From the IMG/VR virus record IMGVR_UViG_2724678985_000012: a stretch of DNA of 64,000 bases; one strand, given 5' to 3'. Positions 1 to 64,000 of this stretch are shown one piece after another. The notes under the pieces were generated by a model. That model made no database searches, was not told the origin of the DNA, and worked only from the letters and a program-made list of their open reading frames with translations. This DNA is from a virus. Its lineage: Duplodnaviria; Heunggongvirae; Uroviricota; Caudoviricetes. The position numbers were made by a program, and so were the translations under genes. Within the stretch, counting starts at the first letter, position 1. Every line of letters begins with the position of its first letter.

Positions 1-134
1 GCACGCGGAACAGTTAAAACAATCCTCCTTAGTGGTTAAGTCAAACATCCCGGCGTTAATTGTTAACTGGTTAACGTCACCTGGAGGCACCAGGCACCGC
101 AGCTTTTTTATTCGGTAAATAATGGAGTGAGAGG

Positions 135-1178
135 ATGCAGAACAATCCGAACAAATGTCGAACGCTATGGGTGCGGTTATATATTTATGTCGTCCTCTGT
201 TTGATTGTGTCACTGGTTCTGTATGTTTGGCTTTTGCCAAATATGATCTCATCTGACAGCACAATACTTGTATTGTTGGGAGTCCTTCTCGCGCTCATTT
301 ACCCGGCTTTTGCAGTAGTCTTTTTTCGTGAAAAAACCAGGAAATTGATTAATGAAAAAACGTTGATTAGTGCAGCGATTATTTTTGGTTCTTTATGTCT
401 GACCGGATGCGATCGGGTAGAGCCAGGTAACGTAGGGATCAAAGTAAATAAGCTGGGGGATGATAAAGGTATCGGTGAAGTAGTTGGCGTTGGTCGCTAC
501 TGGACAGGCTTGAATACTGAAGTTTATATCTTCCCGACCTTTAAGCAAATGAAGACATACGATGAGCCGTTCAGCTTCCAGATGAGCGACGGAACAACCA
601 TTGGTTACCACATCGGCGTAGCCTACAAGGTTGATCCAGCAAAAGTCACAACGGTATTTCAGACCTATCGCAAAGGTGTAGATGATATTACTGATACCGA
701 TCTACGCCAGAAGGTTGCAGATGCTCTGAACCGGTTAGCCAGCAAAATGACCACCGACAAATTTATCGACGGTGGCAAATCTGAATTGCTTGATGCAGCC
801 CTTAAAGACATTCAGGAAGAAATGACGCCCATCGGTATTCAGGTAATGAGCCTCTCATATGTGGGCAAGCCGGAGTACCCGCCAACCGTTATCGACAGCA
901 TTAATGCCAAAGTCACGGCGAACCAGAAAACTCTGCAACGCGAGCAGGAAGTCAAGCAACGCGAAGCAGAAGCCAACATGCTGCGCGCAGAAGCTGCTGG
1001 ACAGGCCGATGCCATTCGCACAAAAGCCCAGGCTGAAGCTGATGCCATTCGTTTACGCGGTGAGGCTCTGCGCCAGAACCCCGGCGTTATGGAGTTGGAA
1101 GCGATCAACAAATGGAACGGAACGCTACCGCAGTATATGACCAGTAATACCGCTGTTCCGTTTGTTCCGGTGAAATAA
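135..1178 (+). CDS. SPFH/band-7 (HflK/C, QmcA-like) membrane protein, possibly lipoprotein
   Basis: 347-aa ORF; N-terminal hydrophobic segments, lipobox-like LTGC, Ala/Gln-rich coiled-coil C-terminus typical of SPFH proteins. RBS before ATG 135; alternative TTG start at 345 with AGGA RBS would give a classical lipoprotein signal. Confidence 0.6.
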   Translation: MQNNPNKCRTLWVRLYIYVVLCLIVSLVLYVWLLPNMISSDSTILVLLGVLLALIYPAFAVVFFREKTRKLINEKTLISAAIIFGSLCLTGCDRVEPGNVGIKVNKLGDDKGIGEVVGVGRYWTGLNTEVYIFPTFKQMKTYDEPFSFQMSDGTTIGYHIGVAYKVDPAKVTTVFQTYRKGVDDITDTDLRQKVADALNRLASKMTTDKFIDGGKSELLDAALKDIQEEMTPIGIQVMSLSYVGKPEYPPTVIDSINAKVTANQKTLQREQEVKQREAEANMLRAEAAGQADAIRTKAQAEADAIRLRGEALRQNPGVMELEAINKWNGTLPQYMTSNTAVPFVPVK

Positions 1179-1191
1179 CCAAATAGATAAC

Positions 1192-1323
1192 ATGATGGAA
1201 TTTTGGACGTTTGCCGACAAGAACCCTTGGTGGACATTTTTATTTCTGCTGGTGGTTGCATATGGGGTCGAGCAAGCAGCAAAAGCCTTACGCGGTCCTG
1301 GCAAAAAGCGTAAGCGGAATTAA
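1192..1323 (+). CDS. Small hydrophobic peptide (43 aa) between SPFH gene and tRNA
   Basis: Hand-translated ORF MMEFWTFADKNPWWTFLFLLVVAYGVEQAAKALRGPGKKRKRN; one TM-like segment and basic tail; below the ORF-track size cutoff. Confidence 0.3.
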   Translation: MMEFWTFADKNPWWTFLFLLVVAYGVEQAAKALRGPGKKRKRN

Positions 1324-1332
1324 CAGTAATCT

Positions 1333-1408
1333 GGCCCTTTAGCTCAGTGGTTAGAGCTGGCGACTCATAATCGCACGGTCACCGGTTCAAGTCCGGTAGG
1401 GGCCACCA
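1333..1408 (+). tRNA. tRNA with CAU anticodon (tRNA-Ile2/lysidine type or tRNA-Met)
   Basis: 76-nt cloverleaf: 7-bp acceptor stem GGCCCTT/AGGGGCC, D-loop AGTGGTTAG, anticodon loop CTCATAA, T-arm GGTTCAAGTCC, encoded 3' CCA. Resembles enterobacterial ileX-type tRNA from memory. Confidence 0.85.
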
Positions 1409-1862
1409 TATTTGGTTGTAACACGGCGTCTGGCACATGCGTCGTTAGCGGTCTGGTGACGTTAAAGGGGTATCTTTGACTCTTGCTCAGGCAAACGGAC
1501 CAGGTAGCCGGAATGTGCAAGCCCCGATAACAGTGGCGGACCGAGGACTCACCATCCTGGCGATTCGGTGTGACAGCCGGAAGAGCACGGCGCACAACAG
1601 GAAAAGGCGTTTAATTAGCGTGAGCGCCGTTTCCGTTGTGGTAATTGCGGCTATGCGCTCGTGACGAAGCCATTTTTATTCACTACGTTCTGATAAGTGA
1701 CGTCGCCAGGAGTGGCTAACCTGGCAGGTGGAGGCACCACCGCCACAACTCCTTTCAATTCATCATATAGCCGCTCAGGCTGTACCCCTTAATTAATACG
1801 AATTTACGACATCACTACCGGCACTTCCGGGGGATAGTCGCGCGTGTAAAAAAGGAGACGTT

Positions 1863-2438
1863 ATGTTAATGGCGAACGATAACGCATATGCAGAAGAAGA
1901 TCTCATTTTGAGTGACTTCATAGGGAAGCGGGAACGCTGGACCCAAAAGCGAGAGGAACTTTACGCCTCATTAGTTCGCAAAGGCGTCAATATCGAAACC
2001 GCACAGAGCGGCGATATGACAGTGGTAAGCGTTGGATTGCACGGTGTAAGCGTGTCAGCAATCAATCATGAGCCATACGTTGCGTTATCCGAGTCAATGG
2101 TAAGGTTAGTTAAGTTCCTGAAGTACACAGAAGCGAATAATGTAATCATTGGCAAAAAGAATATCCCTTTTTCCTCGGCTTTTTACTGGATGATGAAAGG
2201 GCTTGATGCCCGGCGGACATCATGGCCTAAAGGGAGCTATATATCGATGTTCCGTGGCAGCATTGGCAGCAAAGAAAAGCTCTTCGAATTCTTGCCGGAA
2301 GAGGCATTCGATATTGTGGAAGGGTGCGATGTGATGGTGATGCCTCGCCTGGTAATGATGAATGGGGATTTACAGGCGCAGACAGACTGGTTTGCAACTG
2401 GTGTGGATATTATCGCGACTGACTGGGAGGCTTTCTGA
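1863..2438 (+). CDS. Hypothetical protein with DUF2829-like motifs
   Basis: 191 aa; FSSAFYWMMKGLDARRTSW and C-terminal DW motifs weakly resemble DUF2829. Confidence 0.45.
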   Translation: MLMANDNAYAEEDLILSDFIGKRERWTQKREELYASLVRKGVNIETAQSGDMTVVSVGLHGVSVSAINHEPYVALSESMVRLVKFLKYTEANNVIIGKKNIPFSSAFYWMMKGLDARRTSWPKGSYISMFRGSIGSKEKLFEFLPEEAFDIVEGCDVMVMPRLVMMNGDLQAQTDWFATGVDIIATDWEAF

Positions 2439-2830
2439 TGTACGGGACTACCAAATTAAGCACTCAACAGGCCACCAATATGGAGTGGTCTATCGCTAAC
2501 TGTAAGATCGTGTCATGCAATGCCACGCGTACTGATGTGGGCCATAAAAGCACTATAACAGGCTATCTAGTAATGACCACCAGGGGGATGAGGGTTAGAT
2601 TTCGCTGGAAAGCAGAGCAAGTAACGCCATTCAGAGAGCCATCAATGCCGCTGCAGGTTGAGCAGGATTATCTATGTTTACCAGAAATAGATGGAGGAAT
2701 GCTGGTGGAGTCTGATGGTAGTAAGGCTGATTTTGAAGCCAATTTGAAGCTGGCACAGGCCGTAATCAATAGTTATCGCGGAAAGTGGATCGCAAAAGTG
2801 AAACATGTTGTTCGTTTGTCTCGCTGGTAG
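2438..2830 (+). CDS. Hypothetical protein
   Basis: 130-aa ORF overlapping upstream stop (ATGA coupling). Confidence 0.4.
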   Translation: MYGTTKLSTQQATNMEWSIANCKIVSCNATRTDVGHKSTITGYLVMTTRGMRVRFRWKAEQVTPFREPSMPLQVEQDYLCLPEIDGGMLVESDGSKADFEANLKLAQAVINSYRGKWIAKVKHVVRLSRW

Positions 2831-2938
2831 CGTTAGGTATTTAATATTAATTTTCTAATATAATCATCTTTTTACCAGTCTATACAGTTTTAACATTCTC
2901 ATTATCATCCCCTCGGTCATTTCCTGCCCGGGGGATTA

Positions 2939-3331
2939 ATGGAACAAATCAGCAGCGCAGAAATTGCGGATATCATGATCAGGGCTGACTGCTATCTGAC
3001 AGTCACTGAAATTACCACTCTCGCCAAAGAAAAATACCCTCATCTCCATGTTTCACGAGTAAGTGTAACTAACATCATTCGTCATTTTGTTCGTTCAAGC
3101 AGGGCAATCTGTGAGCTGGATGATCGTGTGTATCCACGAAAATACTGGCTACATGGTCTGAACGGATATCAGTTCAAGGTGCGCGGGCGCACGCCTGAAT
3201 ACGGTAGCTTACTGGTTAAAAACTGTAGCAGGAAATCAGTCGAACAGGCGCGAAAAGAGCAACGAGAGCTGGTGGACATGGCGAATAAGCTGTGGAATGC
3301 CGCCGTTAAAAAGCGTGGTGTTGCTTTATGA
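2939..3331 (+). CDS. Putative DNA-binding protein at the position of P1 late promoter activator Lpa
   Basis: 130 aa, immediately upstream of and overlapping pacA; HTH-like segment; operator-like motif at 2847-2860 upstream. Confidence 0.4.
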   Translation: MEQISSAEIADIMIRADCYLTVTEITTLAKEKYPHLHVSRVSVTNIIRHFVRSSRAICELDDRVYPRKYWLHGLNGYQFKVRGRTPEYGSLLVKNCSRKSVEQARKEQRELVDMANKLWNAAVKKRGVAL

Positions 3332-4692
3332 GTCTGGTTAATTGGGAGGAGCACCGCGCCCGCTTTATAGCGTTGCGTGAAGAAAAAGGGATCACTGTAA
3401 AGGAATACTGTGAGGAGCATGGCCTTAGCTTCAATACAGCCAGAAAGCATCTCAATATGAAAAAAAATGAGGTGCGGTCGCAGGTAAAGACAACAAAAAA
3501 AAGCACCAAATCACCTGAAAAAAAACGGGCGGGAAGAGCAACAAAAAAGCTGGAAGAGGGTGCAGAAAAAACAAAATTTACAGAAATTGACAATTCGCAG
3601 GGCGCAGGTTCTTTCCGAAGTATGCCGAGAAAGAAAACTTCGGATCATGAAAATAATGCAAATAATAACAATGAGATAAAAGAATCTGTCAGGAGATCAT
3701 TGCGCGAAAAAATGGCGAAAATGATCCCCGAAGAAGATAAAAGCGCCCCAAAAATTGAGGGATCTTCAGCAATGATCCCTGGCGGTGCTGTGCAACGTGC
3801 CACATTGCCCACTACGAATGTGGCTCGCGACATGATGAAGAACGGCGCAGAAGAACACCTGCGGTTAGCAATTCAAATGGCGCAAGAGCGCGCACTTCAG
3901 TATCAAAGCATTGTTGATCAGGAGGCCGAACGTCTACAGGCGGAAATAGACGCCTTGGGCGATAAAGAGCCAGAAGGAATGCACCCTGGGCAGCGCCTTC
4001 TCGGTCTAATCAGTGACGCGGCCTACTACATGAATGATTTTATCAGTAGGTTGGCAGCTATATATCAGTCCGAACAAAAGCTGCGACAGGGGGATGAAAA
4101 GCTTCGTCAGAGCGCTCGCCAGCAAGCATTCAAAGAGGCTGAGGCCAGAGAAAAACTCGAATTAGCACGCCTACAGGCCGAACAGCGTGGCAAAGAGATT
4201 GAATATCGCATTGGCGCTGACGCACGCGCTGCCAGAGTTATCGCCGCCGCTATACGTATGCGTGAGCGCGAGGAACTGGATGATATCGGTGTTGCTGAAT
4301 ACATCGAGCGCCAGGGGGTCAGCGTCCCGGCTATCCTCGCGGCGCGCGCGGCGAAAGCTATCACTCTTCTCGAACCACCTGTTTCTGACGTCAATGATGT
4401 TGATGATGAACAGCTGGACAAAGAGGCAAGGGAGTTTGCAACGCTTCAGGCTAACCATCCGCAATGGCTGGCAGAGCGCCGGGCGGATGTGGCAACCATT
4501 GTTGAAGAATTGGGGTGCGGAGATTACGACCGCAATGGCGAGCGTAAAGCTGGAGAATTCGAGGCCAACGACGAAGAGCTGGATATTGACCCTTCGGCAA
4601 CGGCTGAAATTTACGGTGATTATGATGCATCTGATGCAGGGTATGACGCCGGAGATGATGATATCGCGATAGAACCGCCGGAGGATGATTAA
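3328..4692 (+). CDS. pacA: PacA-like terminase small subunit
   Basis: 454 aa, coupled to downstream PacB; acidic C-terminus; contains GATC-hexamer cluster. Confidence 0.65.
   Translation: MSLVNWEEHRARFIALREEKGITVKEYCEEHGLSFNTARKHLNMKKNEVRSQVKTTKKSTKSPEKKRAGRATKKLEEGAEKTKFTEIDNSQGAGSFRSMPRKKTSDHENNANNNNEIKESVRRSLREKMAKMIPEEDKSAPKIEGSSAMIPGGAVQRATLPTTNVARDMMKNGAEEHLRLAIQMAQERALQYQSIVDQEAERLQAEIDALGDKEPEGMHPGQRLLGLISDAAYYMNDFISRLAAIYQSEQKLRQGDEKLRQSARQQAFKEAEAREKLELARLQAEQRGKEIEYRIGADARAARVIAAAIRMREREELDDIGVAEYIERQGVSVPAILAARAAKAITLLEPPVSDVNDVDDEQLDKEAREFATLQANHPQWLAERRADVATIVEELGCGDYDRNGERKAGEFEANDEELDIDPSATAEIYGDYDASDAGYDAGDDDIAIEPPEDD
3641..3780. other. pac-like packaging site candidate: clustered GATC hexamers in two opposed groups
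   Basis: GATC at 3644, 3696, 3723, 3761, 3774; GATCAT elements on one side, TGATCC/GATCT on the other, as in the P1 pac site inside pacA. Confidence 0.5.
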
Positions 4693-6200
4693 TGGCTGGC
4701 GGGCGCAAGATTAAATGCGTCACCAGCGATCCACGCTGGCGCGATATGGTAATCAAATACCGCTACAACTTTACCCAGGCTGTTGTCGATATTTTTGGGA
4801 TGTTCCCCTCCCACCAGCAGCAGCAGATCATTCAGTCAGTGCAGGAAACGGGGAGTAGGACGACCGTCACGTCCGGACACGGAACGGGGAAGTCGTCCCT
4901 TACCGCGATGTTGCTGTTGATTTTTATGATCCTGTTCCCCGATGCCCGTGTCATCATTGTTGCTAACAAGATAGGCCAGGTAAAAACAGGCGTATTCAAA
5001 TACGTTAAACAGTATTGGGCGAATGCAGTTAAGCGTCATGGGTGGTTGCAGACCTATTTTGTCCTCTCTGACACCATGTTTTATGAGCGCTCCCGTAAGG
5101 GGATTTGGGAAGTTCTCTGCAAAGGTTATCGACTCGGCAACGAAGAAGCGCTGGCGGGGGAACACGCGGCACATTTGCTTCTAATTCTGGACGAAGCATC
5201 TGGTATATCTGATAAGGCGATCGGCGTAATGACCGGTGCTCTTACTGAAGAAGATAACCGGATGTTGATGCTATCCCAGCCAACAAGGCCAAGTGGTTAT
5301 TTCTACGATTCGCACCATTCTCAAGCAAAAACCCCAGACAACCCGAAAGGGATCTGGACAGCAATTGTTCTTAACTCGGAAGAATCACCGTTCGTCACAC
5401 CACAATTCATCAAGCAGAAGCTTCTGGAATATGGCGGGCGCGATTCTATTGAGTACATGGTCAAGGTGCTTGGTCAGTTCCCACGAGAAATTAACGGCTA
5501 TTTGCTTGGTCGTGATGAATGCGATCGCGCTGCTCGCCGCAAGGTGTTGTTGGAGAAAAACTGGGGATGGGTGGCAACGGCTGACGTTGGTAATGGGCGA
5601 GATAAGTCGGTCCTCAACATCTGCAAAGTATCTGGTCACAGGGATAAGCGGCGCGTTGTTAACTTTAAGGTAATGGAGATGCCTGGCACTATGGACCCAT
5701 TGGCCTTTGCTGACTTCATATATAACGAATGTACGCCGGAAAAATACCCGAATATAACAATCGCGGTTGATGCTGATGGTTTTGGTTCTGATACGTGTGC
5801 GCAGTTGGTGCGTCGTGGTGCGAACCCGGTACGTATTCGGTGGGGAAAACCCATGTTTGCGAACAAAGACAGGGAGCGATTTGTTAATCAGCGTGCCTAC
5901 GCAAATATTATGGCGCGAGATGCCATAAAGTCAGGGCGTATGCGGATAGACAGTGACCCTAAAACGGCAGAGCAAGCGTCAAAAATCCCCTTTTTACTGA
6001 ATGAAGAAGGGAAAATGGCGATGATGCGCAAAGAGCACATGCGGCAAAAGCTAAACATCAAATCGCCTGACCGATGGGATACCTACTGCTTCACTATGCT
6101 GGTGGACTATGTGCCTGCTAATGAAGATATTGGTGCCGAAATGGCAACTTTCCGAGATCAGGTTCTGGCGGATATCGAAATGCCGGATCTGGATATATAA
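4692..6200 (+). CDS. pacB: PacB-like terminase large subunit
   Basis: 502 aa; Walker A SGHGTGKS; terminase-like architecture; start overlaps pacA stop. Confidence 0.8.
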   Translation: MAGGRKIKCVTSDPRWRDMVIKYRYNFTQAVVDIFGMFPSHQQQQIIQSVQETGSRTTVTSGHGTGKSSLTAMLLLIFMILFPDARVIIVANKIGQVKTGVFKYVKQYWANAVKRHGWLQTYFVLSDTMFYERSRKGIWEVLCKGYRLGNEEALAGEHAAHLLLILDEASGISDKAIGVMTGALTEEDNRMLMLSQPTRPSGYFYDSHHSQAKTPDNPKGIWTAIVLNSEESPFVTPQFIKQKLLEYGGRDSIEYMVKVLGQFPREINGYLLGRDECDRAARRKVLLEKNWGWVATADVGNGRDKSVLNICKVSGHRDKRRVVNFKVMEMPGTMDPLAFADFIYNECTPEKYPNITIAVDADGFGSDTCAQLVRRGANPVRIRWGKPMFANKDRERFVNQRAYANIMARDAIKSGRMRIDSDPKTAEQASKIPFLLNEEGKMAMMRKEHMRQKLNIKSPDRWDTYCFTMLVDYVPANEDIGAEMATFRDQVLADIEMPDLDI

Positions 6201-6224
6201 AGCCCCGCGATGCGGGGCCGGTTG
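6201..6224. terminator. Bidirectional stem-loop between convergent pacB and repressor genes
   Basis: GCCCCGC-GAT-GCGGGGC hairpin with flanking A/T-rich runs. Confidence 0.45.
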
Positions 6225-6227
6225 TGA

Positions 6228-7265
6228 TTACCAGAGCTTCGCGGCGTACTGCGTTTGGGGGAATGTGTATCCGTAACGTTCTTCGATTGCTTTGCCGTAT
6301 TTTTTACGAGCTTCATTCAGTTTAATGCCGGTCAGGTCGTCTCCAGAGGCCATCATTACGTCTAACAATTCCAGATCCATTTTATCCAGCCTTGCCATTG
6401 CTTCACGTGATGTACGTATCTTACGTTCAATGATATGGCGAATAGCCGGATCGGCATCCTCCAGCATCTTAGCGGATTTCTGCTTAAGGCTTTCATTGCG
6501 AATATCGATGTTCCTTAAGATGTACGACTTCGCAACGTAGCTTGGCTGGTGTTTTTCCAGGTCACGAACACGATATAAGTTAAAATCGCCGAGAAGGCTG
6601 CAAGGTACCGATTCGACGCCAGAATAAATTGTAATGCTCCGGCGTTCACCAACATTATTGACAACGGGGATCGTTGTCTTCGGTAGTCTTGCGAAAACCA
6701 ATGCGCCATGTGCGCCAACTCTAAAGCGAGAAAGGGCATTGCTGCCTTCGATGTTTGTTGTCAGCACAACATCTGTATATGCCTCTTTACGCGCCCGGTA
6801 GATCTCGCCTTCAGGCTCAGCTTCAAAGAAGCGCTGTTCTTCTTCAAGAGCACCTACGATTTGAGAAAAAACCCTATTTTTCAGGCTTTTCTTTATGATT
6901 TTGTCGTATTTTTTTAGCAATTGTTCACGTGTAAATGTACGTGTTGTTGTAGCGCTTTGCACAACGACATGCGTGCTTTGATTGGTGTCCTCAATGATGA
7001 ATGGGATCGGAGAATATACAGACTCAACAATGTTCGACGCTTTGCCGTCGGCATCGCGGCACATGTCAACGAAGGCTTTCCATTCAGCAAGACATTTTTC
7101 AGCTTCTTCTAATATGTTTTGGTCATGCGTTAATGCAACATGGCGGAATTCCTCGCCAGCATAACTGGTATCATGGAAAACAGAGTTTGCGACCACCAGC
7201 TCTTTCCACCGTTCAGCGGTTTGCAGGAACCGTTTGTACTCTTTCTCGATCGACTTCTTACTCAT
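6228..7265 (-). CDS. Putative immunity repressor (C1-like by position and operator context)
   Basis: 345 aa between pacB and lox/cre, where P1 carries c1; operator-like motif 15 bp upstream of its start. Sequence identity to C1 not verified. Confidence 0.4.
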   Translation of the reverse strand: MSKKSIEKEYKRFLQTAERWKELVVANSVFHDTSYAGEEFRHVALTHDQNILEEAEKCLAEWKAFVDMCRDADGKASNIVESVYSPIPFIIEDTNQSTHVVVQSATTTRTFTREQLLKKYDKIIKKSLKNRVFSQIVGALEEEQRFFEAEPEGEIYRARKEAYTDVVLTTNIEGSNALSRFRVGAHGALVFARLPKTTIPVVNNVGERRSITIYSGVESVPCSLLGDFNLYRVRDLEKHQPSYVAKSYILRNIDIRNESLKQKSAKMLEDADPAIRHIIERKIRTSREAMARLDKMDLELLDVMMASGDDLTGIKLNEARKKYGKAIEERYGYTFPQTQYAAKLW

Positions 7266-7279
7266 TATTCCTACTCGAT

Positions 7280-7294
7280 TTAGTTTTCTAACAT
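7280..7294 (+). promoter_or_regulatory. C1-type operator-like site (TTAGTTTTCTAACAT)
   Basis: Exact copy of the dispersed motif; second inverted copy with one mismatch at 7364-7378. Confidence 0.5.
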
Positions 7295-7474
7295 AAAATT
7301 ACTATGACAAATTTATGTCGAATAACAGAGTGAGTAAAGGATCGAACTGTGATTTTTTGTCATCAATTTTAGAAAACCAACCGTAGAAACCACACTTCGC
7401 AAATTAAAGACCATGAAGGCAACGTGTTACTGGTCATCATCAATCTATGATGGATTTAAAAAAATCGGCATTTT

Positions 7475-7508
7475 ATAACTTTAAATAATTGGCATTATTT
7501 AAAGTTAA
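7475..7508. other. lox-like recombination site (13-bp inverted arms, 8-bp spacer)
   Basis: ATAACTTTAAATA-ATTGGCAT-TATTTAAAGTTAa; outer ATAACTT identical to loxP arms, inner arm bases differ; 150 bp upstream of cre. Confidence 0.8.
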
Positions 7509-7516
7509 GCTATAAT
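7489..7516 (+). promoter_or_regulatory. Sigma70-like promoter overlapping lox spacer, directed toward cre
   Basis: TTGGCA, 16-bp spacer, TATAAT. Confidence 0.4.
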
Positions 7517-7659
7517 CATGGGTGGATGATCAGTGTTGACATCACTGAAAATACGTGCCTCGAATCAAAGGTTTGAATCTTGAAAATTAACTTATAGCTA
7601 CCCTGTCATTTTTATATTTTTCGCGTAGCGTCATCTGTATATAGAGGTTAAATAGTTTC

Positions 7660-8688
7660 ATGAGTGAATTAATTATCTCTGGCAGCTCCAGTGGTTTTCT
7701 GCGCAACATTGGCAAAGAGTACCAGGAGGCCGCAGAAAACTTTATGCGGTTCATGAATGACCAGGGGGCTTACGCGCCTAATACTTTGCGCGATCTCCGG
7801 TTAGTGTTTCACTCCTGGGCGAGATGGTGTCACGCTCGCCAGCTCGCCTGGTTCCCGATCTCTCCAGAGATGGCCCGCGAGTATTTTCTTCAGCTGCATG
7901 ATGCTGATCTGGCTTCGACCACCATTGATAAGCACTACGCCATGCTGAACATGCTGCTTTCGCATTGTGGCCTTCCGCCACTTTCGGATGATAAAAGTGT
8001 TTCTCTGGCTATGCGGCGCATCCGGCGTGAAGCGGCAACGGAAAAAGGCGAACGAACAGGCCAGGCTATACCGCTGCGGTGGGACGATCTGAAACTGCTC
8101 GACGTCCTGTTGTCCAGGTCAGAACGGCTGGTGGACCTGCGCAACCGGGCTTTTCTCTTTGTTGCATACAATACGCTGATGCGCATGTCTGAAATCTCGC
8201 GTATTCGTGTAGGAGATCTGGACCAAACAGGTGACACTGTCACGCTACATATTTCACACACGAAGACAATAACGACCGCCGCCGGGCTTGATAAGGTGCT
8301 TTCCCGTCGCACTACTGCTGTGCTGAATGACTGGCTGGATGTTTCCGGGCTTCGTGAACATCCTGACGCGGTGCTGTTCCCGCCGATACACCGTAGCAAT
8401 AAGGCCAGGATTACGACAACGCCCCTTACTGCACCTGCAATGGAGAAAATATTTAGTGACGCCTGGGTGTTGCTGAATAAAAGAGATGCCACTCCAAACA
8501 AGGGGAGATACCGGACGTGGACCGGGCATAGTGCTCGTGTCGGGGCTGCTATCGATATGGCAGAAAAGCAGGTGTCTATGGTGGAGATCATGCAGGAAGG
8601 AACCTGGAAGAAACCGGAAACACTTATGCGGTATCTGCGCCGTGGCGGCGTGTCTGTGGGGGCTAATAGCCGCCTGATGGATTCATAA
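7660..8688 (+). CDS. cre: Cre-like tyrosine site-specific recombinase
   Basis: 342 aa; alignable along its length to P1 Cre from memory (WFP, AFL..AYNTL.R..EI.RIRV.D, HSARVGAA.DMA, C-terminal Tyr in MRYLRR). Confidence 0.9.
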   Translation: MSELIISGSSSGFLRNIGKEYQEAAENFMRFMNDQGAYAPNTLRDLRLVFHSWARWCHARQLAWFPISPEMAREYFLQLHDADLASTTIDKHYAMLNMLLSHCGLPPLSDDKSVSLAMRRIRREAATEKGERTGQAIPLRWDDLKLLDVLLSRSERLVDLRNRAFLFVAYNTLMRMSEISRIRVGDLDQTGDTVTLHISHTKTITTAAGLDKVLSRRTTAVLNDWLDVSGLREHPDAVLFPPIHRSNKARITTTPLTAPAMEKIFSDAWVLLNKRDATPNKGRYRTWTGHSARVGAAIDMAEKQVSMVEIMQEGTWKKPETLMRYLRRGGVSVGANSRLMDS

Positions 8689-8761
8689 ATTAAATTTCTA
8701 ACACATCTTTTTAGATTGTTATCTTTGCTGTAAAGTACCCTCGCCTATTTCGGAGGGTGCT

Positions 8762-9106
8762 TTGCAGAGTCAAATCACGGAATCAAGACGCTTTAAGGTG
8801 GATGGTTACACCGTAACCTTCGCCGCTGGTGTTAAGAACAGTCATGCTGTCGTTGTGTTCGGCATCATGACCGGGCTTGAGGCCGTCCCTGTGTTTACCC
8901 TCGAAAAAAACTGGCGAAATCTGGAGGAAGCAGAAAGCTACGTCCGGAAAGTAACCATCATTGCCGCCGAAAAACTCCTGGCCCACTATCAGGAAAATTA
9001 TCGCACTATGGTCGAGAAGATTAATCTCGCTTTCACTCGCCCCACTACCGGCTTTATTGCACCGGATACTAATGCAGGTCGCTATCCTGCAAGGGGGCGT
9101 CGGTGA
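8762..9106 (+). CDS. Hypothetical protein (TTG start)
   Basis: 114-aa ORF with GGAGGG RBS; first gene of operon downstream of cre. Confidence 0.35.
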   Translation: MQSQITESRRFKVDGYTVTFAAGVKNSHAVVVFGIMTGLEAVPVFTLEKNWRNLEEAESYVRKVTIIAAEKLLAHYQENYRTMVEKINLAFTRPTTGFIAPDTNAGRYPARGRR

Positions 9107-9579
9107 AAACTTATTACACATCTCTGAATTGTTACCCGTCTTCCTATCCAGAATTATCCGGGAAGCTGTTAGCTCTATTAGCTAAAGCACCTACGGAATG
9201 GTTTAAGCCAGTCGTTATCAATCCACACTTCCTGGATTACGGATCTGTTCGCACTCGTAACGAACTCAAAAACCTACTGGCGCATGGATTCATTCGACAC
9301 CGTGCCGGGAAAGGCTATCAGTTAGCGATTGCGCCAGAAGAGGCCGTGCGGCTATTCGCATATCGTGACAGCCAGACAAAAGCTCGGGTAATAGCTCAAA
9401 TACTTCATAACGGCAGCACCTATGCCCGCCAGTTTGGCGGCGACACGTCGCAGTTCTTGCGGGCGGTGCGATCGCTGGAGGAGCAAGGAGTTATTGAAAG
9501 TTCCTGTCTTCCTGTTCCTACCGTTCCACATATCAAACGTCGGGTTTACACCTTCACGCAGAGAGCTAAAAAACAATGA
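9103..9579 (+). CDS. Hypothetical protein
   Basis: 158-aa ORF coupled to flanking genes. Confidence 0.4.
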   Translation: MKTYYTSLNCYPSSYPELSGKLLALLAKAPTEWFKPVVINPHFLDYGSVRTRNELKNLLAHGFIRHRAGKGYQLAIAPEEAVRLFAYRDSQTKARVIAQILHNGSTYARQFGGDTSQFLRAVRSLEEQGVIESSCLPVPTVPHIKRRVYTFTQRAKKQ

Positions 9580-10070
9580 TTTACGTAAAAGTGAAACGCC
9601 TACATCCGGCAGCAAAACTTCCAGCTTATGCCACCTCCGGATCGGCGGCGATGGATTTTGAGGCTGTTGAAATAAAACCATGCGTCGATAGCAATGGTGC
9701 AATTTCCTCAAGCTGGTGGGTGTATACCGGACTGGCTATGGAGATCCCGCCCGGCTGGTGTCTGAAACTCTATCCGCGATCCGGATTGGGCTGCAAAAAA
9801 CATACTCGCCTGGCTAACTGCGTAGGAATTATCGACTCCGATTATCGCGGCGAAATCATGGCAAAACTGATTACTGATCCCGGCGGGGAAGGCGTTTGTC
9901 TCAAGCCTGGAATGGCTGTCATGCAAGGAATTTTTGAACGAGTTGAACAAGTCTCACTAGTCGAGGTTGAGGAACTCAACGAAACGGAACGTGGTGCTGG
10001 TGGCTTTGGTAGCACATCGGAAGGCCACTTTGAAATTAAGCGTTCACCGCTTCAGTACGAAAAGTTATAA
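9576..10070 (+). CDS. dut: dUTPase (dUTP pyrophosphatase)
   Basis: 164 aa; motifs AAMDF, GIIDSDYRGE, C-terminal glycine-rich GGFGSTS. Confidence 0.8.
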   Translation: MIYVKVKRLHPAAKLPAYATSGSAAMDFEAVEIKPCVDSNGAISSSWWVYTGLAMEIPPGWCLKLYPRSGLGCKKHTRLANCVGIIDSDYRGEIMAKLITDPGGEGVCLKPGMAVMQGIFERVEQVSLVEVEELNETERGAGGFGSTSEGHFEIKRSPLQYEKL

Positions 10071-10084
10071 GCAGAGAAAAGACT

Positions 10085-10762
10085 ATGAATAACATGGCAA
10101 CGAAAGAGCTTTTTAAGTTCCTTCCCAAATACAAAGCTCACAAAAACGTTAGTGCATCGAAAATCAAAAATGTTGTTATTTTCGGAGTAACTGATGCCCC
10201 ACTTTGGGGCTGCATCGAACTCGTTGAACCAAAAGGGGCAACAGTTTGTGTTGACGCAATGTTTTTACAAAAACACCGACCAAAAACTGGCGGGTATCTG
10301 ATCGTTTATGAAAACGGTTATCTGTTCTATGCCCCGGAGAAACCATTTGAGGAACGCTATGGCCTGGTTAACGACGCCTCCAAAAATGGAACCACGGTCA
10401 TCATTACGGATGACAACGGCGTGATGATTAATCTTACCGGGAGCGTAACTATTTCTGCTGGTGGCATCACCACCCAGCAAGAAGAAATCGACCTTGAAGC
10501 AGCCGACTTTTCTGACGCGCTGATGTGGCTGAAGGATGGCAAGAAAGTTGCTCGACGCGGGTGGAACGGCGAAAACCAATTCTGCTGGCTGGTTCCTGAA
10601 GGACAGTACCCGGCACGAATGGAAGCCATTAAGGGATATTTCCCCGGCGACCTCGTTCCGTATGGTGCTTATTTCGCCTTAAAAAATGCACAAGGTGTAG
10701 TTGTTCCGTGGGTTCCTTCTGTAGGCGACTTACTGGCATGTGACTGGTTTGTAGTGGAGTGA
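10085..10762 (+). CDS. DUF2829-domain protein (Tad2-like fold candidate) with N-terminal extension
   Basis: 225 aa; C-terminal DFSDALMWLKDGKKVARRGWNGEN ... DLLACDW matches DUF2829 signature as recalled. Confidence 0.5.
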   Translation: MNNMATKELFKFLPKYKAHKNVSASKIKNVVIFGVTDAPLWGCIELVEPKGATVCVDAMFLQKHRPKTGGYLIVYENGYLFYAPEKPFEERYGLVNDASKNGTTVIITDDNGVMINLTGSVTISAGGITTQQEEIDLEAADFSDALMWLKDGKKVARRGWNGENQFCWLVPEGQYPARMEAIKGYFPGDLVPYGAYFALKNAQGVVVPWVPSVGDLLACDWFVVE

Positions 10763-10768
10763 TTTGAC

Positions 10769-11545
10769 ATGGAAAGCACCAAAACAATTCAATACCGCTT
10801 GCGTAATGGCCTGCTGGTGGCTGTTAACGCCGACATGTCACTGCCGTTTGACACGATTGAACGCACTATCATGACGTATCTCGGCTTTAATGAAGAGCTG
10901 AATGAAGAGCATGGCGTAGCTATATGGAGTGATGCAGACAGCGGCGTTCGTCGTTACATCACCGCCAGGGGCAAAGACTACTCTCTGGAAGAACTGTTTA
11001 CCCTTGCGCAGTCTTTCGAATGTGTAGCATTAGACCTGTTTAATGATCCTGCTATAGCGCAACGACTTATACGCGAGCTTGGGCTATCCGTTACACCAAT
11101 TATCTTTAAAAATGGCAGCCTGACTGGCACATGGCGCGTAGAACGCATCTCAAACTACCTTCCATATAACCGACAGTTAAATGGAGTAATCTCCGGCGTT
11201 AATCAGCCCGTAGCGTGTGAAAATGTAAACCTGGTTGTCGCTGTTTTGGCAACCGCATGTCGTGTTATCGGTTTGGCTAAACAGGCATTTATTCATTTCC
11301 CAAATGGTGCAGAAGGTAGCGCAGAGATTATCGCGTGTGATTTCGAATTTACCTGGATGCTACGCGAATATCTGGACCAAACAGTATTCCGTGCCGAAGA
11401 ACTGGATATGTATATCACGTCAACGATTCCAGACGATGTGCGAGCTGAAGCAATCGCTATAGCCAGGGCGAAATGCCGTGCGGCGATTGCAGAACGGGCC
11501 AAAGAAGAACAGTCCAATGATACAGCGGCAGAAGAGGTGAAATAA
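10769..11545 (+). CDS. Hypothetical protein
   Basis: 258-aa ORF ending at strong terminator. Confidence 0.45.
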   Translation: MESTKTIQYRLRNGLLVAVNADMSLPFDTIERTIMTYLGFNEELNEEHGVAIWSDADSGVRRYITARGKDYSLEELFTLAQSFECVALDLFNDPAIAQRLIRELGLSVTPIIFKNGSLTGTWRVERISNYLPYNRQLNGVISGVNQPVACENVNLVVAVLATACRVIGLAKQAFIHFPNGAEGSAEIIACDFEFTWMLREYLDQTVFRAEELDMYITSTIPDDVRAEAIAIARAKCRAAIAERAKEEQSNDTAAEEVK

Positions 11546-11546
11546 C

Positions 11547-11579
11547 AAAAAGCCCGCTTGGTATGGCGGGCTTCTTTTC
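11547..11579. terminator. Rho-independent terminator (bidirectional-like)
   Basis: AGCCCGC-ttggtatg-GCGGGCT followed by TCTTTTC, A-run upstream. Confidence 0.7.
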
Positions 11580-11796
11580 AAATACTGGAAGCACTTTGCC
11601 TGCTACCAAGCATTCTCTGTTTAAGCACAACCATTTCCTGACGGCATAACACAGCAATAGCGGTCCTGGCGCCAATTTGCTTACCAATCAGGTATTGCTT
11701 TACCTCGCGGCGACTCACGCCATCAAGAAGCATCTTTAACGCTTCACGGGACAATTTGTTGTATCTACGTGCCATTAATCTACTCCGCGGAACCAT
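11578..11796 (-). CDS. Possible small HTH protein downstream of doc
   Basis: 72-aa ORF with HTH-like [22 protein letters not shown]; overlaps doc 3' end; weak. Confidence 0.25.
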
Positions 11797-12160
11797 ACAA
11801 TCTACGTAACGTGTCGGCGACAGAAGATACAGATATCTCTCCGGTCGCAGCCCCTACGGTAAGGTCTGCCAGTTCAGGTGAATCAAATACCTGCACCCCG
11901 TTACGGCGTAGAAATAGCAGCGCACTGTTTAGCGCGGTACGCTTATTGGCATCATTGAATATATGCCCTCTCGCCGTAGCCACCAGGTAGGTGGCGGAGA
12001 CTTCGAAAAGGTCGGTGATCTCTTCGTAGGCAACTCTGGCCTGAACTCTCCCGATAATGGCCTCTGCCCTACCCGGATCTGACATGCCCGGCAGTCCGCC
12101 GTAGCGGCTTATATTCGCATCATGAAGCGCAATAAGTTCTTCCGGTGATATATGCCTCAT
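11780..12160 (-). CDS. doc: Doc toxin (Fic-fold kinase, death on curing)
   Basis: 126 aa, essentially P1 Doc as recalled ([22 protein letters not shown]...). Confidence 0.95.
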
Positions 12161-12381
12161 TATCGGTTAACCAGTTCCTTGTTGGTGGAATCCAGAGTGT
12201 CAAACAGAGATGCAAATTCGGCATCCAGCGCCGCTTTTTTGTAGGCTTCGAAAGTAGCCTTGCTGACAATTACTGCTGGCTCACGGCCTCTGCGGGTGAT
12301 TTCAACCTCTTCCCCGGCTTCAACATTGTTGAGCACTTCAGAAAAGTTGCCGCGCGCGGTACGGAAGTTAATGGATTGCAT
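12160..12381 (-). CDS. phd: Phd antitoxin
   Basis: [12 protein letters not shown]...ELVNR matches P1 Phd; ORF track adds two N-terminal residues (to 12387); stop overlaps doc start. Confidence 0.95.
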
Positions 12382-12453
12382 AAACACCTCGTGTACTCAT
12401 TATGTGTACACAATTATAAACCTCACAGGCATAAAGCACCAGCACTTTGCAGC

Positions 12454-12830
12454 TTAAATAACCGGACAATCATCAAACTCCCCACTTCGGGCATCATTGA
12501 TGACATGAGTGATCACACCAAAAACAGCATTACTTCCCGTGCATCCATCGTCATCTACTGGTAACGCCTCTTTCTTCCCGGTGCTTAAATCCTCCAGGTG
12601 CTGGCGCGGATACTTCCTGTATCTCTTTATGCGATATTCACCCTCCATAGCGCACACAAGCAGCGAACCATCAACTGGAGTAAGCGAAGAATCAACCACC
12701 AGCATATTCCCTCACGGTGATGGCTATCAGCTGCCCGCATGAAGTAGGTTGCTGATGGATGCCTGATTAGTTGCTGATCAAGAGAAATTCGGCTTTCAAC
12801 ATAATCCGCCGCAGGAGAAGGGAAGCCCAT
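12454..12830 (-). pseudogene. humD: humD (UmuD'-like S24 peptidase) interrupted by a frameshift
   Basis: N-terminal part (FPSPAADYVE...HPSATYFMRA) in ORF 12627..12830, C-terminal part (LVVDS...GEYRIKRY...VFGVITHV) in a different frame 12454..12705; about five residues missing at the junction. Confidence 0.6.
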
Positions 12831-12859
12831 AGCGTTTTCACCTCAATAATACTGTTCAT

Positions 12860-12879
12860 TTATACAGTATACATTAAAT
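12860..12879. promoter_or_regulatory. LexA box (SOS operator)
   Basis: TACTGTTCATTTATACAGTA fits CTGT-N8-ACAG, about 30 bp upstream of humD start. Confidence 0.65.
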
Positions 12880-13099
12880 GGACACCTTTGGTGCAAACGC
12901 GTTACGTACATCAACCACCGCTGATGATTTTGTGCTCTTTGCTACTATTCATCACCAACGGATCAGCGTAACCTCGTTGCCAATCAGTTAATAAGGAATT
13001 GGCTATGCCTAATCGCATTCCTCTCGATCCTGTATTGCCCAAAAATTTTGACTGCACTCCTAACGAGAAACATTTTAAAATAAAGCTCGCCGGTCATCA

Positions 13100-13456
13100 T
13101 TAACTCCTACATTCAGGGCAAGAGTTCCCTTCCGCAAAATAGGGGAAACTGCTATCAAGCTCATCACACCATCTGCGATGGTCGTAGCACCAAAACGCCT
13201 CCCACGGTACACGGAAATACTTCATCCACCAGGACACTCGATCAGGTATATCTGCTGGTGGCAGCTCTTCTGGCAATAATTTGCCTGATAATTCCCTTTC
13301 CGCCCGCGCCAGCATTCCTTTTAGACTCGCATTTTCTTTTTCAAGAATCTCTACGCGAGCCTGTAACTCAGCTTTCGTTGGCATGGCCCGCCTCATGTTT
13401 ATCAGCCACCAGCGGCAATAAAGCCTTAGCCATTTCATGAACCAACATGGCATCAA
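13100..13456 (-). CDS. Hypothetical protein (likely shorter, start near 13384-13396)
   Basis: 118-aa ORF overlapping upstream gene; coiled-coil segment then Cys/Trp-rich tail. Confidence 0.3.
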   Translation of the reverse strand: MMPCWFMKWLRLYCRWWLINMRRAMPTKAELQARVEILEKENASLKGMLARAERELSGKLLPEELPPADIPDRVSWWMKYFRVPWEAFWCYDHRRWCDELDSSFPYFAEGNSCPECRS

Positions 13457-14135
13457 TGACGCCTAGCGTATGGCCCGGCTTAATCTTTAATGCGGCCTCA
13501 AGATAGCCTCTTTCCAGAGTGGTTTTTACGCTTTTCCTAGGCGCTTGTTGGGAACCATCCGGAAGAACCGGATGGTTCCCAGCCTCATAAGCTACCCGCA
13601 ACCAGTGCATGAATGTTTCCGCAGACACACAACCGCAGTCCACATCGATTTCCCCGCGTTGCTGCTCCAGCCATTGCTCAAAATCTAACTTGTAAGCCTT
13701 ACTTTCAGACTTGACTTTCTGAGACGCTATGCGAGCTGCTTCATACTGTTCACGAGTGACAACCGATGTAAACGCACTGCGATCAAGGTCACTGATATCG
13801 CAAATAATGCCATCAATGGAATAATTCTTTGATGATTGGTAATTTTTATGGCGCGTACCAAAAAGAACCGTAGCGCGACTACTACCTGGCATCGTAATGG
13901 ATAGATGGCAAAAATCTTTTCCATCAGGCCATCCATGCCCCTTAGATAATTCCTTCACTAACAAGTCAATCAGTGTCATAGCTTTACCATCCTTGCAAGG
14001 CGCTAAAGCTATTTTGGCAAGTTCCAATACTTCATCTGCTGTGTATCCAGCACCGTGACCATACATTTCGATACGGGAAATAATATCTGAAATACGCTCT
14101 TTAGTGATTCTTGTCATAGTTTTATTTCCTTGCAT
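13368..14135 (-). CDS. Hypothetical protein
   Basis: 255-aa ORF in minus-strand accessory operon. Confidence 0.45.
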   Translation of the reverse strand: MQGNKTMTRITKERISDIISRIEMYGHGAGYTADEVLELAKIALAPCKDGKAMTLIDLLVKELSKGHGWPDGKDFCHLSITMPGSSRATVLFGTRHKNYQSSKNYSIDGIICDISDLDRSAFTSVVTREQYEAARIASQKVKSESKAYKLDFEQWLEQQRGEIDVDCGCVSAETFMHWLRVAYEAGNHPVLPDGSQQAPRKSVKTTLERGYLEAALKIKPGHTLGVIDAMLVHEMAKALLPLVADKHEAGHANES

Positions 14136-14323
14136 GGTTCGCCTTTACGGCAAACAGCTACACGGTCATTTCTTACATTAACCACAGTCACCGTTCCGTC
14201 ATCGCATTGAATAACGATGAAAGGGTGTTCATTCTCTTTTGTGCAATGTTGCTGTTCCCCTGCTGTAACAGTGAGGGGAATTAATAAAATAATAATTACT
14301 GCGAATTTACTAAATGTTGCCAT
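14114..14323 (-). CDS. Small secreted protein (signal peptide)
   Basis: 69 aa; N-terminal hydrophobic signal-like segment, four Cys. Confidence 0.3.
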   Translation of the reverse strand: MATFSKFAVIIILLIPLTVTAGEQQHCTKENEHPFIVIQCDDGTVTVVNVRNDRVAVCRKGEPCKEIKL

Positions 14324-14347
14324 AGCAATCTTTCTTTCTGTTTTTCA

Positions 14348-14641
14348 TTATGGTTGAATCCAGTTATCTTCAATAGCAATGCTTAATCTTTGTAACCATT
14401 CTGCTAATTTCAGCATTGCTTCTCTTTCGCTTAAACCACACGGAAAATCATCAAGCGATATTGTTGGCTTGAAGTTTCCTAAATTATCCATTTCGACGGT
14501 CAGATTTTGCTCCAGCACGGTATTTCTTACGCGGCTATTGTGCCGAAGCAAATATACTGAACGTGATTTATTGGTTTTGTGGTCGAAAGTATATTCGGTA
14601 AGTATCATCTGGCTTCCGCCATGATTATTACCGCGCCACAT
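14348..14641 (-). CDS. Hypothetical protein
   Basis: 97-aa ORF. Confidence 0.35.
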   Translation of the reverse strand: MWRGNNHGGSQMILTEYTFDHKTNKSRSVYLLRHNSRVRNTVLEQNLTVEMDNLGNFKPTISLDDFPCGLSEREAMLKLAEWLQRLSIAIEDNWIQP

Positions 14642-14664
14642 AATTACTCCGTGTTAATTGAAAT

Positions 14665-14967
14665 TTAGCTATTAATCTTCACTTTTATCGCGAACACCTT
14701 TACCGGTTTATCACCGAAGTGCGGATGTGTGATTGTTTTTATTTCATATCCGTTATACGGGACGTCAATTCTGCGACTGAAGTCTTCGCGCTTCGGATAT
14801 CCCTTTGTGATAATCAGGCGGTCATACTTACGGTTAACGAGGCGCTTATTCCAGTAGTCATTACACAGGCGATACTCTTCCGTTTTCTCCCCTCGAATCA
14901 TGGCATCGAAGTATTCACCTTTAACGGCAAGTTGCAGGTTAGCCATTACCTCACCTCCAGTCTCCAT
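14665..14967 (-). CDS. ASCH-like domain protein
   Basis: 100 aa; GEKTEEYR resembles ASCH GxKxxExR motif. Confidence 0.4.
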   Translation of the reverse strand: METGGEVMANLQLAVKGEYFDAMIRGEKTEEYRLCNDYWNKRLVNRKYDRLIITKGYPKREDFSRRIDVPYNGYEIKTITHPHFGDKPVKVFAIKVKINS

Positions 14968-15206
14968 ACCGCCTGACCAATCCGGCTGGCATGGGTATCT
15001 TTGGATACTGTTCCGTCTTTAGCCAGCTCCATAAGAATTTTGCGCAAATCTGCCGAACGCCATTCTTCATCAGGAAATTCCTTCTCCATTGCCAACCGCA
15101 GATTCCAGGTTGCCATCCTGAATGGATATTCCCCGCCGAGAGCTTTATCTTGCAGGGCAGCCCGGGAACGCATCACCTGCAAAACCTTCTCTTTTACATC
15201 CATCAT
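14946..15206 (-). CDS. Hypothetical protein
   Basis: 86-aa ORF, coupled to neighbours. Confidence 0.35.
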   Translation of the reverse strand: MMDVKEKVLQVMRSRAALQDKALGGEYPFRMATWNLRLAMEKEFPDEEWRSADLRKILMELAKDGTVSKDTHASRIGQAVWRLEVR

Positions 15207-15778
15207 TTCGCCTCCTGCGGCGGTTCCGGTAGCGGCATCCAGTGAGTTGCTTGCTCAATACCATTACCCGGCTTAATCGTTGCATCTCCGCGCCGAAAGG
15301 TGCTTCCGGTATAGCGTGCGGAGCATATTAGCGGTTCAACCAGAGAGCTATCGAAATTCACCGAAATAAGCACGTTCTGGTTCTTTTCAGGCATCCGCTC
15401 ACTACAGCTTATCCAACCATCCGGAGTTACCGGCACTGGCTGGGCGGTGTAAAGTGGAACAACTCGCCCTCCCCATTGCTTAACACTACTCTCAGCGAAC
15501 ACTAAATGCTCAGTCCGATAATACCCAGGGGCATCAATATCTTTTCTTTCGCTATCCCACATGTAAACCACCGGTTCTGCTTCCAGTGATGCCAGTGCAA
15601 TTCGTGCCAGCTCACGCACAACTTCAGGGGGCGCGTAACGGTCATTCAGGTCATCCCACAGGCGTAGCATGTTATCGCTACCAGGGTGAACATCCTCGTT
15701 AGTTCCGGCAAGCGCACTAATAACCTCATCGGCTGCTTCAATAATTTTCTGTGCCTGTTCTCTGGTAATAGTGGTCAT
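15203..15778 (-). CDS. Hypothetical protein with DUF551-like C-terminus
   Basis: 191 aa; C-terminal WISCSERMPE...THWMPLPEPP typical of lambdoid DUF551 proteins. Confidence 0.45.
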   Translation of the reverse strand: MTTITREQAQKIIEAADEVISALAGTNEDVHPGSDNMLRLWDDLNDRYAPPEVVRELARIALASLEAEPVVYMWDSERKDIDAPGYYRTEHLVFAESSVKQWGGRVVPLYTAQPVPVTPDGWISCSERMPEKNQNVLISVNFDSSLVEPLICSARYTGSTFRRGDATIKPGNGIEQATHWMPLPEPPQEAK

Positions 15779-16056
15779 TTGTTAATCCTTAAAACTTTAT
15801 GCCCTGGCGCAAAAGCACGTGTTTTGTCTTTGCTTATTCGCCAGCCATCCTTACGTGCCTCTTTTGCACAGCCAGCCCATGACGTACCGATATATTCACC
15901 GAAGTCTGGTACTGGATATACACCTTCCGTACACTGGCGGCAGTCACAATAGAGATGCATGGTGTAACTTGCGGCAATAGCCATATCACTCTCCTTTAGT
16001 ACGCAAGTGGTTTTTCCAGCGGTTTTGCGCCGCGCTGGGCTTTTTGCAAAAACCAC
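15775..16056 (-). CDS. Hypothetical Cys-rich small protein
   Basis: 93-aa ORF; competes with overlapping ORF 15986..16267. Confidence 0.3.
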   Translation of the reverse strand: MVFAKSPARRKTAGKTTCVLKESDMAIAASYTMHLYCDCRQCTEGVYPVPDFGEYIGTSWAGCAKEARKDGWRISKDKTRAFAPGHKVLRINK

Positions 16057-16160
16057 AATCCATCATCCCGTAATATTTCATCAACCCCATCCGTCGGTTG
16101 CTGAGTCTCACCCACTGCCAGACGCTAGGGGCGTTTCTACGAACTAACAGAATCTTTGCT

Positions 16161-16727
16161 TTACGGTTTTTCATCGTTTTGCTCTCCTGCGTCTCCTTTG
16201 ATGCAAATGCCAGCGACGCGTGGCACATTAACTTCCACGATGCGCACAGTTGGTTTGTACATCTCAATCGCTGTCAGCCAGTCAGCGCCGGTCATATGCT
16301 TTTCTGCATCGCCATTAGTCCATTGAACCGGCACACCAATAGCTTTCATCGCAATTTCTATTTCCCCGGCGATGGCGCTTTTTCCGCAACCAGTAAAACC
16401 AGAAACAACGACAAGAACTTCGCCTTTGGCTGGTTTTATTTCCCGTGCTTCCAGTTCTGCAATGCGCTTCTCTGCGGCTTCCAGCTCAACACGCAGCTTC
16501 CCTACCGTTAGCGCAATTTCCTCGTTCTCCTGGTCGCGGCGTTTGATGTATTGCTGGTTTCTTTCCCGTTCATCCAACAATGCCAGCGCGATATCTGGCG
16601 AAAAGTGCTTCATAAAATCGTTAAGCGCATTAATTCGCTGATCGAAAGGCATTACAGGTGCTTCACCAGCAATTTTTGTTTTTTCAGCGATTTCACGAAG
16701 TTTTTGATAGTCAATTTTGTTTGTCAT
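16161..16727 (-). CDS. Ead/Ea22-like coiled-coil protein
   Basis: 188 aa; coiled coil ELEAAEKRIAELEAR shared with two paralogs downstream. Confidence 0.45.
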   Translation of the reverse strand: MTNKIDYQKLREIAEKTKIAGEAPVMPFDQRINALNDFMKHFSPDIALALLDERERNQQYIKRRDQENEEIALTVGKLRVELEAAEKRIAELEAREIKPAKGEVLVVVSGFTGCGKSAIAGEIEIAMKAIGVPVQWTNGDAEKHMTGADWLTAIEMYKPTVRIVEVNVPRVAGICIKGDAGEQNDEKP

Positions 16728-17602
16728 ACCACTACCTCTTCGAATTTCAACTCCAATTGGTCACCCCAGATTTCACATGATTCGGAACACGAACCAGTAT
16801 CAAACCGCTTGGCCTGCACCATCGCCTGATACAAATTTCTGTAGTCGCTGTCGGCATACATTCTGGCAATCCCGTCAAGCGTCAGGTGACCACGGTACAT
16901 AACGTCTTTACCTGTTCTGCGATGACCATCCCTGACGTGTTTGCCTGTAACCAGTTCATTAAAAACCCGCATCAGACCAGGTTCGTCTTTACATGCAAGC
17001 CCCAGCTTTTGCGTTGACTTTTTGATGCAAAAAACACAGTTCCCGAGGTGCTCCGGGATTTGCAAATCAAAAGGTTGTTTTCGCCACCACCGAATAACAT
17101 CCGACTTATCAAAATCTGACAGTTCTGCAAGATACCGGACGCCCGGTTTCGGTTTCAGCCTACGGTGTTCGTCCGCACGAATACCCAGCCATGTGATGTA
17201 ATTCCCTCGCCCAAAATGGTCATCGCAATATTTCGTGAAAGGGGTGAGTTTTAGCCTGTCAGTACAGAACGCGCCGCCGATGTAAGGCGTACCGTACTTT
17301 TTAACCATGTCCATAAACGGTTTAAGCACCGGCATTCGCGTCTGAATATCCTTTGGTTCCCATTCCGTATAACCATTTGGCTGCCCAAGTTCTGGATTTA
17401 TATCGACCTGCAACACCGTTAGCGGTACGTTCCAGAACTTCACAACCTCACGAATAAAGCGATACGTCAGAGGATGTTCACAGCCGGTATCCATAAAAAT
17501 GAAATGGACGCTAGCGCCAGCTTTTCGCTGTGCTTCCATCAGATGAACGAGATAAGCCGATGTTCGTCCACCTGAAAAGCTGACAACTTGATGCATACTC
17601 AC
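16724..17602 (-). CDS. PAPS reductase-like (PP-loop ATP pyrophosphatase family) protein
   Basis: 292 aa; N-terminal SFSGGRTS PP-loop motif; common lambdoid accessory gene. Confidence 0.7.
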   Translation of the reverse strand: MSMHQVVSFSGGRTSAYLVHLMEAQRKAGASVHFIFMDTGCEHPLTYRFIREVVKFWNVPLTVLQVDINPELGQPNGYTEWEPKDIQTRMPVLKPFMDMVKKYGTPYIGGAFCTDRLKLTPFTKYCDDHFGRGNYITWLGIRADEHRRLKPKPGVRYLAELSDFDKSDVIRWWRKQPFDLQIPEHLGNCVFCIKKSTQKLGLACKDEPGLMRVFNELVTGKHVRDGHRRTGKDVMYRGHLTLDGIARMYADSDYRNLYQAMVQAKRFDTGSCSESCEIWGDQLELKFEEVVV

Positions 17603-17605
17603 GGT

Positions 17606-18298
17606 TTATTCCTGAACGCGCTTAAACTCGATTACCCATACCCACGGGTTAGATAGCCAGTTATCCTGCCCGTAAATACTGCGCCAGATATCACCAAAAC
17701 CAACGCGATAAACAGCTTCCGGCGGCGTAATTTTGTACATCGCCGGAGATGCGCCTTCTGCTTTAGCATCTGCCTCGCTCATATCACGCAGCCGTTCCAC
17801 ACGCACGTCGGTAATTTCCAGCAAAATACGCGAAGCCCAGCGCGGCATGTGAATTGATGGACGCCACCCGCCATCAAACTTTTCATTCACAGTGTGAGGT
17901 TTCCAGTCGACATCATCGGGTATCGACCACAAACCGTAATCACCAGGCTTTTGCTCACAACTGGCCCGATAAATCCTTGCTGCGTTCTTCTCATCGCCAC
18001 GACAAAGGTTGTCGTTCCAGTCCACACTGCAACCATCCTCATTGCCTAATATCGCCCACGCCTCACGGACCCATATGCGATCACCAACGTTACCGAACGG
18101 GCATAAACCATGTTCAGGTGCATCCATAACGTGGGTATAGACACCATTGCGTTTCTTTGTCGGTTTACGGATAACTAGGCAGTTATCGGCCCTGACATTT
18201 TTTACAGGTCGGCGAGTCTGCGTCTTCCTTCCTTCGAGGATGGCCCTGACCATCTCATCGTTAAAAATCATCCCGCGTTCTTTCATTTTTTGATCCAC
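17606..18298 (-). CDS. ASCH-like domain protein
   Basis: 230 aa; N-terminal ILEGRKTQTRR motif. Confidence 0.4.
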   Translation of the reverse strand: MDQKMKERGMIFNDEMVRAILEGRKTQTRRPVKNVRADNCLVIRKPTKKRNGVYTHVMDAPEHGLCPFGNVGDRIWVREAWAILGNEDGCSVDWNDNLCRGDEKNAARIYRASCEQKPGDYGLWSIPDDVDWKPHTVNEKFDGGWRPSIHMPRWASRILLEITDVRVERLRDMSEADAKAEGASPAMYKITPPEAVYRVGFGDIWRSIYGQDNWLSNPWVWVIEFKRVQE

Positions 18299-18302
18299 CT
18301 CA

Positions 18303-19298
18303 TCAGTTATTGAACGTGATCACTCCGCGCTCGATGGCGAAGTCAAAAAGCTGGTTAGCGGCTACGTAAAGGCGTATGCCATGTGCTTTTTCCCATGCCC
18401 GAACATCGTTTTCTGCGCTTCTGGCGCAGTCATCGCAAAGAGGAACAGCCCAGCGGTCGTGTTCGTTTAACGAGCGGGCGCGGTACATGAACGGGTGGTT
18501 AACTTTGCCACCGCATCCGATGCACGGACGAGAAACCACAAACCGGAGATAAGCCGGGCTTTTACCGAGGACCGCTTTTGGTCGGCGCATATAAAGCAGG
18601 CCGGAATCCTCATCTACAGACAGGTTGACGATCTGCTCTGCGGTTATGTCCACCAGCTCGCGGGTACTGTGCTCCCAGGTGATATCTGATTCTTTCAGCG
18701 TACCGGTAGGGATTTCAGTTTTTGGCTGACAAAATGCAATGCGACCAGCTTCATCAGGCAGTTCGTCTTTAAGATTCCGGCGAATGGCCCAAAAGGTGAG
18801 TTCAACCATGCTCAGATCGCGATCCGGCGGAAGTTTTAACTCGCTGGCAGCCCAGTTCATAATCCAGTTGGCGCGATTCCGTGACAGTTGGTCTTCCAGC
18901 TTGCCGTATCCCTTCATCATGTATTCCGCATCATGCTTCCAGCACAGGCGAACGGCAGAACCGTTATAGAAATGGGTGGTTAGCTGGTGGCTGCAATCGC
19001 GCTTATCATGCGCCTGGCAATCGTGAATGTTGGTGCTAACCCAGTGAACGAGAGAATCCTCACCACCTAACGCGTTAAATACACGCTCACTTTGAAAAAA
19101 GGGTGCCAGTGACTGGTTGGCAACCAGTGAATAATTCAGGTCAACGACACCATCAGGGGTGTTTTCAGCCTGTTCACGCGGCAATGGGGATATAAGAAAA
19201 CGGCGTCCTGCGCCGATGTAATTGCTGGTGGGCTTATCTACAGGAAAGACAGCCACACCAGTTTCATTTACGACATATGGGGTGATTATTGCACTCAT
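18303..19298 (-). CDS. DUF968-like Cys-rich prophage protein
   Basis: 331 aa; C-terminal CIGCGG...CDDC cluster typical of lambdoid nin-region proteins. Confidence 0.45.
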   Translation of the reverse strand: MSAIITPYVVNETGVAVFPVDKPTSNYIGAGRRFLISPLPREQAENTPDGVVDLNYSLVANQSLAPFFQSERVFNALGGEDSLVHWVSTNIHDCQAHDKRDCSHQLTTHFYNGSAVRLCWKHDAEYMMKGYGKLEDQLSRNRANWIMNWAASELKLPPDRDLSMVELTFWAIRRNLKDELPDEAGRIAFCQPKTEIPTGTLKESDITWEHSTRELVDITAEQIVNLSVDEDSGLLYMRRPKAVLGKSPAYLRFVVSRPCIGCGGKVNHPFMYRARSLNEHDRWAVPLCDDCARSAENDVRAWEKAHGIRLYVAANQLFDFAIERGVITFNN

Positions 19299-19340
19299 AA
19301 TGCATACCGACTCTGTTTTGTTCCGATCGGTAAAATAATA

Positions 19341-19355
19341 TGTTAGAAAACTAAA
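19341..19355 (-). promoter_or_regulatory. C1-type operator-like site (reverse orientation)
   Basis: TGTTAGAAAACTAAA, exact reverse complement of the motif; second partial copy at 19361-19368; upstream of minus-strand operon starting 19298. Confidence 0.5.
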
Positions 19356-19396
19356 ATCAATGTTCTAACGTGATTTTGAGTGCGTAAATGATTTGA

Positions 19397-20089
19397 TCAG
19401 ACTTTAAGCTGCCCTCCCTTCACCTGCATTAGCGTCAGATTTCCGCAAAAAACCGCGCCCGTGTCTATGTAGTGCTGATTCCAGTATGCTTTTGGTCTTC
19501 GTACCGGTGTGTGCCCAAAGATAAAGCGATCTGCGCCTGTGATTTCTCCACCAATGCCATCTATCGAATCACCGACGCGACTGCGCGACCAGACAACATC
19601 AAAAAGCGACACATCCTTACCGAACTGGTACTCTCCACCTGGATAGTCGGCATGGGCTATAACGATAGTTTCATGCCCGGCGTTCAACTCAATGATATAT
19701 GGCAGACGCTTTACCAGCTCCACCAGCGCCTTGGCTAATATTTCCTGATCAGTGTCCAGCATGAAGAACCATTGTCCGCCATTCATTAGCCAGTTATTCA
19801 CGTTGCCATCAGGACTTAACGCATCAAGCATCAACCGCTCATGGTTCCCCATTACTGCCCTGAACCAGGGCATCTGCAATAGTTCCAGACATTCGACATT
19901 TTCAGTACCGCGATCGATAAGGTCGCCAACCGATATCAGTAAATCCTGCGCCGGGTCAAAATCCACACGATGGAGTTCGGACATCAGTCTGGTGTAGCAA
20001 CCATGCAGATCACCAACAACCCATATGTTTCTATAGCCAGAACCATCAATACGGCTATATAAATTCACTTCATGCAGAGCCTGGGTCAT
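19397..20089 (-). CDS. Ser/Thr protein phosphatase (lambda NinI / PrpA-like metallophosphatase)
   Basis: 230 aa; GDLHG, GDLIDRG, GNHE motifs. Confidence 0.8.
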
Positions 20090-20397
20090 GCGGCAACCTT
20101 CTCACGCAGCCAGATACAAACCGGACCATCTTCAGTGTCATGAATAGAGCCAACAAACCAGCCTTCACCCTCTGGTCGCTCCGGTTCCCAGGCGGCAATA
20201 TCGGGACCAGCTGCGTCCAGATCAAAATCATCTTCATCCATACTGCGAATAGTCCACTGAAGATTATTTTCCTTCATCCAGGCGTCAAATTCCTCAGTGG
20301 AAATATATTCACGACCTGCGCAAAACTTCTCATACTCCGGATGTGTCCAGCAGCCATATTCATCACGTTCTACCGGCATTTCTTTAATGATGCTCAC
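20086..20397 (-). CDS. Hypothetical protein
   Basis: 103-aa ORF coupled to neighbours. Confidence 0.4.
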
Positions 20398-20618
20398 TCT
20401 TCATCCTCCAAGTCGGCAACGGCCTCCATCACATCAGAACCGCGAATAACCTCAAAAGCACGGCAGGCCATTTCAAACACCTGTTGTTCTTGCGGATGCG
20501 GTGACTCCCAATACTTAAAACCAGGTCGATGCTCGTAACCCATCATGGAATAAAAATCGCCAGCAAGTTCAATCGCGGCATCAACAAGTTCGCGATTTGT
20601 CATCGTCTGTTCTGTCAT
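20394..20618 (-). CDS. Hypothetical small acidic protein
   Basis: 74-aa ORF. Confidence 0.4.
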   Translation of the reverse strand: MTEQTMTNRELVDAAIELAGDFYSMMGYEHRPGFKYWESPHPQEQQVFEMACRAFEVIRGSDVMEAVADLEDEE

Positions 20619-20890
20619 TTGGTTTTCTCCTGTCTGAACATCACTATCATCAGGTCGCCTTTTGTCGCTATTCTGGCTGTTGTGCCTGGTTCAATGCGGC
20701 TAAGCTCAAATGCGTCATAGAACGCTTCTAATGCCTTCTGGCGTAGTTCCTGTTTGCGCCGTTTTTTCCACTCTTTTAGGAAAATGGAACCCAGCCATCG
20801 CCAGGTACGGGACATGATGTAAAGCCAACCGAAAAGTGCCAGACCGGTATTTAGGGCCGTATCGATTGTTATCGTGGTGTCGATATTCAC
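20615..20890 (-). CDS. Hypothetical small membrane protein
   Basis: 91 aa with one TM-like segment. Confidence 0.4.
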   Translation of the reverse strand: MNIDTTITIDTALNTGLALFGWLYIMSRTWRWLGSIFLKEWKKRRKQELRQKALEAFYDAFELSRIEPGTTARIATKGDLMIVMFRQEKTK

Positions 20891-21135
20891 TGTGGTGGCT
20901 CCTGCTTTTCTGCCTTCAATACCATGCGAGAACCATCATCCAGCTCCCAATTAATTTCACCGCCTTCAGCCATGACTAGATGCCAAACGAGTTGTGCGGC
21001 CTCGTTGGTTACATCACGACCGCGATCATTGCCGACACGACGTTTTGTTCCATCCCCTAAGTCACGCATTTTTGCCAACACGATGGTTTTTGATAGCGGT
21101 GAAAAACCAAGCTGTAGTCGTGCGGAATTACTCAC
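20887..21135 (-). CDS. Hypothetical protein
   Basis: 82-aa ORF. Confidence 0.4.
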   Translation of the reverse strand: MSNSARLQLGFSPLSKTIVLAKMRDLGDGTKRRVGNDRGRDVTNEAAQLVWHLVMAEGGEINWELDDGSRMVLKAEKQEPPQ

Positions 21136-21896
21136 TGTTTGCCTCCTTTTCCAAGCTGGGCGGCGATATCTTCGAGAACGCCATCAGAGAATGAGCGGTC
21201 AAAATCGCCTTCCGGCGCATTAGCCATAAACTCAGTAGAGGTAAGAATCATCCGGGCAATATCCGCGGCGTTCTTCGCAGTATCATCAATAAAACCAGCT
21301 TCCCAGGCAGCCAGCATTCTGTTCGCCACAAAGTAAGCGCCCTCCTTGCGTGCTTCAGTCTTCACTTCAGCCAGGAAAGCATCGGTGGCTGGTGTTTGCG
21401 GCATCCCTCCATCTGTTGCGCAGATATACGCATCAGATATTTCATCCTGCTCGCCATCAAACACGTAGCAACTCTGTGCGATGAATTTATTCAGCCCCGC
21501 ATTCTCCGCCGCCAGCGCCGCGCGATTACCCTCCAGCTCTGCAATGCGCTGTTTTGCGGTATCAAGTTCAATCGATAATTTTTCCAACTGCTCTTTATGC
21601 TTCTTGTATTCCTGATATGCGTGCCAGGACTGACCTTTGCGCACACTATCAGTAATATCAGTAATCTGTTCTGGTGTTAGCGTAGTCAGTGGCTGTGCTG
21701 GGAAAATCAGCACTTTCCCGGAATCCCAATCAAAACCAGCGTGAATTGACTGAACCTCAACTGAGGGTGTTGAACCAATGCTGCCAGGCGAATGAACAAC
21801 GATCGTTACATCCATATCGCGACGATGGCTGTGGTTGTTGGACAAAATACGATTCACCAACTCAGAAAATTTGGAGAATTTCATGCGGAGCCTCAA
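21132..21896 (-). CDS. Ead/Ea22-like protein
   Basis: 254 aa; coiled coil plus C-terminal TPATDAFLAE motif shared with ORF 22300..22788. Confidence 0.45.
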   Translation of the reverse strand: MRLRMKFSKFSELVNRILSNNHSHRRDMDVTIVVHSPGSIGSTPSVEVQSIHAGFDWDSGKVLIFPAQPLTTLTPEQITDITDSVRKGQSWHAYQEYKKHKEQLEKLSIELDTAKQRIAELEGNRAALAAENAGLNKFIAQSCYVFDGEQDEISDAYICATDGGMPQTPATDAFLAEVKTEARKEGAYFVANRMLAAWEAGFIDDTAKNAADIARMILTSTEFMANAPEGDFDRSFSDGVLEDIAAQLGKGGKQ

Positions 21897-22336
21897 TATG
21901 CAAAATAGACCGTTGCCACGCCGTTATAGTGATCAAACGATACGGCGTTTACTTCATAGCTGGCAGGGAGCTTCGAGCCGAGAACATATCCGGGCCACGT
22001 TTTCCATGGAATTTCTCTACTCTCACTATCCCCATATACCGTACATCCAAGTGAACCTACAGCCTCGTCAGAACGTTTGCCGCATGTTATGAAACCTATA
22101 TTTTTCTTGCCGGTCTTAATGGCGATTGGGTGAACACTGGCTGATGCATTGGCAGCACGCTGTGACTGTTGGTTTGCGATATTCGCAGAGTTCGCAGCAG
22201 CTACAGCAGCCGTGGTCGCGGCGGTAGATGCCACAATAACTGCTGAAGCCTGCGCCTGTTGGGTAATGGTCAGCAATGCCGCCACAAAAATCATCCTCTT
22301 CACTTGCCAGCTCCTTTGCGAATCTGTTCCGCCCAT
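21893..22336 (-). CDS. Secreted protein (signal peptide)
   Basis: 147 aa; MIFVAALLTITQQAQASA signal-like segment. Confidence 0.4.
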   Translation of the reverse strand: MGGTDSQRSWQVKRMIFVAALLTITQQAQASAVIVASTAATTAAVAAANSANIANQQSQRAANASASVHPIAIKTGKKNIGFITCGKRSDEAVGSLGCTVYGDSESREIPWKTWPGYVLGSKLPASYEVNAVSFDHYNGVATVYFAY

Positions 22337-22788
22337 TCTTCAAGGGATTTCTCCGCATATTCACCAGACAGGCCATCAATCGGATGCGCTTCATTAGCCA
22401 ACTCTTCTTTCGCTGACAAAATCATGCGTGTAACGTCGAAAACTTCACGCAAAGACTTATTGATAAATCCGTGATTGAACGCAGCAGCAAGACGGCTTGC
22501 GGTATAGTTAATCCCCTCGTTGCGAGCCGCCGCACGAATTTCAGCCAGAAAAGCATCGGTGGCTGGAGTTTCGCTGTGGTGCAGGGCATCGTTGATAATC
22601 ATTGCAGCAACTCCGGCCTGCCCTGCATCCGTGACCGACACATGCTCAAGAGTTACAGCCATTGCATGTTTCAGCCCAGCATTCTCCGCCGCTAGCGCAG
22701 CACACGCTTTCTCAAGTCGGGAAATTTCCGTTACATACTCAGCGTTACGCTCTGCCAGTTGTGCGGGCGTTAAACCTTCAGACTTCAT
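22300..22788 (-). CDS. Ead/Ea22-like protein (paralog)
   Basis: 162 aa; shares coiled coil and TPATDAFLAE C-terminal block with 21132..21896. Confidence 0.45.
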   Translation of the reverse strand: MKSEGLTPAQLAERNAEYVTEISRLEKACAALAAENAGLKHAMAVTLEHVSVTDAGQAGVAAMIINDALHHSETPATDAFLAEIRAAARNEGINYTASRLAAAFNHGFINKSLREVFDVTRMILSAKEELANEAHPIDGLSGEYAEKSLEEWAEQIRKGAGK

Positions 22789-23095
22789 ACACTCTCCTTT
22801 CGAAATAAACGTACTGATTAATCATGCCCAGGGGCATTTCGAGTTTTTCCGCGATCTCACGGCGGGGAACACCACACTGATGAAGCTGCCGTGCCAGTTC
22901 TATATCGCTCTGCCGGTATTTGGCTGACGGATGAAAGTCTCCTTTCAGAATCATGCTGATCCCCAACTCCCGCGCTTTAGTCCTGACGGCATCACCGGTA
23001 CGACCGATCAGCTTCCCAATACTCTCGACCGTCATAGTTCCGGCGCACTGGCGGAGTATCATGATTTCTGCCCTTCCCCATCCCCGCCAGCTCAC
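22778..23095 (-). CDS. Putative small HTH DNA-binding protein
   Basis: 105 aa with HTH-like segments. Confidence 0.4.
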   Translation of the reverse strand: MSWRGWGRAEIMILRQCAGTMTVESIGKLIGRTGDAVRTKARELGISMILKGDFHPSAKYRQSDIELARQLHQCGVPRREIAEKLEMPLGMINQYVYFERRVYEV

Positions 23096-23730
23096 GCAGA
23101 ACTCCTTCTAACCAAAAGAACGCCATCTTCAGAAACAACGTTGCAGGACTTCAGGTAATTCATTGCCTCTTTCGGTAATGGATTCTTTGGATCGGCGTTT
23201 GCCAGGGATTTCGATAACCTCATGATAAATTTGATCATTACCTTCTGGCGGAGCTTGTGCTCATGAGATAAAGAAAGGTAATAGGAAATGGTATGGGCTA
23301 AACGCTCACGAAGCTGTTCTGTGCCGTGATATACAGCAGCGATATCACGCAGTGCATTGACCAGTTCCCGGTAAATATGTGGAGCAACCTGGCATTCAAT
23401 GTTGGTTGGTGACTCATAAATTACAGTCAGCCCCAGCTTTTCAGCCAGCGCGTGCTCTGCACGAGCACCAACCGATTCTTCCCATCGATTGAGCAAATAG
23501 ATCGCATCAGCAGAACGCACCATTGCCAGGCAAATATCCATGTATTCACTCTGGCAAAGGCCACCAGGTAACACCGCTGGATTCAGAACGATATGCCCTT
23601 CAGCCATCAGCTCGATCGCTTTCGCATTAAACGCCGCACGGTTGTAATCTGGATAACCAGTCATCGGCCCCGCGATGTAAATTTTCAAAACACGTTTCAC
23701 CATCAAAATTTCCCCAAAATCGTGACGCAA
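23092..23730 (-). CDS. DUF4406-like (nucleoside deoxyribosyltransferase-fold) protein
   Basis: 212 aa; N-terminal KIYIAGPMTG...NPAV pattern. Confidence 0.45.
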   Translation of the reverse strand: MRHDFGEILMVKRVLKIYIAGPMTGYPDYNRAAFNAKAIELMAEGHIVLNPAVLPGGLCQSEYMDICLAMVRSADAIYLLNRWEESVGARAEHALAEKLGLTVIYESPTNIECQVAPHIYRELVNALRDIAAVYHGTEQLRERLAHTISYYLSLSHEHKLRQKVMIKFIMRLSKSLANADPKNPLPKEAMNYLKSCNVVSEDGVLLVRRSSA

Positions 23731-23975
23731 AACATAAGCACTGCGAAAAGCTCAATACCAAGTTCAAGTAGCGCCAACGCCCCGAAAAACAACACATAGA
23801 ACAGGCCAATCTCATTCACAGATGGCTGGTGGATCGCACTTAAAGCTATAAGCATCATGTCCTCCAAACAGTTATCAGGAATGATATTAATGTTTTGTAT
23901 TAGAAAATCAATTTTGAATATCTAACCATTTTGATCAATCATAGAAAAATCGCTGAAAAGTAAGAGGCTGCCATC

Positions 23976-24554
23976 ATGCAGAAACAGAGCTATTGGGAGA
24001 AACAGAGACAAAAAGCCATGCAAAAATTGGCTGACCCGGCCTGGCGAGAGGAACAAAGGGCAAAGCGCCTTCAACAAGCTCAACGCCAGCAGCAGCGAGC
24101 GAGAGAAAAAGCCGCATCGCCTGAATATCGGCAAAAAAAAATTGAAAAAGCAAAGCAATATGACCAGCGGAGAAAAGAGAAAGCTGTATCCGCTCCGTCC
24201 AAAAAAACACGCACGTCACGCGGCCTGAAGGGCAGATCACTCACAGCCGATGAACGCCGGATACAGACCGCTATCGGTACTCTCCCCTGCATTGCCTGCC
24301 ATATTCACGGGAAACATAGCCCAGTGGTATCCCTGCACCATATCTTCGGGAGAACGGCAGAGAACGCACATAAATATGTCCTCCCTTTGTGTAAATGGCA
24401 CCACCAGTACGCAGCGCCAGCCGAGGTCCGAGAACAATATCCCTGGCTGGTCCCTGTTCATGCTGATGGAAAAATAGGCGGAAAAGCAGATTTCATACGG
24501 CACAATGCCGATGAAATGGCGTTGTATCAGATGGCGATTGAATTGATAAATTAG
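23976..24554 (+). CDS. ref: Ref recombination enhancement function, HNH endonuclease
   Basis: 192 aa; C-terminal GLKGR..ERRI...LPCIAC..HG...VSLHH..GRTA....LPLC.WHHQ.AAPAEVRE.YPWLVPVHADG matches P1 Ref. Confidence 0.85.
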   Translation: MQKQSYWEKQRQKAMQKLADPAWREEQRAKRLQQAQRQQQRAREKAASPEYRQKKIEKAKQYDQRRKEKAVSAPSKKTRTSRGLKGRSLTADERRIQTAIGTLPCIACHIHGKHSPVVSLHHIFGRTAENAHKYVLPLCKWHHQYAAPAEVREQYPWLVPVHADGKIGGKADFIRHNADEMALYQMAIELIN

Positions 24555-24565
24555 TTTTCTAACAT
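24551..24565 (+). promoter_or_regulatory. C1-type operator-like site
   Basis: TTAGTTTTCTAACAT exact; degenerate copy upstream of ref at 23896-23911. Confidence 0.5.
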
Positions 24566-24885
24566 TTTAAGTTGAATTGTGAATTTCCCCGATGTACATT
24601 CACTACCGATTGGTACACCGGTCAACTTTTTGAGACAAACTGTTTAGTTTTTCGTATTATTGCCGCCGCCATACCTATGGCGGTGCAATATAGGTGGCTG
24701 AAAAGCCCCCGTTGACTCACGGTGTTCCAGCCTTTATTGCGCCGCCACCAGACCGTGGAACAGTCGATGGCGGCTCCGAAAGCAAGGAGTCACTACACTA
24801 TGAACAACTACAGTCTTTTCCCATCACTCGTCGTCCACCACTCACGCGATAATCTGCATTCTTTACTCGCGCCGGGGGTGTCAAA

Positions 24886-25053
24886 ATGACTGTTCGCTAC
24901 CTCAACTTTCAAATCAAGAACATTACTGGCGGTTGCTATGACTGGTTTGTCACTCTCGGAAAAGAAGTGATTACTGGTAAACTGGATGAAGTGAAAGCTA
25001 AAGCAATGGCCTACGCCTGCAAGCAAACCAGGAAGAAATCCGCCAAAGCATAA
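24886..25053 (+). CDS. Small ORF (55 aa) in immI-like leader
   Basis: Hand-translated MTVRYLNFQIKNITGGCYDWFVTLGKEVITGKLDEVKAKAMAYACKQTRKKSAKA; followed by hairpins and a strong terminator. Confidence 0.25.
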   Translation: MTVRYLNFQIKNITGGCYDWFVTLGKEVITGKLDEVKAKAMAYACKQTRKKSAKA

Positions 25054-25156
25054 AATACTGACTGTTGCGCCCTGGCATTATCGTGGGGTATATTTCTACG
25101 GCACCTTAGAAAAACGGGTGCCGGGATTGGAACCCCGGATAATGTCAAAGGCGACA

Positions 25157-25180
25157 CAGACGCCGAAAGCGTCTTTTTTT
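25157..25180 (+). terminator. Rho-independent terminator
   Basis: GACGC-cgaaa-GCGTC followed by T7 run. Confidence 0.75.
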
Positions 25181-25365
25181 GTGTCACGCCATCGCACAGC
25201 CATACGTAGCGTTTAGCTCAGAGATCAATGGTAGTGCTGGCTGGGCTGCCGAAAGGCAGGCCGGTTCCCTTTGACGCCGGTAGTTCCAACCCAGTCAGTG
25301 CTACCGCCATTGAGATTGGAACCTCACGCGGTAGCTCCTTAACTTAGTCAAAGGAGGCTGCCAAT

Positions 25366-25581
25366 ATGGCTACTATCCCTACCCCAACTCATTCTGAATT
25401 TATCTGGCGTTTCTATTCCTGCCAAAAACACCTGTATATCTGCGTCATGGCTGCTACCGAAGCAGAGGCGCGCTCATACCTTCCCGAAGAACCCTGCATT
25501 TTTGCTGCTCGCTTCACTCTTGATGCGATGGAGATCCTCAATTACTGGAATCTGCCGATGAACTGCGTGGAGGTGCACTGA
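25366..25581 (+). CDS. Icd-like (host cell division inhibitor) small protein
   Basis: 71 aa starting MATIPTPTHSEF with EAEAR...FAARF pattern recalled for Icd-like proteins; AGGAGG RBS. Confidence 0.5.
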   Translation: MATIPTPTHSEFIWRFYSCQKHLYICVMAATEAEARSYLPEEPCIFAARFTLDAMEILNYWNLPMNCVEVH

Positions 25582-26522
25582 TGAATCTGTCCATCTCTCA
25601 AAAAGCGACAATGACCAGTATTGAGATCGCGGAACTGGTGGGAAGTCGTCACTCTGATGTTAAACGCAGCATCGAAAGACTTGTTGCTAAAGGAGTTATC
25701 CAACATACGCCATTGGCTACAGTTGAGAATAATCAATCACTTAGCCCTAATAAATACACAAAAGCCTATTTCTTCGAAGGCGAACAAGGCAAGCGCGATA
25801 GTATTGTCGTCGTCGCGCAGCTCTCTCCCGAATTCACCGCCCGGCTGGTGGACCGCTGGCGCGAATTGGAGAATGCCCGGGTACAGTTAAAATCAAAAGC
25901 CGAAATTCTGGCTGAAATGGCGCAAATGCATCTTGAACATGAACGCCGGATCAACGCCGTAAATGCCCAGGTAGCCGAGGTATCGGCACAAGTGTCCAGG
26001 GTCGCTGAAACCGTTGAGCAAATCAAGAAAGGCAATATGCCGGAAGGCTACATTGGCTACCGCCAGCTGGCGGCAAAATGCGGCCTGACCGAAGCCAAAT
26101 GTCGCAACCTGGTCAACGCTTACCGGATTCCCACCGATACGCATGAGTTTTTAACTCCCGATGGTTTGCTTGCGCGACGCTCCATTGTGGCCCTGGCCCC
26201 CTTCCGGAAAGCCTTTAAGCAGGTGATGTCGGAGGCAGAACCACGCAATAAACGCTGGTATCATCCAAAGATGGGGATGTTTCAGGCAATCAACCATCCT
26301 GTGCCTGAAAGCCCAAAGGATAATCTGTCACTACATACCGCCAGAGAGAAGATCAGGACTGGATACGCAACAGTGTGTCGTCGTTCTTCCTGGCCTGAAG
26401 GTATATGGGTGTGGCCCGAAGGTGGATCACGAAAGCACTGGCGCACTATCCGGGATGGGAAAATCCATGCTATTGATTTAGCTCCAGAGGATGTTGTTGC
26501 TACGGACTGGATTGTTAGTTAA
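25581..26522 (+). CDS. Rha-family phage regulatory protein (possible antirepressor)
   Basis: 313 aa; N-terminal MTSIEIAELVGSRHSDVKRSIERL typical of Rha domain; coupled to icd-like ORF. Confidence 0.6.
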   Translation: MNLSISQKATMTSIEIAELVGSRHSDVKRSIERLVAKGVIQHTPLATVENNQSLSPNKYTKAYFFEGEQGKRDSIVVVAQLSPEFTARLVDRWRELENARVQLKSKAEILAEMAQMHLEHERRINAVNAQVAEVSAQVSRVAETVEQIKKGNMPEGYIGYRQLAAKCGLTEAKCRNLVNAYRIPTDTHEFLTPDGLLARRSIVALAPFRKAFKQVMSEAEPRNKRWYHPKMGMFQAINHPVPESPKDNLSLHTAREKIRTGYATVCRRSSWPEGIWVWPEGGSRKHWRTIRDGKIHAIDLAPEDVVATDWIVS

Positions 26523-26649
26523 TAGCTTTTGCCCCGGTCAGGCCGGGGCATGATACCAATAAATTGCATAACATAGTGTAGATTAGTAAAATAGCATACT
26601 CACACAGCTTTATAATTATTTGTTTTTTTACGTTAAAGGATGAATAACT

Positions 26650-27000
26650 TTGGCTACTAAAATTAACTTAGAAAATCCTCGGACAGGCGAGTCCATCTCA
26701 GGCTTTTATGGATTCTCCTGGACTACGTTCTTTTTTGGTGCCTTCCCGGCTTTGTTCAGGAAAGACTTTATAACTTTCATCGGGGTGTTCGTTGTGATGC
26801 TAATCCTGGCATTCCTCACTGCAGGAATTGGTCCTTGGGTAGCTTCACTTGTCTGGGCATTTATATACAATAAATATTTCACCGTAAATAAGATAAAACA
26901 AGGATTTGTATTTGCTGGCTCTCACACAGAAAATGAGTTAGCCGCCAGCAAACTTGGATTGGTCTTAAACCAAAACAACTGCAAAACTATTACCGAGTAA
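26650..27000 (+). CDS. Small inner-membrane protein (two TM segments)
   Basis: 116 aa, TTG start with AGGA RBS. Confidence 0.35.
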   Translation: MATKINLENPRTGESISGFYGFSWTTFFFGAFPALFRKDFITFIGVFVVMLILAFLTAGIGPWVASLVWAFIYNKYFTVNKIKQGFVFAGSHTENELAASKLGLVLNQNNCKTITE

Positions 27001-27002
27001 AA

Positions 27003-27037
27003 TTCAAAAAGCAGGCTTAGTCGTTAAGCCTGCTTTA
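27003..27037 (-). terminator. Rho-independent terminator for the minus-strand secreted-protein gene
   Basis: AAAGCAGGCTTAG-tcgt-TAAGCCTGCTTT; T-run on minus strand. Confidence 0.6.
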
Positions 27038-27041
27038 TCAA

Positions 27042-27962
27042 TTACGAATCTTGCTGGCAATTCAGAAACATAAATGCCCGCTTGTCCGTCAAATCAGTGA
27101 CATAATATTCTCTCGTTCCTGTAGGTTTTATTCTACGGGCATATACAAACTTATGTACCGGTTGTTTATCTCCATAACTCACTTCTGTCCTAAACTCATC
27201 AACCACGCTACCATCTTTTTCAGTTTCCTTTCTCACTAGCTGATTTTCTAATACAGGCTTTGATTCGTCCATGCCACTAAAAGCATCCTGACCTGTGCTG
27301 TTGCCTCGGTTTCCGCGTGGTAAATCCCATGAAAAATAAGTGCCATAGTCAGTAATCACACGATCCCATGTTCCGGAATCCCCCATATAGTTAGAACGCT
27401 CCCCCTTGTAAGTTACAGCCACCTTACAGGCATACGTTTCACCATTATTTTTTTTATCATGTCCAGCCATGCTCGCTGTAGTTGCAGGAGTTGCAGGGGA
27501 ATTATGAATAGATGCGCTTACATCATCTTGCGTTAATTCCTCAACTGGAGCAAATTCATATATGGGTGTGCCGAGGCTATTTAAATATAACTTATATCTA
27601 ACCCTAAGCGCACTTCCATCAGAGAATTCATACGTTCCCAGACATTGGAGCTTATTTTTTTCTCTTATCTCATTGATCTGATTATAAGCATCAATTACAG
27701 AGATTGCTTCCTGATCGTCCTTCAGCAGTTCATTATAATCATCGATTAACATCTGTCTGGTTTTAGGGGCATTGCAGTCAATTTTGCTAAAATCATAAGC
27801 AAAGGCAAATGTGGGAACAGAGAGAGCAACAACAGTAGCAAGTATTGTTGAGGAACTTCTTTTTCCATTTTTTATAAAAAACATTTCATTAACTCCATAC
27901 TTTACCATCTTAGCCGCGAGCGCGGTCCCTAAAACCCTTAACTTCACTGCACAGACCTTCAT
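27042..27962 (-). CDS. Secreted protein of unknown function
   Basis: 306-aa ORF; probable start at 27884 (MFFIKNGKRSS...) giving a signal peptide; AT-rich. Confidence 0.45.
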   Translation of the reverse strand: MKVCAVKLRVLGTALAAKMVKYGVNEMFFIKNGKRSSSTILATVVALSVPTFAFAYDFSKIDCNAPKTRQMLIDDYNELLKDDQEAISVIDAYNQINEIREKNKLQCLGTYEFSDGSALRVRYKLYLNSLGTPIYEFAPVEELTQDDVSASIHNSPATPATTASMAGHDKKNNGETYACKVAVTYKGERSNYMGDSGTWDRVITDYGTYFSWDLPRGNRGNSTGQDAFSGMDESKPVLENQLVRKETEKDGSVVDEFRTEVSYGDKQPVHKFVYARRIKPTGTREYYVTDLTDKRAFMFLNCQQDS

Positions 27963-28175
27963 GCAATCAAAATGACTTTTATGTTATAAAAATAATCAGC
28001 CAAATCAACATGATTTAGGCCAAATTTCGGTCAAAAAATAAAATCCACAAAAAGTGGTTGACACTATTTTGGAAATCACAAACTGCACATAATCCATCGC
28101 GCTAACGGCTCCCGTTGAAGGTTCTTTTGACGATTAACTTTCAGCCGAAGCGCGGTAGGGAGTCATAACGCCAAA

Positions 28176-28202
28176 GCAGGCCGCCATGTGCGGCCTTTTT
28201 TT
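28176..28202 (+). terminator. Leader hairpin-terminator upstream of gene 28230
   Basis: AGGCCGC-catgt-GCGGCCT followed by T7; no plus-strand gene immediately upstream. Confidence 0.5.
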
Positions 28203-28229
28203 GTATCCGTCATCCGTGGAGGAAGGACA

Positions 28230-28883
28230 ATGGAAAAGATCGCAATATTCAGCCTGACCACCAGCAAGCCTCAAATGCTCACTGCAATACTGAAAGACGG
28301 TGCTCTCATTATTAACGAAGTAAAACCCCTTCCTGCGTCAGCATTGGAGCAAAAGCAAAAAATTCCTCCAGCTATAGCAGCCCTGCGGAAAAGCAAATTT
28401 AAGGTTCTAGTAGACGAAATTACGCCAACGATCTCCGCTGGCACCGGAGCAAGCCAGGTGACTCTCAAGACCCGTCATGCCGATGGTAGAGCAGCAATCA
28501 TCGTTGGGATGGAAAGATACAGAGAGTTAAAACTCCAGAAACTATTATCCCTGCCGCAAAATAACAAAGGTGCTTTCGAAATCCCCGACTCTATCGTTGA
28601 TACCGAATACAACGGTAACGGAGAAGAAGTCTACAGGGTGAACTGGCAGGATATCAGGCCGGAGCATATTCTGATGATCCTGTGTTGCTACGCGACCGTA
28701 TACCACAACGTTGCCAGTGCGGATTACGTAGAGCAGATGACCGGTACAGTCGAGAAAGAGCAAAAAACAGGCATACTCGCTTCGTTCCTTTCCATTATTG
28801 GGCATGAAAAAGTTAAAGCAGGCACCTCCCAGCCAAAGTCACTGGCTGGGAAAGAAGTTGATGAAGATACCGTGATACTTTGA
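28230..28883 (+). CDS. Hypothetical protein
   Basis: 218 aa from MEKIAIF with GGAGGAAGG RBS (ORF track starts at 28188). Confidence 0.45.
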   Translation: MEKIAIFSLTTSKPQMLTAILKDGALIINEVKPLPASALEQKQKIPPAIAALRKSKFKVLVDEITPTISAGTGASQVTLKTRHADGRAAIIVGMERYRELKLQKLLSLPQNNKGAFEIPDSIVDTEYNGNGEEVYRVNWQDIRPEHILMILCCYATVYHNVASADYVEQMTGTVEKEQKTGILASFLSIIGHEKVKAGTSQPKSLAGKEVDEDTVIL

Positions 28884-29018
28884 TCACATTAGTAGCTTTG
28901 TTAACTCCCTCAATACCAGGTAGAAGAGTAACAAAAATATTGACGCCAGTATTTGAGTGGACAATGAAGCGTTCATAAACAGATCAATTAGCATTAATAA
29001 TTCGAAGATAACATCCAT
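28884..29018 (-). CDS. Small hydrophobic peptide (44 aa), membrane toxin/holin-like candidate
   Basis: Hand-translated MDVIFELLMLIDLFMNASLSTQILASIFLLLFYLVLRELTKLLM; GGAG RBS 9 nt upstream; below ORF-track cutoff. Confidence 0.3.
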   Translation of the reverse strand: MDVIFELLMLIDLFMNASLSTQILASIFLLLFYLVLRELTKLLM

Positions 29019-29211
29019 GTCATTCACTCCGCTTAATTTTTAATCTAATGCCAGCAAATGAAGCTGGCCCCCGCATAAAGATTAATGAAAGTCACTTGTC
29101 ACCAGTGAGGGGATTTATGAACCACATCCCCCTGAACTGGTGGCCTGTCTGTTTCTCGCATTTCACACCCTGCATACAGTTTCCACCAGGTTATGACTGA
29201 GAGGCTTTGTT

Positions 29212-29541
29212 ATGGGCTATAGCAGACTCGACGATAGGTATATTGAAGACGATATTTTTCGTGCGCTGTTTCACCAGGAAATGATTAAGCGGGTATCGGA
29301 GTATCACTCTGATAATTTCCAGTACACGATAAAGATTGATGAAGTATATCGTTCAGACCTTGCAGCCTACAGGGCGTATGGCAATGCAGATTTGCGCTGG
29401 GTATTCCGGGTGCTGGTGGGCCATGAGTCAGAAATGGAAGAAATGCCCGCCGGGACCACGTTAACTCTTCCTGATGTGGCATGGCTGAGGAACAAGATCC
29501 GTGATTACGCGAGCGCGGAACCGGAGATAGAAAATGCCTGA
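29212..29541 (+). CDS. Hypothetical protein
   Basis: 109-aa ORF coupled to downstream gene. Confidence 0.4.
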   Translation: MGYSRLDDRYIEDDIFRALFHQEMIKRVSEYHSDNFQYTIKIDEVYRSDLAAYRAYGNADLRWVFRVLVGHESEMEEMPAGTTLTLPDVAWLRNKIRDYASAEPEIENA

Positions 29542-30724
29542 TTTCCTGAAAAACCAGGACGGGCGCTATATCACTGACGGTCTGTCCTCTAAGGACTTCA
29601 CGCGTTTATTCGACCTTATCAGGAAAGAACAAACCCGTAAGCGCCGACAAGCTCACCGGACGCTGACGCCAGGCAGACTTAGGAACAAATCCGCCGAAGA
29701 TATTCTCAAGTTAGGGAAGAAAAAAGGCGGCACGTTCTTTACGCGAGACGATCTGAAAGGCTTCGAAAAGCTACGGAGTAAAACGCGCGAAAAATATGAC
29801 AGCAAGACGGCTGGCATCACATACGCCCAGCTGGTGGCATCCAGCCAGGCTATCGATATTAAGCGTGCAAATAACGCCGTGGATGACGGATCTGGTATCA
29901 AAAGAGCTACACCCGTATCTCTTCGCCACAATGTGATTAATATCCGCGTAGAAGCATCGGATATATCCGTCCACCAGCACCATATCGTCCGGATACGCTT
30001 TGAAGAATGGGATCAGATGGTTGATGATATCGCAGAAGACGATAAATCAGCTCTCAAAATCACTAAATCACTGTGCGCCGGGCGAGTGTCTTTCGATTGT
30101 GACTGTGGTCGTCATCAATACTGGTATCGTTACATCGCCACTGCGGGTAACTTTGCCCTGGCACCGCCAAAAGAATACGCCTATCCAAAAGTTCGCAACC
30201 CGAAGCTGCAAGGCGTCGCCTGTAAACACGTGATCCACTCAATGACGCGGTTACAGTCCGCCAGTTGGCAAATGAGTATTGCTCGTGCGCTACAAAAGGC
30301 TGCAACGCAAATTGCATTTGGTGACGATCGCCGCCGTACAACCAAACACTTCTCAAAAGAAGACGAGAAGGAGTTTAATCGCAATCGTAGCAGTAAAACG
30401 AACGTTGACGCTGCCAAGCGAGAATGGAGGCTCTATCAGAAGCGCCAGGCCGCTTTAAGCACAAAACTGGCAAAGGACAACGGCAAGATTGACAAGCTAC
30501 GTGACCAACTGACCAAGGCCAGAAAGTTGTCAGACGCACAGAAAAAACGGGCGGCAGCAAAAGAAGCGGCGTTGCAACGTGAGAAACAGAAAAACAAGGA
30601 GCTTCAGCAACGCCTGGCCGATCAGTTCGCACTGAAGAAGCAGGCGTTCATTGATGCGCTTGTCATGGCTGGAACACCACCAGCACAAGCTGAAAAAATG
30701 TTCATGGAGTACATAAAAAATTAA
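29534..30724 (+). CDS. Hypothetical protein with SWIM-like zinc finger and basic coiled-coil tail
   Basis: 396 aa; FDCDCGRH...CKHVIH fits CxCxnCxH; C-terminal Lys/Gln/Ala-rich coiled coil. Confidence 0.45.
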   Translation: MPDFLKNQDGRYITDGLSSKDFTRLFDLIRKEQTRKRRQAHRTLTPGRLRNKSAEDILKLGKKKGGTFFTRDDLKGFEKLRSKTREKYDSKTAGITYAQLVASSQAIDIKRANNAVDDGSGIKRATPVSLRHNVINIRVEASDISVHQHHIVRIRFEEWDQMVDDIAEDDKSALKITKSLCAGRVSFDCDCGRHQYWYRYIATAGNFALAPPKEYAYPKVRNPKLQGVACKHVIHSMTRLQSASWQMSIARALQKAATQIAFGDDRRRTTKHFSKEDEKEFNRNRSSKTNVDAAKREWRLYQKRQAALSTKLAKDNGKIDKLRDQLTKARKLSDAQKKRAAAKEAALQREKQKNKELQQRLADQFALKKQAFIDALVMAGTPPAQAEKMFMEYIKN

Positions 30725-30735
30725 CAAAGGTGGGT

Positions 30736-31470
30736 TTATCCCACCTTTTTATTAGCATCGCATTTAATTTTTTCAAGTGAATCAGAAAGCTTTGAGAGAA
30801 GCTCCTCAAGTGTTTCCCTGTCATTTGTATCACCCGAACGAAAAGATGAGTTTTTCACGGCGGTAAAAAATTCATAAAAATCATCCACCGAATTTAAGCT
30901 CTCACCTTTCTCTCTATATAATTTAATAATATGAATGATATCGCTATCCACACATTCAATCTGTTTCCTAATTTCTTTAAGCCGTTTTTCTAATGATTCA
31001 AGTTCTTCTTCTTCTTGTTCAATATACTTTTTAACGTCTCTCTGCTTCTTAATGGCTTTCTTAATATCACTGTTAATTGTCCTTATTTGTTCTTTTTTAT
31101 TTGCAATTTCATCTATTTTTCTTAATTTAGCATATAATGTGCTTGTCACCAAAGAAATTAACAGGGTTAACAGTGGCGCTAATATTGACGCCACAACACC
31201 ATAAATAAAAGGCAAAACAAAATGAGCTACGAACGATGGTAAAAAAAGATTCCCCAATAATGGGATCTTTTCCCCGACAAACACTATAGATAATGTATAC
31301 ATAACATCATCTTTTGACTTCAGTAATATAAATATGTCTCGCCAATTAGAAATTAAAAACGAAATAAAAATGTAGGCAAAAACCTTATTAAACAACTTAT
31401 CTTTTACAGCATCTTCTAACAGATTTTGGGTAGAGGAGTTTTCCTTTTCTATTGATGAATCAGCGCTCAT
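30736..31470 (-). CDS. Membrane protein with cytoplasmic coiled-coil domain (candidate effector)
   Basis: 244 aa; three to four N-terminal TM segments, Glu/Lys-rich coiled coil; very AT-rich; directly downstream of an HTH antitoxin-like gene. Confidence 0.5.
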   Translation of the reverse strand: MSADSSIEKENSSTQNLLEDAVKDKLFNKVFAYIFISFLISNWRDIFILLKSKDDVMYTLSIVFVGEKIPLLGNLFLPSFVAHFVLPFIYGVVASILAPLLTLLISLVTSTLYAKLRKIDEIANKKEQIRTINSDIKKAIKKQRDVKKYIEQEEEELESLEKRLKEIRKQIECVDSDIIHIIKLYREKGESLNSVDDFYEFFTAVKNSSFRSGDTNDRETLEELLSKLSDSLEKIKCDANKKVG

Positions 31471-31530
31471 ATAATTACCAAATATTTAAACATTGATTTT
31501 ATGTAAAAGCGGTCATCCAGACCGCAAAAC

Positions 31531-31890
31531 TTAAACACCAACCAGACTTTCCAGTGGAATACCAAACTGGGCATGTAAACGACGAATCATAGGTAACGTC
31601 AAATTTCGTGTCCCATTAAGCACTTCGTAAACACGGTTTGACTTACCAATTGCCGGTTCCAGATCCTTCACGGTCAGTCCTTGCTGTTCCATACGGAATT
31701 TAATGGCCTCAATAGGTGATGGTGGCTCAATTGGGTAATGTTTTTTCTCGTACTCCTCAATGAGAAGACACATAACCTCAAAGAAATCGCCTTCCGGTGT
31801 GTTCATTTCCGGTTCGTTATCGAACATCGGTTCGACCGCACGCAGTGCGGCCTCATAATCTTGTTCTGTACGGATAGGTTTAATGTTCAT
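31531..31890 (-). CDS. HigA-like HTH protein (E. coli K-12 HigA architecture), no adjacent RelE-type toxin
   Basis: 119 aa; N-terminal domain plus C-terminal HTH GLTVKDLEPAIGKSNRVYEVLNGTRNLTLPMIRRLHAQFGI as recalled for K-12 HigA. Confidence 0.55.
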   Translation of the reverse strand: MNIKPIRTEQDYEAALRAVEPMFDNEPEMNTPEGDFFEVMCLLIEEYEKKHYPIEPPSPIEAIKFRMEQQGLTVKDLEPAIGKSNRVYEVLNGTRNLTLPMIRRLHAQFGIPLESLVGV

Positions 31891-31899
31891 TAATTACAA

Positions 31900-31930
31900 A
31901 GGAAAGCCCACTTGCTAAGTGGGCTTTTTG
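31900..31930. terminator. Palindromic terminator separating higBA from the downstream two-gene unit
   Basis: AAAGCCCACTT-gcta-AGTGGGCTTT with T/A-rich flanks. Confidence 0.6.
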
Positions 31931-31946
31931 TATGTGTTTTACTATA

Positions 31947-32285
31947 TCAGGCTGCTTTTTTATTCAGGTTCCGCTGAGAAATAAATTTTTCAGCAGTATT
32001 GATACGACTTAACTCTTCCTGAACGCGCATATCATTTTCGACTTCCCACAGTTCTACTGCGGTCTGAAGATTAATCCAAAAATCTACAGAAGTATCGAAT
32101 GCTTTTGCCAGGCGATATGCCATATCCATCGTTAGCTTACGATTATTATTAACAAGAGCACTTACGGTGTTACGATGAACATGAAGTATTTCTGCTAACT
32201 CGTTGATCTTCAGCTCTAACGGCTCCAGGTATTCGTACAGCAGGATATCACCTACGGTCGTCGGTTTTCTGGTTGCCTGTTTCAT
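31947..32285 (-). CDS. higA: HigA antitoxin (HTH, HigA family)
   Basis: 112 aa; VGDILLYEYLEPL...LA..L.V.RNTVSALVN..R.LT.DMAYRLAKAF.TS..FW.NLQ matches HigA/VapI family. Confidence 0.75.
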   Translation of the reverse strand: MKQATRKPTTVGDILLYEYLEPLELKINELAEILHVHRNTVSALVNNNRKLTMDMAYRLAKAFDTSVDFWINLQTAVELWEVENDMRVQEELSRINTAEKFISQRNLNKKAA

Positions 32286-32355
32286 TTTTTGCCCTTACTA
32301 GCGTGCGTATTAAGTGGACTCTGGTCAGAACCCGGTCCGTAACCGGGTATCTGTT

Positions 32356-32658
32356 TTAGTATTTGTGAGGGTCGAGATACAAGTCCTCGGCCTTTCCGTT
32401 AACCCACTTAAAAATTAACCTATATTGCTTATTCACCCTTACTGATGAATAGCCATTTAGCTTCCCTGACAGTTCCTCATACCGATTACCTGGTGGTGAT
32501 CTTAAATCCTTACAGGTAGTTGCGGCATTGATAATGTCCAACTTCCGTGACAATGTCATATGAATATCAGGAGGTATCTTTCTATGTGGTGTTGAAAATT
32601 CAAAAAAATCATCAAGCCACGCATCCCTGAAATCCTTTATGTTAATTTTTTTGGTCAT
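32356..32658 (-). CDS. higB: HigB toxin (RelE/ParE superfamily, plasmid killer)
   Basis: 100 aa upstream of higA; C-terminal YRLIFKWVNGKAEDLYLDPH typical of HigB. Confidence 0.7.
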   Translation of the reverse strand: MTKKINIKDFRDAWLDDFFEFSTPHRKIPPDIHMTLSRKLDIINAATTCKDLRSPPGNRYEELSGKLNGYSSVRVNKQYRLIFKWVNGKAEDLYLDPHKY

Positions 32659-32808
32659 TAGTCATTTGATCCTCCGTGATGATTACCGAATGCCATAACT
32701 ATAGCGCACCGTTGCACTGTGCGCAAGTGCATTTTATGAATTCCCCCTCCTTCATCCAAAATCACAATCTCCCGAAAATCTTCCTTTCGATACCTGACAG
32801 ATCGACCT

Positions 32809-33612
32809 TTGAGGATGCTTATGGGCCGTTTTGACGAATGGTTTGCTGACGATGCAAACCTGGCAAGTAAGGAGTCAGAACATGACAGCACGCAGAGAGA
32901 AACGCCAGCGCCGATTGAAGCGAATGCAGGAGGCGCGCCGGAACATGGCAATACCGGTTCGGATTCATTCAGCATTCTGGAAGAGCAACCCGCCGCCAAA
33001 GCTGATAGCCATGATAATTTTGCTGATAGCAACGGTGGCCTTACTCCGGATGCTGGCGAATCAGATATAGCCATACTTCCATCTTCCCTGGCTGGCAGAG
33101 AACCGACTCCACAGTTAAAAGCACGCTATAACGGGCATAAAGCCTTTAACGACCAAATCCGCGCAGACTGGATGCTGATTATTGAATCCAGCCCAGACGC
33201 GTTTCAGGCTCTCTTATATCGACCAGATGTTGGCACATATGGGGTAGTCAGCGACGAAACAGGAGAAGAGTCATTCACTGAACTGGATAACAACCAACGC
33301 GAACTGACTTACCAGGAACCTGAAATCGTTTATGTGCTGGATAACCCTGACGGGCGTGACTCTTTCCATGCGATTGACGCAGACGGTGAGCAGGATGGCT
33401 TAACCGATGATGTTCTGATTCTGCGTATTGCAGCAAATAACGTCCCCGTCGGCTCAATTCTTGAATGGAATGAAGAGATGGTAAACGGCGTAGCCCGCCG
33501 CTGGTGGTACGTGCACCGTATTTTTAGCTACGGCACACAGCATGTTGGTTCGCTTTACTACTGCATACCTGCCAGAAATTTTGATACGACTCAAAACGGA
33601 GTGATCGAATGA
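32809..33612 (+). CDS. Acidic hypothetical protein
   Basis: 267 aa; first of four coupled plus-strand genes ending in a spike-like gene. Confidence 0.4.
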   Translation: MRMLMGRFDEWFADDANLASKESEHDSTQRETPAPIEANAGGAPEHGNTGSDSFSILEEQPAAKADSHDNFADSNGGLTPDAGESDIAILPSSLAGREPTPQLKARYNGHKAFNDQIRADWMLIIESSPDAFQALLYRPDVGTYGVVSDETGEESFTELDNNQRELTYQEPEIVYVLDNPDGRDSFHAIDADGEQDGLTDDVLILRIAANNVPVGSILEWNEEMVNGVARRWWYVHRIFSYGTQHVGSLYYCIPARNFDTTQNGVIE

Positions 33613-34376
33613 CTTCAAATAAAACCCTCCTGGCACGAACAGGTGAATGGCAAACCTCACGCACAGGAAAATTCCAGACCACGGGCTTTGAAAACGTGGA
33701 TAACGCGTTTGCTACGCTAATCAGCAATATCTTTTCTGATATCTTACTGGTGGCCCCCGCGCCGGAAGAAAAACGCTTTGCGTCATTCCTGAATCGTCCA
33801 CCAGCAGAGCGTGTCTATGTGGCCCGTTTCGACAATGCGATCGAGTTTCTTAAAGCAGTTCGTCGCGCAAATGCCGGGCAAGGGAGAAAACCTGAAAACC
33901 AGAACATTAACCGGGATGCTCTCCCCCTGGTCAATATCTCACGCACTATGGATATCAATTATATCAACGATGATCAGCAGATTGACCGCAAAAAAGTAGC
34001 CAGTTTTTGCGAACCGGATACCGGAATGCCTTTAGCAGAACTGGAATACACCCAGGCCATTCTGACGTATGACGTTACGTTAATGGCAACTGATAAAGCG
34101 ACCATGAGTCTGATGTGTAATTCGCTGGGCGCACGGCTTCGCCTGATGACAGGTACACAATTTGAAGCAACCACTCACCTTGTTCGTGTCCCGGTCCCGC
34201 TGATTTGCTCGATACAGGATGCCAAAGAAGTCGGCTTTACGGATGTTTCAGCACCAATTGGAGAAGAGCGTATTTATGCCACACAAGCGCCGATAAGTGT
34301 GATTGCAGACGTGATCACAGCATGGGAGTTGGACGCAAAACGTATTATTACCGAAACCTCGATATCTATGGGGTGA
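33609..34376 (+). CDS. Hypothetical protein (putative baseplate/tail assembly)
   Basis: 255 aa, coupled. Confidence 0.4.
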   Translation: MTSNKTLLARTGEWQTSRTGKFQTTGFENVDNAFATLISNIFSDILLVAPAPEEKRFASFLNRPPAERVYVARFDNAIEFLKAVRRANAGQGRKPENQNINRDALPLVNISRTMDINYINDDQQIDRKKVASFCEPDTGMPLAELEYTQAILTYDVTLMATDKATMSLMCNSLGARLRLMTGTQFEATTHLVRVPVPLICSIQDAKEVGFTDVSAPIGEERIYATQAPISVIADVITAWELDAKRIITETSISMG

Positions 34377-34379
34377 TAA

Positions 34380-35360
34380 GTGGCCCAGGAGTTACAACAA
34401 TATTTTCTACAGTCAGTGCTCATTAACGATAACAAAGTGCCACGAGACTGGATTTTTACCGCAGTATATGTAGAAAAAACCAGCCTCAAAGCCCCTTTGC
34501 TAAAACTGGAAATTCATGACGCTACCGGCACCGTAATTGATGACTGGAAAGCCAAATACGGTGCATCGCTGGTGGCTGAAATGGGCGATCCAAACGGTAA
34601 TGCAGGCACTTTTAAAACAGATTTCTTTGTTACGTCTGCAATGCTGGCTGGTGATGTTGTTACCGTTATTGCTGTCAGTGAAGACGTGCGCAGGTTTAAG
34701 ATCCCCTCCCCGCGCACAAATTTACATACCAACAAAACACCAGACGCTATATTCAAGGCATATTCCGGCAAACTTAAAATTACCAGCAGCGTGCTAAAAC
34801 GCGCAGTTACATATCATCTGAATGCTGGTGACAAACCGTCAAAAATGCTTTCGGAGATAGCGCGAGACAAAGGTGCATTGTGTTGGGTATGTCGGGGGGA
34901 ATTTAACTTTTACACCCTGGCTGATCTGATGAAGCAAACGCCATCATTTACCTACGAGGGGAATAACCCTAAAGCAGAATACACTTTGTCAAAAATGCGC
35001 CTACTCCAACAGGAACATGCGACAACAGCAAAGAATCAATATCGTTTTGTTGGGTATTCCATGACCGATGGCTACGTCGAATATGGCGATAGCTCACTCC
35101 CAGTGCGTTATATATCCGACTCTGATATGGAAACTCTTCGCAATATGCAGCTGTCTCTCGTCCCCAAAATGGATATAGAAGTCGCAGGCAATCCTGATAT
35201 AAAACCGGGGATGGTAATAGAGATTATCGTATACCGCTATGACCAGGAAAACCGCATTGATGAATCAATGCCCCGTAAGCTGATAGTAAAAAATGTTGCG
35301 CACTTTGAGGACCGCGTAGGCTACACAACACGAATGATATTGGGAGTGCCTAACAAATGA
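34380..35360 (+). CDS. Hypothetical protein (putative baseplate/tail assembly)
   Basis: 326 aa. Confidence 0.4.
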   Translation: MAQELQQYFLQSVLINDNKVPRDWIFTAVYVEKTSLKAPLLKLEIHDATGTVIDDWKAKYGASLVAEMGDPNGNAGTFKTDFFVTSAMLAGDVVTVIAVSEDVRRFKIPSPRTNLHTNKTPDAIFKAYSGKLKITSSVLKRAVTYHLNAGDKPSKMLSEIARDKGALCWVCRGEFNFYTLADLMKQTPSFTYEGNNPKAEYTLSKMRLLQQEHATTAKNQYRFVGYSMTDGYVEYGDSSLPVRYISDSDMETLRNMQLSLVPKMDIEVAGNPDIKPGMVIEIIVYRYDQENRIDESMPRKLIVKNVAHFEDRVGYTTRMILGVPNK

Positions 35361-36010
35361 AGCGTAGAGCGCAAATTGTTGGAACTGTGCACCCGGCAGG
35401 GCTTATGCGTGCTCAAGTCCGTGTTTTACCTGACTGGAATGGCGTTCCTGATGACGATCTACCCTGGGCGGAATACCTGTTACCCATCGGAAACGCTTTT
35501 GTACCCACAGTCAAAGGTGACCTGGTCTGGGTAGAGTTTCCTTATTTAGATGTTAACGGTCGAATAGACACCAGACGCCCAATGATAGTTGGTGCCGCTC
35601 AGGATGCACCGGGAGGAATTCCAAACGTTGCACCAGAAGCATCTGGCAAAGGCAACGGCTGGACGCCGCCGGAAGTAGATGGAGCACCTCCCCGCCCCCA
35701 AATCTCAGCAACGAAAGACTTCGTTATTCACCGCAACAATATTCTTGAAGTACGAACTGCTGGTGGCGGCTATGAAATTGCCAATACGGCAGCAGGCTCA
35801 AGGATTGGCATGAATGAGTCCGGGCAGATATATATCATTGGTCCGGCTGATGTAATCGTGAATGCAGGAGGGAGTGTTAACGTCAAATCAGCCAACAACA
35901 TCAATGTTAAAGGGGAAAATATTGCTGTCACCGCTAACGGAGACATAGCTTTCAAGGCAGGAGGAACCTTTCAGGCCACTGCTAGCAACTTCGATTTCAA
36001 GAAAGGATAG
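35357..36010 (+). CDS. Baseplate spike-like protein (gpV / gp45-type OB-fold plus beta-helix)
   Basis: 217 aa; N-terminal G.V......RV...DW...DL.W pattern and Gly/Asn-rich repetitive C-terminus. Confidence 0.45.
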   Translation: MKRRAQIVGTVHPAGLMRAQVRVLPDWNGVPDDDLPWAEYLLPIGNAFVPTVKGDLVWVEFPYLDVNGRIDTRRPMIVGAAQDAPGGIPNVAPEASGKGNGWTPPEVDGAPPRPQISATKDFVIHRNNILEVRTAGGGYEIANTAAGSRIGMNESGQIYIIGPADVIVNAGGSVNVKSANNINVKGENIAVTANGDIAFKAGGTFQATASNFDFKKG

Positions 36011-36020
36011 AAAATGCACC

Positions 36021-36063
36021 CATTTGTGTTAGATAATTAATATGTATTTTCTAACACAAATGG
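36021..36063. promoter_or_regulatory. Palindromic operator-like element upstream of rdgC
   Basis: CATTTGTGTTAGA ... TCTAACACAAATG, 13-bp inverted repeat with 17-bp spacer; arms contain the TCTAACA operator core. Confidence 0.45.
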
Positions 36064-36069
36064 TGAGAC

Positions 36070-36975
36070 ATGAGATCAGTCGCTTTCAAAAATATCTTCA
36101 TCTATCGTCTTTCACGCGAAGTTAGCTGGGATACTGCAGAAGTAAATGCAGCCCTTAGCAAGTTTGTGTTTACCCCATGCGGTTCTCAGGATATGGCTAA
36201 AGCTGGTTGGACCCCCGTTCTTGGCGACAACCTCACCCATGAATACCAAGGTTTTCTTCTGATACAGCATAAACGAGAGGAAAAAATCCTACCCTCTCAA
36301 GTGCTCAAAGAAGAGTTACAGAAAAAAATCCTGACACTTGAAGAAGAGCAAGACAGAAAGCTGAAGAAGACTGAAAAAGATTCGCTGAAGGATGAAGTGC
36401 TTCACTCTCTGCTTCCTCGTGCTTTCACGAGAAAATCAGTCGCTAAAATCCTGATAGACCGAAGCAATCATCTGGTTTTTGTCGAGGCCAGCAGTGCTAA
36501 AAAAGCAGAGGATCAGCTGGCTTTGTTACGGAAATCGCTTGGCAGCTTGCCCGTTGTCCCCTTCTCTCCGAAAGACCCATTAGAACTGACCATCACTGGC
36601 TGGATTAAAAATGGCTTCCCGAACGGTTTCCGTGCCGGTGAGGAAGCGACCTTAAAAGCATTGCTTGATGATGGCGGCGCGGTCCGCTGCAAAAAAGTGG
36701 ACCTGCTATCCGACGAGATCATGAGTCATATAGAAGCTGGTAAGGTTGCAACCACAGTTGCGGTTAACTGGCAAGACCGTGCATTTTTCAGACTGAATGA
36801 CGATATGAGTATCAAGGCTTTGTCGTTCAGCGACGAATTGTACGACCAGAACGACGATATTGATCGAGAGGATGTTGCGCAACGATTTGACGCTGACTTT
36901 ATCCTGTTTACTGCTGAATTATCCGCGATGTTCACTTCGCTGGTGGAGGCCGTTGGTGGTGAAGCAGAACGTTAA
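36070..36975 (+). CDS. rdgC: RdgC recombination-associated protein homolog
   Basis: 301 aa; alignable end to end with E. coli RdgC but clearly divergent. Confidence 0.85.
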
Positions 36976-36988
36976 CAATAGACCTCTG

Positions 36989-37639
36989 ATGGTGAGTCTT
37001 TGTGATTTCACGGGGAAAATGGTCGCCCCCTGGCTGGAGCATGGTATAGATGCTGTTATCGTCGATCCACAACACGCAGAGACCAGAGATGAGCTGATGC
37101 AATCAGGCGCAGTTCTGACACGTATCAGTGCGATTATCGATAGTGATGAAGTTTATGCTTTTCTCCGAAATAATTTACAACGTATTGTGTTTTTAGCTGG
37201 TTTTCCGCCGTGCACGGACCTTGCTGTTTCCGGTGCGCGCTGGTTTGCGCATAAGGCTGACAAAGATCCGTTTTTCCAGTTCAAAGCGATGCAGGTCGTC
37301 TGGCAGTGTTACGATATTGCAAAGATGATTGGTTGCCCGTACATGATTGAAAACCCGGTCAGCCAAATATCGACATTCTGGCGTAAACCTGATCACATCT
37401 TCCATCCTTACCACTTCACTGCATATTGCAAGGAAGACAATTACACCAAAAAAACATGCCTCTGGAGCGGGCAAGGCTTTGTCATGCCTGATGCCCTAAT
37501 GGACGAATCATTAGGCAAGCCAGATAACAGAATCCATACCGCGCCACCTGGACCTGAAAGGGCTAATTTTCGAAGTGCTACTCCGCATGGATTCGCAAAG
37601 GCAGTTTTCGAAGCGAATAAGGGGGTGCTCTATGAGTAA
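36989..37639 (+). CDS. Short C5-cytosine DNA methyltransferase-like protein
   Basis: about 217 aa from MVSLCDFTGK; motif I-like DFTGKM, motif IV GFPPC, motif VI ENPV; no obvious target-recognition domain. Confidence 0.4.
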   Translation: MVSLCDFTGKMVAPWLEHGIDAVIVDPQHAETRDELMQSGAVLTRISAIIDSDEVYAFLRNNLQRIVFLAGFPPCTDLAVSGARWFAHKADKDPFFQFKAMQVVWQCYDIAKMIGCPYMIENPVSQISTFWRKPDHIFHPYHFTAYCKEDNYTKKTCLWSGQGFVMPDALMDESLGKPDNRIHTAPPGPERANFRSATPHGFAKAVFEANKGVLYE

Positions 37640-38537
37640 ATCTATAGCAAGCATAGCCATAAAAAAACAGGATACGATGGCTGAAATTAGCTATATGCGC
37701 ACCATTCGGACTCCGGATGAATATGAGCGCCCGATCTTCAAATGGGTAGGCGGTAAATTCTCAGAGTTGCCTACAGTGCTTGAGCATCTACCACACGGCA
37801 AGCGGTTAATAGAACCATTCGTTGGTGGCGGTTCCGTATTTACAAATGCAGGATTTCACCACAACCTGCTTAATGATATTAACGGTGACCTGATTAACTT
37901 CTATCAGACATTGCAGCGAGAAGGACATTCGCTCGTCACGCTGTCATATAGTTTTTTCCAAAATTACAACAACGCTGACGCTTACCTCGAAGTGCGTGAG
38001 GCATTTAACAGAGGAAAGTATGACCAGCTACATCATGCTGCCGCCTTTTTGTACCTTAATCGGCACTGTTTTAATGGCGTAACGCGGTACAACCAAAATG
38101 GCGAGTTCAACGTGGGGTATGGCAAATACAAAGCGCCCTACTTCCCACATGCAGAGATGGAGGCATTTTTGGCTGATGACGTACTCAAAAACACGTCCTT
38201 TGTATCAGGTGACTTTGCTGGCGTCATCGAGGCGGCTGGTGAAGGCGATGTGATTTTTTGCGATCCGCCGTATGAACCGCTGCCGGATACAGAAGGGTTT
38301 ACCAGTTATTCAGGAAATAGCTTCCGTTTCGACGAACAGAAACGGCTGGTATCTCTATTGGTGGAAGCCCACCAGCGCGGCGCTAAGGTAGTGATAACAA
38401 ATAGTGGTGCGCCAAACATCCGTGAACTATATGAAGGAAACGGGTTTAAAGTACATCATATGGCAGCCAGACGGTCGGTTTCCTGCAAGGCGTCAACACG
38501 TGTAGTTGCTAACGATATAATTGCGATAATGAAGTAA
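37632..38537 (+). CDS. dam: Dam-family N6-adenine (GATC) DNA methyltransferase
   Basis: 302 aa from MSKSIAS; FKWVGGK, FVGGGSVF, NRHCFNG, CDPPYEP motifs; alignable with E. coli Dam. Confidence 0.85.
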   Translation: MSKSIASIAIKKQDTMAEISYMRTIRTPDEYERPIFKWVGGKFSELPTVLEHLPHGKRLIEPFVGGGSVFTNAGFHHNLLNDINGDLINFYQTLQREGHSLVTLSYSFFQNYNNADAYLEVREAFNRGKYDQLHHAAAFLYLNRHCFNGVTRYNQNGEFNVGYGKYKAPYFPHAEMEAFLADDVLKNTSFVSGDFAGVIEAAGEGDVIFCDPPYEPLPDTEGFTSYSGNSFRFDEQKRLVSLLVEAHQRGAKVVITNSGAPNIRELYEGNGFKVHHMAARRSVSCKASTRVVANDIIAIMK

Positions 38538-38569
38538 AAAACGCCGCAGTAGCGGCGTTTACTTTTTTA
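38538..38569 (+). terminator. Rho-independent terminator after dam
   Basis: AACGCCGC-agta-GCGGCGTT followed by TACTTTTTT. Confidence 0.7.
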
Positions 38570-38585
38570 TGTGGCGAAATACCTA

Positions 38586-40247
38586 TTAACCTAACTTCGC
38601 CCAGGTATCACGCAGCCCAACGGTGCGGTTAAATACCGGTTTTTCCGCCGTGGAATGGCGGCTGTCGAGGCAGAAATAACCTTCACGCTCAAACTGGAAT
38701 GCTTTACCCGCTACCGCTTCTTTCAGCGACGGTTCAGCAAAGCCCTGTTTGATCACCAGCGATTCCGGGTTAATCACCGACAGGAAATCATCCGCAGCAC
38801 CTGGGTTCGGTACACTGAACAGACGGTCGTACAGGCGAATTTCAACCGGCAGCGCATGGGCCGCGCTTACCCAGTGGATAACGCCTTTCACTTTACGACC
38901 ATCTGCCGGATCTTTGCTTAAAGTATCGGCATCGTAGGTACAGAAGATGGTGGTGATATTGCCTTCGGCATCTTTCTCCACGCGTTCAGCCTTAATGACG
39001 TAAGCATTACGCAGACGCACTTCTTTACCCAGCACCAGACGTTTGTACTGCTTGTTAGCTTCTTCGCGGAAATCGGCGCGGTCGATCCAAATCTCACCGC
39101 TAAACGGCACCTGACGGCTACCCATTTCCGGTTTGTTTGGATGGTTCGGCATGGTGACCATTTCGCCTTCGCCCTGGTAGTTTTCGATAACCAGTTTCAC
39201 CGGATCGATAACCGCCATTGCGCGCGGGGCATTTTCGTTGAGATCTTCACGGATGCAGGATTCCAGCGACGCCATCTCAATGGTGTTGTCCTGCTTGGTC
39301 ACGCCGATGCGTTTGCAGAACTCACGAATAGAAGCAGCAGTGTAACCACGACGACGCAGACCGGAAATGGTCGGCATACGCGGGTCATCCCAGCCTTCAA
39401 CGTGCTTGTCGGTTACCAGCTGGTTCAGCTTACGCTTGGACATCACGGTGTATTCCAGATTCAGGCGCGAGAATTCGTACTGGCGCGGATGAACAGGAAT
39501 GGTGATGTTGTCCAGTACCCAGTCATACAGACGACGGTTGTCCTGGAACTCAAGCGTACACAGAGAGTGCGTAATACCTTCCAGCGCATCGCTGATGCAG
39601 TGGGTGAAGTCGTACATCGGGTAGATGCACCACTTGTTGCCAGTCTGGTGGTGTTCAGCAAACTTAATACGGTACAGCACCGGGTCGCGCATCACGATAA
39701 ACGGCGAAGCCATGTCGATTTTCGCACGCAGGCAGGCTTTACCTTCTTCAAAACCACCGGCACGCATTTTTTCGAACAGCGCCAGGTTCTCTTCAACGCT
39801 GCGGTCGCGGTACGGGCTGTTTTTACCCGGCTGCGTCAGGGTGCCGCGGTATTCGCGGATCTGTTCCGGCGTCAGTTCGTCAACATACGCCAGTCCTTTG
39901 TTGATCAGTTCAACAGCATAGGCATGGAGTTTGTCAAAATAATCGGAGGAGTAACGGATGTTGCCAGACCAGTGAAAACCTAACCATTCAACGTCGTTTT
40001 TAATCGACTCGACGTACTCGATATCTTCTTTTACCGGGTTAGTGTCGTCGAAACGCAGGTTGCACTGGCCTTTATAGTCCTGGGCGATCCCGAAGTTCAG
40101 GCAGATAGATTTCGCATGACCAATATGCAGATAGCCATTCGGTTCCGGCGGGAAACGGGTATGTACTGTGGTGTGCTTACCACTGGCCAGATCTTCATCG
40201 ATGATCTGACGAATAAAGTTAGTCGGGCGGGCTTCTGCCTCACTCAT
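38586..40247 (-). CDS. glnS: Glutaminyl-tRNA synthetase, near-identical to enterobacterial chromosomal GlnS
   Basis: 553 aa; HIGH and VMSKR motifs; differs from E. coli GlnS (as recalled) at only a few positions. Confidence 0.95.
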
Positions 40248-40407
40248 TGTGGATTCCTCAAAGCGTAAACAACGTATAACAGCGTATGATCTTATAAGCC
40301 GAATAGGCTGACAACCACTAGTTGATTAGAAATTGCTTTCTATCGTTATTTCAATAATGAGCTTTTTCATGAAGCCCACTTTTGCGCATAAGTAAATTAA
40401 TGAAAAA

Positions 40408-40482
40408 TGGTACACAATTGGAACCAAAAAGGATGTAAAGGTACACCAAATTAGTGGTGTATTGGTGCACCTTTGGTTCAAG
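40408..40482. repeat. Repeat cluster (GGTACAC, TTGGAACCAAAAAGGATGTAAA, near-palindrome GGTGTATTGGTGCACC)
   Basis: AAAGGATGTAAA plus GGTACA block recurs at 44408-44428. Confidence 0.4.
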
Positions 40483-40515
40483 ACTTTTTAAGTTCTAAAA
40501 CCAACCTGAAAGACT

Positions 40516-40803
40516 TTATTTTGCTTCTTCAGACTCCGCTAACATGAGGATAGCATGGCGGATCATATTCAATTTGCTGCGATTATGCTTTTTACTTAAC
40601 GCATCAAGTACCTGGTACTCGTATTCATTGAAACCAACACGAATAGATTTAAAATCACGTGGAGCGTCCTTATCGAGCACTTTGTTGTCTTCTGGTTGCT
40701 CACCCGGCACCAAATCAGCCTTACTTGCAAAATCCTCAATTCGGCGTTCAAGATCGGGGTCTTTTACTTCGGGGGCTTTTACCGATTTACGAGGCTTAAT
40801 CAC
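40516..40803 (-). CDS. ParG-like small centromere-binding partition protein
   Basis: 95 aa, downstream of and overlapping parA; basic N-terminus, RHH-like C-terminus. Confidence 0.5.
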   Translation of the reverse strand: MIKPRKSVKAPEVKDPDLERRIEDFASKADLVPGEQPEDNKVLDKDAPRDFKSIRVGFNEYEYQVLDALSKKHNRSKLNMIRHAILMLAESEEAK

Positions 40804-41437
40804 TTAATAACTCCTTAACCAACATCTGGATTTCACCTTTAGCTTTCCCGTTGTCCATCTCAACAACGCCCTTCCCTTCAGCCATGCAATCGCGGTAAAC
40901 CTTACGATCACGAATGATGGTTTTCAGCAACTTCAGTTGCGGATATTCAGCCAGGTACTCTTTGGCCTCATTGGTTTCATTCACAACCGGATTGGATGGG
41001 GCCATTGTTAAGACTGCGAACGCCTTAATGCTAGGATTAGGCATCAGGTCCAAAGCCTCTTCAAACACTTCAACAAAGTGTGCCAGCGTGTCTAAATCTG
41101 GTTGAGATGGTCTGAATGGGACCAACACAATATCTGCAGCGGTTATGCCTGTACGCATCTCTTTGCTATCGCGCCCGGCTGTATCAACAACAACAAATTC
41201 ATAACGCTTATCCAGATCGAGAAGTGTTTCTCGAATATTACCAAACTTCTGGACACAATGAATAACAGGAGAAACCTCTGCCGTGTTACGGTCAGCTGCC
41301 CAGCGGGCAGCTGTTCCTTGCTTGTCTGCATCTAGTAACACTACATCCTTATTTGCGCGGGCAAGCTCCGCACAGATGTTTACGCTTGTGGTTGATTTTC
41401 CACAGCCACCTTTTTGGCTGACTACCAATATAATCAT
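40796..41437 (-). CDS. parA: ParA/ParF-type partition ATPase
   Basis: Deviant Walker A KGGCGKST; start taken at MIILVVSQKGG (ORF track extends to 41467). Confidence 0.8.
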   Translation of the reverse strand: MIILVVSQKGGCGKSTTSVNICAELARANKDVVLLDADKQGTAARWAADRNTAEVSPVIHCVQKFGNIRETLLDLDKRYEFVVVDTAGRDSKEMRTGITAADIVLVPFRPSQPDLDTLAHFVEVFEEALDLMPNPSIKAFAVLTMAPSNPVVNETNEAKEYLAEYPQLKLLKTIIRDRKVYRDCMAEGKGVVEMDNGKAKGEIQMLVKELLSD

Positions 41438-41467
41438 ATCCGTTCCTCGGTGTGATTTTGGTATCAA

Positions 41468-41670
41468 AACGGTTCCAGATAAGAGCCTTCTTGATGCGGG
41501 ACAGGCTCTATAATGGAGTCATGAATGTTTGGCAAAGTATAACATCAATCAGACCAAATACACCTTATATTGCATCCTATTTAACACGAAATCAGCCCCA
41601 AATTGGAACCAGATACAAAATTGCATCATAACAGCACCTAACTGGTTCCAGATTAACACCAATTAGACAC
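41468..41670. repeat. Centromere/operator-like repeats GG(T/A)(T/A)CCAGAT upstream of parA
   Basis: GGTTCCAGAT at 41471, GGAACCAGAT at 41605, GGTTCCAGAT at 41644. Confidence 0.4.
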
Positions 41671-41724
41671 CATTAAGGCATAAAAAAGGCTGCAATTTGC
41701 AGCCTTAAACCAGCACATTTTCTG

Positions 41725-42069
41725 TCAATCAGGTAGAGAGTCAGCCAGATTGCGCGCCGACGCGCTTTTGGCAACAACTTGCTCCTTCACTGGCTCAATG
41801 GAGGCAGGGCGCTCCTCAACCGCAGCTGGTAGTTCCAGGAAGGATGCCAGCATTTTTCGGATCAGCTCCGGGTTATTGTCTTCGGTCAGCAGGGAAGCCA
41901 GTAATCCTGGAAGCCTGCTATCGACTTCTCCCAGCGCAAGCCCTGCCAACAATGCGGTTCTTGCCATATCGCTATGTTTTTTTATCTTCTCGCTCGCCGC
42001 CTTTTCATTGGCATAAGCCTCTGGGCGAAGATAAATCATCACTTTCTTACGTTCCTGAGACATGGACAT
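41725..42069 (-). CDS. parR: ParR-like centromere-binding protein
   Basis: 114 aa immediately downstream of parM. Confidence 0.5.
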   Translation of the reverse strand: MSMSQERKKVMIYLRPEAYANEKAASEKIKKHSDMARTALLAGLALGEVDSRLPGLLASLLTEDNNPELIRKMLASFLELPAAVEERPASIEPVKEQVVAKSASARNLADSLPD

Positions 42070-42076
42070 TACCTCG

Positions 42077-43057
42077 TTAACCGATTGCTTTCAGGCCATG
42101 AACAAGAGCAAGTTGCGGGTCATCCGCCACGAAGAAACGGTCATCACGAATATTAACTTGCTCGCGAATTGCATCTGCCACCAGCGGTGCGCCACCACCG
42201 ATCACCATGACATGCGTATATCCTTTAAAGTCGCCAATCACATCAAGAACGCGGGTACGCAGACGGTCAATGCTTGCGGCAATGGCCTTTTTCACATCAC
42301 CAATCGCTGATGGGTCATTGATATTGTCGTTCAGATAATCTTCATCGTGGCGGTTAATAATGAGCTGATCAACATTGTAATTTGACGTTTCGGTATTGGC
42401 CCTTGCAAGTGCTTGCCTTACTTCCCTGGTGACCAGTGATACACCAAGATTCGAATCGCCAAAAACACGGGAAACTGCCGTCATTTGCCCGGCGACCATT
42501 GAAACATCAAGGGTAGTTCCACCCAAATCGACGATAAGAACAGAATGGGCAGGGTTCAGATTGTCGCACAGGCCAATTCCTGCCGGAATAGACTCCGGTC
42601 GTACCGTAACTTTCTTAATCGTGAACACATTGCCTTTATTCAGCGTGACGGGGCGCATAAGACTGGCTTTCTTGCGCTCGATGTTATCGAGATTGTATTG
42701 CGCGTCGTCGTCGTAAAACTCCGCCAGAGGCAGCGTGACCACAATTTCTACTTCCTGCGGCTCAATGCCACTTGTCAGCAGGGCATGGTGAACAGCCAGG
42801 ACGTTAAGCGGGCTGTATTGCCATTCCACATTATTCGTCGGCAGAACATCTGGCGATATCAAGTCGTATGAATACTTTTCGTCGTCAATGACATAGTTAA
42901 ACGGCTTGCCAGCACCAAATGTTGCTGACCATCCGCGCTTAAAGCTGTTAGGACTGATGTGAGTGCGAGTTTCCCCGTCGTGCTCCCACAGCATTTTGAT
43001 ATTGGTTGAACCATCATCGATAAAAATGCGCATCTTCTTGCTCCACTTCTGAGACAC
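42077..43057 (-). CDS. parM: ParM/StbA actin-like segregation ATPase
   Basis: MRIFIDDGSTNIK actin-fold phosphate-1 motif; probable start at 43033. Confidence 0.85.
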   Translation of the reverse strand: MSQKWSKKMRIFIDDGSTNIKMLWEHDGETRTHISPNSFKRGWSATFGAGKPFNYVIDDEKYSYDLISPDVLPTNNVEWQYSPLNVLAVHHALLTSGIEPQEVEIVVTLPLAEFYDDDAQYNLDNIERKKASLMRPVTLNKGNVFTIKKVTVRPESIPAGIGLCDNLNPAHSVLIVDLGGTTLDVSMVAGQMTAVSRVFGDSNLGVSLVTREVRQALARANTETSNYNVDQLIINRHDEDYLNDNINDPSAIGDVKKAIAASIDRLRTRVLDVIGDFKGYTHVMVIGGGAPLVADAIREQVNIRDDRFFVADDPQLALVHGLKAIG

Positions 43058-43058
43058 A

Positions 43059-43215
43059 TTTGAGAATCAAAATGTAATTTTAAAAGAGAAGCACCCAAAA
43101 ATCCACACCAAACGAGACAAAAAAAGAGCGCTTGTTGAGTTTATTTTGAGAATATCTTAATCACCCACTGAATGATGGCCTGATAGTGAGATTTATTTGA
43201 GAATGAATTGAGAAT
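43059..43215. repeat. parC-like centromere iterons (TTTGAGAAT)
   Basis: Copies at 43059, 43145, 43196 and 43207 upstream of parM. Confidence 0.5.
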
Positions 43216-43300
43216 ACAAAAATATTCCGAAATTTAACTCTCCGTTTGAATGACGAAATAACAAAGTGATGACAATAGGAGGATAACCAGGAGGTGAAGA

Positions 43301-43585
43301 ATGAGCGCAATAGCCACCAGCGACACCCTTTGTTCTGGTCACGGAGGATTTCCGCCGCGACTGGTAGCTGAAACCGTTCCCTGGTTCACCGTTAACGGTA
43401 AGCCAGTTGTTGTAGATGGTGCCATGTTTCCCAGTCACACTGACGGTAACAGTGCACACCCAGGGGCAGCTGTATCGACGCGAGTATGGTTTTCGATAGG
43501 TGGAAAGGGAGTTGTCTGTGTAGGCGATCCGCTTTCTTGTGGTTCTGTTATCGCCAACGGCGAGGATATTTTTCAGGTTGCATAA
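43301..43585 (+). CDS. PAAR-like spike-tip protein
   Basis: 94 aa; Gly/Cys/His-rich beta-rich sequence with HPGAA motif; AGGAGG RBS. Confidence 0.45.
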   Translation: MSAIATSDTLCSGHGGFPPRLVAETVPWFTVNGKPVVVDGAMFPSHTDGNSAHPGAAVSTRVWFSIGGKGVVCVGDPLSCGSVIANGEDIFQVA

Positions 43586-44388
43586 TGCTTGATTCAATAG
43601 GTGAAGTTAAAGCCTTCAAAATTCTGTCAGATGCCGGTATCTCTACACCAGAATCTATAACCATAAGCCGGGCAGCTTCTGTAAAAGCCTCATCGCTCGC
43701 CAGCGCCATACAGGGAATAGTTCACGCCGATAAAACCTATCCTGATTCTGTTTCGGCCTGGACTACTCAATTGCTTGGCTTTTCTGAACAGCTCAATGAG
43801 GCCAGCAAAGCGTCTTCATTACTGGCTGATTCTCTTTCCCCATACACCAAGCCATCAGAGCTGTTACAGATGAAGATTGGCTGGGAATGCTACGCAAAAG
43901 GTAACGAGCTGACCCCCATACCTGCTTTCGCCCTTGTTGAGGGAATGGGGAATGTTTCCATTCCGCAATCTCTAACGGACGCATTGACGGCGCTAAAACT
44001 TGATGCTCTGAAAACCGCCATGAACGCCATTAACGCAAAAATTGAAGCTGCCGGAAGTGCTGGTGGTGATAGCAATGGTGGGCAGGGTGGTACTGGGGGC
44101 GCTCAGGCTCCAGTCATTACTCAGGATGAAATTGATGCTTTACGGGAAGCAGTGACAGCCGCCGAAGTTTTACTCTCCGAAATTAACTCAGCAAGTGAGA
44201 GTGTCGTAGCCCTTGCAGGTCGCATTAAAACGTCAACCACTCAGGCAACCAAAGGTTTAGAGAACGCTGTCGCCATCACGTTAACTGGTTCTCTACTGGA
44301 TGATGCAGTAATGAGTCCGGCAATCAGTTTAATCATGCCACAAGGCGTTATCGACGCACTCCAAACGAACACCAAAAAGGAACCATAG
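43585..44388 (+). CDS. Hypothetical protein
   Basis: 268 aa from MLDSIGEV; start overlaps PAAR stop (TAATG). Confidence 0.4.
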   Translation: MLDSIGEVKAFKILSDAGISTPESITISRAASVKASSLASAIQGIVHADKTYPDSVSAWTTQLLGFSEQLNEASKASSLLADSLSPYTKPSELLQMKIGWECYAKGNELTPIPAFALVEGMGNVSIPQSLTDALTALKLDALKTAMNAINAKIEAAGSAGGDSNGGQGGTGGAQAPVITQDEIDALREAVTAAEVLLSEINSASESVVALAGRIKTSTTQATKGLENAVAITLTGSLLDDAVMSPAISLIMPQGVIDALQTNTKKEP

Positions 44389-44446
44389 CAACACCACTTA
44401 GGAACACAAAAGGATGTAAATTGGTACATGTTTAACACCAAAAAAA

Positions 44447-44920
44447 ATGAACCTGAAGAGGATGGTTTTGAAAAAGATAATTTTGATTGTAATTGCGCTT
44501 TTAGCCATTTCTGGAATTTACCGAACAACGACGGCAGTTATCGAACACATCAGGTATGTCCGATCGCTTGAAGACTCAAAATCACAACTGGAAAGCACGA
44601 ACAACACGCTTTCTACCGCATTACAGTTAAGTGAGAACGCTCGCTCAGCCATGCTGACCGAAAACGAAAGAATTAAAGCACTGGAAAAGGAGTACCAGCG
44701 CAAAACAGCAGAACTGAATGCCAACCTAATCAAACAACGGGAGGAAAGCCAGAATGAAATCACTCGCCTTGAAAATGCGTTACGCCGTGCTGGGATTAAC
44801 GATGTGCGTGTGCCTGATGACGTTATCAGGATGCAGCGGGAACGGGCAAAAGCCATCAACCAGCGTGCCAGTGAAAATTACCGTAGAAGCCACCAGCAAG
44901 CCGCAGGCAAATCTGATTGA
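44447..44920 (+). CDS. Rz-like inner-membrane spanin
   Basis: 157 aa; N-terminal TM anchor then coiled coil. Confidence 0.55.
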   Translation: MNLKRMVLKKIILIVIALLAISGIYRTTTAVIEHIRYVRSLEDSKSQLESTNNTLSTALQLSENARSAMLTENERIKALEKEYQRKTAELNANLIKQREESQNEITRLENALRRAGINDVRVPDDVIRMQRERAKAINQRASENYRRSHQQAAGKSD

Positions 44921-45086
44921 TTACTCCCCTTGTTTAGTGCCAGAAGACACGCCAGTGCTGTTAAACAAGTATCCGACATACGCTGAACAGCTATTCAGCA
45001 CGATCGACGAATGCAACCAACGAAACGCACTGAATAACCAAAGAAACAGGGAGATTTGGGAAGGGAAGGGGGATCAAGGCTCCTGA
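44775..45086 (+). CDS. Rz1-like outer-membrane lipoprotein spanin, embedded in +1 frame of Rz
   Basis: Lipobox LSGC, Pro-rich; overlaps the 3' half of Rz ORF. Confidence 0.55.
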   Translation: MRYAVLGLTMCVCLMTLSGCSGNGQKPSTSVPVKITVEATSKPQANLIDYSPCLVPEDTPVLLNKYPTYAEQLFSTIDECNQRNALNNQRNREIWEGKGDQGS

Positions 45087-45532
45087 AGCCAGATGTCCTG
45101 GCTGTCAGCTTCTTCGAAACCGTGACAGACGTTAAAGTCACTCAAACGATACTGACGCTGACGGCCCCTATTTCGCTCATGCCAATGCATATATCCACCA
45201 GCAAATGCCAGCGGACAATCGCTATAGTCTATGTAACCAATACCATTCCCCAAACGTGCTTCGCGCGCACCAGCTTTCCAGGACAGTAGAAAAGAGTCAC
45301 GATCCGCCAGCATAACAACAAAATCGTCCGGATCTCCGATACAGTGAAGAATACCTGCCTTACATAACTGCTTGAGCGCTTTTGACTGGCTCAGGATGTC
45401 TTCTCCGTAATACTGAAAACAATCATCAACAACAGCGGGATAGCCTGCCGGGGGATTCAGGCTGGTTGGTATAGCTGACGCGATCGCCAGCATTAAGCGA
45501 TATTGTGTTTTTGATGGGTTAACGTGACTCAT
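45074..45532 (-). CDS. Hypothetical protein
   Basis: 152-aa ORF. Confidence 0.4.
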   Translation of the reverse strand: MSHVNPSKTQYRLMLAIASAIPTSLNPPAGYPAVVDDCFQYYGEDILSQSKALKQLCKAGILHCIGDPDDFVVMLADRDSFLLSWKAGAREARLGNGIGYIDYSDCPLAFAGGYMHWHERNRGRQRQYRLSDFNVCHGFEEADSQDIWLQEP

Positions 45533-45548
45533 TTTGTCCCTTGTTTAC

Positions 45549-45941
45549 TCATTGTCGCCATGCATTTTTTAACTCAGGAATATCTGCCATTTCAATTAAC
45601 TTGCGAAGTCCAGCACTGACTTTCCCATTGCCAACCATAGCAAGCCAATCTCTTACAGCTTTCGGCATGTAGAGCGTTGCAGTTACCGGCTCTTCAACCC
45701 TGGCAGGACATCCGCATACAGGCCATTTAATTGATTCCATAACTTCGGATGCCGGGGTGAGGGCGGGGACATTGAGTATATCTCTACCAGAAAACTGGAT
45801 AACGATCCGTTCAGCGAGCGAGAGTATCTCACTTTCGGCAAGAATTGATGCCAACTGCGCCTCAACAAGAAAGCGACTTGTTGTGTTCAGAGAGTGGCTC
45901 TTAGCGCCATTTTTATACGAAACAAAGATTCGATACGCCAT
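45549..45941 (-). CDS. Hypothetical protein (operator-controlled)
   Basis: 130-aa ORF with operator-like site just upstream. Confidence 0.4.
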   Translation of the reverse strand: MAYRIFVSYKNGAKSHSLNTTSRFLVEAQLASILAESEILSLAERIVIQFSGRDILNVPALTPASEVMESIKWPVCGCPARVEEPVTATLYMPKAVRDWLAMVGNGKVSAGLRKLIEMADIPELKNAWRQ

Positions 45942-45956
45942 AACTCTAATGATTTG

Positions 45957-45971
45957 TGTTAGAAAACTAAA
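45957..45971 (-). promoter_or_regulatory. C1-type operator-like site (reverse orientation)
   Basis: TGTTAGAAAACTAAA exact reverse complement of motif. Confidence 0.5.
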
Positions 45972-46099
45972 ATTAAATCACATAACAACATGCGTGTTAA
46001 TAGATTTTATTTTACTAAACCTATTGACTAAATCACAAAGTAGGTATTGTTAGCCCGTCAAAAGAACCTTCACGCCGCGCCCGAATTTAGGGCTTAACC

Positions 46100-47797
46100 G
46101 TGAATAAAAACATTCAGCCAGCTCGTGATCGCGAGCGCGAGATTATGAATCGGGCGGCAAGCGTCATGGCTATGACCGTCGATCCGACCACCGATGCAGC
46201 AGGCAACATGATTGCTGACCAGGCAGTAATGATGGAAAACCTGGATAAAGCAATCCAGAAAGTGCCTATGTTTGAAGGCGTAAATCCAGAGGTCGCTCGT
46301 CAGATCACTGGTGGGTGGGCTATGTCTCTGCATGAGTATAAACGTCAACATGGTCATTACCCGGCAAGTGACATCCTGGCGAACGCACACATGGCTCTTG
46401 AACGCCTGATGACTGAATGTGCCAGTGATACCCATGAAGGCACGGGTAAGGCAATGTTTGAGTCTGTCGCGCAATCAATGCGTAGCTCTGACGGCGTAAT
46501 GAAAGTTGCTCAATATGCTGCTCTAATTCTGCCTGCCTCTCTGGGCGCTGCTACCAGTGATGCCTGTACTTTTGTTCCTTGTGATCGTGACGAGTCAAAT
46601 ATTTATGAACTGGTCAACGTAGCAGGCACAAAATTCGGCACCTTCAAACAAGGTGACGAACTGAATATGCAGTCAGCTGGTGTTTATTCTCAAATGAAGC
46701 GCCTGTATACCCTTTCCACTAAAGGGGATGGCAGCACCAAAACCTTCCAGTTCGACATCCAAAATTTTGAGGGACAATCCTGCCCGCTTCGCGCTGGTTA
46801 TAACAAACTGCTGATCAACCGCAAACCGTCCAAAGTTGACGACGGCGATGGCAACCTTTATTTCAATGCTAAAGACAGCAAAGGTAATGCTTTCTCAGCG
46901 ACTGCCAAAGTTGCCTATGACACTGGTGTCATTGACATTACATTTACCCAGGCTCCGCCAGAAGGTACTGAAATTGCTGTTCAGGTCGAAATTAACATCG
47001 AGCGCAATCCAAGCCTGATTCCTGTGATCAACCAGGCTATGCGTAAGTACGAAGTTCGTCCGTCCCAGTACGTAATTGCTTCCGAACACACGGTAATGTC
47101 CGCATCCGATTTAAGCCGTGAGCACGGCCTTGAATTAGCGGCACTTCAGTTCTCCGCGATGCGTAACTGGATCTCCCATGAAACCGACATCATGCGTCTG
47201 CGCACCCTGGTATTCCATACCGTTTATGGTCGTGAATTTGATGTGGCTCTGCCGGAAGCTCAAAACTATGAGTCCTGGGTCGGCCTCCTGCGTCACGTAG
47301 TAAACGCTCTGTCTCAGGAAATGGCAAATCGTACCCTGACAACGGGGATTCGTGGCGGCTTTGCTGGTGGTGACGCCGCGAACTTCCTGCGCTCTCTGCC
47401 TCCACAGCACTTCCAGATCGCACCAGGTTACGTTCAGTCGCCGTATGTACAGTACATCGGCACCCTGTTTGGCACGATTCGTATTTACGAAGTGCCGCAA
47501 CCTGTCTGTGAGCAATTCCAGGCACAGGGATATGACTTCGGGCTGGATGACATCTTCTTCTATGGGCGTGGCGAAGGCATCGGTAAAGCCGGTCTGATTG
47601 CTGGTGATGCAGTCCCAGCAATCCCTTACGTGCACGAAACCAATCCGTCTCTCGTTAACCGTACCACTCTCTGGGGCAGTGCCATCAACGAAGTGCATCC
47701 TCGCAACGGTGAAAACTACTTCACCCGCCTGCGTCTGACTCGTGCCAAAGAAGGTGCTATCGACATGCTGACAGGCAAGGTTAACGAAAAAAAGTGA
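46100..47797 (+). CDS. Virion structural protein, probable major head protein (P1 gp23-like by position)
   Basis: 565 aa; first gene of structural operon, followed by Ig-like decoration gene and sheath-like gene; assignment by synteny. Confidence 0.45.
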   Translation: MNKNIQPARDREREIMNRAASVMAMTVDPTTDAAGNMIADQAVMMENLDKAIQKVPMFEGVNPEVARQITGGWAMSLHEYKRQHGHYPASDILANAHMALERLMTECASDTHEGTGKAMFESVAQSMRSSDGVMKVAQYAALILPASLGAATSDACTFVPCDRDESNIYELVNVAGTKFGTFKQGDELNMQSAGVYSQMKRLYTLSTKGDGSTKTFQFDIQNFEGQSCPLRAGYNKLLINRKPSKVDDGDGNLYFNAKDSKGNAFSATAKVAYDTGVIDITFTQAPPEGTEIAVQVEINIERNPSLIPVINQAMRKYEVRPSQYVIASEHTVMSASDLSREHGLELAALQFSAMRNWISHETDIMRLRTLVFHTVYGREFDVALPEAQNYESWVGLLRHVVNALSQEMANRTLTTGIRGGFAGGDAANFLRSLPPQHFQIAPGYVQSPYVQYIGTLFGTIRIYEVPQPVCEQFQAQGYDFGLDDIFFYGRGEGIGKAGLIAGDAVPAIPYVHETNPSLVNRTTLWGSAINEVHPRNGENYFTRLRLTRAKEGAIDMLTGKVNEKK

Positions 47798-47944
47798 TGG
47801 TGGCGAACGTGTCGGTATCACCAACGTCACTTGACGTAGATGAAGGTGAAACTATCGCCGCGAACACTTCAAAGGCACAGAAAAAAACAAAGCAGAAGTA
47901 AGGCAAAAACACGCCCCTGAATAAGGGGCGTTCAGGAGAAAAGA

Positions 47945-48223
47945 ATGGCAAACATTCAAGTAACTATCACGCCATCTGACGCAACAGACAAATCTTTCAC
48001 TGTTGAGTCAGATCACCCTGAAATTGTCCAGGTTGATGGCACTACATGTACCGCTCTTAAGGCCGGGCAGGCAGTGCTGACAATCAAAACAAATGACGGC
48101 AATAAAACCGCACAGTGCACAGTCACTGTTAGGGAGGCACCTAAAAGCGTAAGCGCCGTCAGTGTTGAACCAACTACGAAAGAAGTAACCGTAGGCGACA
48201 ACTTCACGGTAAGCGAATCCTGA
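47945..48223 (+). CDS. Ig-like (Big_2-type) domain protein, possible decoration protein
   Basis: 92 aa; beta-rich Thr/Val pattern; AGGAG RBS. Confidence 0.45.
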   Translation: MANIQVTITPSDATDKSFTVESDHPEIVQVDGTTCTALKAGQAVLTIKTNDGNKTAQCTVTVREAPKSVSAVSVEPTTKEVTVGDNFTVSES

Positions 48224-48290
48224 TCAGAGGCTGCCCATTAACCGTGGGTAGCCTTGCCTCGTTCTCTCGCTTTAGAGGATAAGAACCAGC

Positions 48291-49949
48291 ATGAATAAGA
48301 TTAGTTTTTCGGTAGGGCAGGCAGCTGGCGTTGCTGTAATGTCAGTCAATGCTGACGCTACCCTCACCAATACCAGCGGTGGCGCTTCCGTCTTTGCTGG
48401 GCTTGTAATATCGCGTCGTGGCGCACCGGGTAAGGTACTGAAAGTTGACGATACGACTTATCAAAGCGTATTAGGTTCACCGATTCACCCTCGCCTGGGC
48501 GCGGCATTTGAACCATACCGCCACGTGGAGCGTGCAGTAAAAGGCGGTTCTGGATATGTCGTTCGAGTTTGCGCTAAAGACATGAAGGTACCGGGTATTT
48601 CTGTTTCCGTTGTGGGCAGAGCAAAAGCGGCAAAGGCGAGTAAAGAACTTTCCGTTGAACCAACTGAAACCACAGTAAATCCAGGTGACACATTAAGCGT
48701 TGGTGTTGCTTCAACAGTAACGACTCAATCAGAGGTCTTCACACCAAAAGAGACGCCTCAGATAAAAGGTGATGAGAAAGCATTATTCTTCATCAAAGAT
48801 GGTGATGCATCTCAAAATCGCACGTTATCACTAACCCGCGATAATGAAGAAAGCGAACTCTTTACGCTGACGCTGAAAGAAAAACAAACTGATGGGTCCA
48901 TTGAGGTACTGGAAAGCCACCAGGTGTCCTTCAATCCAGAAGGCACTAACGACATGGGCCAACCTGCATGGATTCCGACACTGCTTGAAAGCCAGTCCAC
49001 TCGCATTGGTGCCGTGCTGGCAGATGATGCAGAAGCATCTGCTGCTCAACTCATTTTTGAGGATGTAGCTTTTGAAGGTGGTACTGATGGCGATCTGTCC
49101 ACAATTAACACTGAAGACTATCTGGAAGCATTAAAGGTTCTCGAAGCTTCAGAGGTTAATTACACCGCATTGCTGTCACTGGGTTGTTATGACGCATCCG
49201 CCTTAGCCGCAATCAAAAAGCTGGCTGAAGATGTTCGCGTAGACATGTTCTATGACCTGAAGGGCAACCAGACACCTGAAAACGCTATTTCAGAAGCGAA
49301 AAGCCATAGTTTTGGCGGCTCACATCAACCAAGCCGTTACTACTTCCCGCTTTCCTGCCGAGATACCTTCACTGGGATGAATGTCGTCTATGGCATTAGT
49401 TGCGACGCATTCGTAGCGAAAGCAAAAGGAGTTGCGCTGGTACCGGATGTTGGTGGTTGGCATTACGCACCCGCAGGTATATCACGCGCAATTATTGATC
49501 GACAGAACATTGCCCGAATTCCAAATATCGGTGCAGTTGATCGTGAAGCGTTCGTTCTTGCGCGCATTAATCCAGTTTCAGTTGCTGCTGACGGGTCCGT
49601 TTACATTGACGACTCTTTAACAACTTACAGCAAAAACAACTATCTGCGATTCCAGCATGTGTCTTCCTTGATGAACGCCATCGCCAGAAATTTCTATGAC
49701 GTAGCTCAGGCGATTAAGCACGAACCGGATGGCATTACCAAAGAAACGCTCATGAAAGCAATGACTGAATTGCTTGACCGTTACGTTGCAGCCGGTGCGC
49801 TGGTTACTCCACGTGACAAATCCCAGGGCGAAGATCCATATGTTGTTCAGGTTGTCCAAAAGGACATCGATCTGTGGGAAGTGTCCTGGTCTGTTTGTCC
49901 GACCGGTACAGCTCGCCGAATCGTCGGTAAGCCAATTCTGATGCGCTGA
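48291..49949 (+). CDS. Virion structural protein, probable tail sheath (P1 gp22-like by position)
   Basis: 552 aa; Ig-like insertion near residues 118-140; assignment by synteny. Confidence 0.45.
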   Translation: MNKISFSVGQAAGVAVMSVNADATLTNTSGGASVFAGLVISRRGAPGKVLKVDDTTYQSVLGSPIHPRLGAAFEPYRHVERAVKGGSGYVVRVCAKDMKVPGISVSVVGRAKAAKASKELSVEPTETTVNPGDTLSVGVASTVTTQSEVFTPKETPQIKGDEKALFFIKDGDASQNRTLSLTRDNEESELFTLTLKEKQTDGSIEVLESHQVSFNPEGTNDMGQPAWIPTLLESQSTRIGAVLADDAEASAAQLIFEDVAFEGGTDGDLSTINTEDYLEALKVLEASEVNYTALLSLGCYDASALAAIKKLAEDVRVDMFYDLKGNQTPENAISEAKSHSFGGSHQPSRYYFPLSCRDTFTGMNVVYGISCDAFVAKAKGVALVPDVGGWHYAPAGISRAIIDRQNIARIPNIGAVDREAFVLARINPVSVAADGSVYIDDSLTTYSKNNYLRFQHVSSLMNAIARNFYDVAQAIKHEPDGITKETLMKAMTELLDRYVAAGALVTPRDKSQGEDPYVVQVVQKDIDLWEVSWSVCPTGTARRIVGKPILMR

Positions 49950-49987
49950 TTTATAACCCCCCGCTAAATGATGCGGGGGAAAGAGGT

Positions 49988-50728
49988 TTGAATATGAAAA
50001 ATTATACTGCTGATCCTTTTATGCGTGCGATTTTCGGTTCTGGCTGCTTTGAAAGCGGTGATAAATCCACGCAGGACAATAATGATAACGCCATGCTGGA
50101 AAGCGCAGGACAGAAAGGGAAGGACACTCAACCAAAGCCCAAAGACGACATTGAAACCGCAATGATGGAAGCGGTTGAATCCCGTGCACAAGGTGATATG
50201 CGCAGCCTGGCAGCTTCCATGCTTGCTGGTTGGGTTGAAGATGGTGATCCGGAGGCTGACTCATTTGATGCATTAGCAATCACTATGGCTGGTCTGGCTG
50301 ATATCGATGAAGACACCGATTTCACCGATGAGCAAATCGATGCTTATAACGATGCTCTCGCAGCTCTTGCTGATGCAGCTGTTGCGCTTGGCGCTGATCA
50401 GGACGATGTAACCGAAATGATCGACGATGAAGATGACTCAGCTGCCGAACGTGTTTATGACGCTCTTTCCGAAAGCGACACCGACATGATGGAAACAGCT
50501 ATTGCCATTTACACCGTTGCTGGTGGTGATAGCGCAATGCTGGAAGCGGTACGTAAAAAAGTGGTTCGTGATGGCAAGGTTACCATCATCCGTAAACGCC
50601 CGCGTCCTCGCCGCATGACGTCATTGCAAAAACAGGCGCTGAAAAAAGCACGCCGCAAAGCACATACATCCGTAGCGAATATCAACCGCAAAAAATCAAT
50701 GCGCATTCGCAAAAAACGCGGTTTGTAA
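49988..50728 (+). CDS. Highly acidic structural protein with basic C-terminus
   Basis: 246 aa; Asp/Glu-rich with Arg/Lys tail. Confidence 0.4.
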   Translation: MNMKNYTADPFMRAIFGSGCFESGDKSTQDNNDNAMLESAGQKGKDTQPKPKDDIETAMMEAVESRAQGDMRSLAASMLAGWVEDGDPEADSFDALAITMAGLADIDEDTDFTDEQIDAYNDALAALADAAVALGADQDDVTEMIDDEDDSAAERVYDALSESDTDMMETAIAIYTVAGGDSAMLEAVRKKVVRDGKVTIIRKRPRPRRMTSLQKQALKKARRKAHTSVANINRKKSMRIRKKRGL

Positions 50729-50777
50729 GTGACATAGGCCGCCTGCAAAGGTGGCCTCTACCTGGGAGAAATAGCGT

Positions 50778-51368
50778 TTGATTTGCGGCGCGATAATGCC
50801 TGACGGAATAAGTCCGTTAATGAAGGTTTATATCCTCTCTTCAGAGGATATGGTCGTCGGTTATATCGGTGAAGGATCTACCGCAGAACTGTCATCAATG
50901 TGGCAATCACCATTTGAAAACCAGTCAGTAGGAGGTTTGCTTGGCGGTATTAGCGCTGCGGCTGGCTCTCTTGCAGATACGCTTCAGACCGCAACCGGCG
51001 TAACAACAAAAACCCTCTTCAACTCAATGCTTGTTTGGGAAGGTCAGCAACCGCCTGAATTTAATCTGGTAATTGATTTCATGGCGACAACGAACGCGCA
51101 ACTTGAAGTGAACGCAGCCATTACAGCATTGCTGAAGATGGAATCGCCGGAACTGAACAATGTAGCGCCATTCGGTCGTCGCCCGGAGACAGTAACGTTA
51201 AACATAGGTAGGAACATAGCCCTTACCGACGTTGTTATCAAAAGCGTGAGTTACCAACTGGACGCCCCGCGCACACCGGAAGGCTATTTCACTCATAACA
51301 CGGTAACCCTGCAATGCAGCGGTAACACATCGATCAACCGTAGCAATATCTCATCTGTTTTTGTGTAG
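50778..51368 (+). CDS. Hypothetical structural protein
   Basis: 196-aa ORF. Confidence 0.4.
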   Translation: MICGAIMPDGISPLMKVYILSSEDMVVGYIGEGSTAELSSMWQSPFENQSVGGLLGGISAAAGSLADTLQTATGVTTKTLFNSMLVWEGQQPPEFNLVIDFMATTNAQLEVNAAITALLKMESPELNNVAPFGRRPETVTLNIGRNIALTDVVIKSVSYQLDAPRTPEGYFTHNTVTLQCSGNTSINRSNISSVFV

Positions 51369-51376
51369 GAGTATTT

Positions 51377-51868
51377 ATGTCCGGTTTTGCAAATACAAAA
51401 GCCGATATGGCCTTTCTAAAATCCCGGTTTAATAAAAACCTGGCTGCAGGCGAAAAACTTATTGGTTCTGAATATTGGATGACCATTAAGGGTTACGAAC
51501 ATCTGTCTGTACTAGTTCGTACAGCTCAGTTACCAGAAATGACACGTGAAGATGTGGAGGATTACGCCCCTGGTGGCATGAAATTCAACCAGCACGGACC
51601 ATTACGCAACTCTGGTGAATTTCAGGTCACATGCGCGGAAACTATCGAAGGCGCAGTTCTCGCCGCTGTAAAACAGATGGTATACGGAAAAGAATATCTG
51701 GAAATTACCTTACAGGCGGCGGCTGAATCGAATAGCGGTAACCATAAAGGTCTGATCCGCACATATTCTCATTGCAAAGTGTATTCCGACGCCGTGGACT
51801 TCTCATCCGAAGACGTAACGGCGGTCGTTAAACCTTCTCTGCGCATTGTTTACAACTGGGCGGAATAA
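51377..51868 (+). CDS. Hypothetical structural protein (tail tube candidate)
   Basis: 163 aa; size and position consistent with tube. Confidence 0.35.
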   Translation: MSGFANTKADMAFLKSRFNKNLAAGEKLIGSEYWMTIKGYEHLSVLVRTAQLPEMTREDVEDYAPGGMKFNQHGPLRNSGEFQVTCAETIEGAVLAAVKQMVYGKEYLEITLQAAAESNSGNHKGLIRTYSHCKVYSDAVDFSSEDVTAVVKPSLRIVYNWAE

Positions 51869-51922
51869 TCCCTATCCCGCCCTTGTGGCGGGAACATCCT
51901 TGTTATTGAGTTGTAGGCAACA

Positions 51923-52474
51923 ATGACACCAATTGAATTATTAGAAAGCGTTAAAGAGCGATTTAATCCACTGCTTGTGCGTGAAGAAGAAACGTTGAAA
52001 GCATTCCTGATCAAAGCTCTGACCACGTATCAGGACAGGGCAGGGGTAGTGAAAACGTTAAAACTTGAAAAAGCTGGTGGTACTGCAATTCCGTTGCCAG
52101 AAGATTATCTCTCTCTGGTTCATGTTACCGACAACAACGGCCTGTTGGTCTATTCGGATGAATTATCCGGATTTATTGAATTAGAGCTAACAGGTTCAGA
52201 ACGCTGGCCTTTACGAATGCTGTATCTGGTTAACCTACGCGACAGAAAGCTGGATGAATGGCAAGTGCCTCCTGCAATCATTGGAATGCTGGAGGAATAT
52301 CTAGAGGCGCTTATCAATGTAAGAAATGTCGCTCGGCAGCGTAGAGCGTCCATCGACGGGAAATTTGACTACTCCGATCTGCCCGATGAAGCCACGCTAT
52401 ATGCCCGCGTGCAGGAGATTGAGGAAAAAATGTCCTCAAACCGGGCCATTATTCCGGGGGCTACCATTTTTTAA
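51923..52474 (+). CDS. Hypothetical structural protein
   Basis: 183-aa ORF. Confidence 0.4.
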   Translation: MTPIELLESVKERFNPLLVREEETLKAFLIKALTTYQDRAGVVKTLKLEKAGGTAIPLPEDYLSLVHVTDNNGLLVYSDELSGFIELELTGSERWPLRMLYLVNLRDRKLDEWQVPPAIIGMLEEYLEALINVRNVARQRRASIDGKFDYSDLPDEATLYARVQEIEEKMSSNRAIIPGATIF

Positions 52475-52489
52475 CGCTGGAGGCGCAGA

Positions 52490-53197
52490 GTGAGTATTTT
52501 CAGCAGCGTTGGTAGAACGTTGACCACCGCATTGTCATTTAACACGAAATCATTCACCAGCAACCTCATTAGCGACATTCTTGATAAAGCCATATCAGGC
52601 GGCGGGGTAAGCGGGAATTACAGTAGCGATATTGCCTACGGGAAAAATATTGTTGCTGCCGCTATGCGTATCCGTTACGCCCAGGGGTGGCAGTGGACCG
52701 TTGAAGTGGATGGTCTGAACGGCTTCGATATGTTCGTGAAGGATATCACCTACAGCAGTGGGAACATCGAGACAGAAAGCAAGGTGATCGGCAGCGTAGA
52801 ATTCAGCAAGCCAACCTATGTTAGCGCCGGACCGGTCACTATGACCGTGAGGGATACCGAAGATGGCAAGATCATGGACTGGTTCAAAGAGCGTCGTTCT
52901 CGTGTAACAAATCCTGATGGAACAATAAACCTTCCTCCTGAATATCTGATGAAAATCCGTGTCTACCGGGTGACTCAGGACGGCGGAAAAGAACTGGAAG
53001 AAGAAATGCGCGTATTTCCTACGCAACTTGGGGAAATCACACGCTCACGTGATCAGGTGTCAGAGTTCTTGTCATACCCAATCACTTTCCATAAATACAC
53101 ATCCGCAGGCTCAGGTGTTTCTGCTTTGGTCAACGGTGCCGCTGGCATGGCTACAAGTGCGTTAAAGGGGGCTGTGAGTGGAGTAATCAAATTCTGA
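52490..53197 (+). CDS. Hypothetical structural protein
   Basis: 235-aa ORF. Confidence 0.4.
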   Translation: MSIFSSVGRTLTTALSFNTKSFTSNLISDILDKAISGGGVSGNYSSDIAYGKNIVAAAMRIRYAQGWQWTVEVDGLNGFDMFVKDITYSSGNIETESKVIGSVEFSKPTYVSAGPVTMTVRDTEDGKIMDWFKERRSRVTNPDGTINLPPEYLMKIRVYRVTQDGGKELEEEMRVFPTQLGEITRSRDQVSEFLSYPITFHKYTSAGSGVSALVNGAAGMATSALKGAVSGVIKF

Positions 53198-53286
53198 ATA
53201 GCTTTAATTATGTGTGCTGGAGGGTTGCTCATTTCCCGCCAGCACCCACGCCCTCAACGATAGCGGGTAGGGAAGGTAGCGCAATT

Positions 53287-53582
53287 TTGAGGGCATTTTT
53301 TACATCATCAATTCATCTGTAATGAAGGCATTCTTTACACATTTCAATAATATCAATCAGTTAACACAGTGAATGATAATAAAAAAGCGCAATAAGAATG
53401 CACGATACGCACGATATTGGTTGAGGGCGATTTTTACATAGTCCTTACATATCAATACGTTATATAAAAACACAACTTGCTAATAACAAGATACATGCAA
53501 TTAAGATGTAAAAATTGCCCTCAATTGCCGATCGTTAAGGGCAAATTCTACACCTTGAGAGGGGTGTAAAAATTGCCCTTAA
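53287..53582. repeat. Iteron array downstream of repA (incA-like)
   Basis: Five copies of about 19 bp TGAGGGC(A/G)ATTTTTACA(T/C)C in both orientations. Confidence 0.7.
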
Positions 53583-54367
53583 GACTGCTGATAGGTAAAT
53601 TTTATCCTGGTAACTTTGCCGCCTTCCGTCACCTCTGAGAAGACTATTTTCATTTTTGTATTTTTTTCAATCTCTGCTACAGCCTTCGTTAAAAAACTTC
53701 TCTTAAATTCGGCATACCGCTGATAGCTTTTTGGTAACCCATAACGCTCCCGCATCCATTCGACGCCAAGTATGGCAAAGCCGCTTCCATCATCCTTCCT
53801 GTACTGGCATAAGGACTCATAAAGCCGCATAGAATAAGGATTTGTAAGGCGAGATACTTCGGTAAAATTCAGCCTTGTGAATCTCTTATCAAGCAGAGTA
53901 AAAAACGGCATGAGATATGGATTAAGATGAATAATGTAAGTCCCGCGCCGTGGTGAATAGGCATCCTTAATCATCCAAGGATAAGACTCATAACTGTCTT
54001 CTGATTCGGTCGATTCATCAGGGTTATATATCGTAACTTTCTTCTCGCTAAGCCCTGAAATGGCCTTACGAATATCCTTGCTGGCTTCAGCAGAGGGCAA
54101 ATTATACATCTCTGCATATTCGTTGACCGTCAACTCACAGGCACCTGAACCAAGAACGCCATCCTTAGAAGCATAGCGAAGTCTTCCCACCACAATAAAC
54201 AACAGTCGCTTTTGGTCGCGAGTCAGGTGATAAGCAGCCTCCGTGATCTCATTGGCTTGTGCCAAACTACGACTAATAGGTGTCGCTGACTCAATCAGGC
54301 TGACGGCTTTTGCTGTTAATTCCGCTCTGTTCATAACCCTGTGTGATCCTTCAAATGGTGAGGGCAA
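53579..54367 (-). CDS. repA: RepA plasmid replication initiator
   Basis: 262 aa flanked on both sides by iteron arrays with AT-rich region and DnaA-box-like site upstream. Confidence 0.7.
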   Translation of the reverse strand: MPSPFEGSHRVMNRAELTAKAVSLIESATPISRSLAQANEITEAAYHLTRDQKRLLFIVVGRLRYASKDGVLGSGACELTVNEYAEMYNLPSAEASKDIRKAISGLSEKKVTIYNPDESTESEDSYESYPWMIKDAYSPRRGTYIIHLNPYLMPFFTLLDKRFTRLNFTEVSRLTNPYSMRLYESLCQYRKDDGSGFAILGVEWMRERYGLPKSYQRYAEFKRSFLTKAVAEIEKNTKMKIVFSEVTEGGKVTRIKFTYQQS

Positions 54368-54617
54368 TTTTTACATCACTTTGAGGGCAATTACTACACC
54401 TTTTGAGGGCAAATCTTACACCTTTTGAGGGCAAATCTTACACCGATCGTATTTAATTGAGGGCAAATCTTACACCAGCCTCCTCTACAGCCCGCGCCAC
54501 TACTGGCTCCAGCGACGCCTAAAAAGGATCTAAAAAGGATTAAAAATGGAAAAAGGTTTATAAAAATACTCTGTGGATATGTGAGTAGCGTCACTTAAGG
54601 TGTAAAAATCACCCTCA
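54359..54617. repeat. Origin-type iteron array upstream of repA with AT-rich region and DnaA-box-like site
   Basis: Five direct TGAGGGCAA(A/T)TnTTACACC copies at 54359-54476, one inverted at 54599-54617; TAAAAAGGAT repeats; TGTGGATAT at 54572-54580; GATC sites. Confidence 0.7.
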
Positions 54618-54722
54618 ATAATCGCTTCTCGACCGGCAAAGATCTTCATTCAATCCCCATCGCAAATCACACACTCCCTATCCTCTGGAAAATGAACAGA
54701 TACCTGCTTTTCGGAGGAATAC

Positions 54723-55544
54723 TTGAACATTCCAAAATTCCCATTGCCTTCCCGTCCTGAGACAGAAATTCAGTTCCACGCCCCTACCGTGAAGGATGCG
54801 CTGAAATATTCTGACCTGAACCCGGCAGAAGATGAGGCAACTACTACAGAGTACCTTAACTCTATGCAGGATGGTGAAATTAACGACAGTGCTAACTGGA
54901 CAGTTCAGGATCGCAGAACTGCTCTTTGGTGGATATTTGTTAATTCGCGCCCCGATGCAGTAATGACCTACTCCTATGAGTGCAGTCACTGCGGTAATAC
55001 GCATCATGCAGATATTAACCTGAGCGACCTGGCCCAAACAGTAGAAATACTCACCGTACCTCCTTACGTGAAAACCAACGTACCAGTAAATGGAGTACCA
55101 ACAGACTGGATACTTAAACCATTAACCGGGAAAGGCGCGGAACTCCTTGAACGAATGCGAGCGTCACTTCCTGATATGAAAAGCCCCGAATACAGTGCTG
55201 GCGTGGCACGGATGCGGATTGCTGAACTGGCTTTATGCACGGCGCTTGAAGACGATCCGGAGGACTTCACGCAGGCCGCTAACCGACGCTTTGACATTAT
55301 TGAAAGCATGGCGCTTGAAACCGAGTTTACACCGCTTGTGGCTCGCATACAGCTTATGCAAAAAGACCTACGCCACGGCCTGAAAATGTCTATTGAGAGA
55401 GGCGCAAGCCGACTGATCCTGCCTCCGCAACATTGCAAAAACGCTAAGGAGGGTGCAGATGTGACAACCACACTGTACGTCCCCTTTCTCAATAGAGAGT
55501 TTATCCCATCAATTAGATCTGAATGGATGGCTAACCATTATTAA
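54723..55544 (+). CDS. Hypothetical protein
   Basis: 273-aa ORF upstream of tape-measure-like gene. Confidence 0.4.
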   Translation: MNIPKFPLPSRPETEIQFHAPTVKDALKYSDLNPAEDEATTTEYLNSMQDGEINDSANWTVQDRRTALWWIFVNSRPDAVMTYSYECSHCGNTHHADINLSDLAQTVEILTVPPYVKTNVPVNGVPTDWILKPLTGKGAELLERMRASLPDMKSPEYSAGVARMRIAELALCTALEDDPEDFTQAANRRFDIIESMALETEFTPLVARIQLMQKDLRHGLKMSIERGASRLILPPQHCKNAKEGADVTTTLYVPFLNREFIPSIRSEWMANHY

Positions 55545-55558
55545 CAACCTGACTCTAT

Positions 55559-58500
55559 ATGGATATCAGCCCGTTAGCGACGTTGAACAATTACCGCAAT
55601 GGCGAGCACTCCATATGTCAAAAGCCCTGGAAGAAAAATACAAAGCTCAAGCTGGGAAACGTTGATCGCGCTGGTAAAAGAGAGGTTATTTTGAAAGAAA
55701 ATAAAGACCGTATCGCAATAATTGACGCTATTCAGGAAGCGAGCACAAACGAACTTAAAGCTCTTGCTGAGGTAAAAGACGCCATTCTTTCTGGGGCAAG
55801 CACCATAACTCAACAGGACGAAAGGCAAGGCAGAGTTAGCAACAGACTATCACGCAGGCGTAAAGACTACGAGCAAAGTACATCTGATAGCGTTAGAGAT
55901 GTCCAAACTAACCCATATAAAAAACGTCTCCCTGCTAAAAAGGAGAGGGCACCGATAAACCAAACCGTGGACCGCTCTATCGTTGCAACGAACACACCAG
56001 AAAGTGTTCGCTCTGTGCAATCACGTCAGACCATCCGAAAATCGGACGGTTTTATACCAGTAGCTGCTAATTCAGCACCTCTTGAACCACAATCCCCTCA
56101 AAGTCTAAAAGGCCCGCTGCGGGATAGTAATGGACGTTTTGTATCCCAAAAAAGCAATGAGGATGTAGCCAGAAAAAAAGAATTGCAGAACGCACGTAAA
56201 GCCGACGCAAAATTACAAGCTGGCTTTCTCAGAAAGCTAGGTTCCATTATGGGGGTAGATGGCAATCAGTCTTCCAGTGAAGAGTCTTTAACAAATGCAG
56301 CTGGTGTCGGTGCTGGTGGGCCGTTATGGATGGCGGCTCGTGGCATGTACGACATAACTAAAGAGATCACAGGTAAAGCAGAATCTCTTAAAGAATGGGT
56401 AGAAAAGGGGAAAAAAGAAACATCAACCTCGAAAGCGATATCACCAGTAATTACTTATCCGGCGGCGGTGAATTCTCAAAAATCAACATCTGCAAAAGCG
56501 TTCAATAACGCTGTTGAGACAAAATCCGCACAAGCAGTAGAAGAGCAAACCAAAATCCTTCAGACCAATGACAACAAAATAATTGATGGTCTGGAAAATG
56601 TTTCTGACGAGATAGTTAAGCTTCGGAAATCAGTGTCTTCTGGAAATAAGTTCGGCTTAAGTGATCTCTGGAAAAATCGAGCAAGCAGAAGAAATAAAAT
56701 CAATATTGGTGATCGGGCGGGAAAAAATAAACGGAACAAATCGAAAAGGAAAGGCCGCAATCTTGGGAAAAAAGCACTCTCCGTTGGCGAAAAAGTTGCT
56801 GCCGGTAGCGCTGCAGCTGGCACTGGTGTCGGAACAGCCAAAGCAGTTAAAAATAAGATCAGCAAACCCAAAGATGTAAGCACTATCAGCGATACATCAA
56901 AGGGGATTGCAAAGGAAACAAAAAATACTGCTAAGGCCGTGAAGTCAGCTGGTGTTGTGGCTGAAGATACTACCATTAAAACCGGCGAAGCCATTGCAAA
57001 GAAAAAAACTGAATCTGTAGCCCTCAAAAGTGCTGCAAAAATAGGTGTTAAATCAGCAGCATCCACAGCGGCAAGAGCGGTCCCTATCATCGGTTCGCTG
57101 GCAATGGCTGGATATGACGCCATAGATGGTTACACAGATACAGAGGCGCAAAAGGCAGCCTTTGGTTTAAGTGACGATGATGCTGTATCCGAACAGCAAA
57201 AAACGGCTTACGCAACAGCTAATGTGCTCGATATGGGGGGCTTGGTGTCGGGCGCAACAAACTTGATAGGGAAAGGAATTTCTGCGCTAGGATTTGAAAG
57301 AGCTGGTGAAAAACTTCAGAATTTTGATACCGGAGATATTGCTCGTGGTGTTAACGGTGCAGTAGATATCACCAAATCTGTTTTTGGTAGCCTTAAGGAT
57401 ACATTTTTATCCACTGACGAAAACACGAAACAAGTAAAAAAAGCGGTTGAGGATGGCACCAAGAAGACCGTCGATGCGATTCATTCTTTAGGTGAGCAGC
57501 TACAAGGCGGGCGTGATGGTGAAGATGGTGTTGGTGAGCACGGGTATACTTCCCCGGCTGAATTTAATGCCCCTGCCAGCAACACCATTGCAGCGGATCT
57601 GAATATTGGTGGCAGCAACGCTAAAAACCGCAATTACCGGAATAATAACCTCGGCAACCTTGTTTTCGCTAATCAGGAAGGGGCGGCGCTGGAAGCACCA
57701 AATGCAAAAGGTGAACAACGTTTTGCGCGATTTAACACGCCTGAAGAAGGGATCAGGGCGCTGGCAAACCAGGTGTCAAGCTATTACAACGGCACCAGCG
57801 CCGCCGCTGGGTATCAGAAGCTACAGACGGTATCCAGTATTATTTCCAAATGGGCACCCCCAAAGGAGAACAATACTAATCAATATATTGATAACGTCAG
57901 CAAATATCTTGGCGTCTCGCCTAATGAAAAAATAGACGTCAGCAACCCAGAGGTTATGACGCAATTAGTTCGTGCAATAGCGACGAAAGAAGGTGGAAAC
58001 CCGGCGGTTAACAATGAGTTCATAAAGAATGCTCTTGGGGCATTTAACACAAACACTGGTCGATGGGAGGGACAATTCTCTGACGAAACATTGGCGCGGA
58101 TTAATAAAATTCAGAAAGAAAATGGTGGTCAGCTAATTGCCCGCGATTCGCAATATAGTGTTGGTCGCAAGGTAAAATATGCTAATGGAAAATCTCCAGC
58201 TCAACCAGTTTTGAATGCCGTTCCGACAGCAACACAACAGCCAATTGAGGTTGCACAACATGCCCAGGCAGTCAAAAAGCCACAAAAAACAGGCAATCAA
58301 TCGCAACCGATTAATCCAGAGAATGTTGATGTTAATACTGGCTCGCCATCAAGTCTGCTTGAGAGATTAATCGCTATAAATGACAGCGGGGTAGGTAATT
58401 TATTTGGAGGTGCGGCTACCAGCCTTGCTGGTACAAGCCTTGGCCTGATTAAGGATTTTGCGTCGGCGACTTCGTTTGGTTCTATATCTTCGCTTTCCGA

Positions 58501-59341
58501 AAAAGCGAAAGGAATGGATCAGGCTCTTACTGAAAAGATATCCAGCTTAACCGGTAAATCTTTTGGATTTCAAAAAGCAAGCCAGGTAACTGATATAAGA
58601 GACGCTTTACAAAAAAGACCAAAAGCTGAACGCGATATGCCTTCAGTGGATCTTCTTTCCGGTGTTTCTTCGGCAAGTGAGAGTGAAAAAATCTCTGTAA
58701 ACTCAAGGGGGATTCCAGTTTATGACAATGGATACAAGGTAATTGATGGTGAAGATAAGGGGGTGCTTGGCTCTTTGTTTGACTCGTCATTAACAGGTCT
58801 GAAACGTATTAGCTCTGCTGTGTTACCTGCAATTGGCGATAACGTTTCACAACTTATTGGTGGGGTAGATGGCACAGGCATTGTTAATGATTTGGTTTAT
58901 CAGGCTACTGGGCAGAACTCAACAATTGCCAGGGCTATTAGCCCGCTTACCAAGAGCGCCGGTAGTTGGCTGAATAATGGTATTCAACAAACCGCAGATA
59001 GCATTAGAGGTATATCAAACGAAGCCAATAATGCCATATTTGGCTCTGCGTCAGCCGTGCAAGAACCTTTTCTTGCTATGCCACCACAGCTTCCTACTGT
59101 AACAGATCTCGCACGAAGCGGAATAAGACAACCATTAACTACTGACACTATAAATAACGATCCTGCTATGTTGAAGGCGCTGGATAACATCTGCTCTATC
59201 CTGAACGACCTTCTGAATGTGAACAAGAACAATACAAAAGGCGATCCGGATAAGGTTGTCAAAACATCGCAGCCGCAACCGCGACCACGTGCTAGCACAA
59301 CTATTAATGACCCGTCGCTGGATGCTCTGCTTGAGGATTAA
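55559..59341 (+). CDS. Large tail tape-measure / injection protein (P1 Sit-like)
   Basis: 1260 aa; low-complexity Ala/Lys/Ser-rich central region with Gly-rich segments; upstream of baseplate and fibre genes. Confidence 0.5.
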   Translation: MDISPLATLNNYRNGEHSICQKPWKKNTKLKLGNVDRAGKREVILKENKDRIAIIDAIQEASTNELKALAEVKDAILSGASTITQQDERQGRVSNRLSRRRKDYEQSTSDSVRDVQTNPYKKRLPAKKERAPINQTVDRSIVATNTPESVRSVQSRQTIRKSDGFIPVAANSAPLEPQSPQSLKGPLRDSNGRFVSQKSNEDVARKKELQNARKADAKLQAGFLRKLGSIMGVDGNQSSSEESLTNAAGVGAGGPLWMAARGMYDITKEITGKAESLKEWVEKGKKETSTSKAISPVITYPAAVNSQKSTSAKAFNNAVETKSAQAVEEQTKILQTNDNKIIDGLENVSDEIVKLRKSVSSGNKFGLSDLWKNRASRRNKINIGDRAGKNKRNKSKRKGRNLGKKALSVGEKVAAGSAAAGTGVGTAKAVKNKISKPKDVSTISDTSKGIAKETKNTAKAVKSAGVVAEDTTIKTGEAIAKKKTESVALKSAAKIGVKSAASTAARAVPIIGSLAMAGYDAIDGYTDTEAQKAAFGLSDDDAVSEQQKTAYATANVLDMGGLVSGATNLIGKGISALGFERAGEKLQNFDTGDIARGVNGAVDITKSVFGSLKDTFLSTDENTKQVKKAVEDGTKKTVDAIHSLGEQLQGGRDGEDGVGEHGYTSPAEFNAPASNTIAADLNIGGSNAKNRNYRNNNLGNLVFANQEGAALEAPNAKGEQRFARFNTPEEGIRALANQVSSYYNGTSAAAGYQKLQTVSSIISKWAPPKENNTNQYIDNVSKYLGVSPNEKIDVSNPEVMTQLVRAIATKEGGNPAVNNEFIKNALGAFNTNTGRWEGQFSDETLARINKIQKENGGQLIARDSQYSVGRKVKYANGKSPAQPVLNAVPTATQQPIEVAQHAQAVKKPQKTGNQSQPINPENVDVNTGSPSSLLERLIAINDSGVGNLFGGAATSLAGTSLGLIKDFASATSFGSISSLSEKAKGMDQALTEKISSLTGKSFGFQKASQVTDIRDALQKRPKAERDMPSVDLLSGVSSASESEKISVNSRGIPVYDNGYKVIDGEDKGVLGSLFDSSLTGLKRISSAVLPAIGDNVSQLIGGVDGTGIVNDLVYQATGQNSTIARAISPLTKSAGSWLNNGIQQTADSIRGISNEANNAIFGSASAVQEPFLAMPPQLPTVTDLARSGIRQPLTTDTINNDPAMLKALDNICSILNDLLNVNKNNTKGDPDKVVKTSQPQPRPRASTTINDPSLDALLED

Positions 59342-59346
59342 TACAG

Positions 59347-59721
59347 ATGCTTTATGAAATAGACGCAAGACTTCAAACGAATGAGAGCGGTGTCATTATT
59401 GCAGAAGGAAGTACCGCAGCATGGATGGCCCGACTTGACGAGTGGCTACGAACCCCTGAAGGGAGTGTTTATGGTTTACCCTCTTGGGGGAATCCAATGG
59501 AAGAATTTAAGCATGAACCATTCGGCTCTGAAACTTCGCACATAGTTGAAGTGGCTATTGAAGGGAGAATGATGAAAAAACTACGACAAGACTTGCCAGG
59601 TTTGGATGTGGAGGGGATTCGTTGCACATCAATTTCTGAAGATTCTTTATTAATTAGTTTTTATGCGAAAGGTGGGAGCATGGATATTGTTATGCAGAAA
59701 TCAAGTGGGGTGGGCGCGTGA
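59347..59721 (+). CDS. Small baseplate protein candidate
   Basis: 124 aa, coupled to downstream baseplate-like gene. Confidence 0.35.
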   Translation: MLYEIDARLQTNESGVIIAEGSTAAWMARLDEWLRTPEGSVYGLPSWGNPMEEFKHEPFGSETSHIVEVAIEGRMMKKLRQDLPGLDVEGIRCTSISEDSLLISFYAKGGSMDIVMQKSSGVGA

Positions 59722-61148
59722 CGATTACAGAATTACTGGACAAATTTAACGCTAAGTTAAATGAAAACACATGGTGGTCACGATTTGTAAATAGTCAGTT
59801 TGTGCAGATGCACGCTATATTCGGATCACAGCTTATTTATATTGCCCGTACATTTGCAAGCCGCGGCCTCACTGAGGGACTTATTTCAACGGCTACGCGC
59901 CGCTCAAGTATTTTAGCGGTTGCTGAAGACCGTAGTTACGTAGGGCGATTTGTTAGTGCTTCATACGGAACAACGTCTATAACTAATAAAACTGATCGGG
60001 ATATTACGTTACCAGCCGGGGCTGAATTGCTTGCCAATGACCAAACACCTTTGGCAATTATTAACAGTGTTGTAATTCCTGCTGGAGGAACTGTTTCTGG
60101 CGTAGAAACTAAACAGCATGAAGCTGTTAGCGTTACATTTGATATTGAGAAGGAAACTTTATTTCTGACATTGTTGCTTTCCAGAGAGTTAACAAAAGAA
60201 GTCTCCAGTCTGGATGTTTATGTTATTACAGATGGCGTAGAAGAAAAATGGACATATAACCCATTATTTAGAATGTCCAGAGACAAGAGTAAGCACTATT
60301 CATTGGCATATAAACCTACAGAACAACTTGGAGTCAAGTTTGGTGATGGTTCTATGGGTATGATGCCTCCAGCAGGCTGTCAGGTTCGAATCGATGTTAT
60401 GGCTAGCCTTGGCGACTATACTTTGGCTGAAGGACAAAAGTTAGAACCGGCTGGAAATATCGCTCAATATGTGGAGTCACTAGAGTTTAAAACTGATTCG
60501 ATCATTACCGGTGGTAGTGGTATGGAAACTACAGAAGAAACTCGAAATCGTGCTCAGTATTATGTTGCATACGATGAACAAGTGGTATGGGGCGGTGATT
60601 ATCGCCAATTCATTCAGAATGTTGTTCATGGAACTTCATGGTTGAACGTTTGGGGCGAAGCGTTACAAGAGAAAATAACTGGGTTTGACGTTCGAAACAT
60701 CAACAAGATTTTCTTTTGCGGACATAAGCCAGGTGTAAGCCAGGCTCAGCTAAAATCAGAAATACTGAAAGCTCTAGAGAATGTTCCAAATGAGTTGAAC
60801 AAGCGGTTTGAGTATGTAGATACAAATGAACAACCATTTACTATAAAATTTACAGGTATTGCACGTAAAAATGTTCTGATAGACGACGCTCAAAATGCTA
60901 TTAAAGCAGCGTTGGAAGATAATTTTGGTCGTGATTCGTCATCATTCAGTTTATTACTACAGAGTGATGATGATTCTCAGCAATGTTATGCACAGGTAAA
61001 AGTTAAAGATATTTGGCGAGTAATAGAGTCGCTGGATATGTTTCTCTCTTATGACATAACAATACAAAATATGAAAGATGCAGTTTACTTTAATGACTTC
61101 ATTTATCTTGACGTGAAATCTTCAACGTTCAGTATTTCTTACCCGTAA
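59718..61148 (+). CDS. Baseplate protein candidate (J-like)
   Basis: 476 aa between tape-measure and fibre genes. Confidence 0.4.
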   Translation: MTITELLDKFNAKLNENTWWSRFVNSQFVQMHAIFGSQLIYIARTFASRGLTEGLISTATRRSSILAVAEDRSYVGRFVSASYGTTSITNKTDRDITLPAGAELLANDQTPLAIINSVVIPAGGTVSGVETKQHEAVSVTFDIEKETLFLTLLLSRELTKEVSSLDVYVITDGVEEKWTYNPLFRMSRDKSKHYSLAYKPTEQLGVKFGDGSMGMMPPAGCQVRIDVMASLGDYTLAEGQKLEPAGNIAQYVESLEFKTDSIITGGSGMETTEETRNRAQYYVAYDEQVVWGGDYRQFIQNVVHGTSWLNVWGEALQEKITGFDVRNINKIFFCGHKPGVSQAQLKSEILKALENVPNELNKRFEYVDTNEQPFTIKFTGIARKNVLIDDAQNAIKAALEDNFGRDSSSFSLLLQSDDDSQQCYAQVKVKDIWRVIESLDMFLSYDITIQNMKDAVYFNDFIYLDVKSSTFSISYP

Positions 61149-61158
61149 TGAGGTTAGC

Positions 61159-62004
61159 ATGAAAGATAATTGGCTTAAGGAACGATTAACTAAAGTAAAA
61201 CAGGATTCACATCTCTGGAGTGCATTTATAGACGCTTTACAGGATGTCTGGAATGAGGCAGTAGAACCAATATTAACAAGAATAAGTAATAGAAAATCCT
61301 TCTTCACTATGGACAGTGAGGATATGGATGCCCGCATTGCTGAATACGGGCGTTTTTTCGTTATCACTGAAAAAGATAAGGCTCGTAGGCCAATGCTGCT
61401 GGCACAACGTTTAGATGAAGTGCACTTTAAAGGCACTATCTTGCCAATTGAGCAGACATTCTGGCGTGAATTCGGTTGTATTCCTGTTAGTTGGGAACCG
61501 CTGTATGCACCTGTAAATATAGAAAAACACCCCTATGGTTCATATTTTGCGACCGAAATAGAAATACCTACGGCACAGGCTCAATTCGGTGAGTTCTTCC
61601 TGACATCAAGGGGGCTGGTCGTTGTTGATCAGAACAAGCTATATCGCTCATATGGAGAGCAGGATAAAGAAGCCGCTGTACAGAAATTGTTATCTGACTT
61701 CGAAACAGTAATAGCCCCTTTATTGCCATTGCATATTGTTTTTGATGGCGTCTCGTTTCGGCTTAGTGCTGTATTCCCTGAAGTGGCAGAAATACTAAAT
61801 TGCTTGTCTACGGATGTTTCGGTAATTGAAGGTGTTTATGTTACTGAGAGTATGGCTGATATGCTATCCCGTAGTGATACCTCCTGCCAGGTAGACAATA
61901 TTTCTCTTAACGCCATACCGAACCGAACGGCAGAAAAGCAATTACATCTTGATGTAACCCCACTCGATGCGTGGCCTTTGGATTACCACCTTCAACCTGT
62001 TTAA
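61159..62004 (+). CDS. Tail/baseplate protein candidate
   Basis: 281-aa ORF. Confidence 0.4.
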   Translation: MKDNWLKERLTKVKQDSHLWSAFIDALQDVWNEAVEPILTRISNRKSFFTMDSEDMDARIAEYGRFFVITEKDKARRPMLLAQRLDEVHFKGTILPIEQTFWREFGCIPVSWEPLYAPVNIEKHPYGSYFATEIEIPTAQAQFGEFFLTSRGLVVVDQNKLYRSYGEQDKEAAVQKLLSDFETVIAPLLPLHIVFDGVSFRLSAVFPEVAEILNCLSTDVSVIEGVYVTESMADMLSRSDTSCQVDNISLNAIPNRTAEKQLHLDVTPLDAWPLDYHLQPV

Positions 62005-62098
62005 TAATTCTTCCCCCGCATTTGGGGGAAGAACAACGGAAATCACAAACTGAGCATACTCTCCTTTGGTTCATTGCTTATGAAGGAGCTATGTTCGT

Positions 62099-62545
62099 AT
62101 GGCTGAAAATTTAAAGGCAAGAGATGGTAACCGCCTGTATAAGGCGCAATTGCTTTCCTACTATTATTCACGCCGCGCAGAGTCGGCGATCGGCAAAGGT
62201 GCGCGTTTTGTTATCTCTAAGGCGTATTGGTGCAAATCTAGTCTGGTAACTGCTAATGGTGCAGGAGGCTGGAATATAGCGGACATTCCACTCGATTTTA
62301 AATTGAGTGACGCTCAACAGTTTGCCGTGTCCGATCTGATATTATCCAGCGTGGATGGGATTATCACTATCAATGCAGCCTTCCCTCAAGAAAGAATGCC
62401 GGATAACACGCCTTACGACTTTAACACGCTTGTGCTTGTTGATGCTGAGGAACAGGCTTTTGGTGTGCTTTGCACCCAGCAAGATACCCTCTATAAAGGT
62501 AAACGTTACAGTATTCTCATGACAATCGAGCAAGTTGAGGGTTGA
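62099..62545 (+). CDS. Tail protein candidate
   Basis: 148 aa; stop overlaps fibre start. Confidence 0.4.
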   Translation: MAENLKARDGNRLYKAQLLSYYYSRRAESAIGKGARFVISKAYWCKSSLVTANGAGGWNIADIPLDFKLSDAQQFAVSDLILSSVDGIITINAAFPQERMPDNTPYDFNTLVLVDAEEQAFGVLCTQQDTLYKGKRYSILMTIEQVEG

Positions 62546-62547
62546 TT

Positions 62548-64000
62548 ATGGGGGCTGATAAAACGAACAACATAATGACACTATCCTCTGGTGTCTCACA
62601 GCCTTTGCTTGCTGATGTTCAATATTTCGAACTCTATAGTAGTTCGGCTCTTAACAGAAAACTAAAAAATATTGTTTTGCCTGGCTTTTACTGTGGATTT
62701 GAACCAGTTCCCGGCACAGGGTTGAGCGTCCGTATAACTTCTGAAAATTCAGAAGGTAAAGGGGCTGCTTCAGTAGATGTAAATAATGTTCAGATATCCG
62801 TTCAGCAAATAGAAGATGTGACTGTCTCGGTAAAGGCAGGGGCTACCAACATTATTGTGCTGGAAGCCAATTTTGAACATGGTGTAAAAACGACACAGGT
62901 AGATAGCACATCTTCTGTCAGTGCTGCAAGAATTTACGCGCGTACGGACAATACTATTGGGCAGAATCAAATTGAATTATGTCGAGTTATCGTGCCTAGC
63001 GGCGCAACGGCTGTGACTAAAGAAATGATTGTGCTTAAATACCGGGTTAACCGTGCTGTTGGTGTCGAATTCTCTAATGAAATAAGCAGTACAGAAGAAA
63101 GAAAAGCGGCTACACCTCTGGCTGTCAAAACTCTCCATGATTTGGTTGATACAAAAGCTCCGCTCGATAGTCCGCATCTGTCAGGTACGCCGACTTCGCC
63201 AACACCTGAACCCGGTACAAAAAACACACAGATCGCAAATGCGGCCTTTGTCTATGCAGCTATAAATGCGCTTATCAATGGTGCTCCGGGAACGATGGAC
63301 ACGCTGAAAGAAATTGCAGCAGCCATCAATAACGACCCAAAATTCAGCGAAACTATCAATAACGCACTGGCTCTTAAAGCTCCTTTGGCAAGCCCTGTGT
63401 TCACAGGTACGCCGACAGCGCCTACGGCCTCACAAGGCACAAATAGCACGCAGATTGCAAATACAGCCTTTGTTAAGGAAGCCATAACGGCACTTATCAA
63501 CGGTGCACCTGGCACACTGGATACGCTTAAAGAAATAGCTGCTGCGATCAATAACGACCCGAATTTCAGCACAACTATCAATAATGCCCTGGCTCTCAAA
63601 GCGCCTTTGGCAAGCCCTGCATTAACGGGTGTCCCTACTGCGCCGACCGCCGCACAGGGCACAAATAATACGCAGATTGCTACGACCGCTTATGTAAGAG
63701 CTGCCATTTCCGCATTGGTTGGTTCATCACCAGAAGCTCTTGATACCCTGAATGAGCTTGCCGCAGCACTTGGCAATGACCCGAACTTTGCGACAACAAT
63801 GACAAATGCGCTGGCAGGCAAACAGCCTCTGGATGCAACTTTAACCGCGCTTGCTGCCCTTGCGACTGGTGCAAACAAACTGCCTTATTTCACCGGTAAG
63901 GATACGGTAGCGCAGACTGATTTAACGTCAGTCGGTCGCGATATTCTGGCTAAAACAAGCACACTGGCCGTTATCCAATACCTTGGTTTAAGAGAACTCG
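62548..64000 (+). CDS. Tail fibre protein (P1 S / Mu S-type), 5' partial; runs off window
   Basis: ATG at 62548, open to window end; contains repeated tail-fibre motif ..TQIANTAFV..AI.ALINGAPG.LDTLKEIAAAINNDP.F. Confidence 0.7.
   Translation, partial: MGADKTNNIMTLSSGVSQPLLADVQYFELYSSSALNRKLKNIVLPGFYCGFEPVPGTGLSVRITSENSEGKGAASVDVNNVQISVQQIEDVTVSVKAGATNIIVLEANFEHGVKTTQVDSTSSVSAARIYARTDNTIGQNQIELCRVIVPSGATAVTKEMIVLKYRVNRAVGVEFSNEISSTEERKAATPLAVKTLHDLVDTKAPLDSPHLSGTPTSPTPEPGTKNTQIANAAFVYAAINALINGAPGTMDTLKEIAAAINNDPKFSETINNALALKAPLASPVFTGTPTAPTASQGTNSTQIANTAFVKEAITALINGAPGTLDTLKEIAAAINNDPNFSTTINNALALKAPLASPALTGVPTAPTAAQGTNNTQIATTAYVRAAISALVGSSPEALDTLNELAAALGNDPNFATTMTNALAGKQPLDATLTALAALATGANKLPYFTGKDTVAQTDLTSVGRDILAKTSTLAVIQYLGLREL
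63238..63770 (+). repeat. Three tandem ~180-bp (about 59-aa) repeats within the tail-fibre gene
   Basis: Repeated block NAAFV..AI.ALINGAPGT.DTLKEIAAAINNDP.FS.TINNALALKAPLASP; third copy more divergent. Confidence 0.6.

Follow-up and report, generated by a model that had tools for sequence, protein, structure and literature searches.

The region analyzed here, part of a D6-like plasmid prophage, is very probably a secondary immunity operon of the immI type, in which two C4-type modules are arranged in series behind one C1-type operator. The window (the whole stretch of DNA that was analyzed, 64,000 nt) is a phage-D6-like plasmid prophage. The operon is a phage switch of known kind, in which the small antisense RNA C4 would restrain a cell-division inhibitor (Icd) and a probable anti-repressor; its sole novelty is an additional, unannotated C4-like RNA immediately upstream of the known one. 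The D6-like plasmid pYU39_89 has a homologous locus in which isrK, c4, icd, and rha are already annotated, the published order being ref, hypothetical gene, isrK, c4, icd, and rha (PMC6799933).

The assignment is based on RNA family membership, RNA structure, complementarity with covariation, homologous genes, and the repeated occurrence of the operator motif. A first-pass annotation had compared the region to the P1 immI operon, in which a c4-like processed antisense RNA controls icd and the anti-repressor. All of the elements it named are present at or very near the positions it gave, and covariance models, part order, and Icd homology support the comparison. The immI-type layout stands with qualifications: the payload lacks an ANT/KilAC domain, the locus is additional to the repL cassette, and the upstream C4-like RNA had been missed. 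The features are listed in Table 1.

Table 1. Features of the operon and its putative repressor gene (positions in the window)
Feature	Position	Strand	Basis or detail
C1-like repressor gene (345 aa)	6228..7265	-	tblastn with P1 C1; NCBIfam phage_rep_C1
C1-type operator motif TTAGTTTTCTAACAT	24551..24565	+	Exact and near copies across the window
Candidate operator-proximal promoter Pa (TTGAAT, 17 nt, TACATT)	24572..24600	+	Predicted by reading the sequence
Tentative a1/b1-like element, upstream module	24606..24631	+	Hairpin loop AUUGGUACAC, then GGUCAAC and U5 run
Candidate promoter Pb (GAGACA, 17 nt, TATTAT)	24632..24660	+	Promoter scan
Upstream C4-like RNA (c4-up)	24673..24752	+	Rfam C4 (sub-threshold); own covariance model R1; fold
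c4-up b' (loop), UGACUC	24713-24718	+
c4-up a' (junction), UGUUCCA	24723-24729	+
c4-up targets a2 and b2	24756..24792	+	Complementarity
c4-up a2, UGGAACA	24756-24762	+	In loop of hairpin GCCGCCA/UGGCGGC
c4-up b2, GAGUCA	24787-24792	+	Overlaps Shine-Dalgarno AAGGAG (24784-24789)
29-aa ORF, internally deleted icd-like gene	24800..24889	+	Comparison with intact relatives
55-aa protein gene (orf55)	24886..25053	+	phrog_7786, 144 bits
Candidate own promoter of downstream cassette (TTGCGC, 18 nt, TATATT)	25065..25094	+	Predicted by reading the sequence
isrK/c4-a1b1-type element (hairpin 1, hairpin 2, b1, terminator)	25101..25180	+	Rfam isrK (RF01394)
a1, UUGGAAC	25127-25133	+	Loop of hairpin 2
b1, GUCAAAGG	25144-25151	+
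Intrinsic terminator	25158-25180	+	Terminator scan
C4 antisense RNA	25224..25311	+	Rfam C4 (RF01695)
C4 b', CCUUUGAC	25268-25275	+	Loop of hairpin 2
C4 a', GUUCCAA	25283-25289	+	Single-stranded junction
39-aa ORF across C4 gene	25228..25347	+	Pfam Phage_ASH, 32.2 bits
Downstream targets a2 and b2	25316..25357	+	Complementarity, fold, composite-site count
a2, UUGGAAC	25316-25322	+	Loop of hairpin 25300-25307/25328-25335
b2, GUCAAAGG	25347-25354	+	Overlaps icd Shine-Dalgarno GGAGG (25353-25357)
icd homologue (71 aa)	25366..25581	+	tblastn, NF033153, phrog_1426
Rha/Roi-family protein (313 aa), putative anti-repressor	25581..26522	+	Pfam Phage_pRha

Operator, repressor, and candidate promoters

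The part order corresponds to that of the annotated P1 immI: operator, promoters, a1, b1, terminator-like hairpin, c4, a2, b2 on the ribosome-binding site, icd, and an overlapping ant. In D6-like relatives, the cassette adjoining repL is a separate one; therefore, the locus described here is an additional immI-type cassette located beside ref. The operator proposed earlier at 24551 is a 15-mer with three exact copies in the window (7280 on the + strand, 19340 on the - strand, and 24551 on the + strand) and near copies at 45956, 2847, 7366, and 27981. When up to three mismatches were allowed, 10 matches were found in the window versus 2.2 expected, a number reached in 0 of 100 shuffles, and diverged relatives retain the motif at the corresponding place. 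The C1-like repressor gene has one copy immediately upstream of it, its upstream region is flanked by the copies at 7280 and 7366, and its product is likely to be the protein that binds this motif. P1 C1 aligns with it at 21% identity across 268 aa (tblastn E 2.6e-6), and its score on NCBIfam phage_rep_C1 (25.4 bits) is far under the equivalog cut-off of 500. Directly behind the operator at 24551 stands the upstream C4-like RNA, not the downstream C4.

The three candidate promoters are weak consensus matches, one of which passed a promoter scan that found promoter-like sites to be no more numerous than in shuffles. Pa, which matches 8 of 12 consensus positions, is under the scan threshold; the same -35/-10 arrangement behind the operator is also present in the diverged lineages L050 and E. 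fergusonii. Pb, the sole + strand promoter-like match between 24400 and 26700, adjoins the upstream C4-like RNA on its 5' side. Its GAGACA is invariant across lineages whose flanks are just 49-72% identical, and the form TAnnnT of its -10 element is also kept (TATTAT, TATGAT, TATCAT, and TAATAT). The third candidate ends 6 nt ahead of the isrK start, and its -10 element TATATT is shared with Stx-phage cassettes that have a correctly spaced, near-consensus -35 element (TTGACT). Similarity to the P1-like phage RCS47 starts at approximately 25058, and a S. Concord plasmid diverges from approximately 25041.

The downstream module

The two hairpins and terminator recognized by the first-pass annotation correspond to an Rfam isrK match at 25101-25179 (62.7 bits versus a gathering score of 50), whereas the c4-a1b1 model gave just 22.4 bits versus 46.7. 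The terminator consists of AGACGCCGAAAGCGTCT followed by T7, and the architecture of the whole element is kept in 14 cassettes. The block described as shared, GATTGGAAC, occurs in the window at 25125 and 25314 only. Covariance models placed the C4 RNA (77.1 bits versus a gathering score of 45) as well as the a1b1/isrK-type element exactly where structure had been anticipated, and the reported internal complementarity proved to be the 17-bp closing stem of C4 (25229-25245 paired with 25290-25306). The minimum free energy of this RNA is -46.5 kcal/mol (z = -5.0), and, by analogy with P1, the mature form is predicted to span approximately 25230-25308. Among 13 diverse C4s, pairing holds in 98% of cells, and 13 pairs have changes on both sides; the covariation score of these 13 cassettes (0.568) compares with 0.227 in shuffles, was reached by 0 of 500 shuffles, and falls to at most 0.126 when the partners are slid.

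The b' and a' segments of C4 are complementary to one pair of sites upstream (a1/b1) and another pair downstream (a2/b2). The composite TTGGAAC-N(5-35)-GTCAAAGG occurs three times in the 64 kb (a1b1, a2b2, and the opposite strand of the C4 gene), compared with 0.01 expected. Both sets of segments, a'/a1/a2 and b'/b1/b2, vary together across more than 12 related cassettes (the set comprised P1, P7, D6, RCS47, 673R5, F039, Stx1_14040, Stx2_14040, phiP27, phi346, L047, L050, and the window), with at least four specificity alleles within D6-like plasmids; comparisons of duplex energies were noisy. In all cassettes examined, b2 overlaps the ribosome-binding site.

The 39-aa ORF that runs across the C4 gene is probably not a conserved protein gene. 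Its counterpart in a relative is annotated as 'ash family protein' (RefSeq, PGAP annotation), and reading from the conserved AUG gives 8, 14, 31, 37-39, or 72 codons, or more than 100 without a stop, depending on the cassette. Its end is separated from the icd start codon by 18 nt. A positional analogue is orf45 of Gifsy-1, translation of which has been shown (PMC4825925).

The Icd-like ORF and the overlapping Rha-family gene of the earlier description were both substantiated. The former has 62.7% identity to P1 Icd (tblastn E 2e-18), 49.4 bits on NCBIfam phage_ICD_like NF033153 (cut-off 25), and 139.9 bits on phrog_1426; the latter reaches 32.7 bits on Pfam Phage_pRha versus 29.9, and the two genes share one base, with the icd stop on the payload start (TGATG). 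The payload matches phrog_63 'anti-repressor Ant', the family that also contains P1 Ant1, over its whole length (213 bits). On the other hand, a domain search for the ANT/KilAC domain of P1 Ant1 did not find it in this protein, and BLASTP against P1 Ant1 gave no pairwise similarity (E 0.21). The label of anti-repressor is therefore based on position and on the broad PHROG family, and the protein is best described as a putative anti-repressor.

The upstream module

A second, divergent C4-like RNA, c4-up, would follow the same logic as the downstream module with a different specificity. On Rfam C4 it scores 40.2 bits, just under the gathering score of 45, with a window-wide E of 3.4e-4. Model R1, which was built without c4-up, matches it over its full length (42.5 bits, E 2.3e-7), and, when folded alone, the RNA adopts the C4 architecture (-36.2 kcal/mol, z = -4.6). 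It is 92-99% conserved versus 49-72% for the upstream flank, and its closing stem is kept in full with structure-preserving changes, one position being U.U, C-G, or U.G in three lineages. Lineages whose icd-like gene is intact have no C4-type RNA other than c4-up at the locus. No annotation of c4-up was found in the records and tables examined.

The composite TGGAAC-N(5-35)-GAGTCA was found only at the a2/b2 site of c4-up and in the opposite strand of c4-up itself; both target segments are invariant in every lineage with an intact Shine-Dalgarno sequence. With regard to the tentative a1/b1-like element, UUGGUACAC (24610-24618) pairs at 8 of 9 positions with the a' segment of c4-up, and GGUCAAC (24620-24626) pairs with GUUGACU, including one G-U pair. 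This element is a weak terminator-like match in the scan and is degenerate, being kept just in part across other lineages.

At the position of the 29-aa ORF, E. fergusonii and S. dysenteriae plasmids carry an intact 61-aa Icd-like gene (NF033153, 47.1 bits), approximately 130 nt of which is missing in the window and D6. The stop of the 29-aa ORF overlaps the start of orf55 (ATGA), and in some plasmids a 1-nt indel fuses the icd-like ORF to the 55-aa gene to yield proteins of 83-85 aa. The 55-aa ORF itself, previously noted as an ORF only, is under purifying selection (pN/pS 0.16 versus the E. fergusonii plasmid copy). Its homologues were seen in D6-like phage-plasmids only, including lineages that do not have the downstream cassette.

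Proposed regulation and relation to known systems

From these features we infer RNase P processing, repression, translational coupling, anti-repressor activity, and promoter function. Based on the P1 mechanism as summarized previously (PMC12197685 and PMC8546580), the downstream module (25065-26522) would work like P1/P7 immI. Briefly, transcription would enter the isrK-like leader, which contains a1 and b1 and has an intrinsic terminator at its end. C4 would be carried in read-through transcripts, from which RNase P is predicted, by homology to P1, to excise a stable RNA of approximately 79 nt. Its loop b' and junction a' would pair with a2/b2 just ahead of icd and cover the ribosome-binding site, so that neither icd nor the overlapping Rha/Roi-family gene would be translated; an untranslated icd is expected to end transcription ahead of the payload gene, as in P1. 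The upstream copy a1/b1 would provide a second C4 binding site next to the terminator, and could either favor termination, in the manner of P4 and N15, or, within the short terminated RNA, serve as a decoy like IsrK in Gifsy-1. If C4 were outnumbered, as could happen on derepression of the operator, both Icd and the Rha-family protein would be made, and the latter would probably counteract the C1-like repressor. In the upstream module (24632-25053), c4-up would pair with a2/b2 on the ribosome-binding site of the 29-aa icd-like remnant, which may be translationally coupled to the conserved 55-aa gene. It was also reported that Gifsy-1 is subject to activation by IsrK, not repression by the C4-like RNA (PMC4825925), and control at a1/b1 may therefore run in either direction.

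Two alternatives place the main control elsewhere in the downstream module. Positive control of the Gifsy-1 IsrK type, in which the short RNA ending at 25180 would act in trans on read-through transcripts and open an inactive a1/b1-a'/b' cis structure, so that the ORF at 25228-25347 is translated and the downstream genes follow by coupling, is rather unlikely to dominate. It would account for the isrK match above the gathering score and for an Ash-family ORF placed over C4 like orf45; in Gifsy-1, a stable RNA (STnc1160) downstream of IsrK and IsrK-orf45 pairing are documented, and IsrK in trans increased anrP translation more than 100-fold (PMC4825925). However, C4 and the payload gene are separated here by icd, as in P1, the small ORF across C4 is variable in length and stops short of icd, and the direct placement of b2 on the icd Shine-Dalgarno sequence fits C4 repression. 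Both modes are compatible, and IsrK could be a decoy for C4. The N15 CA RNA is an analogue of a termination-type control, in which pairing of C4 with a1/b1 (and a2/b2) on the nascent transcript would force termination at 25158-25180 and translational repression would be secondary. The distance of 6 nt from the end of b1 to the terminator stem speaks for this mode, as does the structural homology of IsrK to seqA of P4, where the processed CI RNA terminates transcription by pairing with seqA and seqC (PMC4825925). We nevertheless consider it doubtful as the main mode here: the terminator is already strong alone (6-bp GC-rich stem and T7), and the conserved overlap of b2 with the ribosome-binding site would be needless for termination control alone.

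Two further alternatives concern the ends of the operon. c4-up might be the decaying and now functionless remnant of a duplicated cassette, the downstream module alone being active, which would agree with its sub-threshold Rfam score, the internal deletion in the following icd-like gene, the degenerate a1/b1 partner, and lineage L050, where c4-up is missing altogether and the 55-aa gene comes straight after the operator and promoter. This is improbable in view of the strong conservation of c4-up relative to its flanks, the full closing stem with structure-preserving changes, the retained a2 and b2 with b2 on the Shine-Dalgarno sequence, the conserved -10 element, and its status as sole C4-type RNA where the icd-like gene is intact. 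The 313-aa protein, for its part, might be a DNA-binding regulator for lytic development, like Roi or Rha, instead of a C1-binding anti-repressor. Its N-terminal 146 residues are approximately 55% identical to Roi of phage 933W, Pfam winged-helix matches accompany Phage_pRha, and the ANT/KilAC domain of P1 Ant1 and RCS47 Ant and similarity to Ant1 are absent; this option is to be taken seriously, although it is the less favored one. The position of an ant gene behind c4-icd, the whole-length match to the family of P1 Ant1, and cassettes of the c4-icd type whose interchangeable payloads are annotated as anti-repressors argue for the anti-repressor.

With the reading as two C4-type modules behind one operator preferred, a close known counterpart is immI of P1/P7, which is composed of Oc4, P1c4/P2c4, a1, b1, c4, a2, b2, icd, and ant1/ant2. 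The two systems have in common the part order, the family and fold of C4, the placement of b2 over the icd ribosome-binding site, homologous Icd proteins, a payload overlapping the icd stop, and a repressor operator upstream. In contrast, a' and b' are GUUCCAA and CCUUUGAC here but CUGUCAA and CACUAAC in P1, the leader fits the isrK model and not c4-a1b1, the payload is of the Rha/Roi family, the locus lies beside ref and not at kilA-repL, and a second C4-type module stands in front. The P1-like phage-plasmids RCS47, JL22, and vB_EcoM-673R5 carry a second c4-icd cassette at another genomic position, between pacB and c1, with ORF6N payloads with ANT or ORF6N alone. That of RCS47 is 87% identical to window positions 25058-25514 (isrK, C4, and icd start), with an identical b' and a different a' allele.

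In the anti-immunity system of N15, the processed leader RNA CA, which has complementary sites on both sides, keeps an immunity-breaking operon silent. CA and P4 CI were reported to act mainly by premature transcription termination. Like the RNA proposed here, P4 CI is a small processed RNA derived from an untranslated leader that pairs on both sides of itself, with seqA and seqC, to silence an immunity-breaking operon (PMC4825925). The isrK-orf45-anrP locus of the Salmonella prophage Gifsy-1 also contains an IsrK-type RNA with terminator, a C4-like RNA over a small ORF, and an anti-repressor-like gene, and IsrK and STnc1160 have common complementary segments; the control demonstrated there is activation in trans by short IsrK through orf45 translation (PMC4825925). 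Unlike the window, Gifsy-1 has no icd; in the window, b2 covers the ribosome-binding site of icd and the length of the small ORF is not conserved. Finally, D6 orf82-87 and the ref-isrK-c4-icd-rhaI region of pYU39_89 represent the same locus as the window. The annotation of D6 includes Icd and a putative anti-repressor, and that of pYU39_89 includes isrK, c4, icd, and the anti-repressor Rha (PMC6799933). D6 is 92% identical to the window over 2 kb and differs in its specificity allele, with UUGAGAC and GCAAAAGG in place of UUGGAAC and GUCAAAGG for a and b.

The isrK-C4-icd-rha cassette

Of the three matches that Rfam covariance models gave over the 64 kb at curated thresholds, two fall in this locus. 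The C4 model (RF01695) matches over its full length (model positions 1-87) with 77.1 bits against a gathering score of 45, and the isrK model (RF01394) passes with 62.7 bits against 50. The internal complementarity that the first-pass annotation had seen in the leader is the 17-bp closing stem of the C4 RNA, while its two hairpins and strong terminator correspond to the isrK-type element, which matches the Rfam model and ends in a Rho-independent terminator. The sequence block described there as shared, GATTGGAACC, is the target pair a1 and a2. The c4-a1b1 model (RF03163) reaches 22.4 bits against 46.7 on 25101-25180; in P1 and P7 the pattern of the two models is reversed. The isrK and c4-a1b1 models represent the same element in two sequence groups, and in the isrK alignment the P1 group is shifted relative to the remaining cassettes.

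The minimum-free-energy fold of the C4 RNA consists of the closing stem, two hairpins, and a single-stranded junction (z = -5.0). In an alignment of 13 diverse C4s, bases pair in 98% of cells, and both partners have changed at 13 pairs; the covariation score is 0.568, compared with 0.227 for shuffles and no more than 0.126 after sliding partners by 1-3 columns. The tRNA-like features visible in the sequence are the closing stem and a 3' GCC behind it.

Two recognition segments of C4, a' in the junction and b' in the loop of the second hairpin, are each complementary to one site upstream (a1, b1) and one downstream (a2, b2) of the RNA. The a1 site lies within the loop of the second isrK hairpin, and the terminator stem starts 6 nt after b1. 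On the other side, a2 occupies the loop of a hairpin in which the C4 stem's 3' arm pairs with downstream sequence, and b2 overlaps the GGAGG of icd. The window contains the pattern TTGGAAC-N(5-35)-GTCAAAGG at three places against 0.01 expected by chance, namely at the two target pairs and, on the opposite strand, in the C4 gene itself. A search within the window for more trans targets of either C4 yielded none apart from the flanking pairs. RNAduplex calculations of a' and b' against the leaders favoured the cognate combinations (for b', -19 to -21 vs. -9 to -13 kcal/mol for non-cognate ones), but the shuffle controls are weak (fractions 0.01-0.6), and these energies carry no weight in the interpretation.

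With regard to the protein-coding part, the proposed Icd-like ORF overlapping a 313-aa Rha-family gene is borne out. The former encodes 71 aa with 62.7% identity to P1 Icd and passes NCBIfam NF033153 with 49.4 bits, and the first base of the latter is also the final base of the icd stop codon. Residues 11-98 of the 313-aa protein match Pfam PF09669 (Phage_pRha) with 32.7 bits against a gathering score of 29.9, and its N-terminus is ~55% identical to Roi of 933W. No match to ANT/KilAC (PF03374) was found in this protein, compared with 106.5 bits for P1 Ant1; BLASTP detected no pairwise similarity to Ant1 (E 0.21), a sequence search of the PDB returned nothing below E 0.3, and the two proteins have only the broad family phrog_63 in common. 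On payload position and phrog_63 membership, in a protein lacking ANT/KilAC, anti-repressor activity is plausible, though unproven.

The ORF over C4 is routinely labelled an 'ash family protein', as in RefSeq (Pfam Phage_ASH, 32.2 bits). The ORF opened by the conserved AUG in C4 has 8, 14, 31, 37-39, or 72 codons, or more than 100 without a stop, depending on the cassette. Because of this variable length, the family may largely reflect a translated conserved RNA gene, and the label over C4 is probably an artefact of RNA conservation.

Features of the locus and of other regions discussed, in window coordinates
Feature	Position	Sequence or detail
tRNA-Met	1333-1408 (+)	anticodon CAT
C1-like repressor gene	6228-7265 (-)	345 aa
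Putative operator	24551-24565	TTAGTTTTCTAACAT
Candidate promoter behind operator	24572-24600	TTGAAT-17-TACATT
Possible upstream a1/b1	24610-24626	UUGGUACAC; GGUCAAC
Promoter-like sequence	24632-24660	GAGACA-17-TATTAT
Upstream C4-like RNA	24673-24752	junction UGUUCCA; loop UGACUC
Upstream a2	24756-24762	UGGAACA
Upstream b2	24787-24792	GAGUCA
icd remnant	starts 24800	29 aa
55-aa gene	24886-25053	
Candidate promoter of downstream cassette	25065-25094	TTGCGC-18-TATATT
isrK-type element	25101-25179	RF01394
a1	25127-25133	UUGGAAC
b1	25144-25151	GUCAAAGG
Terminator	25158-25180	AGACGCCGAAAGCGTCT then T7
C4 RNA	25224-25311	RF01695
'ash family' ORF	25228-25347 (+)	
b'	25268-25275	CCUUUGAC
a'	25283-25289	GUUCCAA
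a2	25316-25322	UUGGAAC
b2	25347-25354	GUCAAAGG
icd	start codon 25366	71 aa
icd/rha overlap	25579-25583	TGATG
Glu/Gln tRNA synthetase gene	38586-40247 (-)	

A divergent C4-like RNA in front of the 55-aa gene

A permissive Rfam scan revealed a second C4 match upstream, whose 40.2 bits fall just short of the 45 set as gathering score but remain significant (E 3.4e-4 for the whole window). A model built from 13 C4s excluding this RNA matches it over the full length with 42.5 bits (E 2.3e-7). The upstream RNA is treated here as a divergent C4 homologue and not as a curated member of the family. On its own it folds as a C4, with closing stem, two hairpins, and junction (z = -4.6). Its junction is complementary to an a2 site placed in the loop of a hairpin built exactly as that of the downstream module, and its loop is complementary to a b2 site overlapping the Shine-Dalgarno sequence AAGGAG of the ORF starting at 24800. 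Possible a1/b1 counterparts (UUGGUACAC pairs at 8/9 positions and GGUCAAC with one G-U) are partly conserved and lie upstream of the best promoter candidate.

Plasmids of E. fergusonii and S. dysenteriae have an intact Icd-like gene of 61 aa at the 24800 position. D6 and the window have lost ~130 nt of it, and the short ORF left there ends in a stop that overlaps the 55-aa gene's start (ATGA). The 55-aa ORF noted in the first-pass annotation proved to be a real gene (pN/pS 0.16; phrog_7786), and its product gave no alignment with P1 Coi.

The upstream RNA forms an island of conservation, being 92-99% identical in lineages whose upstream flank is 49-72% identical. One stem position reads U.U, C-G, or U.G over three lineages. 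The promoter-like sequence directly ahead of the RNA has an invariant -35, and its -10 varies at tolerated positions only. In the search for distant relatives that could provide independent covariation, homologues of the 55-aa protein were found in D6-like elements only, and the 61-aa icd-like gene in one viral contig; beyond this, both searches came up empty. The upstream RNA probably controls the family-specific 55-aa gene.

Relatives, specificity alleles and earlier annotation

D6 is a plasmid prophage related to P1. The 2.1 kb around the locus share 92% identity with Escherichia phage D6 and 93-98% with 86 plasmids of ~90 kb from E. coli, and the locus is also found on Salmonella and Shigella plasmids. 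The D6 record has the window's gene order: a ref-like nuclease is followed by small hypothetical ORFs, then by an icd-like gene, and last by a 'putative anti-repressor'. On account of this identity and the common gene order, the window is a piece of a D6-like phage-plasmid. The element also encodes a tRNA-Met and a Glu/Gln tRNA synthetase of class I that is full-length (433 bits to Pfam tRNA-synt_1c) and whose gene is named glnS in a relative.

In a re-annotation of the D6-like Salmonella plasmid pYU39_89, the homologous locus was described as ref, a hypothetical protein, ncRNA isrK, ncRNA c4, icd, and anti-repressor Rha, and a second cassette, c4-icd_2-kilA, was listed behind repL (PMC6799933). 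The finding is therefore known both in kind and in instance; the RNA families of the locus are already in Rfam, C4-type antisense control of icd/ant is textbook P1 biology, and the main result is one more instance and no new principle. The upstream C4-like RNA is without annotation in D6, the RefSeq records, and the pYU39_89 table. It is the sole new element here, as a divergent member of a known family, and this sub-threshold RNA sits unannotated in ~100 sequenced phage-plasmids of E. coli, Salmonella, and Shigella.

Cassettes were compared from P1, P7, D6, RCS47, vB_EcoM-673R5, four Stx phages, phiP27, and metagenomic D6-like contigs. Each has its own a'/b', and in all of them a' finds its complement in both a1 and a2, and b' in both b1 and b2. 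The three copies of each site covary over more than 12 cassettes. In the downstream cassette of D6-like plasmids at least four alleles occur, with a being UUGGAAC, UUGAGAC, or UUGGUCU and b being GUCAAAGG or GCAAAAGG, and all three copies of a site change jointly, a pattern known for P1/P7 heteroimmunity. The D6 allele (b' CCUUUUGC, a' GUCUCAA) differs from that of the window. Such jointly changing alleles form a naturally occurring series in which the evolution of antisense specificity, and with it of heteroimmunity, can be studied. Across comparison loci L017-L049, L001, and L009 (module ~1716-2000), a and b types occur in several combinations, which suggests recombination between a-type and b-type determinants. 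Among D6-like plasmids, the upstream C4-like RNA holds one specificity throughout.

The locus has a mosaic make-up. Some D6-like plasmids carry only the upstream module and the 55-aa gene, one metagenomic relative has the 55-aa gene and the downstream cassette without the upstream RNA, and in the P1-like RCS47 and vB_EcoM-673R5 a close copy of the downstream cassette, with different payload genes, lies between pacB and c1. The window and NZ_CP028198, a plasmid of Salmonella Concord, are identical from ~21000 to 25040, beyond which the plasmid has another gene. The similarity to RCS47 begins at ~25058 and includes the candidate promoter ahead of the isrK-type element, the -10 of which is common to Stx-phage cassettes with a near-consensus -35. 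Taken together, the mosaic make-up and a similarity start that takes in this promoter make the downstream module look like a self-contained, exchangeable cassette.

Several further observations concern these relatives. The Concord junction at ~25041 lies within the last codons of the 55-aa gene, and a 'transcriptional regulator' there replaces isrK-C4-icd-rha. In RCS47 (L009 1545-3143) and 673R5 (L010 1545-2778), the isrK-C4-icd cassette is additional to the immI position, with ORF6N plus ANT or ORF6N alone as payload; the RNAs and icd of the cassette are unannotated in the RCS47 record. In a D6-like IMG/VR contig (2579778873_000001; L028 1716-2000), a deletion fuses a1 to a2 (GGGATTGGAACC joined to TCACGCGG) with loss of the terminator and the entire C4 gene, as if the two GATTGGAACC repeats had recombined, and the icd downstream looks disrupted. 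In the Stx-phage and phiP27 loci L012 (1274-2296), L013 (1448-2107), and L014 (1274-2107), the annotated 'Ant' or regulatory CDS begins far upstream and crosses the isrK and C4 genes, and the AUG within C4 opens a frame that continues for more than 100 codons and enters the region of the downstream gene, which makes the annotated starts doubtful.

The repL-side cassette of pYU39_89 (L052 1160-1530; 67660-68030), a region outside the window, is P1-like, with the a' of P1 (CUGUCAA) and a new b' (CGUAAGU), to which its own a1/a2 (UUGACAG) and b1/b2 (ACUUACG) are complementary. Three C4-type RNAs, each with a different b' sequence, are therefore present in such plasmids.

Putative operator, expected working and comparison with P1 immI

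The putative operator placed at 24551 in the first-pass annotation is a 15-mer, TTAGTTTTCTAACAT, with exact repeats at 7280 and 19340. Counting near copies, the motif has 10 matches in the window where 2.2 are expected; apart from 24551, copies lie at 2847, 7280, 7366, 8690, 19340, 27981, 36026, and 45956. Some are inverted pairs, such as those at 36026 and at 7280/7366; the latter lies upstream of the gene for a distant homologue of the P1 C1 repressor, one copy just upstream of it. Jointly these copies appear to outline a C1-type regulon over the plasmid. The consensus of the P1 operator, ATTGCTCTAATAAATTT, is absent, with a single match at up to four mismatches in the whole window. A local direct repeat, TTGAATTGNNAAWTT, was dropped as an operator candidate; it does not recur (4 matches vs. 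8.9 expected).

The putative operator, whose 15-nt motif is common to the upstream region of the C1-like gene and other sites, lies 7 nt ahead of the -35 of a candidate promoter kept in diverged lineages. The putative operator thus fronts the upstream module and not the downstream module directly.

The C4 mechanism of P1 was taken as the basis for the expected working (PMC12197685, PMC8546580). By analogy, C4 would be cut out of read-through transcripts by RNase P as a stable RNA of ~77 nt and would pair with a2/b2, whereby the icd ribosome-binding site would be blocked and the coupled payload gene not expressed. As in P4, the a1/b1 sites beside the terminator may favour termination, or else the short terminated RNA carrying them may titrate C4, a role that fits the activation by IsrK reported in Gifsy-1 (PMC4825925).

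How the two modules relate can be read in two ways. The first-pass annotation saw one P1 immI-like operon. A different reading, possible but held here tentatively, is that the upstream RNA is active and that the locus comprises two orthogonal C4-type riboregulators in series behind one C1-type operator, rather than a single immI cassette. In the window the a' segments of the two RNAs come near to cross-compatibility (GUUCCAG vs. GUUCCAA); cross-regulation was rejected as a conserved feature because the downstream a' alleles of D6 and of comparison locus L047 are unable to pair with the upstream RNA. Under the reading with two riboregulators, the upstream RNA may gate the 55-aa protein, found only in D6-like phage-plasmids and possibly a small anti-repressor or immunity factor, and the downstream C4 may gate Icd and the Rha-family protein. 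With the third cassette that relatives carry beside repL, D6-like phage-plasmids would then run a two- or three-channel antisense immunity network. If this is true, the upstream-RNA channel is fixed in specificity while another diversifies into alleles.

The resemblance to P1 immI is supported as a whole, the order of parts agreeing with the annotated P1 record. The P1 series runs from the operator through two promoters, a1, b1, a terminator-like hairpin, c4, a2, b2, and icd to ant1, and the window has the same; b2 lies on the icd ribosome-binding site and the payload gene overlaps the end of icd in both. Unlike P1 immI, the payload of the window is without the ANT/KilAC domain of Ant1/Ant2, and the locus follows ref instead of adjoining kilA-repL.

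Follow-up and report, generated by a model that had tools for sequence, protein, structure and literature searches.

Positions 26523–30724 of the window, by which we mean the whole 64,000-nt stretch of DNA analyzed here, are very probably made up for the most part of core P1-family maturation and baseplate/tail genes that adjoin a small variable slot; this confidence is meant for the combined anatomy of core mat-26-25 and slot, and the exclusion mechanism proposed for the slot is graded separately below. The window belongs to a D6-like (D6-type) P1-family phage-plasmid, with 95.4% identity to phage D6 and 96.9% identity to an E. coli plasmid, and the region would form the junction at which an immI-type operon (C4 RNA, icd, Rha-type ant) gives way to the start of the late morphogenesis genes. 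The D6 record already annotates mat, 26, 25 and a simB-like gene, which makes the first three previously annotated genes rather than novel ones, and both the variability of the simB slot and the conservation of gp25 and gp26 have already been published. The six ORFs that a preliminary description had listed here are all present (table 1), and the details that it gave of them are borne out below, but its statements on AT-richness, on the lack of recognizable families and on the relation to mat-res-mod held in part or not at all.

Table 1. Features of the region and of the insert that follows it
Feature	Position	Strand	GC	Remarks
GC-rich hairpin GCCCCGG-TCAG-CCGGGGC	26531..26549	+		Directly after the ant/rha stop codon; read from sequence
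orf80	26650..27000	+	0.407	Small membrane protein, 116 aa; TTG start, AAGGA ribosome-binding site
12-bp palindromic hairpin	27008..27036	.		Between convergent orf80 and secreted-protein gene; probably a bidirectional terminator (terminator scan)
Secreted two-domain protein	27042..27962	-		Signal peptide, SimB-like N-domain, C-terminal β-barrel
Late promoter of mat, element type, AAATCACAA-N6-CATAAT	28073..28093	+		Exact box match
Intrinsic-terminator-like hairpin (28178–28196) plus T7	28178..28205	+		mat leader, directly 5' of GGAGGA ribosome-binding site (terminator scan)
mat	28230..28883	+	0.469	Maturation-control gene, 217 aa; core P1-family gene
orf77	28884..29018	-	0.341	Hydrophobic peptide, 44 aa; tail-to-tail with mat, fills mat-26 gap
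Exact P1-type late promoter, AAGTGACTT-N4-TAATCT	29079..29097	-		Points at orf77
Candidate late promoter of 26-25, ATTTCACAC-N6-TACAGT	29160..29180	+		Read from sequence, compared with the five exact boxes
Gene 26	29212..29541	+	0.485	Baseplate plug protein, 109 aa; P1 gp26, PDB and PHROG matches
Gene 25	29534..30724	+	0.493	"Tail stability" protein, 396 aa; P1 gp25 homologue, C-terminal coiled coil
Insert between genes 25 and 7	30725..32800	-	0.381	orf73, HTH gene, higA, higB; Pfam HTH_3 match in the insert
orf73	30736–31470		0.318	Membrane plus coiled coil
HigA-like HTH gene	31531–31890			119 aa
higA	31947–32285			
higB	32356–32658			Pfam HigB, e value 4e-35
Gene 7	after insert			Own late promoter at 32759

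The core genes were identified by their homology to P1. The mat product shows 33% identity to that of P1 mat over aa 2–208 (TBLASTN, e value 8e-36) and matches phrog_1837 (e value 2e-94), and the gene 26 product is 41% identical to P1 gp26 (TBLASTN, e value 8e-19) and matches both "Gp26" in PDB (9ay5_S/9vzk, e value 1e-16) and phrog_1269, a baseplate wedge subunit (e value 2e-36). P1 gp26 is a solved virion component that forms the six-fold plug of the baseplate (PMC12810830), and gene 26 here encodes this plug, gluing wedges to hub. Gene 25, which overlaps gene 26 by 8 nt (29534–29541) and is translationally coupled to it as described before, encodes a protein with 56% identity to P1 gp25 over 359 aa (TBLASTN, e value 8e-124) that matches phrog_1722 (e value 5e-197); its homologues form 299 clusters of ~400-aa proteins, come from contigs of ~80–100 kb and are named phage tail or tail stability protein, with no precomputed Pfam domain among the 120 matches listed. 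Because the proteins modelled in the P1 virion (PMC12810830) do not include gp25, the label "structural" is only putative for this protein. Its SWIM-like motif is confirmed, and P1 gp25 has the identical one (CDCGRHQYWYRY…GVACKHV): the CxC…CxH arrangement with its CKH core resembles the SWIM zinc-finger domain (PF04434), but the spacer from CxC to CxH is 37 residues, and the SWIM Pfam model did not match gp25 even at e values up to 10. In P1, mat, 25 and 26 are known to be essential (PMC10695390), and the 21 most conserved genes of P1-like phage-plasmids include those of gp25 and gp26 (PMC9603915). Synteny downstream (26-25-[insert]-7-24-6-5-hrdC-dmt) is as in P1, and 26-25 constitute the head of the conserved 26-25-7-24-6-5 tail operon.

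Base composition and distribution among relatives separate this block from what precedes it. The GC content of the whole region is 0.445 (14th percentile of windows of the same length), that of 26523–28229 is 0.401 (3rd percentile) and that of the mat-26-25 block at 28230–30724, which covers 59% of the region (2,495 of 4,202 bp), is 0.475 (53rd percentile), the level of the backbone; the AT-rich part is limited to ~26.56–27.9 kb (GC ~0.40) plus orf77. In 116 related plasmids the block is covered to at least 80%, and the variability that had been suspected for the region is confined to ~1.3 kb between ant and mat. These results bear on the proposal that all of 26523–30724 is an acquired defense or exclusion island of novel genes in place of the P1 restriction-modification genes, which we regard as barely credible. 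It is true that no res or mod homologue occurs in the 64-kb window, that the region is partly AT-rich and variable, and that none of the six proteins matches Pfam; however, none matches a known defense family in PADLOC either, four of the six ORFs do have relatives (D6 annotation, PHROG, P1 or PDB matches), and mat, 26 and 25 are conserved P1 homologues of backbone composition. Moreover, the genes cannot stand "instead of mat-res-mod" because mat is one of them, and at the position where P1 res and mod follow mat the window has orf77 only. For 28230–30724, a defense island is ruled out by the homology and conservation of mat, 26 and 25; what survives of the proposal is an AT-rich, replaceable slot between ant and mat.

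The late-promoter box of the element, AAATCACA[AC]-N6, differs from that of P1, AAGTGACTT-N4. Within the window it is matched exactly five times, in each case immediately 5' of a late operon (mat, 7, 23, pmgB and R), and three further boxes lie in the other half of D6; when one mismatch is allowed, 10 matches are found versus 3.96 expected, and none of 100 shuffles reaches 10. The mat promoter aligns with P1 Pmat/LPmat. From its sequence, the site at 29160–29180, with two mismatches to the box, is a possible late promoter of 26-25. The GC hairpin and T7 of the mat leader, recognized previously as a terminator, are probably an attenuator, and P1 and a Klebsiella relative have an equivalent hairpin and T-run in this position, with different stem sequences.

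In that Klebsiella relative mat and 26 overlap and orf77 is absent. Elsewhere orf77 (phrog_38362, e value 1e-29) is a conserved membrane peptide, hydrophobic throughout as described earlier, and remains 44 aa long in one variant despite a diverged N-terminal half. The P1-type box that points at it, 52–61 nt upstream, is the only one in the window or in D6 positions 1–46000, and five D6-like loci retain it, one of them despite diverged flanks. One reading of this arrangement is that orf77 encodes a toxic membrane peptide that the element's own divergent Lpa, just 31% identical to P1 Lpa, would leave silent at a P1-type box, and that a superinfecting P1-type phage would turn on, thereby aborting its own infection. 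The different box of the element's late operons and the retention of both the site and the ORF length amid sequence divergence are in keeping with this idea, which we nevertheless judge improbable: it involves one promoter-like site, 27 of 100 shuffles also match at one mismatch or less, the specificity of Lpa is inferred, the box may be left over from the bidirectional LP26/LPpmgL promoter upstream of gene 26 in P1, and the peptide could instead serve as an accessory in lysis or assembly.

The slot between ant and mat (26565–27905, ~1.3 kb) is AT-rich and replaceable. Alignments of the window with relatives place its breakpoints at 26562 and ~27905, the hairpin after ant forms its left border, and it contains two convergent genes with one hairpin terminator in common. 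The cassette of orf80 and the simB-like gene was found in 56 plasmids, whereas about half of the ~120 D6-like plasmids carry other cassettes, all of which encode signal-peptide proteins; one of these has the same C-domain as the secreted protein behind a different N-domain. Turnover would occur by recombination between conserved flanks: on one side the hairpin that follows ant, on the other the promoter region of the secreted-protein gene together with its first ~18 codons. The literature already names the slot gene a simB homologue for superinfection exclusion, and replacement in its vicinity has been described in a sister plasmid.

Judged from sequence, the orf80 product is a DUF2628-like small inner-membrane protein; its hydrophobic stretch (aa 34–72) is consistent with the two transmembrane segments reported before. 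It matches phrog_4915 (e value 5e-46) and belongs to a family of widespread ~110-aa proteins, some named DUF2628 or HrgC in UniRef, for which 600 or more homologous clusters are known from Enterobacterales, Burkholderiales and other groups, but it has no match in Pfam, NCBIfam or PADLOC and no homologue in P1 (TBLASTN). Because these homologues are mostly chromosomal and widespread, they give no pointer to a phage-specific role. Translation of the secreted protein likely starts at the ATG at 27884, which is preceded by a ribosome-binding site and gives a protein of 280 aa; from this start the predicted signal peptide (MFFIKNGKRSSSTILATVVALSVPTFAFA|YD) is typical. It is followed by an N-domain homologous to P1 SimB (TBLASTN, e value 2.6e-23), a low-complexity linker and a conserved β-barrel C-domain. 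The latter is rare, has a confident predicted fold, and retains many invariant residues and two invariant cysteines that bracket the barrel, presumably as a disulfide, across proteins down to 26% identity. The protein matches no PADLOC, Pfam or NCBIfam family.

The presence of a SimB-related secreted protein makes an exclusion role plausible for the ~1.3-kb slot only. We tentatively propose that the cassette proteins are prophage-expressed envelope proteins whose action may resemble that of the P1 sim locus, likewise a neighbor of immI, and that from the periplasm or inner membrane they would keep related superinfecting phages that have adsorbed from entering the cell. A search for sigma-70 promoters gave no convincing candidate for either of the two genes, so that expression in the lysogen is an assumption. 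A possible alternative is that they are envelope "moron" factors unrelated to phage exclusion, such as a periplasmic inhibitor or ligand-binding barrel (lysozyme-inhibitor-like or lipid-binding) with a small membrane protein, which affect the fitness or envelope physiology of the host or help the element itself in lysis or entry. The fold matches of the cassette proteins are all weak and generic, though; the sole specific homologue is SimB, from the superimmunity locus of P1, with the linkage to immI kept, and the high turnover of secreted-protein cassettes suits an arms-race function better than housekeeping. It is also conceivable, if unlikely, that orf80, orf77 and the secreted-protein gene are decaying or non-functional filler without a selected role, given that Pfam, NCBIfam and PADLOC assign them no domain or function, that half of the relatives do without this slot content, and that the secreted-protein gene is split into two ORFs in one close relative. 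Against this, the ORFs are intact in many plasmids at 89–98% DNA identity, the C-domain is conserved as described above, and orf80 has hundreds of conserved homologues.

The strongest AT-rich island lies just outside the region, at 30725–32800 (0.2th percentile), where a 2-kb toxin–antitoxin/orf73 insert parts genes 25 and 7, which in P1 are contiguous (26-25-7-24-6-5). Megablast found 30725–31285 in no PLSDB plasmid. The HTH protein of the insert matches the first 119 of 402 positions of PD-Lambda-2_B (PADLOC, e value 7e-43). In PD-λ-2, the PD-λ-2B protein joins a HigA-like HTH to a peptidase at its C terminus, and the system requires a third gene (Vassallo et al. 2022), whereas the protein here lacks the peptidase domain and neither an A nor a C component was matched; in other D6-like plasmids the homologous HTH gene adjoins a HigB-family toxin.

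The same region is found in D6 (NC_050154/MF356679, genes orf80 to orf74) and in D6-like plasmid prophages such as pYU39_89, and the gene order ref, icd, ant, orf80, simB-like, mat, orf77, 26, 25, orf73, HTH, higA, higB, 7 is shared with D6. The window differs from D6 in lacking the pmgF-like orf81 (~360 bp missing at 26562–26564) and in having another C-terminal half of orf73 (30720–31262). Compared with P1, in which mat adjoins res/mod ~19 kb from 26-25, mat here adjoins 26 with orf77 in the gap, while its late promoter and leader hairpin are conserved in kind. The P1 simABC genes are non-essential (PMC10695390). In P1 superimmunity, SimC acts as the effector and SimB only as a "putative accessory". 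Neither SimC, the superimmunity-conferring protein, nor SimA is encoded in the window, the SimB-like domain is here fused to an unrelated β-barrel domain, and its gene is downstream of and convergent with ant instead of upstream and divergent as in P1. The likeness nevertheless extends over full-length SimB, signal peptide included, with a conserved DFSK(I/V)DCN that begins the mature protein, and as in the P1 sim locus the gene directly adjoins the icd/ant immunity operon within a variable stretch of low GC content, as reported for simABC in P1-like elements.

A megablast search with window positions 24000-33700 matched Escherichia phage D6 (NC_050154) at 95.4% identity across 94% of the query, and 51 PLSDB plasmids cover at least 80% of the same query, the top match being an E. 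coli O45:H2 plasmid (96.9%). These matches identify the window, on sequence grounds, as a D6-type member of the P1 phage-plasmid family. P1 proteins mapped on the window retain the order 26-25-[insert]-7-24-6-5-hrdC-dmt. The genes considered here were annotated in D6 beforehand (table), and their conservation and the variability of the slot between ant and mat had also been published. In Rfam searches of the window, icd proved to be preceded by a C4 antisense RNA, scoring 77 bits, and by an isrK-like sRNA, at 63 bits; a further, sub-threshold C4-like match (40 bits) lies closer to ref (24673-24752, 25101-25179 and 25224-25311). D6 carries another icd/ant pair adjoining repL. The P1 C1-operator consensus had no matches at three or fewer mismatches.

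The preliminary description had viewed 26523-30724 as an AT-rich accessory or defence island in the place of the P1 mat-res-mod genes. All six of its ORFs were found where it had put them. Its observation is partly confirmed, and our results support its interpretation only for the ~1.3-kb slot between ant and mat. The best-supported reading is a composite one, in which core late morphogenesis genes (mat, 26, and 25) are bordered by small replaceable slots. The value of the analysis is chiefly corrective: more than half of the supposed defence island consists of core virion-assembly genes that any homology search would recover, and the region should therefore not be carried on as a novel system.

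Features of the region and its surroundings (window coordinates unless D6 is stated)
Feature	Position	Strand	GC	D6 record label or remark
orf80	26650..27000	+	0.407	hypothetical
orf79 (secreted-protein gene)	27042..27962	-	0.397	similar to P1 simB
orf78 (mat)	28230..28883	+	0.469	maturation control protein, similar to P1 mat
orf77	28884..29018	-	0.341	hypothetical
orf75 (gene 26)	29212..29541	+	0.485	baseplate wedge subunit, similar to P1 gene 26
orf74 (gene 25)	29534..30724	+	0.493	tail protein, similar to P1 gene 25
Slot between ant and mat	26565-27905			AT-rich
Segment common to alternative cassettes	27905-27962
mat leader	28094-28229			GC hairpin and T-run
gp25 SWIM-like motif	30071-30274
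Exact element box, mat	28073-28093	+		immediately upstream
Exact element box, 7	32759	+		immediately upstream
Exact element box, 23	46030	+		immediately upstream
Exact element box, pmgB	54664	+		immediately upstream
Exact element box, R	62040	+		immediately upstream
Exact element box, ddrB	27747 (D6, other half)	-		upstream
Exact element box, R	38135 (D6, other half)	-		upstream
Exact element box, pmgB	45511 (D6, other half)	-		upstream
Two-mismatch element box, gene 26	29160-29180			candidate promoter
P1-type late sequence	29079-29097	-		points at orf77
Insert	30725-32800		0.381
orf73	in 30725-32800		0.318	membrane and coiled-coil protein
orf73, C-terminal half	30720-31262
HigA-like HTH gene	in 30725-32800
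higA, higB pair	in 30725-32800

The proteins had been said to match no nameable family. This does not hold: three of them match P1 Mat, gp26, and gp25, and the secreted protein matches SimB. In local tblastn searches, Mat is 33% identical to P1 Mat over aa 2-208 (E 8e-36), gp26 is 41% identical to its P1 counterpart (E 8e-19), and gp25 is 56% identical over 359 aa (E 8e-124). PHROG assignments agree (phrog_1837 for Mat, E 2e-94; phrog_1269, "baseplate wedge subunit," for gp26; phrog_1722, "tail protein," E 5e-197, for gp25). The only real match in a PDB sequence search was that of gp26 to the chain "Gp26" of 9ay5_S/9vzk (E 1e-16); those of Mat and the SimB-like protein were noise, as were those of gp25, which has no PDB sequence match. 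In the P1 baseplate, Gp26 is the six-fold plug joining the wedges to the central hub, and gp26 is among the modeled virion proteins, whereas gp25 and Mat are not (cryo-EM, PMC12810830). gp25 may be an assembly factor or an unresolved tail component. Among P1 genes, mat, 25, and 26 count as "known essential genes," whereas simA, simB, and simC are non-essential (PMC10695390), and the 21 genes described as "extremely conserved" across P1-like phage-plasmids include those for gp7, gp25, and gp26 (PMC9603915). Genes 26 and 25 form the coupled pair originally described, sharing 8 nt, with 26 directly upstream of 25 inside a P1-syntenic tail/baseplate cluster (26-25-[2 kb insert]-7).

The SWIM-like CxC…CxH motif noted earlier in the 396-aa gp25 is genuine. 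It has the form CxCxnCxH, with CDC followed after 37 aa by CKH, and is conserved in P1 gp25; the segment CDCGRHQYWYRY…GVACKHV is the best-conserved part of gp25, and the P1 copy is identical. The Pfam SWIM model (PF04434) does not match gp25 even at E <=10, and among the 120 gp25 homologues listed (299 were found) none has a Pfam domain.

Searches of the six proteins against Pfam (at E 0.01 and later at E 10), NCBIfam, and PADLOC profiles returned nothing usable, and none was convincingly matched by PADLOC models. Five of the six had no match in PADLOC-DB 2.0 at E <=0.01; gp25 had a single marginal match (E 0.009) in its coiled-coil region, no stretch of which passes alone. P1 Res and the mod region of the EcoPI type III restriction-modification system had no tblastn match within the 64-kb window. 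The idea that mat-res-mod is replaced here fails for mat, which is itself among the ORFs that were listed as taking its place.

A block related to these genes was also observed outside phage-plasmids. The Klebsiella pneumoniae IncFIB plasmid NZ_OW970446 (3706-7430) encodes a truncated ref, mat (52% identity), 26 (65%), 25 (61%), and an HTH/HigB pair; mat overlaps 26, and the mat, 26, and 25 ORFs are all intact. The ref/mat/26/25 block sits between arsenic-resistance and lactate-utilization genes in large non-phage plasmids of Klebsiella, Raoultella, and Salmonella, and ~125 Klebsiella records contain mat-26-25. No further tail genes were found in the 12-kb stretch of NZ_OW970446 inspected. The Klebsiella-type block is probably a phage-plasmid remnant.

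The P1 late consensus, AAGTGACTT-N4-TAnnnT, occurs only once in the window. We therefore derived the element's own box by comparing the upstream regions of late operons, which gave AAATCACA[AC]-N6 and, after it, a -10 hexamer. Exact copies precede late genes on their coding strand in the window and recur in the other half of D6 (table). With one or no mismatch, the window contains 10 matches versus 3.96 expected, a number reached in 0 of 100 shuffles. D6-type elements seem to have a late box of their own, distinct from the AAGTGACTT-N4 box of P1, consistent with an Lpa that shares just 31% identity with its P1 counterpart. The exact box upstream of mat can be aligned with P1 Pmat/LPmat and marks mat, judged by its promoter, as late-regulated here as it is in P1. 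For gene 26, we infer a candidate promoter only from a two-mismatch box.

The leader terminator reported before the 218-aa protein is present as a GC hairpin and T-run immediately 5' of the mat ribosome-binding site. The same arrangement separates the late promoter from the mat ribosome-binding site in P1 (2697-2826) and NZ_OW970446 (4357-4485), and the stem sequences of all three differ. Such hairpins at the same place in three divergent lineages suggest a conserved attenuator, and because the hairpin recurs in P1 and the Klebsiella relative, it is a feature of the mat family and not a sign of foreign origin. An RNAalifold analysis comprised these three sequences, which are too few and too divergent for meaningful covariation, and Rfam matched only C4 and isrK, leaving the mat leader without a match. 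Homologous Mat sequence begins at P1 residue M38, and the 37 extra N-terminal residues that P1 Mat has been annotated with overlap the leader; the start codon of P1 mat may thus be mis-called. The conserved leader terminator and the distinct late box are small additions to the understanding of P1-family gene regulation.

The compositional claim holds for 26523-28229 (GC 0.401, 3rd percentile) but not for 28230-30724 (GC 0.475, 53rd percentile); the full region, at 0.445, lies at the 14th percentile among same-length windows. A similar division emerges from synteny, the proposed check on whether the place is variable: the ant-mat cassette is swapped among relatives, whereas the mat-26-25 block is present at >=80% coverage in 116 plasmids, compared with only 56 for the orf80 and secreted-protein cassette. 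With an ant-to-mat query, ~52 of 120 plasmids have the window or D6 cassette, and the remainder match the flanks alone. We inspected three alternative versions of the slot. The first contains a pmgF-like gene and encodes two unrelated proteins with signal peptides (130 and 207 aa), the second has the same arrangement with its second protein annotated at 165 aa, and the third encodes a single 291-aa secreted protein whose C-terminal ~150 residues share 76-82% identity with the window protein and whose N-domain is unrelated. One breakpoint coincides with the hairpin that follows ant (26562); the other falls ~18 codons inside the secreted-protein ORF (~27905), so that alternative genes have the promoter region and 5' end in common. 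What they share is the region upstream together with these first ~18 codons (MK..VKLRVLG.ALAA). The common segment acts as the signal peptide in one alternative, and in the window it would form an N-terminal extension before the RBS-preceded start at 27884. At 26562-26564, the window lacks a ~360-bp pmgF-like gene present between ant and orf80 in D6 and most relatives, and among the matches listed this shorter arrangement is found besides the window just in NZ_CP031917. Variability around simB in D6-like prophages and simB without simA/simC have been reported (PMC6799933), and res-mod and simABC are two of eight low-GC variable regions (PMC9603915). A defence or exclusion hotspot, as originally proposed, is plausible only for this slot and not for the conserved P1 homologues mat-26-25.

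Residues 34-148 of the 306-aa secreted-protein ORF match P1 SimB (tblastn, E 2.6e-23), and in blastp the match extends over all 111 aa of SimB (46% identity, E 2e-27). The signal peptide ascribed to this product is of the standard type, with AFA/YD cleavage, given a start at the RBS-preceded ATG 27884, where the PHROG profile alignment also begins. The family is rare (11 clusters in 5.8 billion sequences; 31 representatives in 1.84 billion) and includes stand-alone SimB-like proteins of ~105-120 aa as well as C-domain proteins that are stand-alone or fused. Many residues of the C-domain are invariant, among them two cysteines close to its ends. A full-length AF2 model (pLDDT 59.7; no Foldseek PDB match at E <=1e-3) was dropped in favor of a C-domain-only AlphaFold model, which is confident and all-β (pLDDT 86.5, pTM 0.82); its matches in BFVD are only uncharacterized phage proteins. 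The SimB-like domain is modeled as a helix packed against a four-stranded sheet and has no significant PDB match. The orf80 product and the 44-aa orf77 product are both hydrophobic, as described earlier. The orf80 family comprises at least 600 clusters of ~110-aa membrane proteins, mostly chromosomal in Proteobacteria; some homologues are named "DUF2628 domain-containing protein" in UniRef, and Pfam has no match to orf80 even at E <=10.

Composition deviates most strongly right next to the region, in the insert at 30725-32800 (0.2th percentile), which breaks up the conserved operon 26-25-7-24-6-5. In orf73, the C-terminal half is unlike that of D6, and a megablast search of PLSDB found no match to it. 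The orphan HigA-like HTH gene matches only the first 119 of 402 PD-λ-2B positions, and it was not accepted as a PD-λ-2 member, since the peptidase domain is absent, as are the partner genes.

The 44-aa length of orf77 is kept in a diverged variant, which argues that it is probably a real gene. The sole exact P1-type late sequence in the window or in D6 1-46000 points at orf77, and this box is kept in five relatives, one with diverged flanks. It may be a remnant of LP26/LPpmgL, the bidirectional P1 promoter, or, more speculatively, a switch answering to a P1-type Lpa. The mat-26 gap of one relative contains a RelE/HigA pair. A bolder joint proposal, which we consider improbable, takes the ant-mat slot as a hotspot of interchangeable periplasmic entry-blockers, each built from a SimB-like or helical N-domain and a rare disulfide-closed β-barrel, and orf77 as a tripwire wired to the sole P1-type late promoter while the element's own late promoters use another box. 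If this were true, the slot would be a diversity hotspot for such entry-blockers and orf77 would abort infection by P1-type competitors.

Within the composite reading, the proteins of the ant-mat slot would most plausibly serve superinfection exclusion, given the SimB homology, the fast cassette turnover, and the fact that the genes have stayed linked to the icd/ant immunity operon; the two envelope proteins would act from the periplasm or inner membrane. P1-family phage-plasmids spread resistance genes in Enterobacteriaceae, and this small sim-like slot of exchangeable secreted proteins offers a sensible, inexpensive target for studying superinfection exclusion in them. SimC and SimA were also not detected in the D6-like pYU39_89 (PMC6799933). 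Compared with P1 sim superimmunity, the 64-kb window has no match at E 1e-5 to SimC, the protein conferring P1 superimmunity, or to SimA, whereas it does encode a SimB homologue with a signal peptide.

Follow-up and report, generated by a model that had tools for sequence, protein, structure and literature searches.

The 119-aa HTH protein and the 244-aa membrane protein encoded next to each other in the window, the whole 64,000-nucleotide stretch of viral DNA analysed here, most likely belong to two independent accessory modules sharing one insertion hot spot of a D6-like phage-plasmid, rather than to a two-gene system (we put the probability of this reading at about 0.68). The HTH protein, hereafter HigA119, resembles the HigA antitoxin of Escherichia coli K-12 and has been separated from its toxin. 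The membrane protein, hereafter MEM, would be encoded by an autonomous gene cassette behind a hairpin. The original prediction had joined the two genes into a novel toxin-antitoxin (TA) or abortive-infection module. The sequence features on which it drew (the ORFs, the likeness to HigA, the terminator, and the AT-rich composition) were borne out overall.

The element is a D6-like (P1-family) phage-plasmid, in which a minus-strand accessory island sits between tail genes 25 and 7 (Table 1). In P1 these two genes abut, being 3 nt apart. The locus was plasmid-borne in all 101 E. coli genomes that carry it. Carried by D6-like plasmids, the MEM family reaches about 2% of complete E. coli genomes, and Klebsiella P2-like prophages have it as well. 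A scan of GTDB species representatives yielded one locus only. A search of the literature for the protein accessions, or for HigB together with phage-plasmid defense, returned nothing on these genes. An Rfam scan of positions 30400-33000 gave nothing close to gathering scores, and so neither a type I nor a type III RNA antitoxin is indicated in this region.

Table 1. Features of the accessory island and its borders in the window
Feature	Position	Strand	Basis or remark
Tail gene 25 homologue, left border of the island	29534..30724	+	D6 annotation; 56-57% identity to P1 gp25
MEM cassette boundaries	30721..31504	-	Block missing in pF719-4-type plasmids (blastn against L005)
Terminator-like hairpin where MEM ends, pointing toward convergent tail gene 25	30726..30748	-	Hairpin scan
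MEM, 244-aa AT-rich membrane and coiled-coil protein	30736..31470	-	ORF
Hairpin GCGGTC-TGGAT-GACCGC followed by TTTT, directly after the higA119 stop codon and upstream of MEM	31509..31525	-	Missed in the original prediction
HigA119, K-12-type HigA antitoxin (N-terminal domain and C-terminal HTH), orphaned	31531..31890	-	119-aa ORF; PDB match
Swapped-in cassette: promoter region, PF05015 higB, higA, terminator	31898..32758	-	blastn breakpoints against L001; Pfam, NCBIfam
Bidirectional intrinsic terminator ending the PF05015 higBA operon	31901..31929	.	13-bp-stem hairpin, 12 nt before the HigA119 start codon
higA of 112 aa, TIGR02607	31947-32285	-	NCBIfam
PF05015 higB of the swapped-in cassette	32356-32658	-	Pfam
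Tail gene 7 homologue, right border of the island	32809..33612	+	Homology

The two-domain architecture of K-12 HigA was recovered in a phmmer search of the PDB, where residues 6-112 of HigA119 matched 5IFG_B and 5YCL_A over both domains (E value 2.8e-8). The C-terminus (residues 63-115) matched Pfam HTH_3, and the protein was assigned to phrog_1373. The predicted lack of a cognate toxin in the window also held, since the upstream neighbours are the 112-aa HigA and a HigB of the PF05015 family. The missing gene is found in sister plasmids, in one of which (L001) the identical higA119 gene starts 3 nt after a higB of the PF09907 family. The same arrangement, with HigA119 proteins 99-100% identical, was found in L001, L007-9, L012, L031, L037-40, and L045, and the window is without such an immediately upstream PF09907 HigB. 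Judged by sequence, HigA119 is a genuine K-12-type HigA whose predicted cognate partner is PF09907 HigB. In loci with the gene order HigB(PF09907)-HigA-hairpin-MEM (trio loci), a GGAG Shine-Dalgarno sequence is present, and two TCCCA-N3-TGGGA palindromes overlap the higB promoter. In the 64-kb window such palindromes did not occur beyond chance, and a candidate HigA operator was found neither near MEM nor elsewhere in the window. HigA119 would act as antitoxin and autorepressor of a K-12-type HigB (PF09907), with the palindromes as candidate operators only. E. coli K-12 HigB-HigA (YgjN-YgjM; PDB 5IFG), a PF09907 toxin with a two-domain HTH antitoxin, offers a close comparison, because HigA119 of the sister plasmids is likewise translationally coupled to a PF09907 HigB and palindromes overlap the promoter. 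Unlike K-12 HigBA, the window lacks HigB, promoter, and palindromes, HigA119 has 119 rather than 138 residues, and a third gene, MEM, lies behind a hairpin.

Pairwise blastn showed that the swapped-in cassette stands in place of positions 4399-4781 of L001, with the breakpoint at position 31897, about 7 nt ahead of where HigA119 starts. A PF05015 higB-higA operon that is unrelated and brings a terminator of its own has displaced the PF09907 higB together with the promoter, the Shine-Dalgarno sequence, and the candidate operators, and this loss makes HigA119 an orphan relic. The palindromic terminator expected at 31900-31930 was confirmed as a strong bidirectional hairpin. The new operon (31947-32658) is an Rts1/Proteus-type HigB-HigA pair (PF05015 and TIGR02607) and corresponds to the 'higA-higB' addiction system of D6; its toxin is of another family than the cognate of HigA119. 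The pair came in through the cassette swap, and its terminator insulates it. The paper on the D6-like population (PMC6799933) names higA-higB alone as an addiction system, and the pair is cited there for post-segregational killing in D6-like prophages. A parallel swap was found in L057, where higB has given way to TacA and a GNAT toxin, a HigA fragment is left, and MEM is intact. In both cases a TA module remains upstream of MEM. It appears that TA cassettes upstream of MEM turn over at a hot spot, and that this property of the site, rather than a need of MEM for a TA module, would account for the turnover.

In the trio alleles of HigA119, with HigB present, 1 non-synonymous and 33 synonymous variants were counted, against 15 non-synonymous and 44 synonymous variants in orphan alleles (Fisher p=0.0046). 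Constraint on HigA119 was thus significantly relaxed after the loss of HigB, with MEM still present. The pN/pS of orphan alleles is 0.08, so that a residual function of HigA119 is possible. Decay is visible in sister lineages as a stop codon (L021), a disruption (L035), and shortening to 66 aa in the L004 class, where the N-terminal HigA ORF is intact and the HTH domain is deleted. This 66-aa fragment presumably corresponds to the toxin-contacting domain of K-12 HigA (5IFG). In the window HigA119 is probably poorly expressed. The locus represents a clean natural case of TA modules succeeding each other at a single site: the place of PF09907 higB was taken by PF05015 higBA in the window and by TacAT in a second P1-like lineage, and constraint on the stranded antitoxin is measurably relaxed.

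HigA119 and MEM are separable in both directions. The MEM cassette is cleanly absent from plasmids of the pF719-4 type that retain HigA119; in pairwise blastn against L005, homology of the window was limited to 29500-30720 and 31505-33700. MEM in turn is kept with truncated HigA or solo. Solo relatives occupy the gp7-gp25 locus in more distant P1-like contigs; in Klebsiella P2-like prophages they lie between gpV and gpS, and elsewhere between ogr and gpD, beside an AAA_21 ATPase and Dcm, beside UmuC, or in an Enterobacter chromosome. HigBA without MEM occurs in Cronobacter phage JK004. The two genes are thus not inherited jointly, and the co-occurrence expected of a pair did not hold throughout. 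They do lie on the same strand, with MEM 60 bp downstream of HigA119 as described originally, and this gap contains a terminator-like hairpin, so that they do not form a single tightly coupled operon. A hairpin after higA is kept at this position in every lineage examined, although its sequence differs. The separability of the genes, the PF09907 partner of HigA119, the hairpin, and the relaxed constraint together leave a two-gene HTH/membrane TA module unsupported, and both annotation and experiments would be misled if the locus were taken for a new two-gene module of the TA or abortive-infection kind.

The MEM gene is AT-rich, as had been noted, with a GC content of 31.8%; the window as a whole has 46.8% and the flanking tail genes have 49%. 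The three to four transmembrane helices assigned to the protein at first are probably an overcount. Its hydropathy profile contains one 44-residue hydrophobic block (71-114) and a weaker one at about 30-50, and two hydrophobic helices are conserved in the family-wide alignment. An initial AlphaFold model based on 15 close sequences was of poor quality (pLDDT 60.8), and a Foldseek search of the PDB with it gave no match. The later model (pLDDT 74.6) consists of short helices at 29-64 and one continuous helix at 79-188. The long charged coiled coil of the original prediction found indirect support: 51% of residues 116-190 are charged, and the modelled helix has pLDDT >90 at about 120-160. MEM is predicted to be anchored in the inner membrane by the two conserved hydrophobic helices, which would be followed by a long charged helix and, at the C-terminus, a small helical domain.

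MEM falls outside named families, as had been supposed. No Pfam, NCBIfam, or PADLOC family was assigned, and the only match was to phrog_8191, labelled 'unknown function', over the full length of the profile (residues 1-242 of 242, E value 2.4e-75). Together with phrog_4780, phrog_13369, and phrog_35327, bridged by remote relatives, phrog_8191 makes up the MEM superfamily, which counts 68 representative clusters. All four are sequence clusters with the same label, and membership in them explains nothing mechanistically. Matches of MEM and four other alleles to Vps5, SMC, Rad50, LmuB, and JetC were rejected as sub-threshold coiled-coil similarity of a compositional nature. Against PADLOC-DB v2, MEM gave matches to SMC-like models in its coiled-coil region only, the best being LmuB (E value 2.4e-6, residues 120-235), and the other MEM alleles gave none. 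Homology and fold searches with the 244-aa protein returned no match pointing to a role in conflict.

The two parts of MEM evolve differently. The N-terminal membrane part is conserved (dN/dS 0.10-0.35), and the C-terminal coiled-coil half evolves fast, with dN/dS of about 1 (0.7-2.0). Hypervariable alleles occur in near-identical backbones, a pattern consistent with a conserved anchor and a rapidly diversifying soluble half that would be swapped by recombination. The L004 class, with its HTH domain deleted, is the commonest among D6-like elements (14 of 25 plasmids sampled from roughly 105, and 10 of the 22 viral loci), and its protein cluster is the largest, with 535 members. MEM of this class is still under purifying selection, with a pN/pS of 0.30 and zero stop codons. 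Prophage morons and superinfection-exclusion membrane proteins include P22 SieA, T4 Imm, and HK97 gp15. MEM is like such proteins in being prophage-borne, AT-rich, predicted to be membrane-anchored, dispensable, highly polymorphic, and often located opposite late genes; profile and structure searches detected no sequence or fold similarity to any of them. MEM may be expressed from the prophage and take part, through superinfection exclusion or abortive infection, in conflict between phages or between phage and host; its variable C-terminal half would be a specificity domain. A role in phage exclusion or defense is a guess from the genomic context and the evolutionary pattern. We only tentatively suggest that MEM founds an unrecognized family of membrane-anchored conflict proteins of (pro)phages, serving superinfection exclusion or abortive infection. 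Its members would combine a conserved two-helix anchor with a rapidly diversifying, recombining cytoplasmic specificity half of coiled-coil and helical structure, would be scattered in P1-like and P2-like tail clusters, and in P1-like elements would be coupled time and again to the TA module that happens to lie upstream, possibly as a tripartite HigB-HigA-MEM system. MEM represents a widespread, unannotated membrane-protein family with the evolutionary signature of arms-race genes and offers phage-exclusion screens a cheap and specific candidate.

Among the other explanations, a two-gene module with MEM as a membrane toxin or abortive-infection effector and HigA119 as its antitoxin or repressor is very improbable. 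Known systems do combine a regulator with a membrane effector, the two genes are adjacent on the same strand across a 60-bp gap, and MEM is present at most loci with full-length HigA119. However, MEM is under purifying selection also where the HTH domain is deleted, intact HigA119 exists without MEM, solo MEM relatives reside in other prophages, and constraint on HigA119 dropped with the loss of HigB, its cognate partner, despite the presence of MEM; the intervening hairpin and the lack of a candidate operator near MEM argue the same way. HigA119 might instead be kept as an anti-addiction, cross-neutralizing antitoxin against the PF09907 HigB of competing incompatible D6-like phage-plasmids, or as a backup for the resident PF05015 HigB. 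This explanation, which we regard as somewhat unlikely, concerns HigA119 alone and is compatible with an autonomous MEM. The idea that orphan antitoxins counteract addiction is well established, with chromosomal ccd as an example. Trio-type and swap-type plasmids circulate within one host species, the pN/pS of the orphan is still low, and the 66-aa N-terminal ORF is intact in the shortened class. On the other hand, orphan alleles are significantly less constrained than those of the trio, a stop codon, disruption, and truncation occur, the start codon lies 12 nt past a strong terminator with the Shine-Dalgarno sequence lost, and the low pN/pS may largely predate orphaning.

A TA-derived three-component system built from HigB(PF09907), HigA, and MEM, similar in concept to PD-lambda-2 or CmdTAC, is unlikely as well. 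MEM would be its membrane-anchored accessory (sensor or effector), and the window would carry the system in a rewired or degenerate form, the lost HigB being substituted by another HigBA. The trio, hairpin included, recurs in the same order in three lineages that diverged deeply and occupies two loci of P1-like elements, with identities between lineages of 25-54% for HigB, 29-53% for HigA, and 24-40% for MEM, and this recurrence could reflect functional coupling rather than co-residence. Both swap events left a TA module upstream of MEM, and the hypervariable C-terminal half of MEM would fit a sensor. PD-lambda-2 shares the three-gene layout on HigBA, and its A and B components are from the same HigB and HigA families: the PADLOC model PD-Lambda-2_A matches D6-type HigB (E value 1e-41), and PD-Lambda-2_B matches HigA119 (E value 7e-43). 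The third gene of PD-lambda-2 is required for defense; PD-lambda-2B, whose C-terminus is an ImmA/IrrE-type peptidase, is the component that is toxic, while PD-lambda-2C resembles the P4 antitoxin (Vassallo et al. 2022, PMC9519451). In contrast, HigA119 covers positions 1-119 of the 402-position B model and has no peptidase domain, the PF05015 HigB of the window has no PADLOC match (only the sister PF09907 HigB does, leaving the window without an A component), and the third gene encodes a membrane/coiled-coil protein with no PADLOC or Pfam match resembling the P4 antitoxin and thus no homologue of PD-lambda-2C. The trios of Leclercia and L017-19, considered as independent chromosomal contexts, were rejected as such, since gp25/gp7 fragments flank them. 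Chromosomal and Klebsiella-plasmid trios look like P1-like relics, because they contain gp25/gp7 remnants or a disrupted MEM, and so do not count as independent assemblies. In these relics MEM decays (interrupted in Klebsiella plasmids, truncated in Leclercia) while HigBA is intact. Moreover, many prophages have MEM by itself, JK004 has HigBA without MEM, and MEM outlasts the loss of HigB. It is also quite improbable that MEM serves the phage's own cycle, in lysis timing, DNA entry or exit, or virion and tail assembly at the membrane. Its location among P1-like tail genes and P2-like tail/baseplate genes and a weak similarity, below threshold, to Rz-like spanin PHROGs (E value 0.01-0.1) would agree with such a function. 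Against it, P1 itself and viable-looking D6-like variants lack MEM, the gene is AT-rich like acquired cargo, hypervariable alleles occupy near-identical backbones, and MEM is also found outside structural modules. It lies opposite the late-gene strand in D6-like, Enterobacter-type, and Klebsiella P2-like loci, and on the same strand in L056.

Upstream of MEM, a sigma-70 consensus scan gave no convincing promoter, be it in the window or for the solo copies of L047 and L052, a result that is uninformative in itself; MEM might thus be transcribed by read-through from the upstream TA operon, which would count against its autonomy. A TAAAAT sequence about 35 nt upstream of the start of D6-type MEM is conserved and is a candidate -10 element only.

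The window is a D6-like phage-plasmid of the P1 family. Among 5,426 complete E. coli genomes, 101 have the locus, which is plasmid-borne in all 101. An island of four minus-strand accessory genes is bordered by homologues of the P1 tail genes 25 and 7, which in P1 are spaced by 3 nt with no gene in between. The genes for HigA119 (HTH protein) and MEM (AT-rich membrane/coiled-coil protein) are both present as originally predicted, the latter with a GC content of 31.8% versus 46.8% for the window. The expected HigA-like layout was recovered, since HigA119 matched the solved E. coli K-12 HigA (5IFG_B, 5YCL_A) over both domains (E 2.8e-8); a Pfam HTH_3 domain makes up the C-terminal part, and in recent RefSeq annotation the protein appears as "HigA family antitoxin". 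The pair upstream consists of a PF05015 HigB and a TIGR02607 HigA. The predicted terminator is a strong, bidirectional terminator-like hairpin, and a second terminator-like hairpin, previously overlooked, lies between the HigA119 and MEM genes.

Coordinates of the features discussed (window positions unless a locus is named)
Feature	Position	Strand	Details
MEM gene	30736..31470	-	244 aa; 60 bp downstream of HigA119 gene
Second hairpin	31525-31509		
HigA119 gene	31531..31890	-	119 aa
Terminator	31901-31929		
Swapped-in cassette	31898-32758		PF05015 higB, 112-aa higA, terminator, ~100 bp upstream sequence; from pairwise comparison with L001
Replaced segment	L001 (pF374-2) 4399-4781		PF09907 higB and its promoter
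Palindromes	L001:4728-4775	-	TCCCAgcaTGGGA and GTCCCAtatTGGGAC, across TTTACA/TACTAT promoter upstream of PF09907 higB
Leclercia trio island	L020:3700-6400		Leclercia sp. 29361 chromosome; also L015
Klebsiella plasmid relic	L010:3174-5734		K. pneumoniae IncFIB/IncHI1B plasmid NZ_CP102995; adjoins IS66
TacA/GNAT exchange	L057:1779-3714		IMGVR_UViG_2906128962_000004; compared with L056:3221-4708
Klebsiella P2-like MEM locus	L052:3065-5576		Neighbour: 247-aa phrog_10503 protein of unknown function
RelE/ParE + HigA pair	L001:1049-1620		Corresponding window region about 28884-29211
Second AT-rich stretch	26450-28100		36-40% GC
Small hydrophobic protein	26650-27000	+	116 aa; within AT-rich stretch
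306-aa protein	27042-27962	-	Signal-like N-terminus; within AT-rich stretch

HigA119 belongs with a HigB that the window has lost. In plasmid pF374-2 an identical protein begins 3 nt downstream of a 100-aa PF09907 (K-12-type) HigB, as do 99-100% identical proteins in ten other loci. Pairwise comparison gave precise breakpoints for the cassette swap, with the left junction some 7 nt ahead of the HigA119 start codon. Lost in the swap were a GGAG Shine-Dalgarno sequence located within the higB 3' end and two TCCCA-N3-TGGGA palindromes overlapping a TTTACA...TACTAT promoter. These palindromes (TCCCAgcaTGGGA and GTCCCAtatTGGGAC) are putative HigA119 operators. The longer form GTCCCA-N3-TGGGAC was found in eight loci with the trio, that is, PF09907 HigB, HigA, hairpin and MEM in this order, and the only match to the core motif in the 64-kb window was a single one-mismatch sequence at chance level. 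An analogous palindrome, GTTTCC-N5-GGAAAC, adjoins a TATAAT box in the compared locus L056. HigA119 is a known kind of protein, and its orphan state is accounted for by cassette exchange.

Selection on HigA119 follows HigB rather than MEM. In the trio context, with HigB present, eight alleles contained 33 synonymous variants and 1 non-synonymous, versus 44 and 15 (a stop codon among the latter) in ten alleles of the orphan context, where HigB is lost (p=0.0046, Fisher's exact test); pooled pN/pS was 0.01 and 0.08, respectively. One orphan copy (locus L035) is disrupted, and in one entire class HigA119 is reduced to a 66-aa N-terminal stub. Since MEM is present in trio and orphan contexts alike, its presence does not account for the constraint on HigA119.

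MEM and HigA119 are separable, each being found without the other. In the commonest D6-like class (14/25 sampled plasmid rows, 10/22 viral loci and, at 535 members, the largest protein cluster), HigA is cut to 66 aa at breakpoint 31709, and MEM is intact in 7/7 distinct sequences with pN/pS of 0.30. Plasmids of the pF719-4 type retain HigA119 and lack exactly 30721-31504, a segment that starts just past the hairpin and runs up to where gene 25 ends. In every lineage the higA stop codon is followed by a stable hairpin, whose sequence is unrelated from one lineage to the next. Because the two genes are separable both ways and HigA119 constraint follows HigB, the proposed two-gene toxin-antitoxin (TA) or abortive-infection module is not supported; MEM is an autonomous cassette.

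MEM was also found alone at the gp7-gp25 site of more distant P1-like contigs lacking HigBA (gp25 73%, gp7 57% identical), between ogr and gpD in a P2-like contig, and in the Enterobacter cancerogenus chromosome. Klebsiella P2-like prophages, with entries in 42 index blocks, carry a solitary relative in opposite orientation between gpV and gpS, which we take to be the non-essential orf30 position in P2. MEM adjoins an AAA_21/AAA_15 ATPase and a Dcm methylase in one context and UmuC in another. Cronobacter phage JK004 has Enterobacter-type HigBA without MEM.

MEM belongs to an uncharacterized protein family: it gave a full-length match to phrog_8191 ("unknown function"; E 2.4e-75), no meaningful match was found in Pfam, NCBIfam or PADLOC, and neither sequence nor fold revealed relatives of known function. 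When 1.84 billion representative proteins were searched with a profile, 68 clusters of relatives emerged. The remote members, for which there is no Pfam family, link phrog_8191 with phrog_4780, phrog_13369 and phrog_35327, each likewise of unknown function. These members (205-270 aa) share the N-terminal motif YxYxxxSxxxxNW[QE]xILIxxKSK, along with a second hydrophobic helix (FxLPxxxGxxAxxxMPxxT), a charged helix and, at the C-terminus, an "ExxxDLxxF...YP" domain. The three to four transmembrane helices suggested earlier were probably overcounted, as the family-wide alignment keeps two hydrophobic helices; hydropathy analysis revealed one block of 44 residues (71-114) plus a weaker block at about 30-50.

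At least five MEM alleles, mutually only 40-50% identical, occur in near-identical D6-like backbones (95-99% nucleotide identity), and homology breakpoints lie within the gene past the membrane-domain codons (31262 versus D6, 31184 versus L003, a sister plasmid). Among closer alleles, dN/dS is 0.10-0.35 for residues 1-115 versus 0.7-1.2 (maximum 2.0) for residues 116-244, with the reading frame kept open. MEM combines a constrained anchor with a fast-evolving soluble half. The C-terminal half is probably cytoplasmic, since a K/R-rich stretch directly follows the second of two conserved transmembrane helices.

MEM is the third gene of the trio in D6-type loci. The trio is also present in Enterobacter and Klebsiella-type P1-like elements (HigB 25.5%, HigA 29-30%, MEM 31-39% identical to D6-like versions) and, at a separate locus flanked by the tail-tube gene and pmgC, in a P1-like element from Pseudocitrobacter. 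Independent assembly of the chromosomal trios was rejected, since the gp25/gp7 fragments they carry mark them as relics. HigBA is intact in all relics; the Leclercia chromosome carries a truncated MEM, Klebsiella plasmids an interrupted one, and the chromosomal copy of L017-19 one of nearly full length. The Leclercia island, between P1-like tail gene 7/25 fragments, has an intact TA pair and a 205-aa MEM, and is a domesticated or decaying phage-plasmid piece. In the Klebsiella plasmid relic, a ~1 kb insert splits MEM downstream of intact HigB and HigA. Tblastn detected matches in 55 Klebsiella plasmids, many relic carriers exceeding 100 kb, and a tail gene 25 fragment of ~200 bp was found in 125.

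In L057, a sister of the Pseudocitrobacter element, a TacA and GNAT-toxin cassette replaces higB and 5' higA, so that only a HigA fragment (residues 22-78) remains, whereas MEM is intact; this parallels the PF05015 exchange in the window. In two lineages, then, the TA cassette upstream of MEM has been exchanged, and TA modules appear to be replacing one another there.

In the window, HigA119 would be poorly expressed, since it starts 12 nt past a strong terminator without a Shine-Dalgarno sequence; it may be decaying or, at best, kept as a cross-neutralizing or anti-addiction antitoxin. MEM would act alone from the prophage, its most plausible role being the exclusion of other phages or an abortive response to them, with the variable half as the putative specificity determinant. 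The main rival still standing, that the trio is a functional three-gene unit conceptually similar to PD-lambda-2, draws on matches of the PD-lambda-2 A and B models to D6-type HigB and HigA119, and PD-lambda-2 defence requires its third gene (PMC9519451). The window locus falls outside this system, having no peptidase domain, C-component homologue or A component, and we consider such a unit unlikely.

The MEM coding sequence is strongly A-rich and lysine-rich. HigB-type toxins reportedly favour A-rich codons, so that, speculatively, MEM mRNA could be a favoured HigB substrate.

An additional RelE/ParE and HigA pair, flanked by the homologues of mat and gene 26, is present in several sister plasmids (L001, L003 and L005) and missing from the window and D6, so that this tail region has a further variable slot for TA modules. 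The second AT-rich stretch of the window corresponds in position to the simB-like superimmunity gene of D6.
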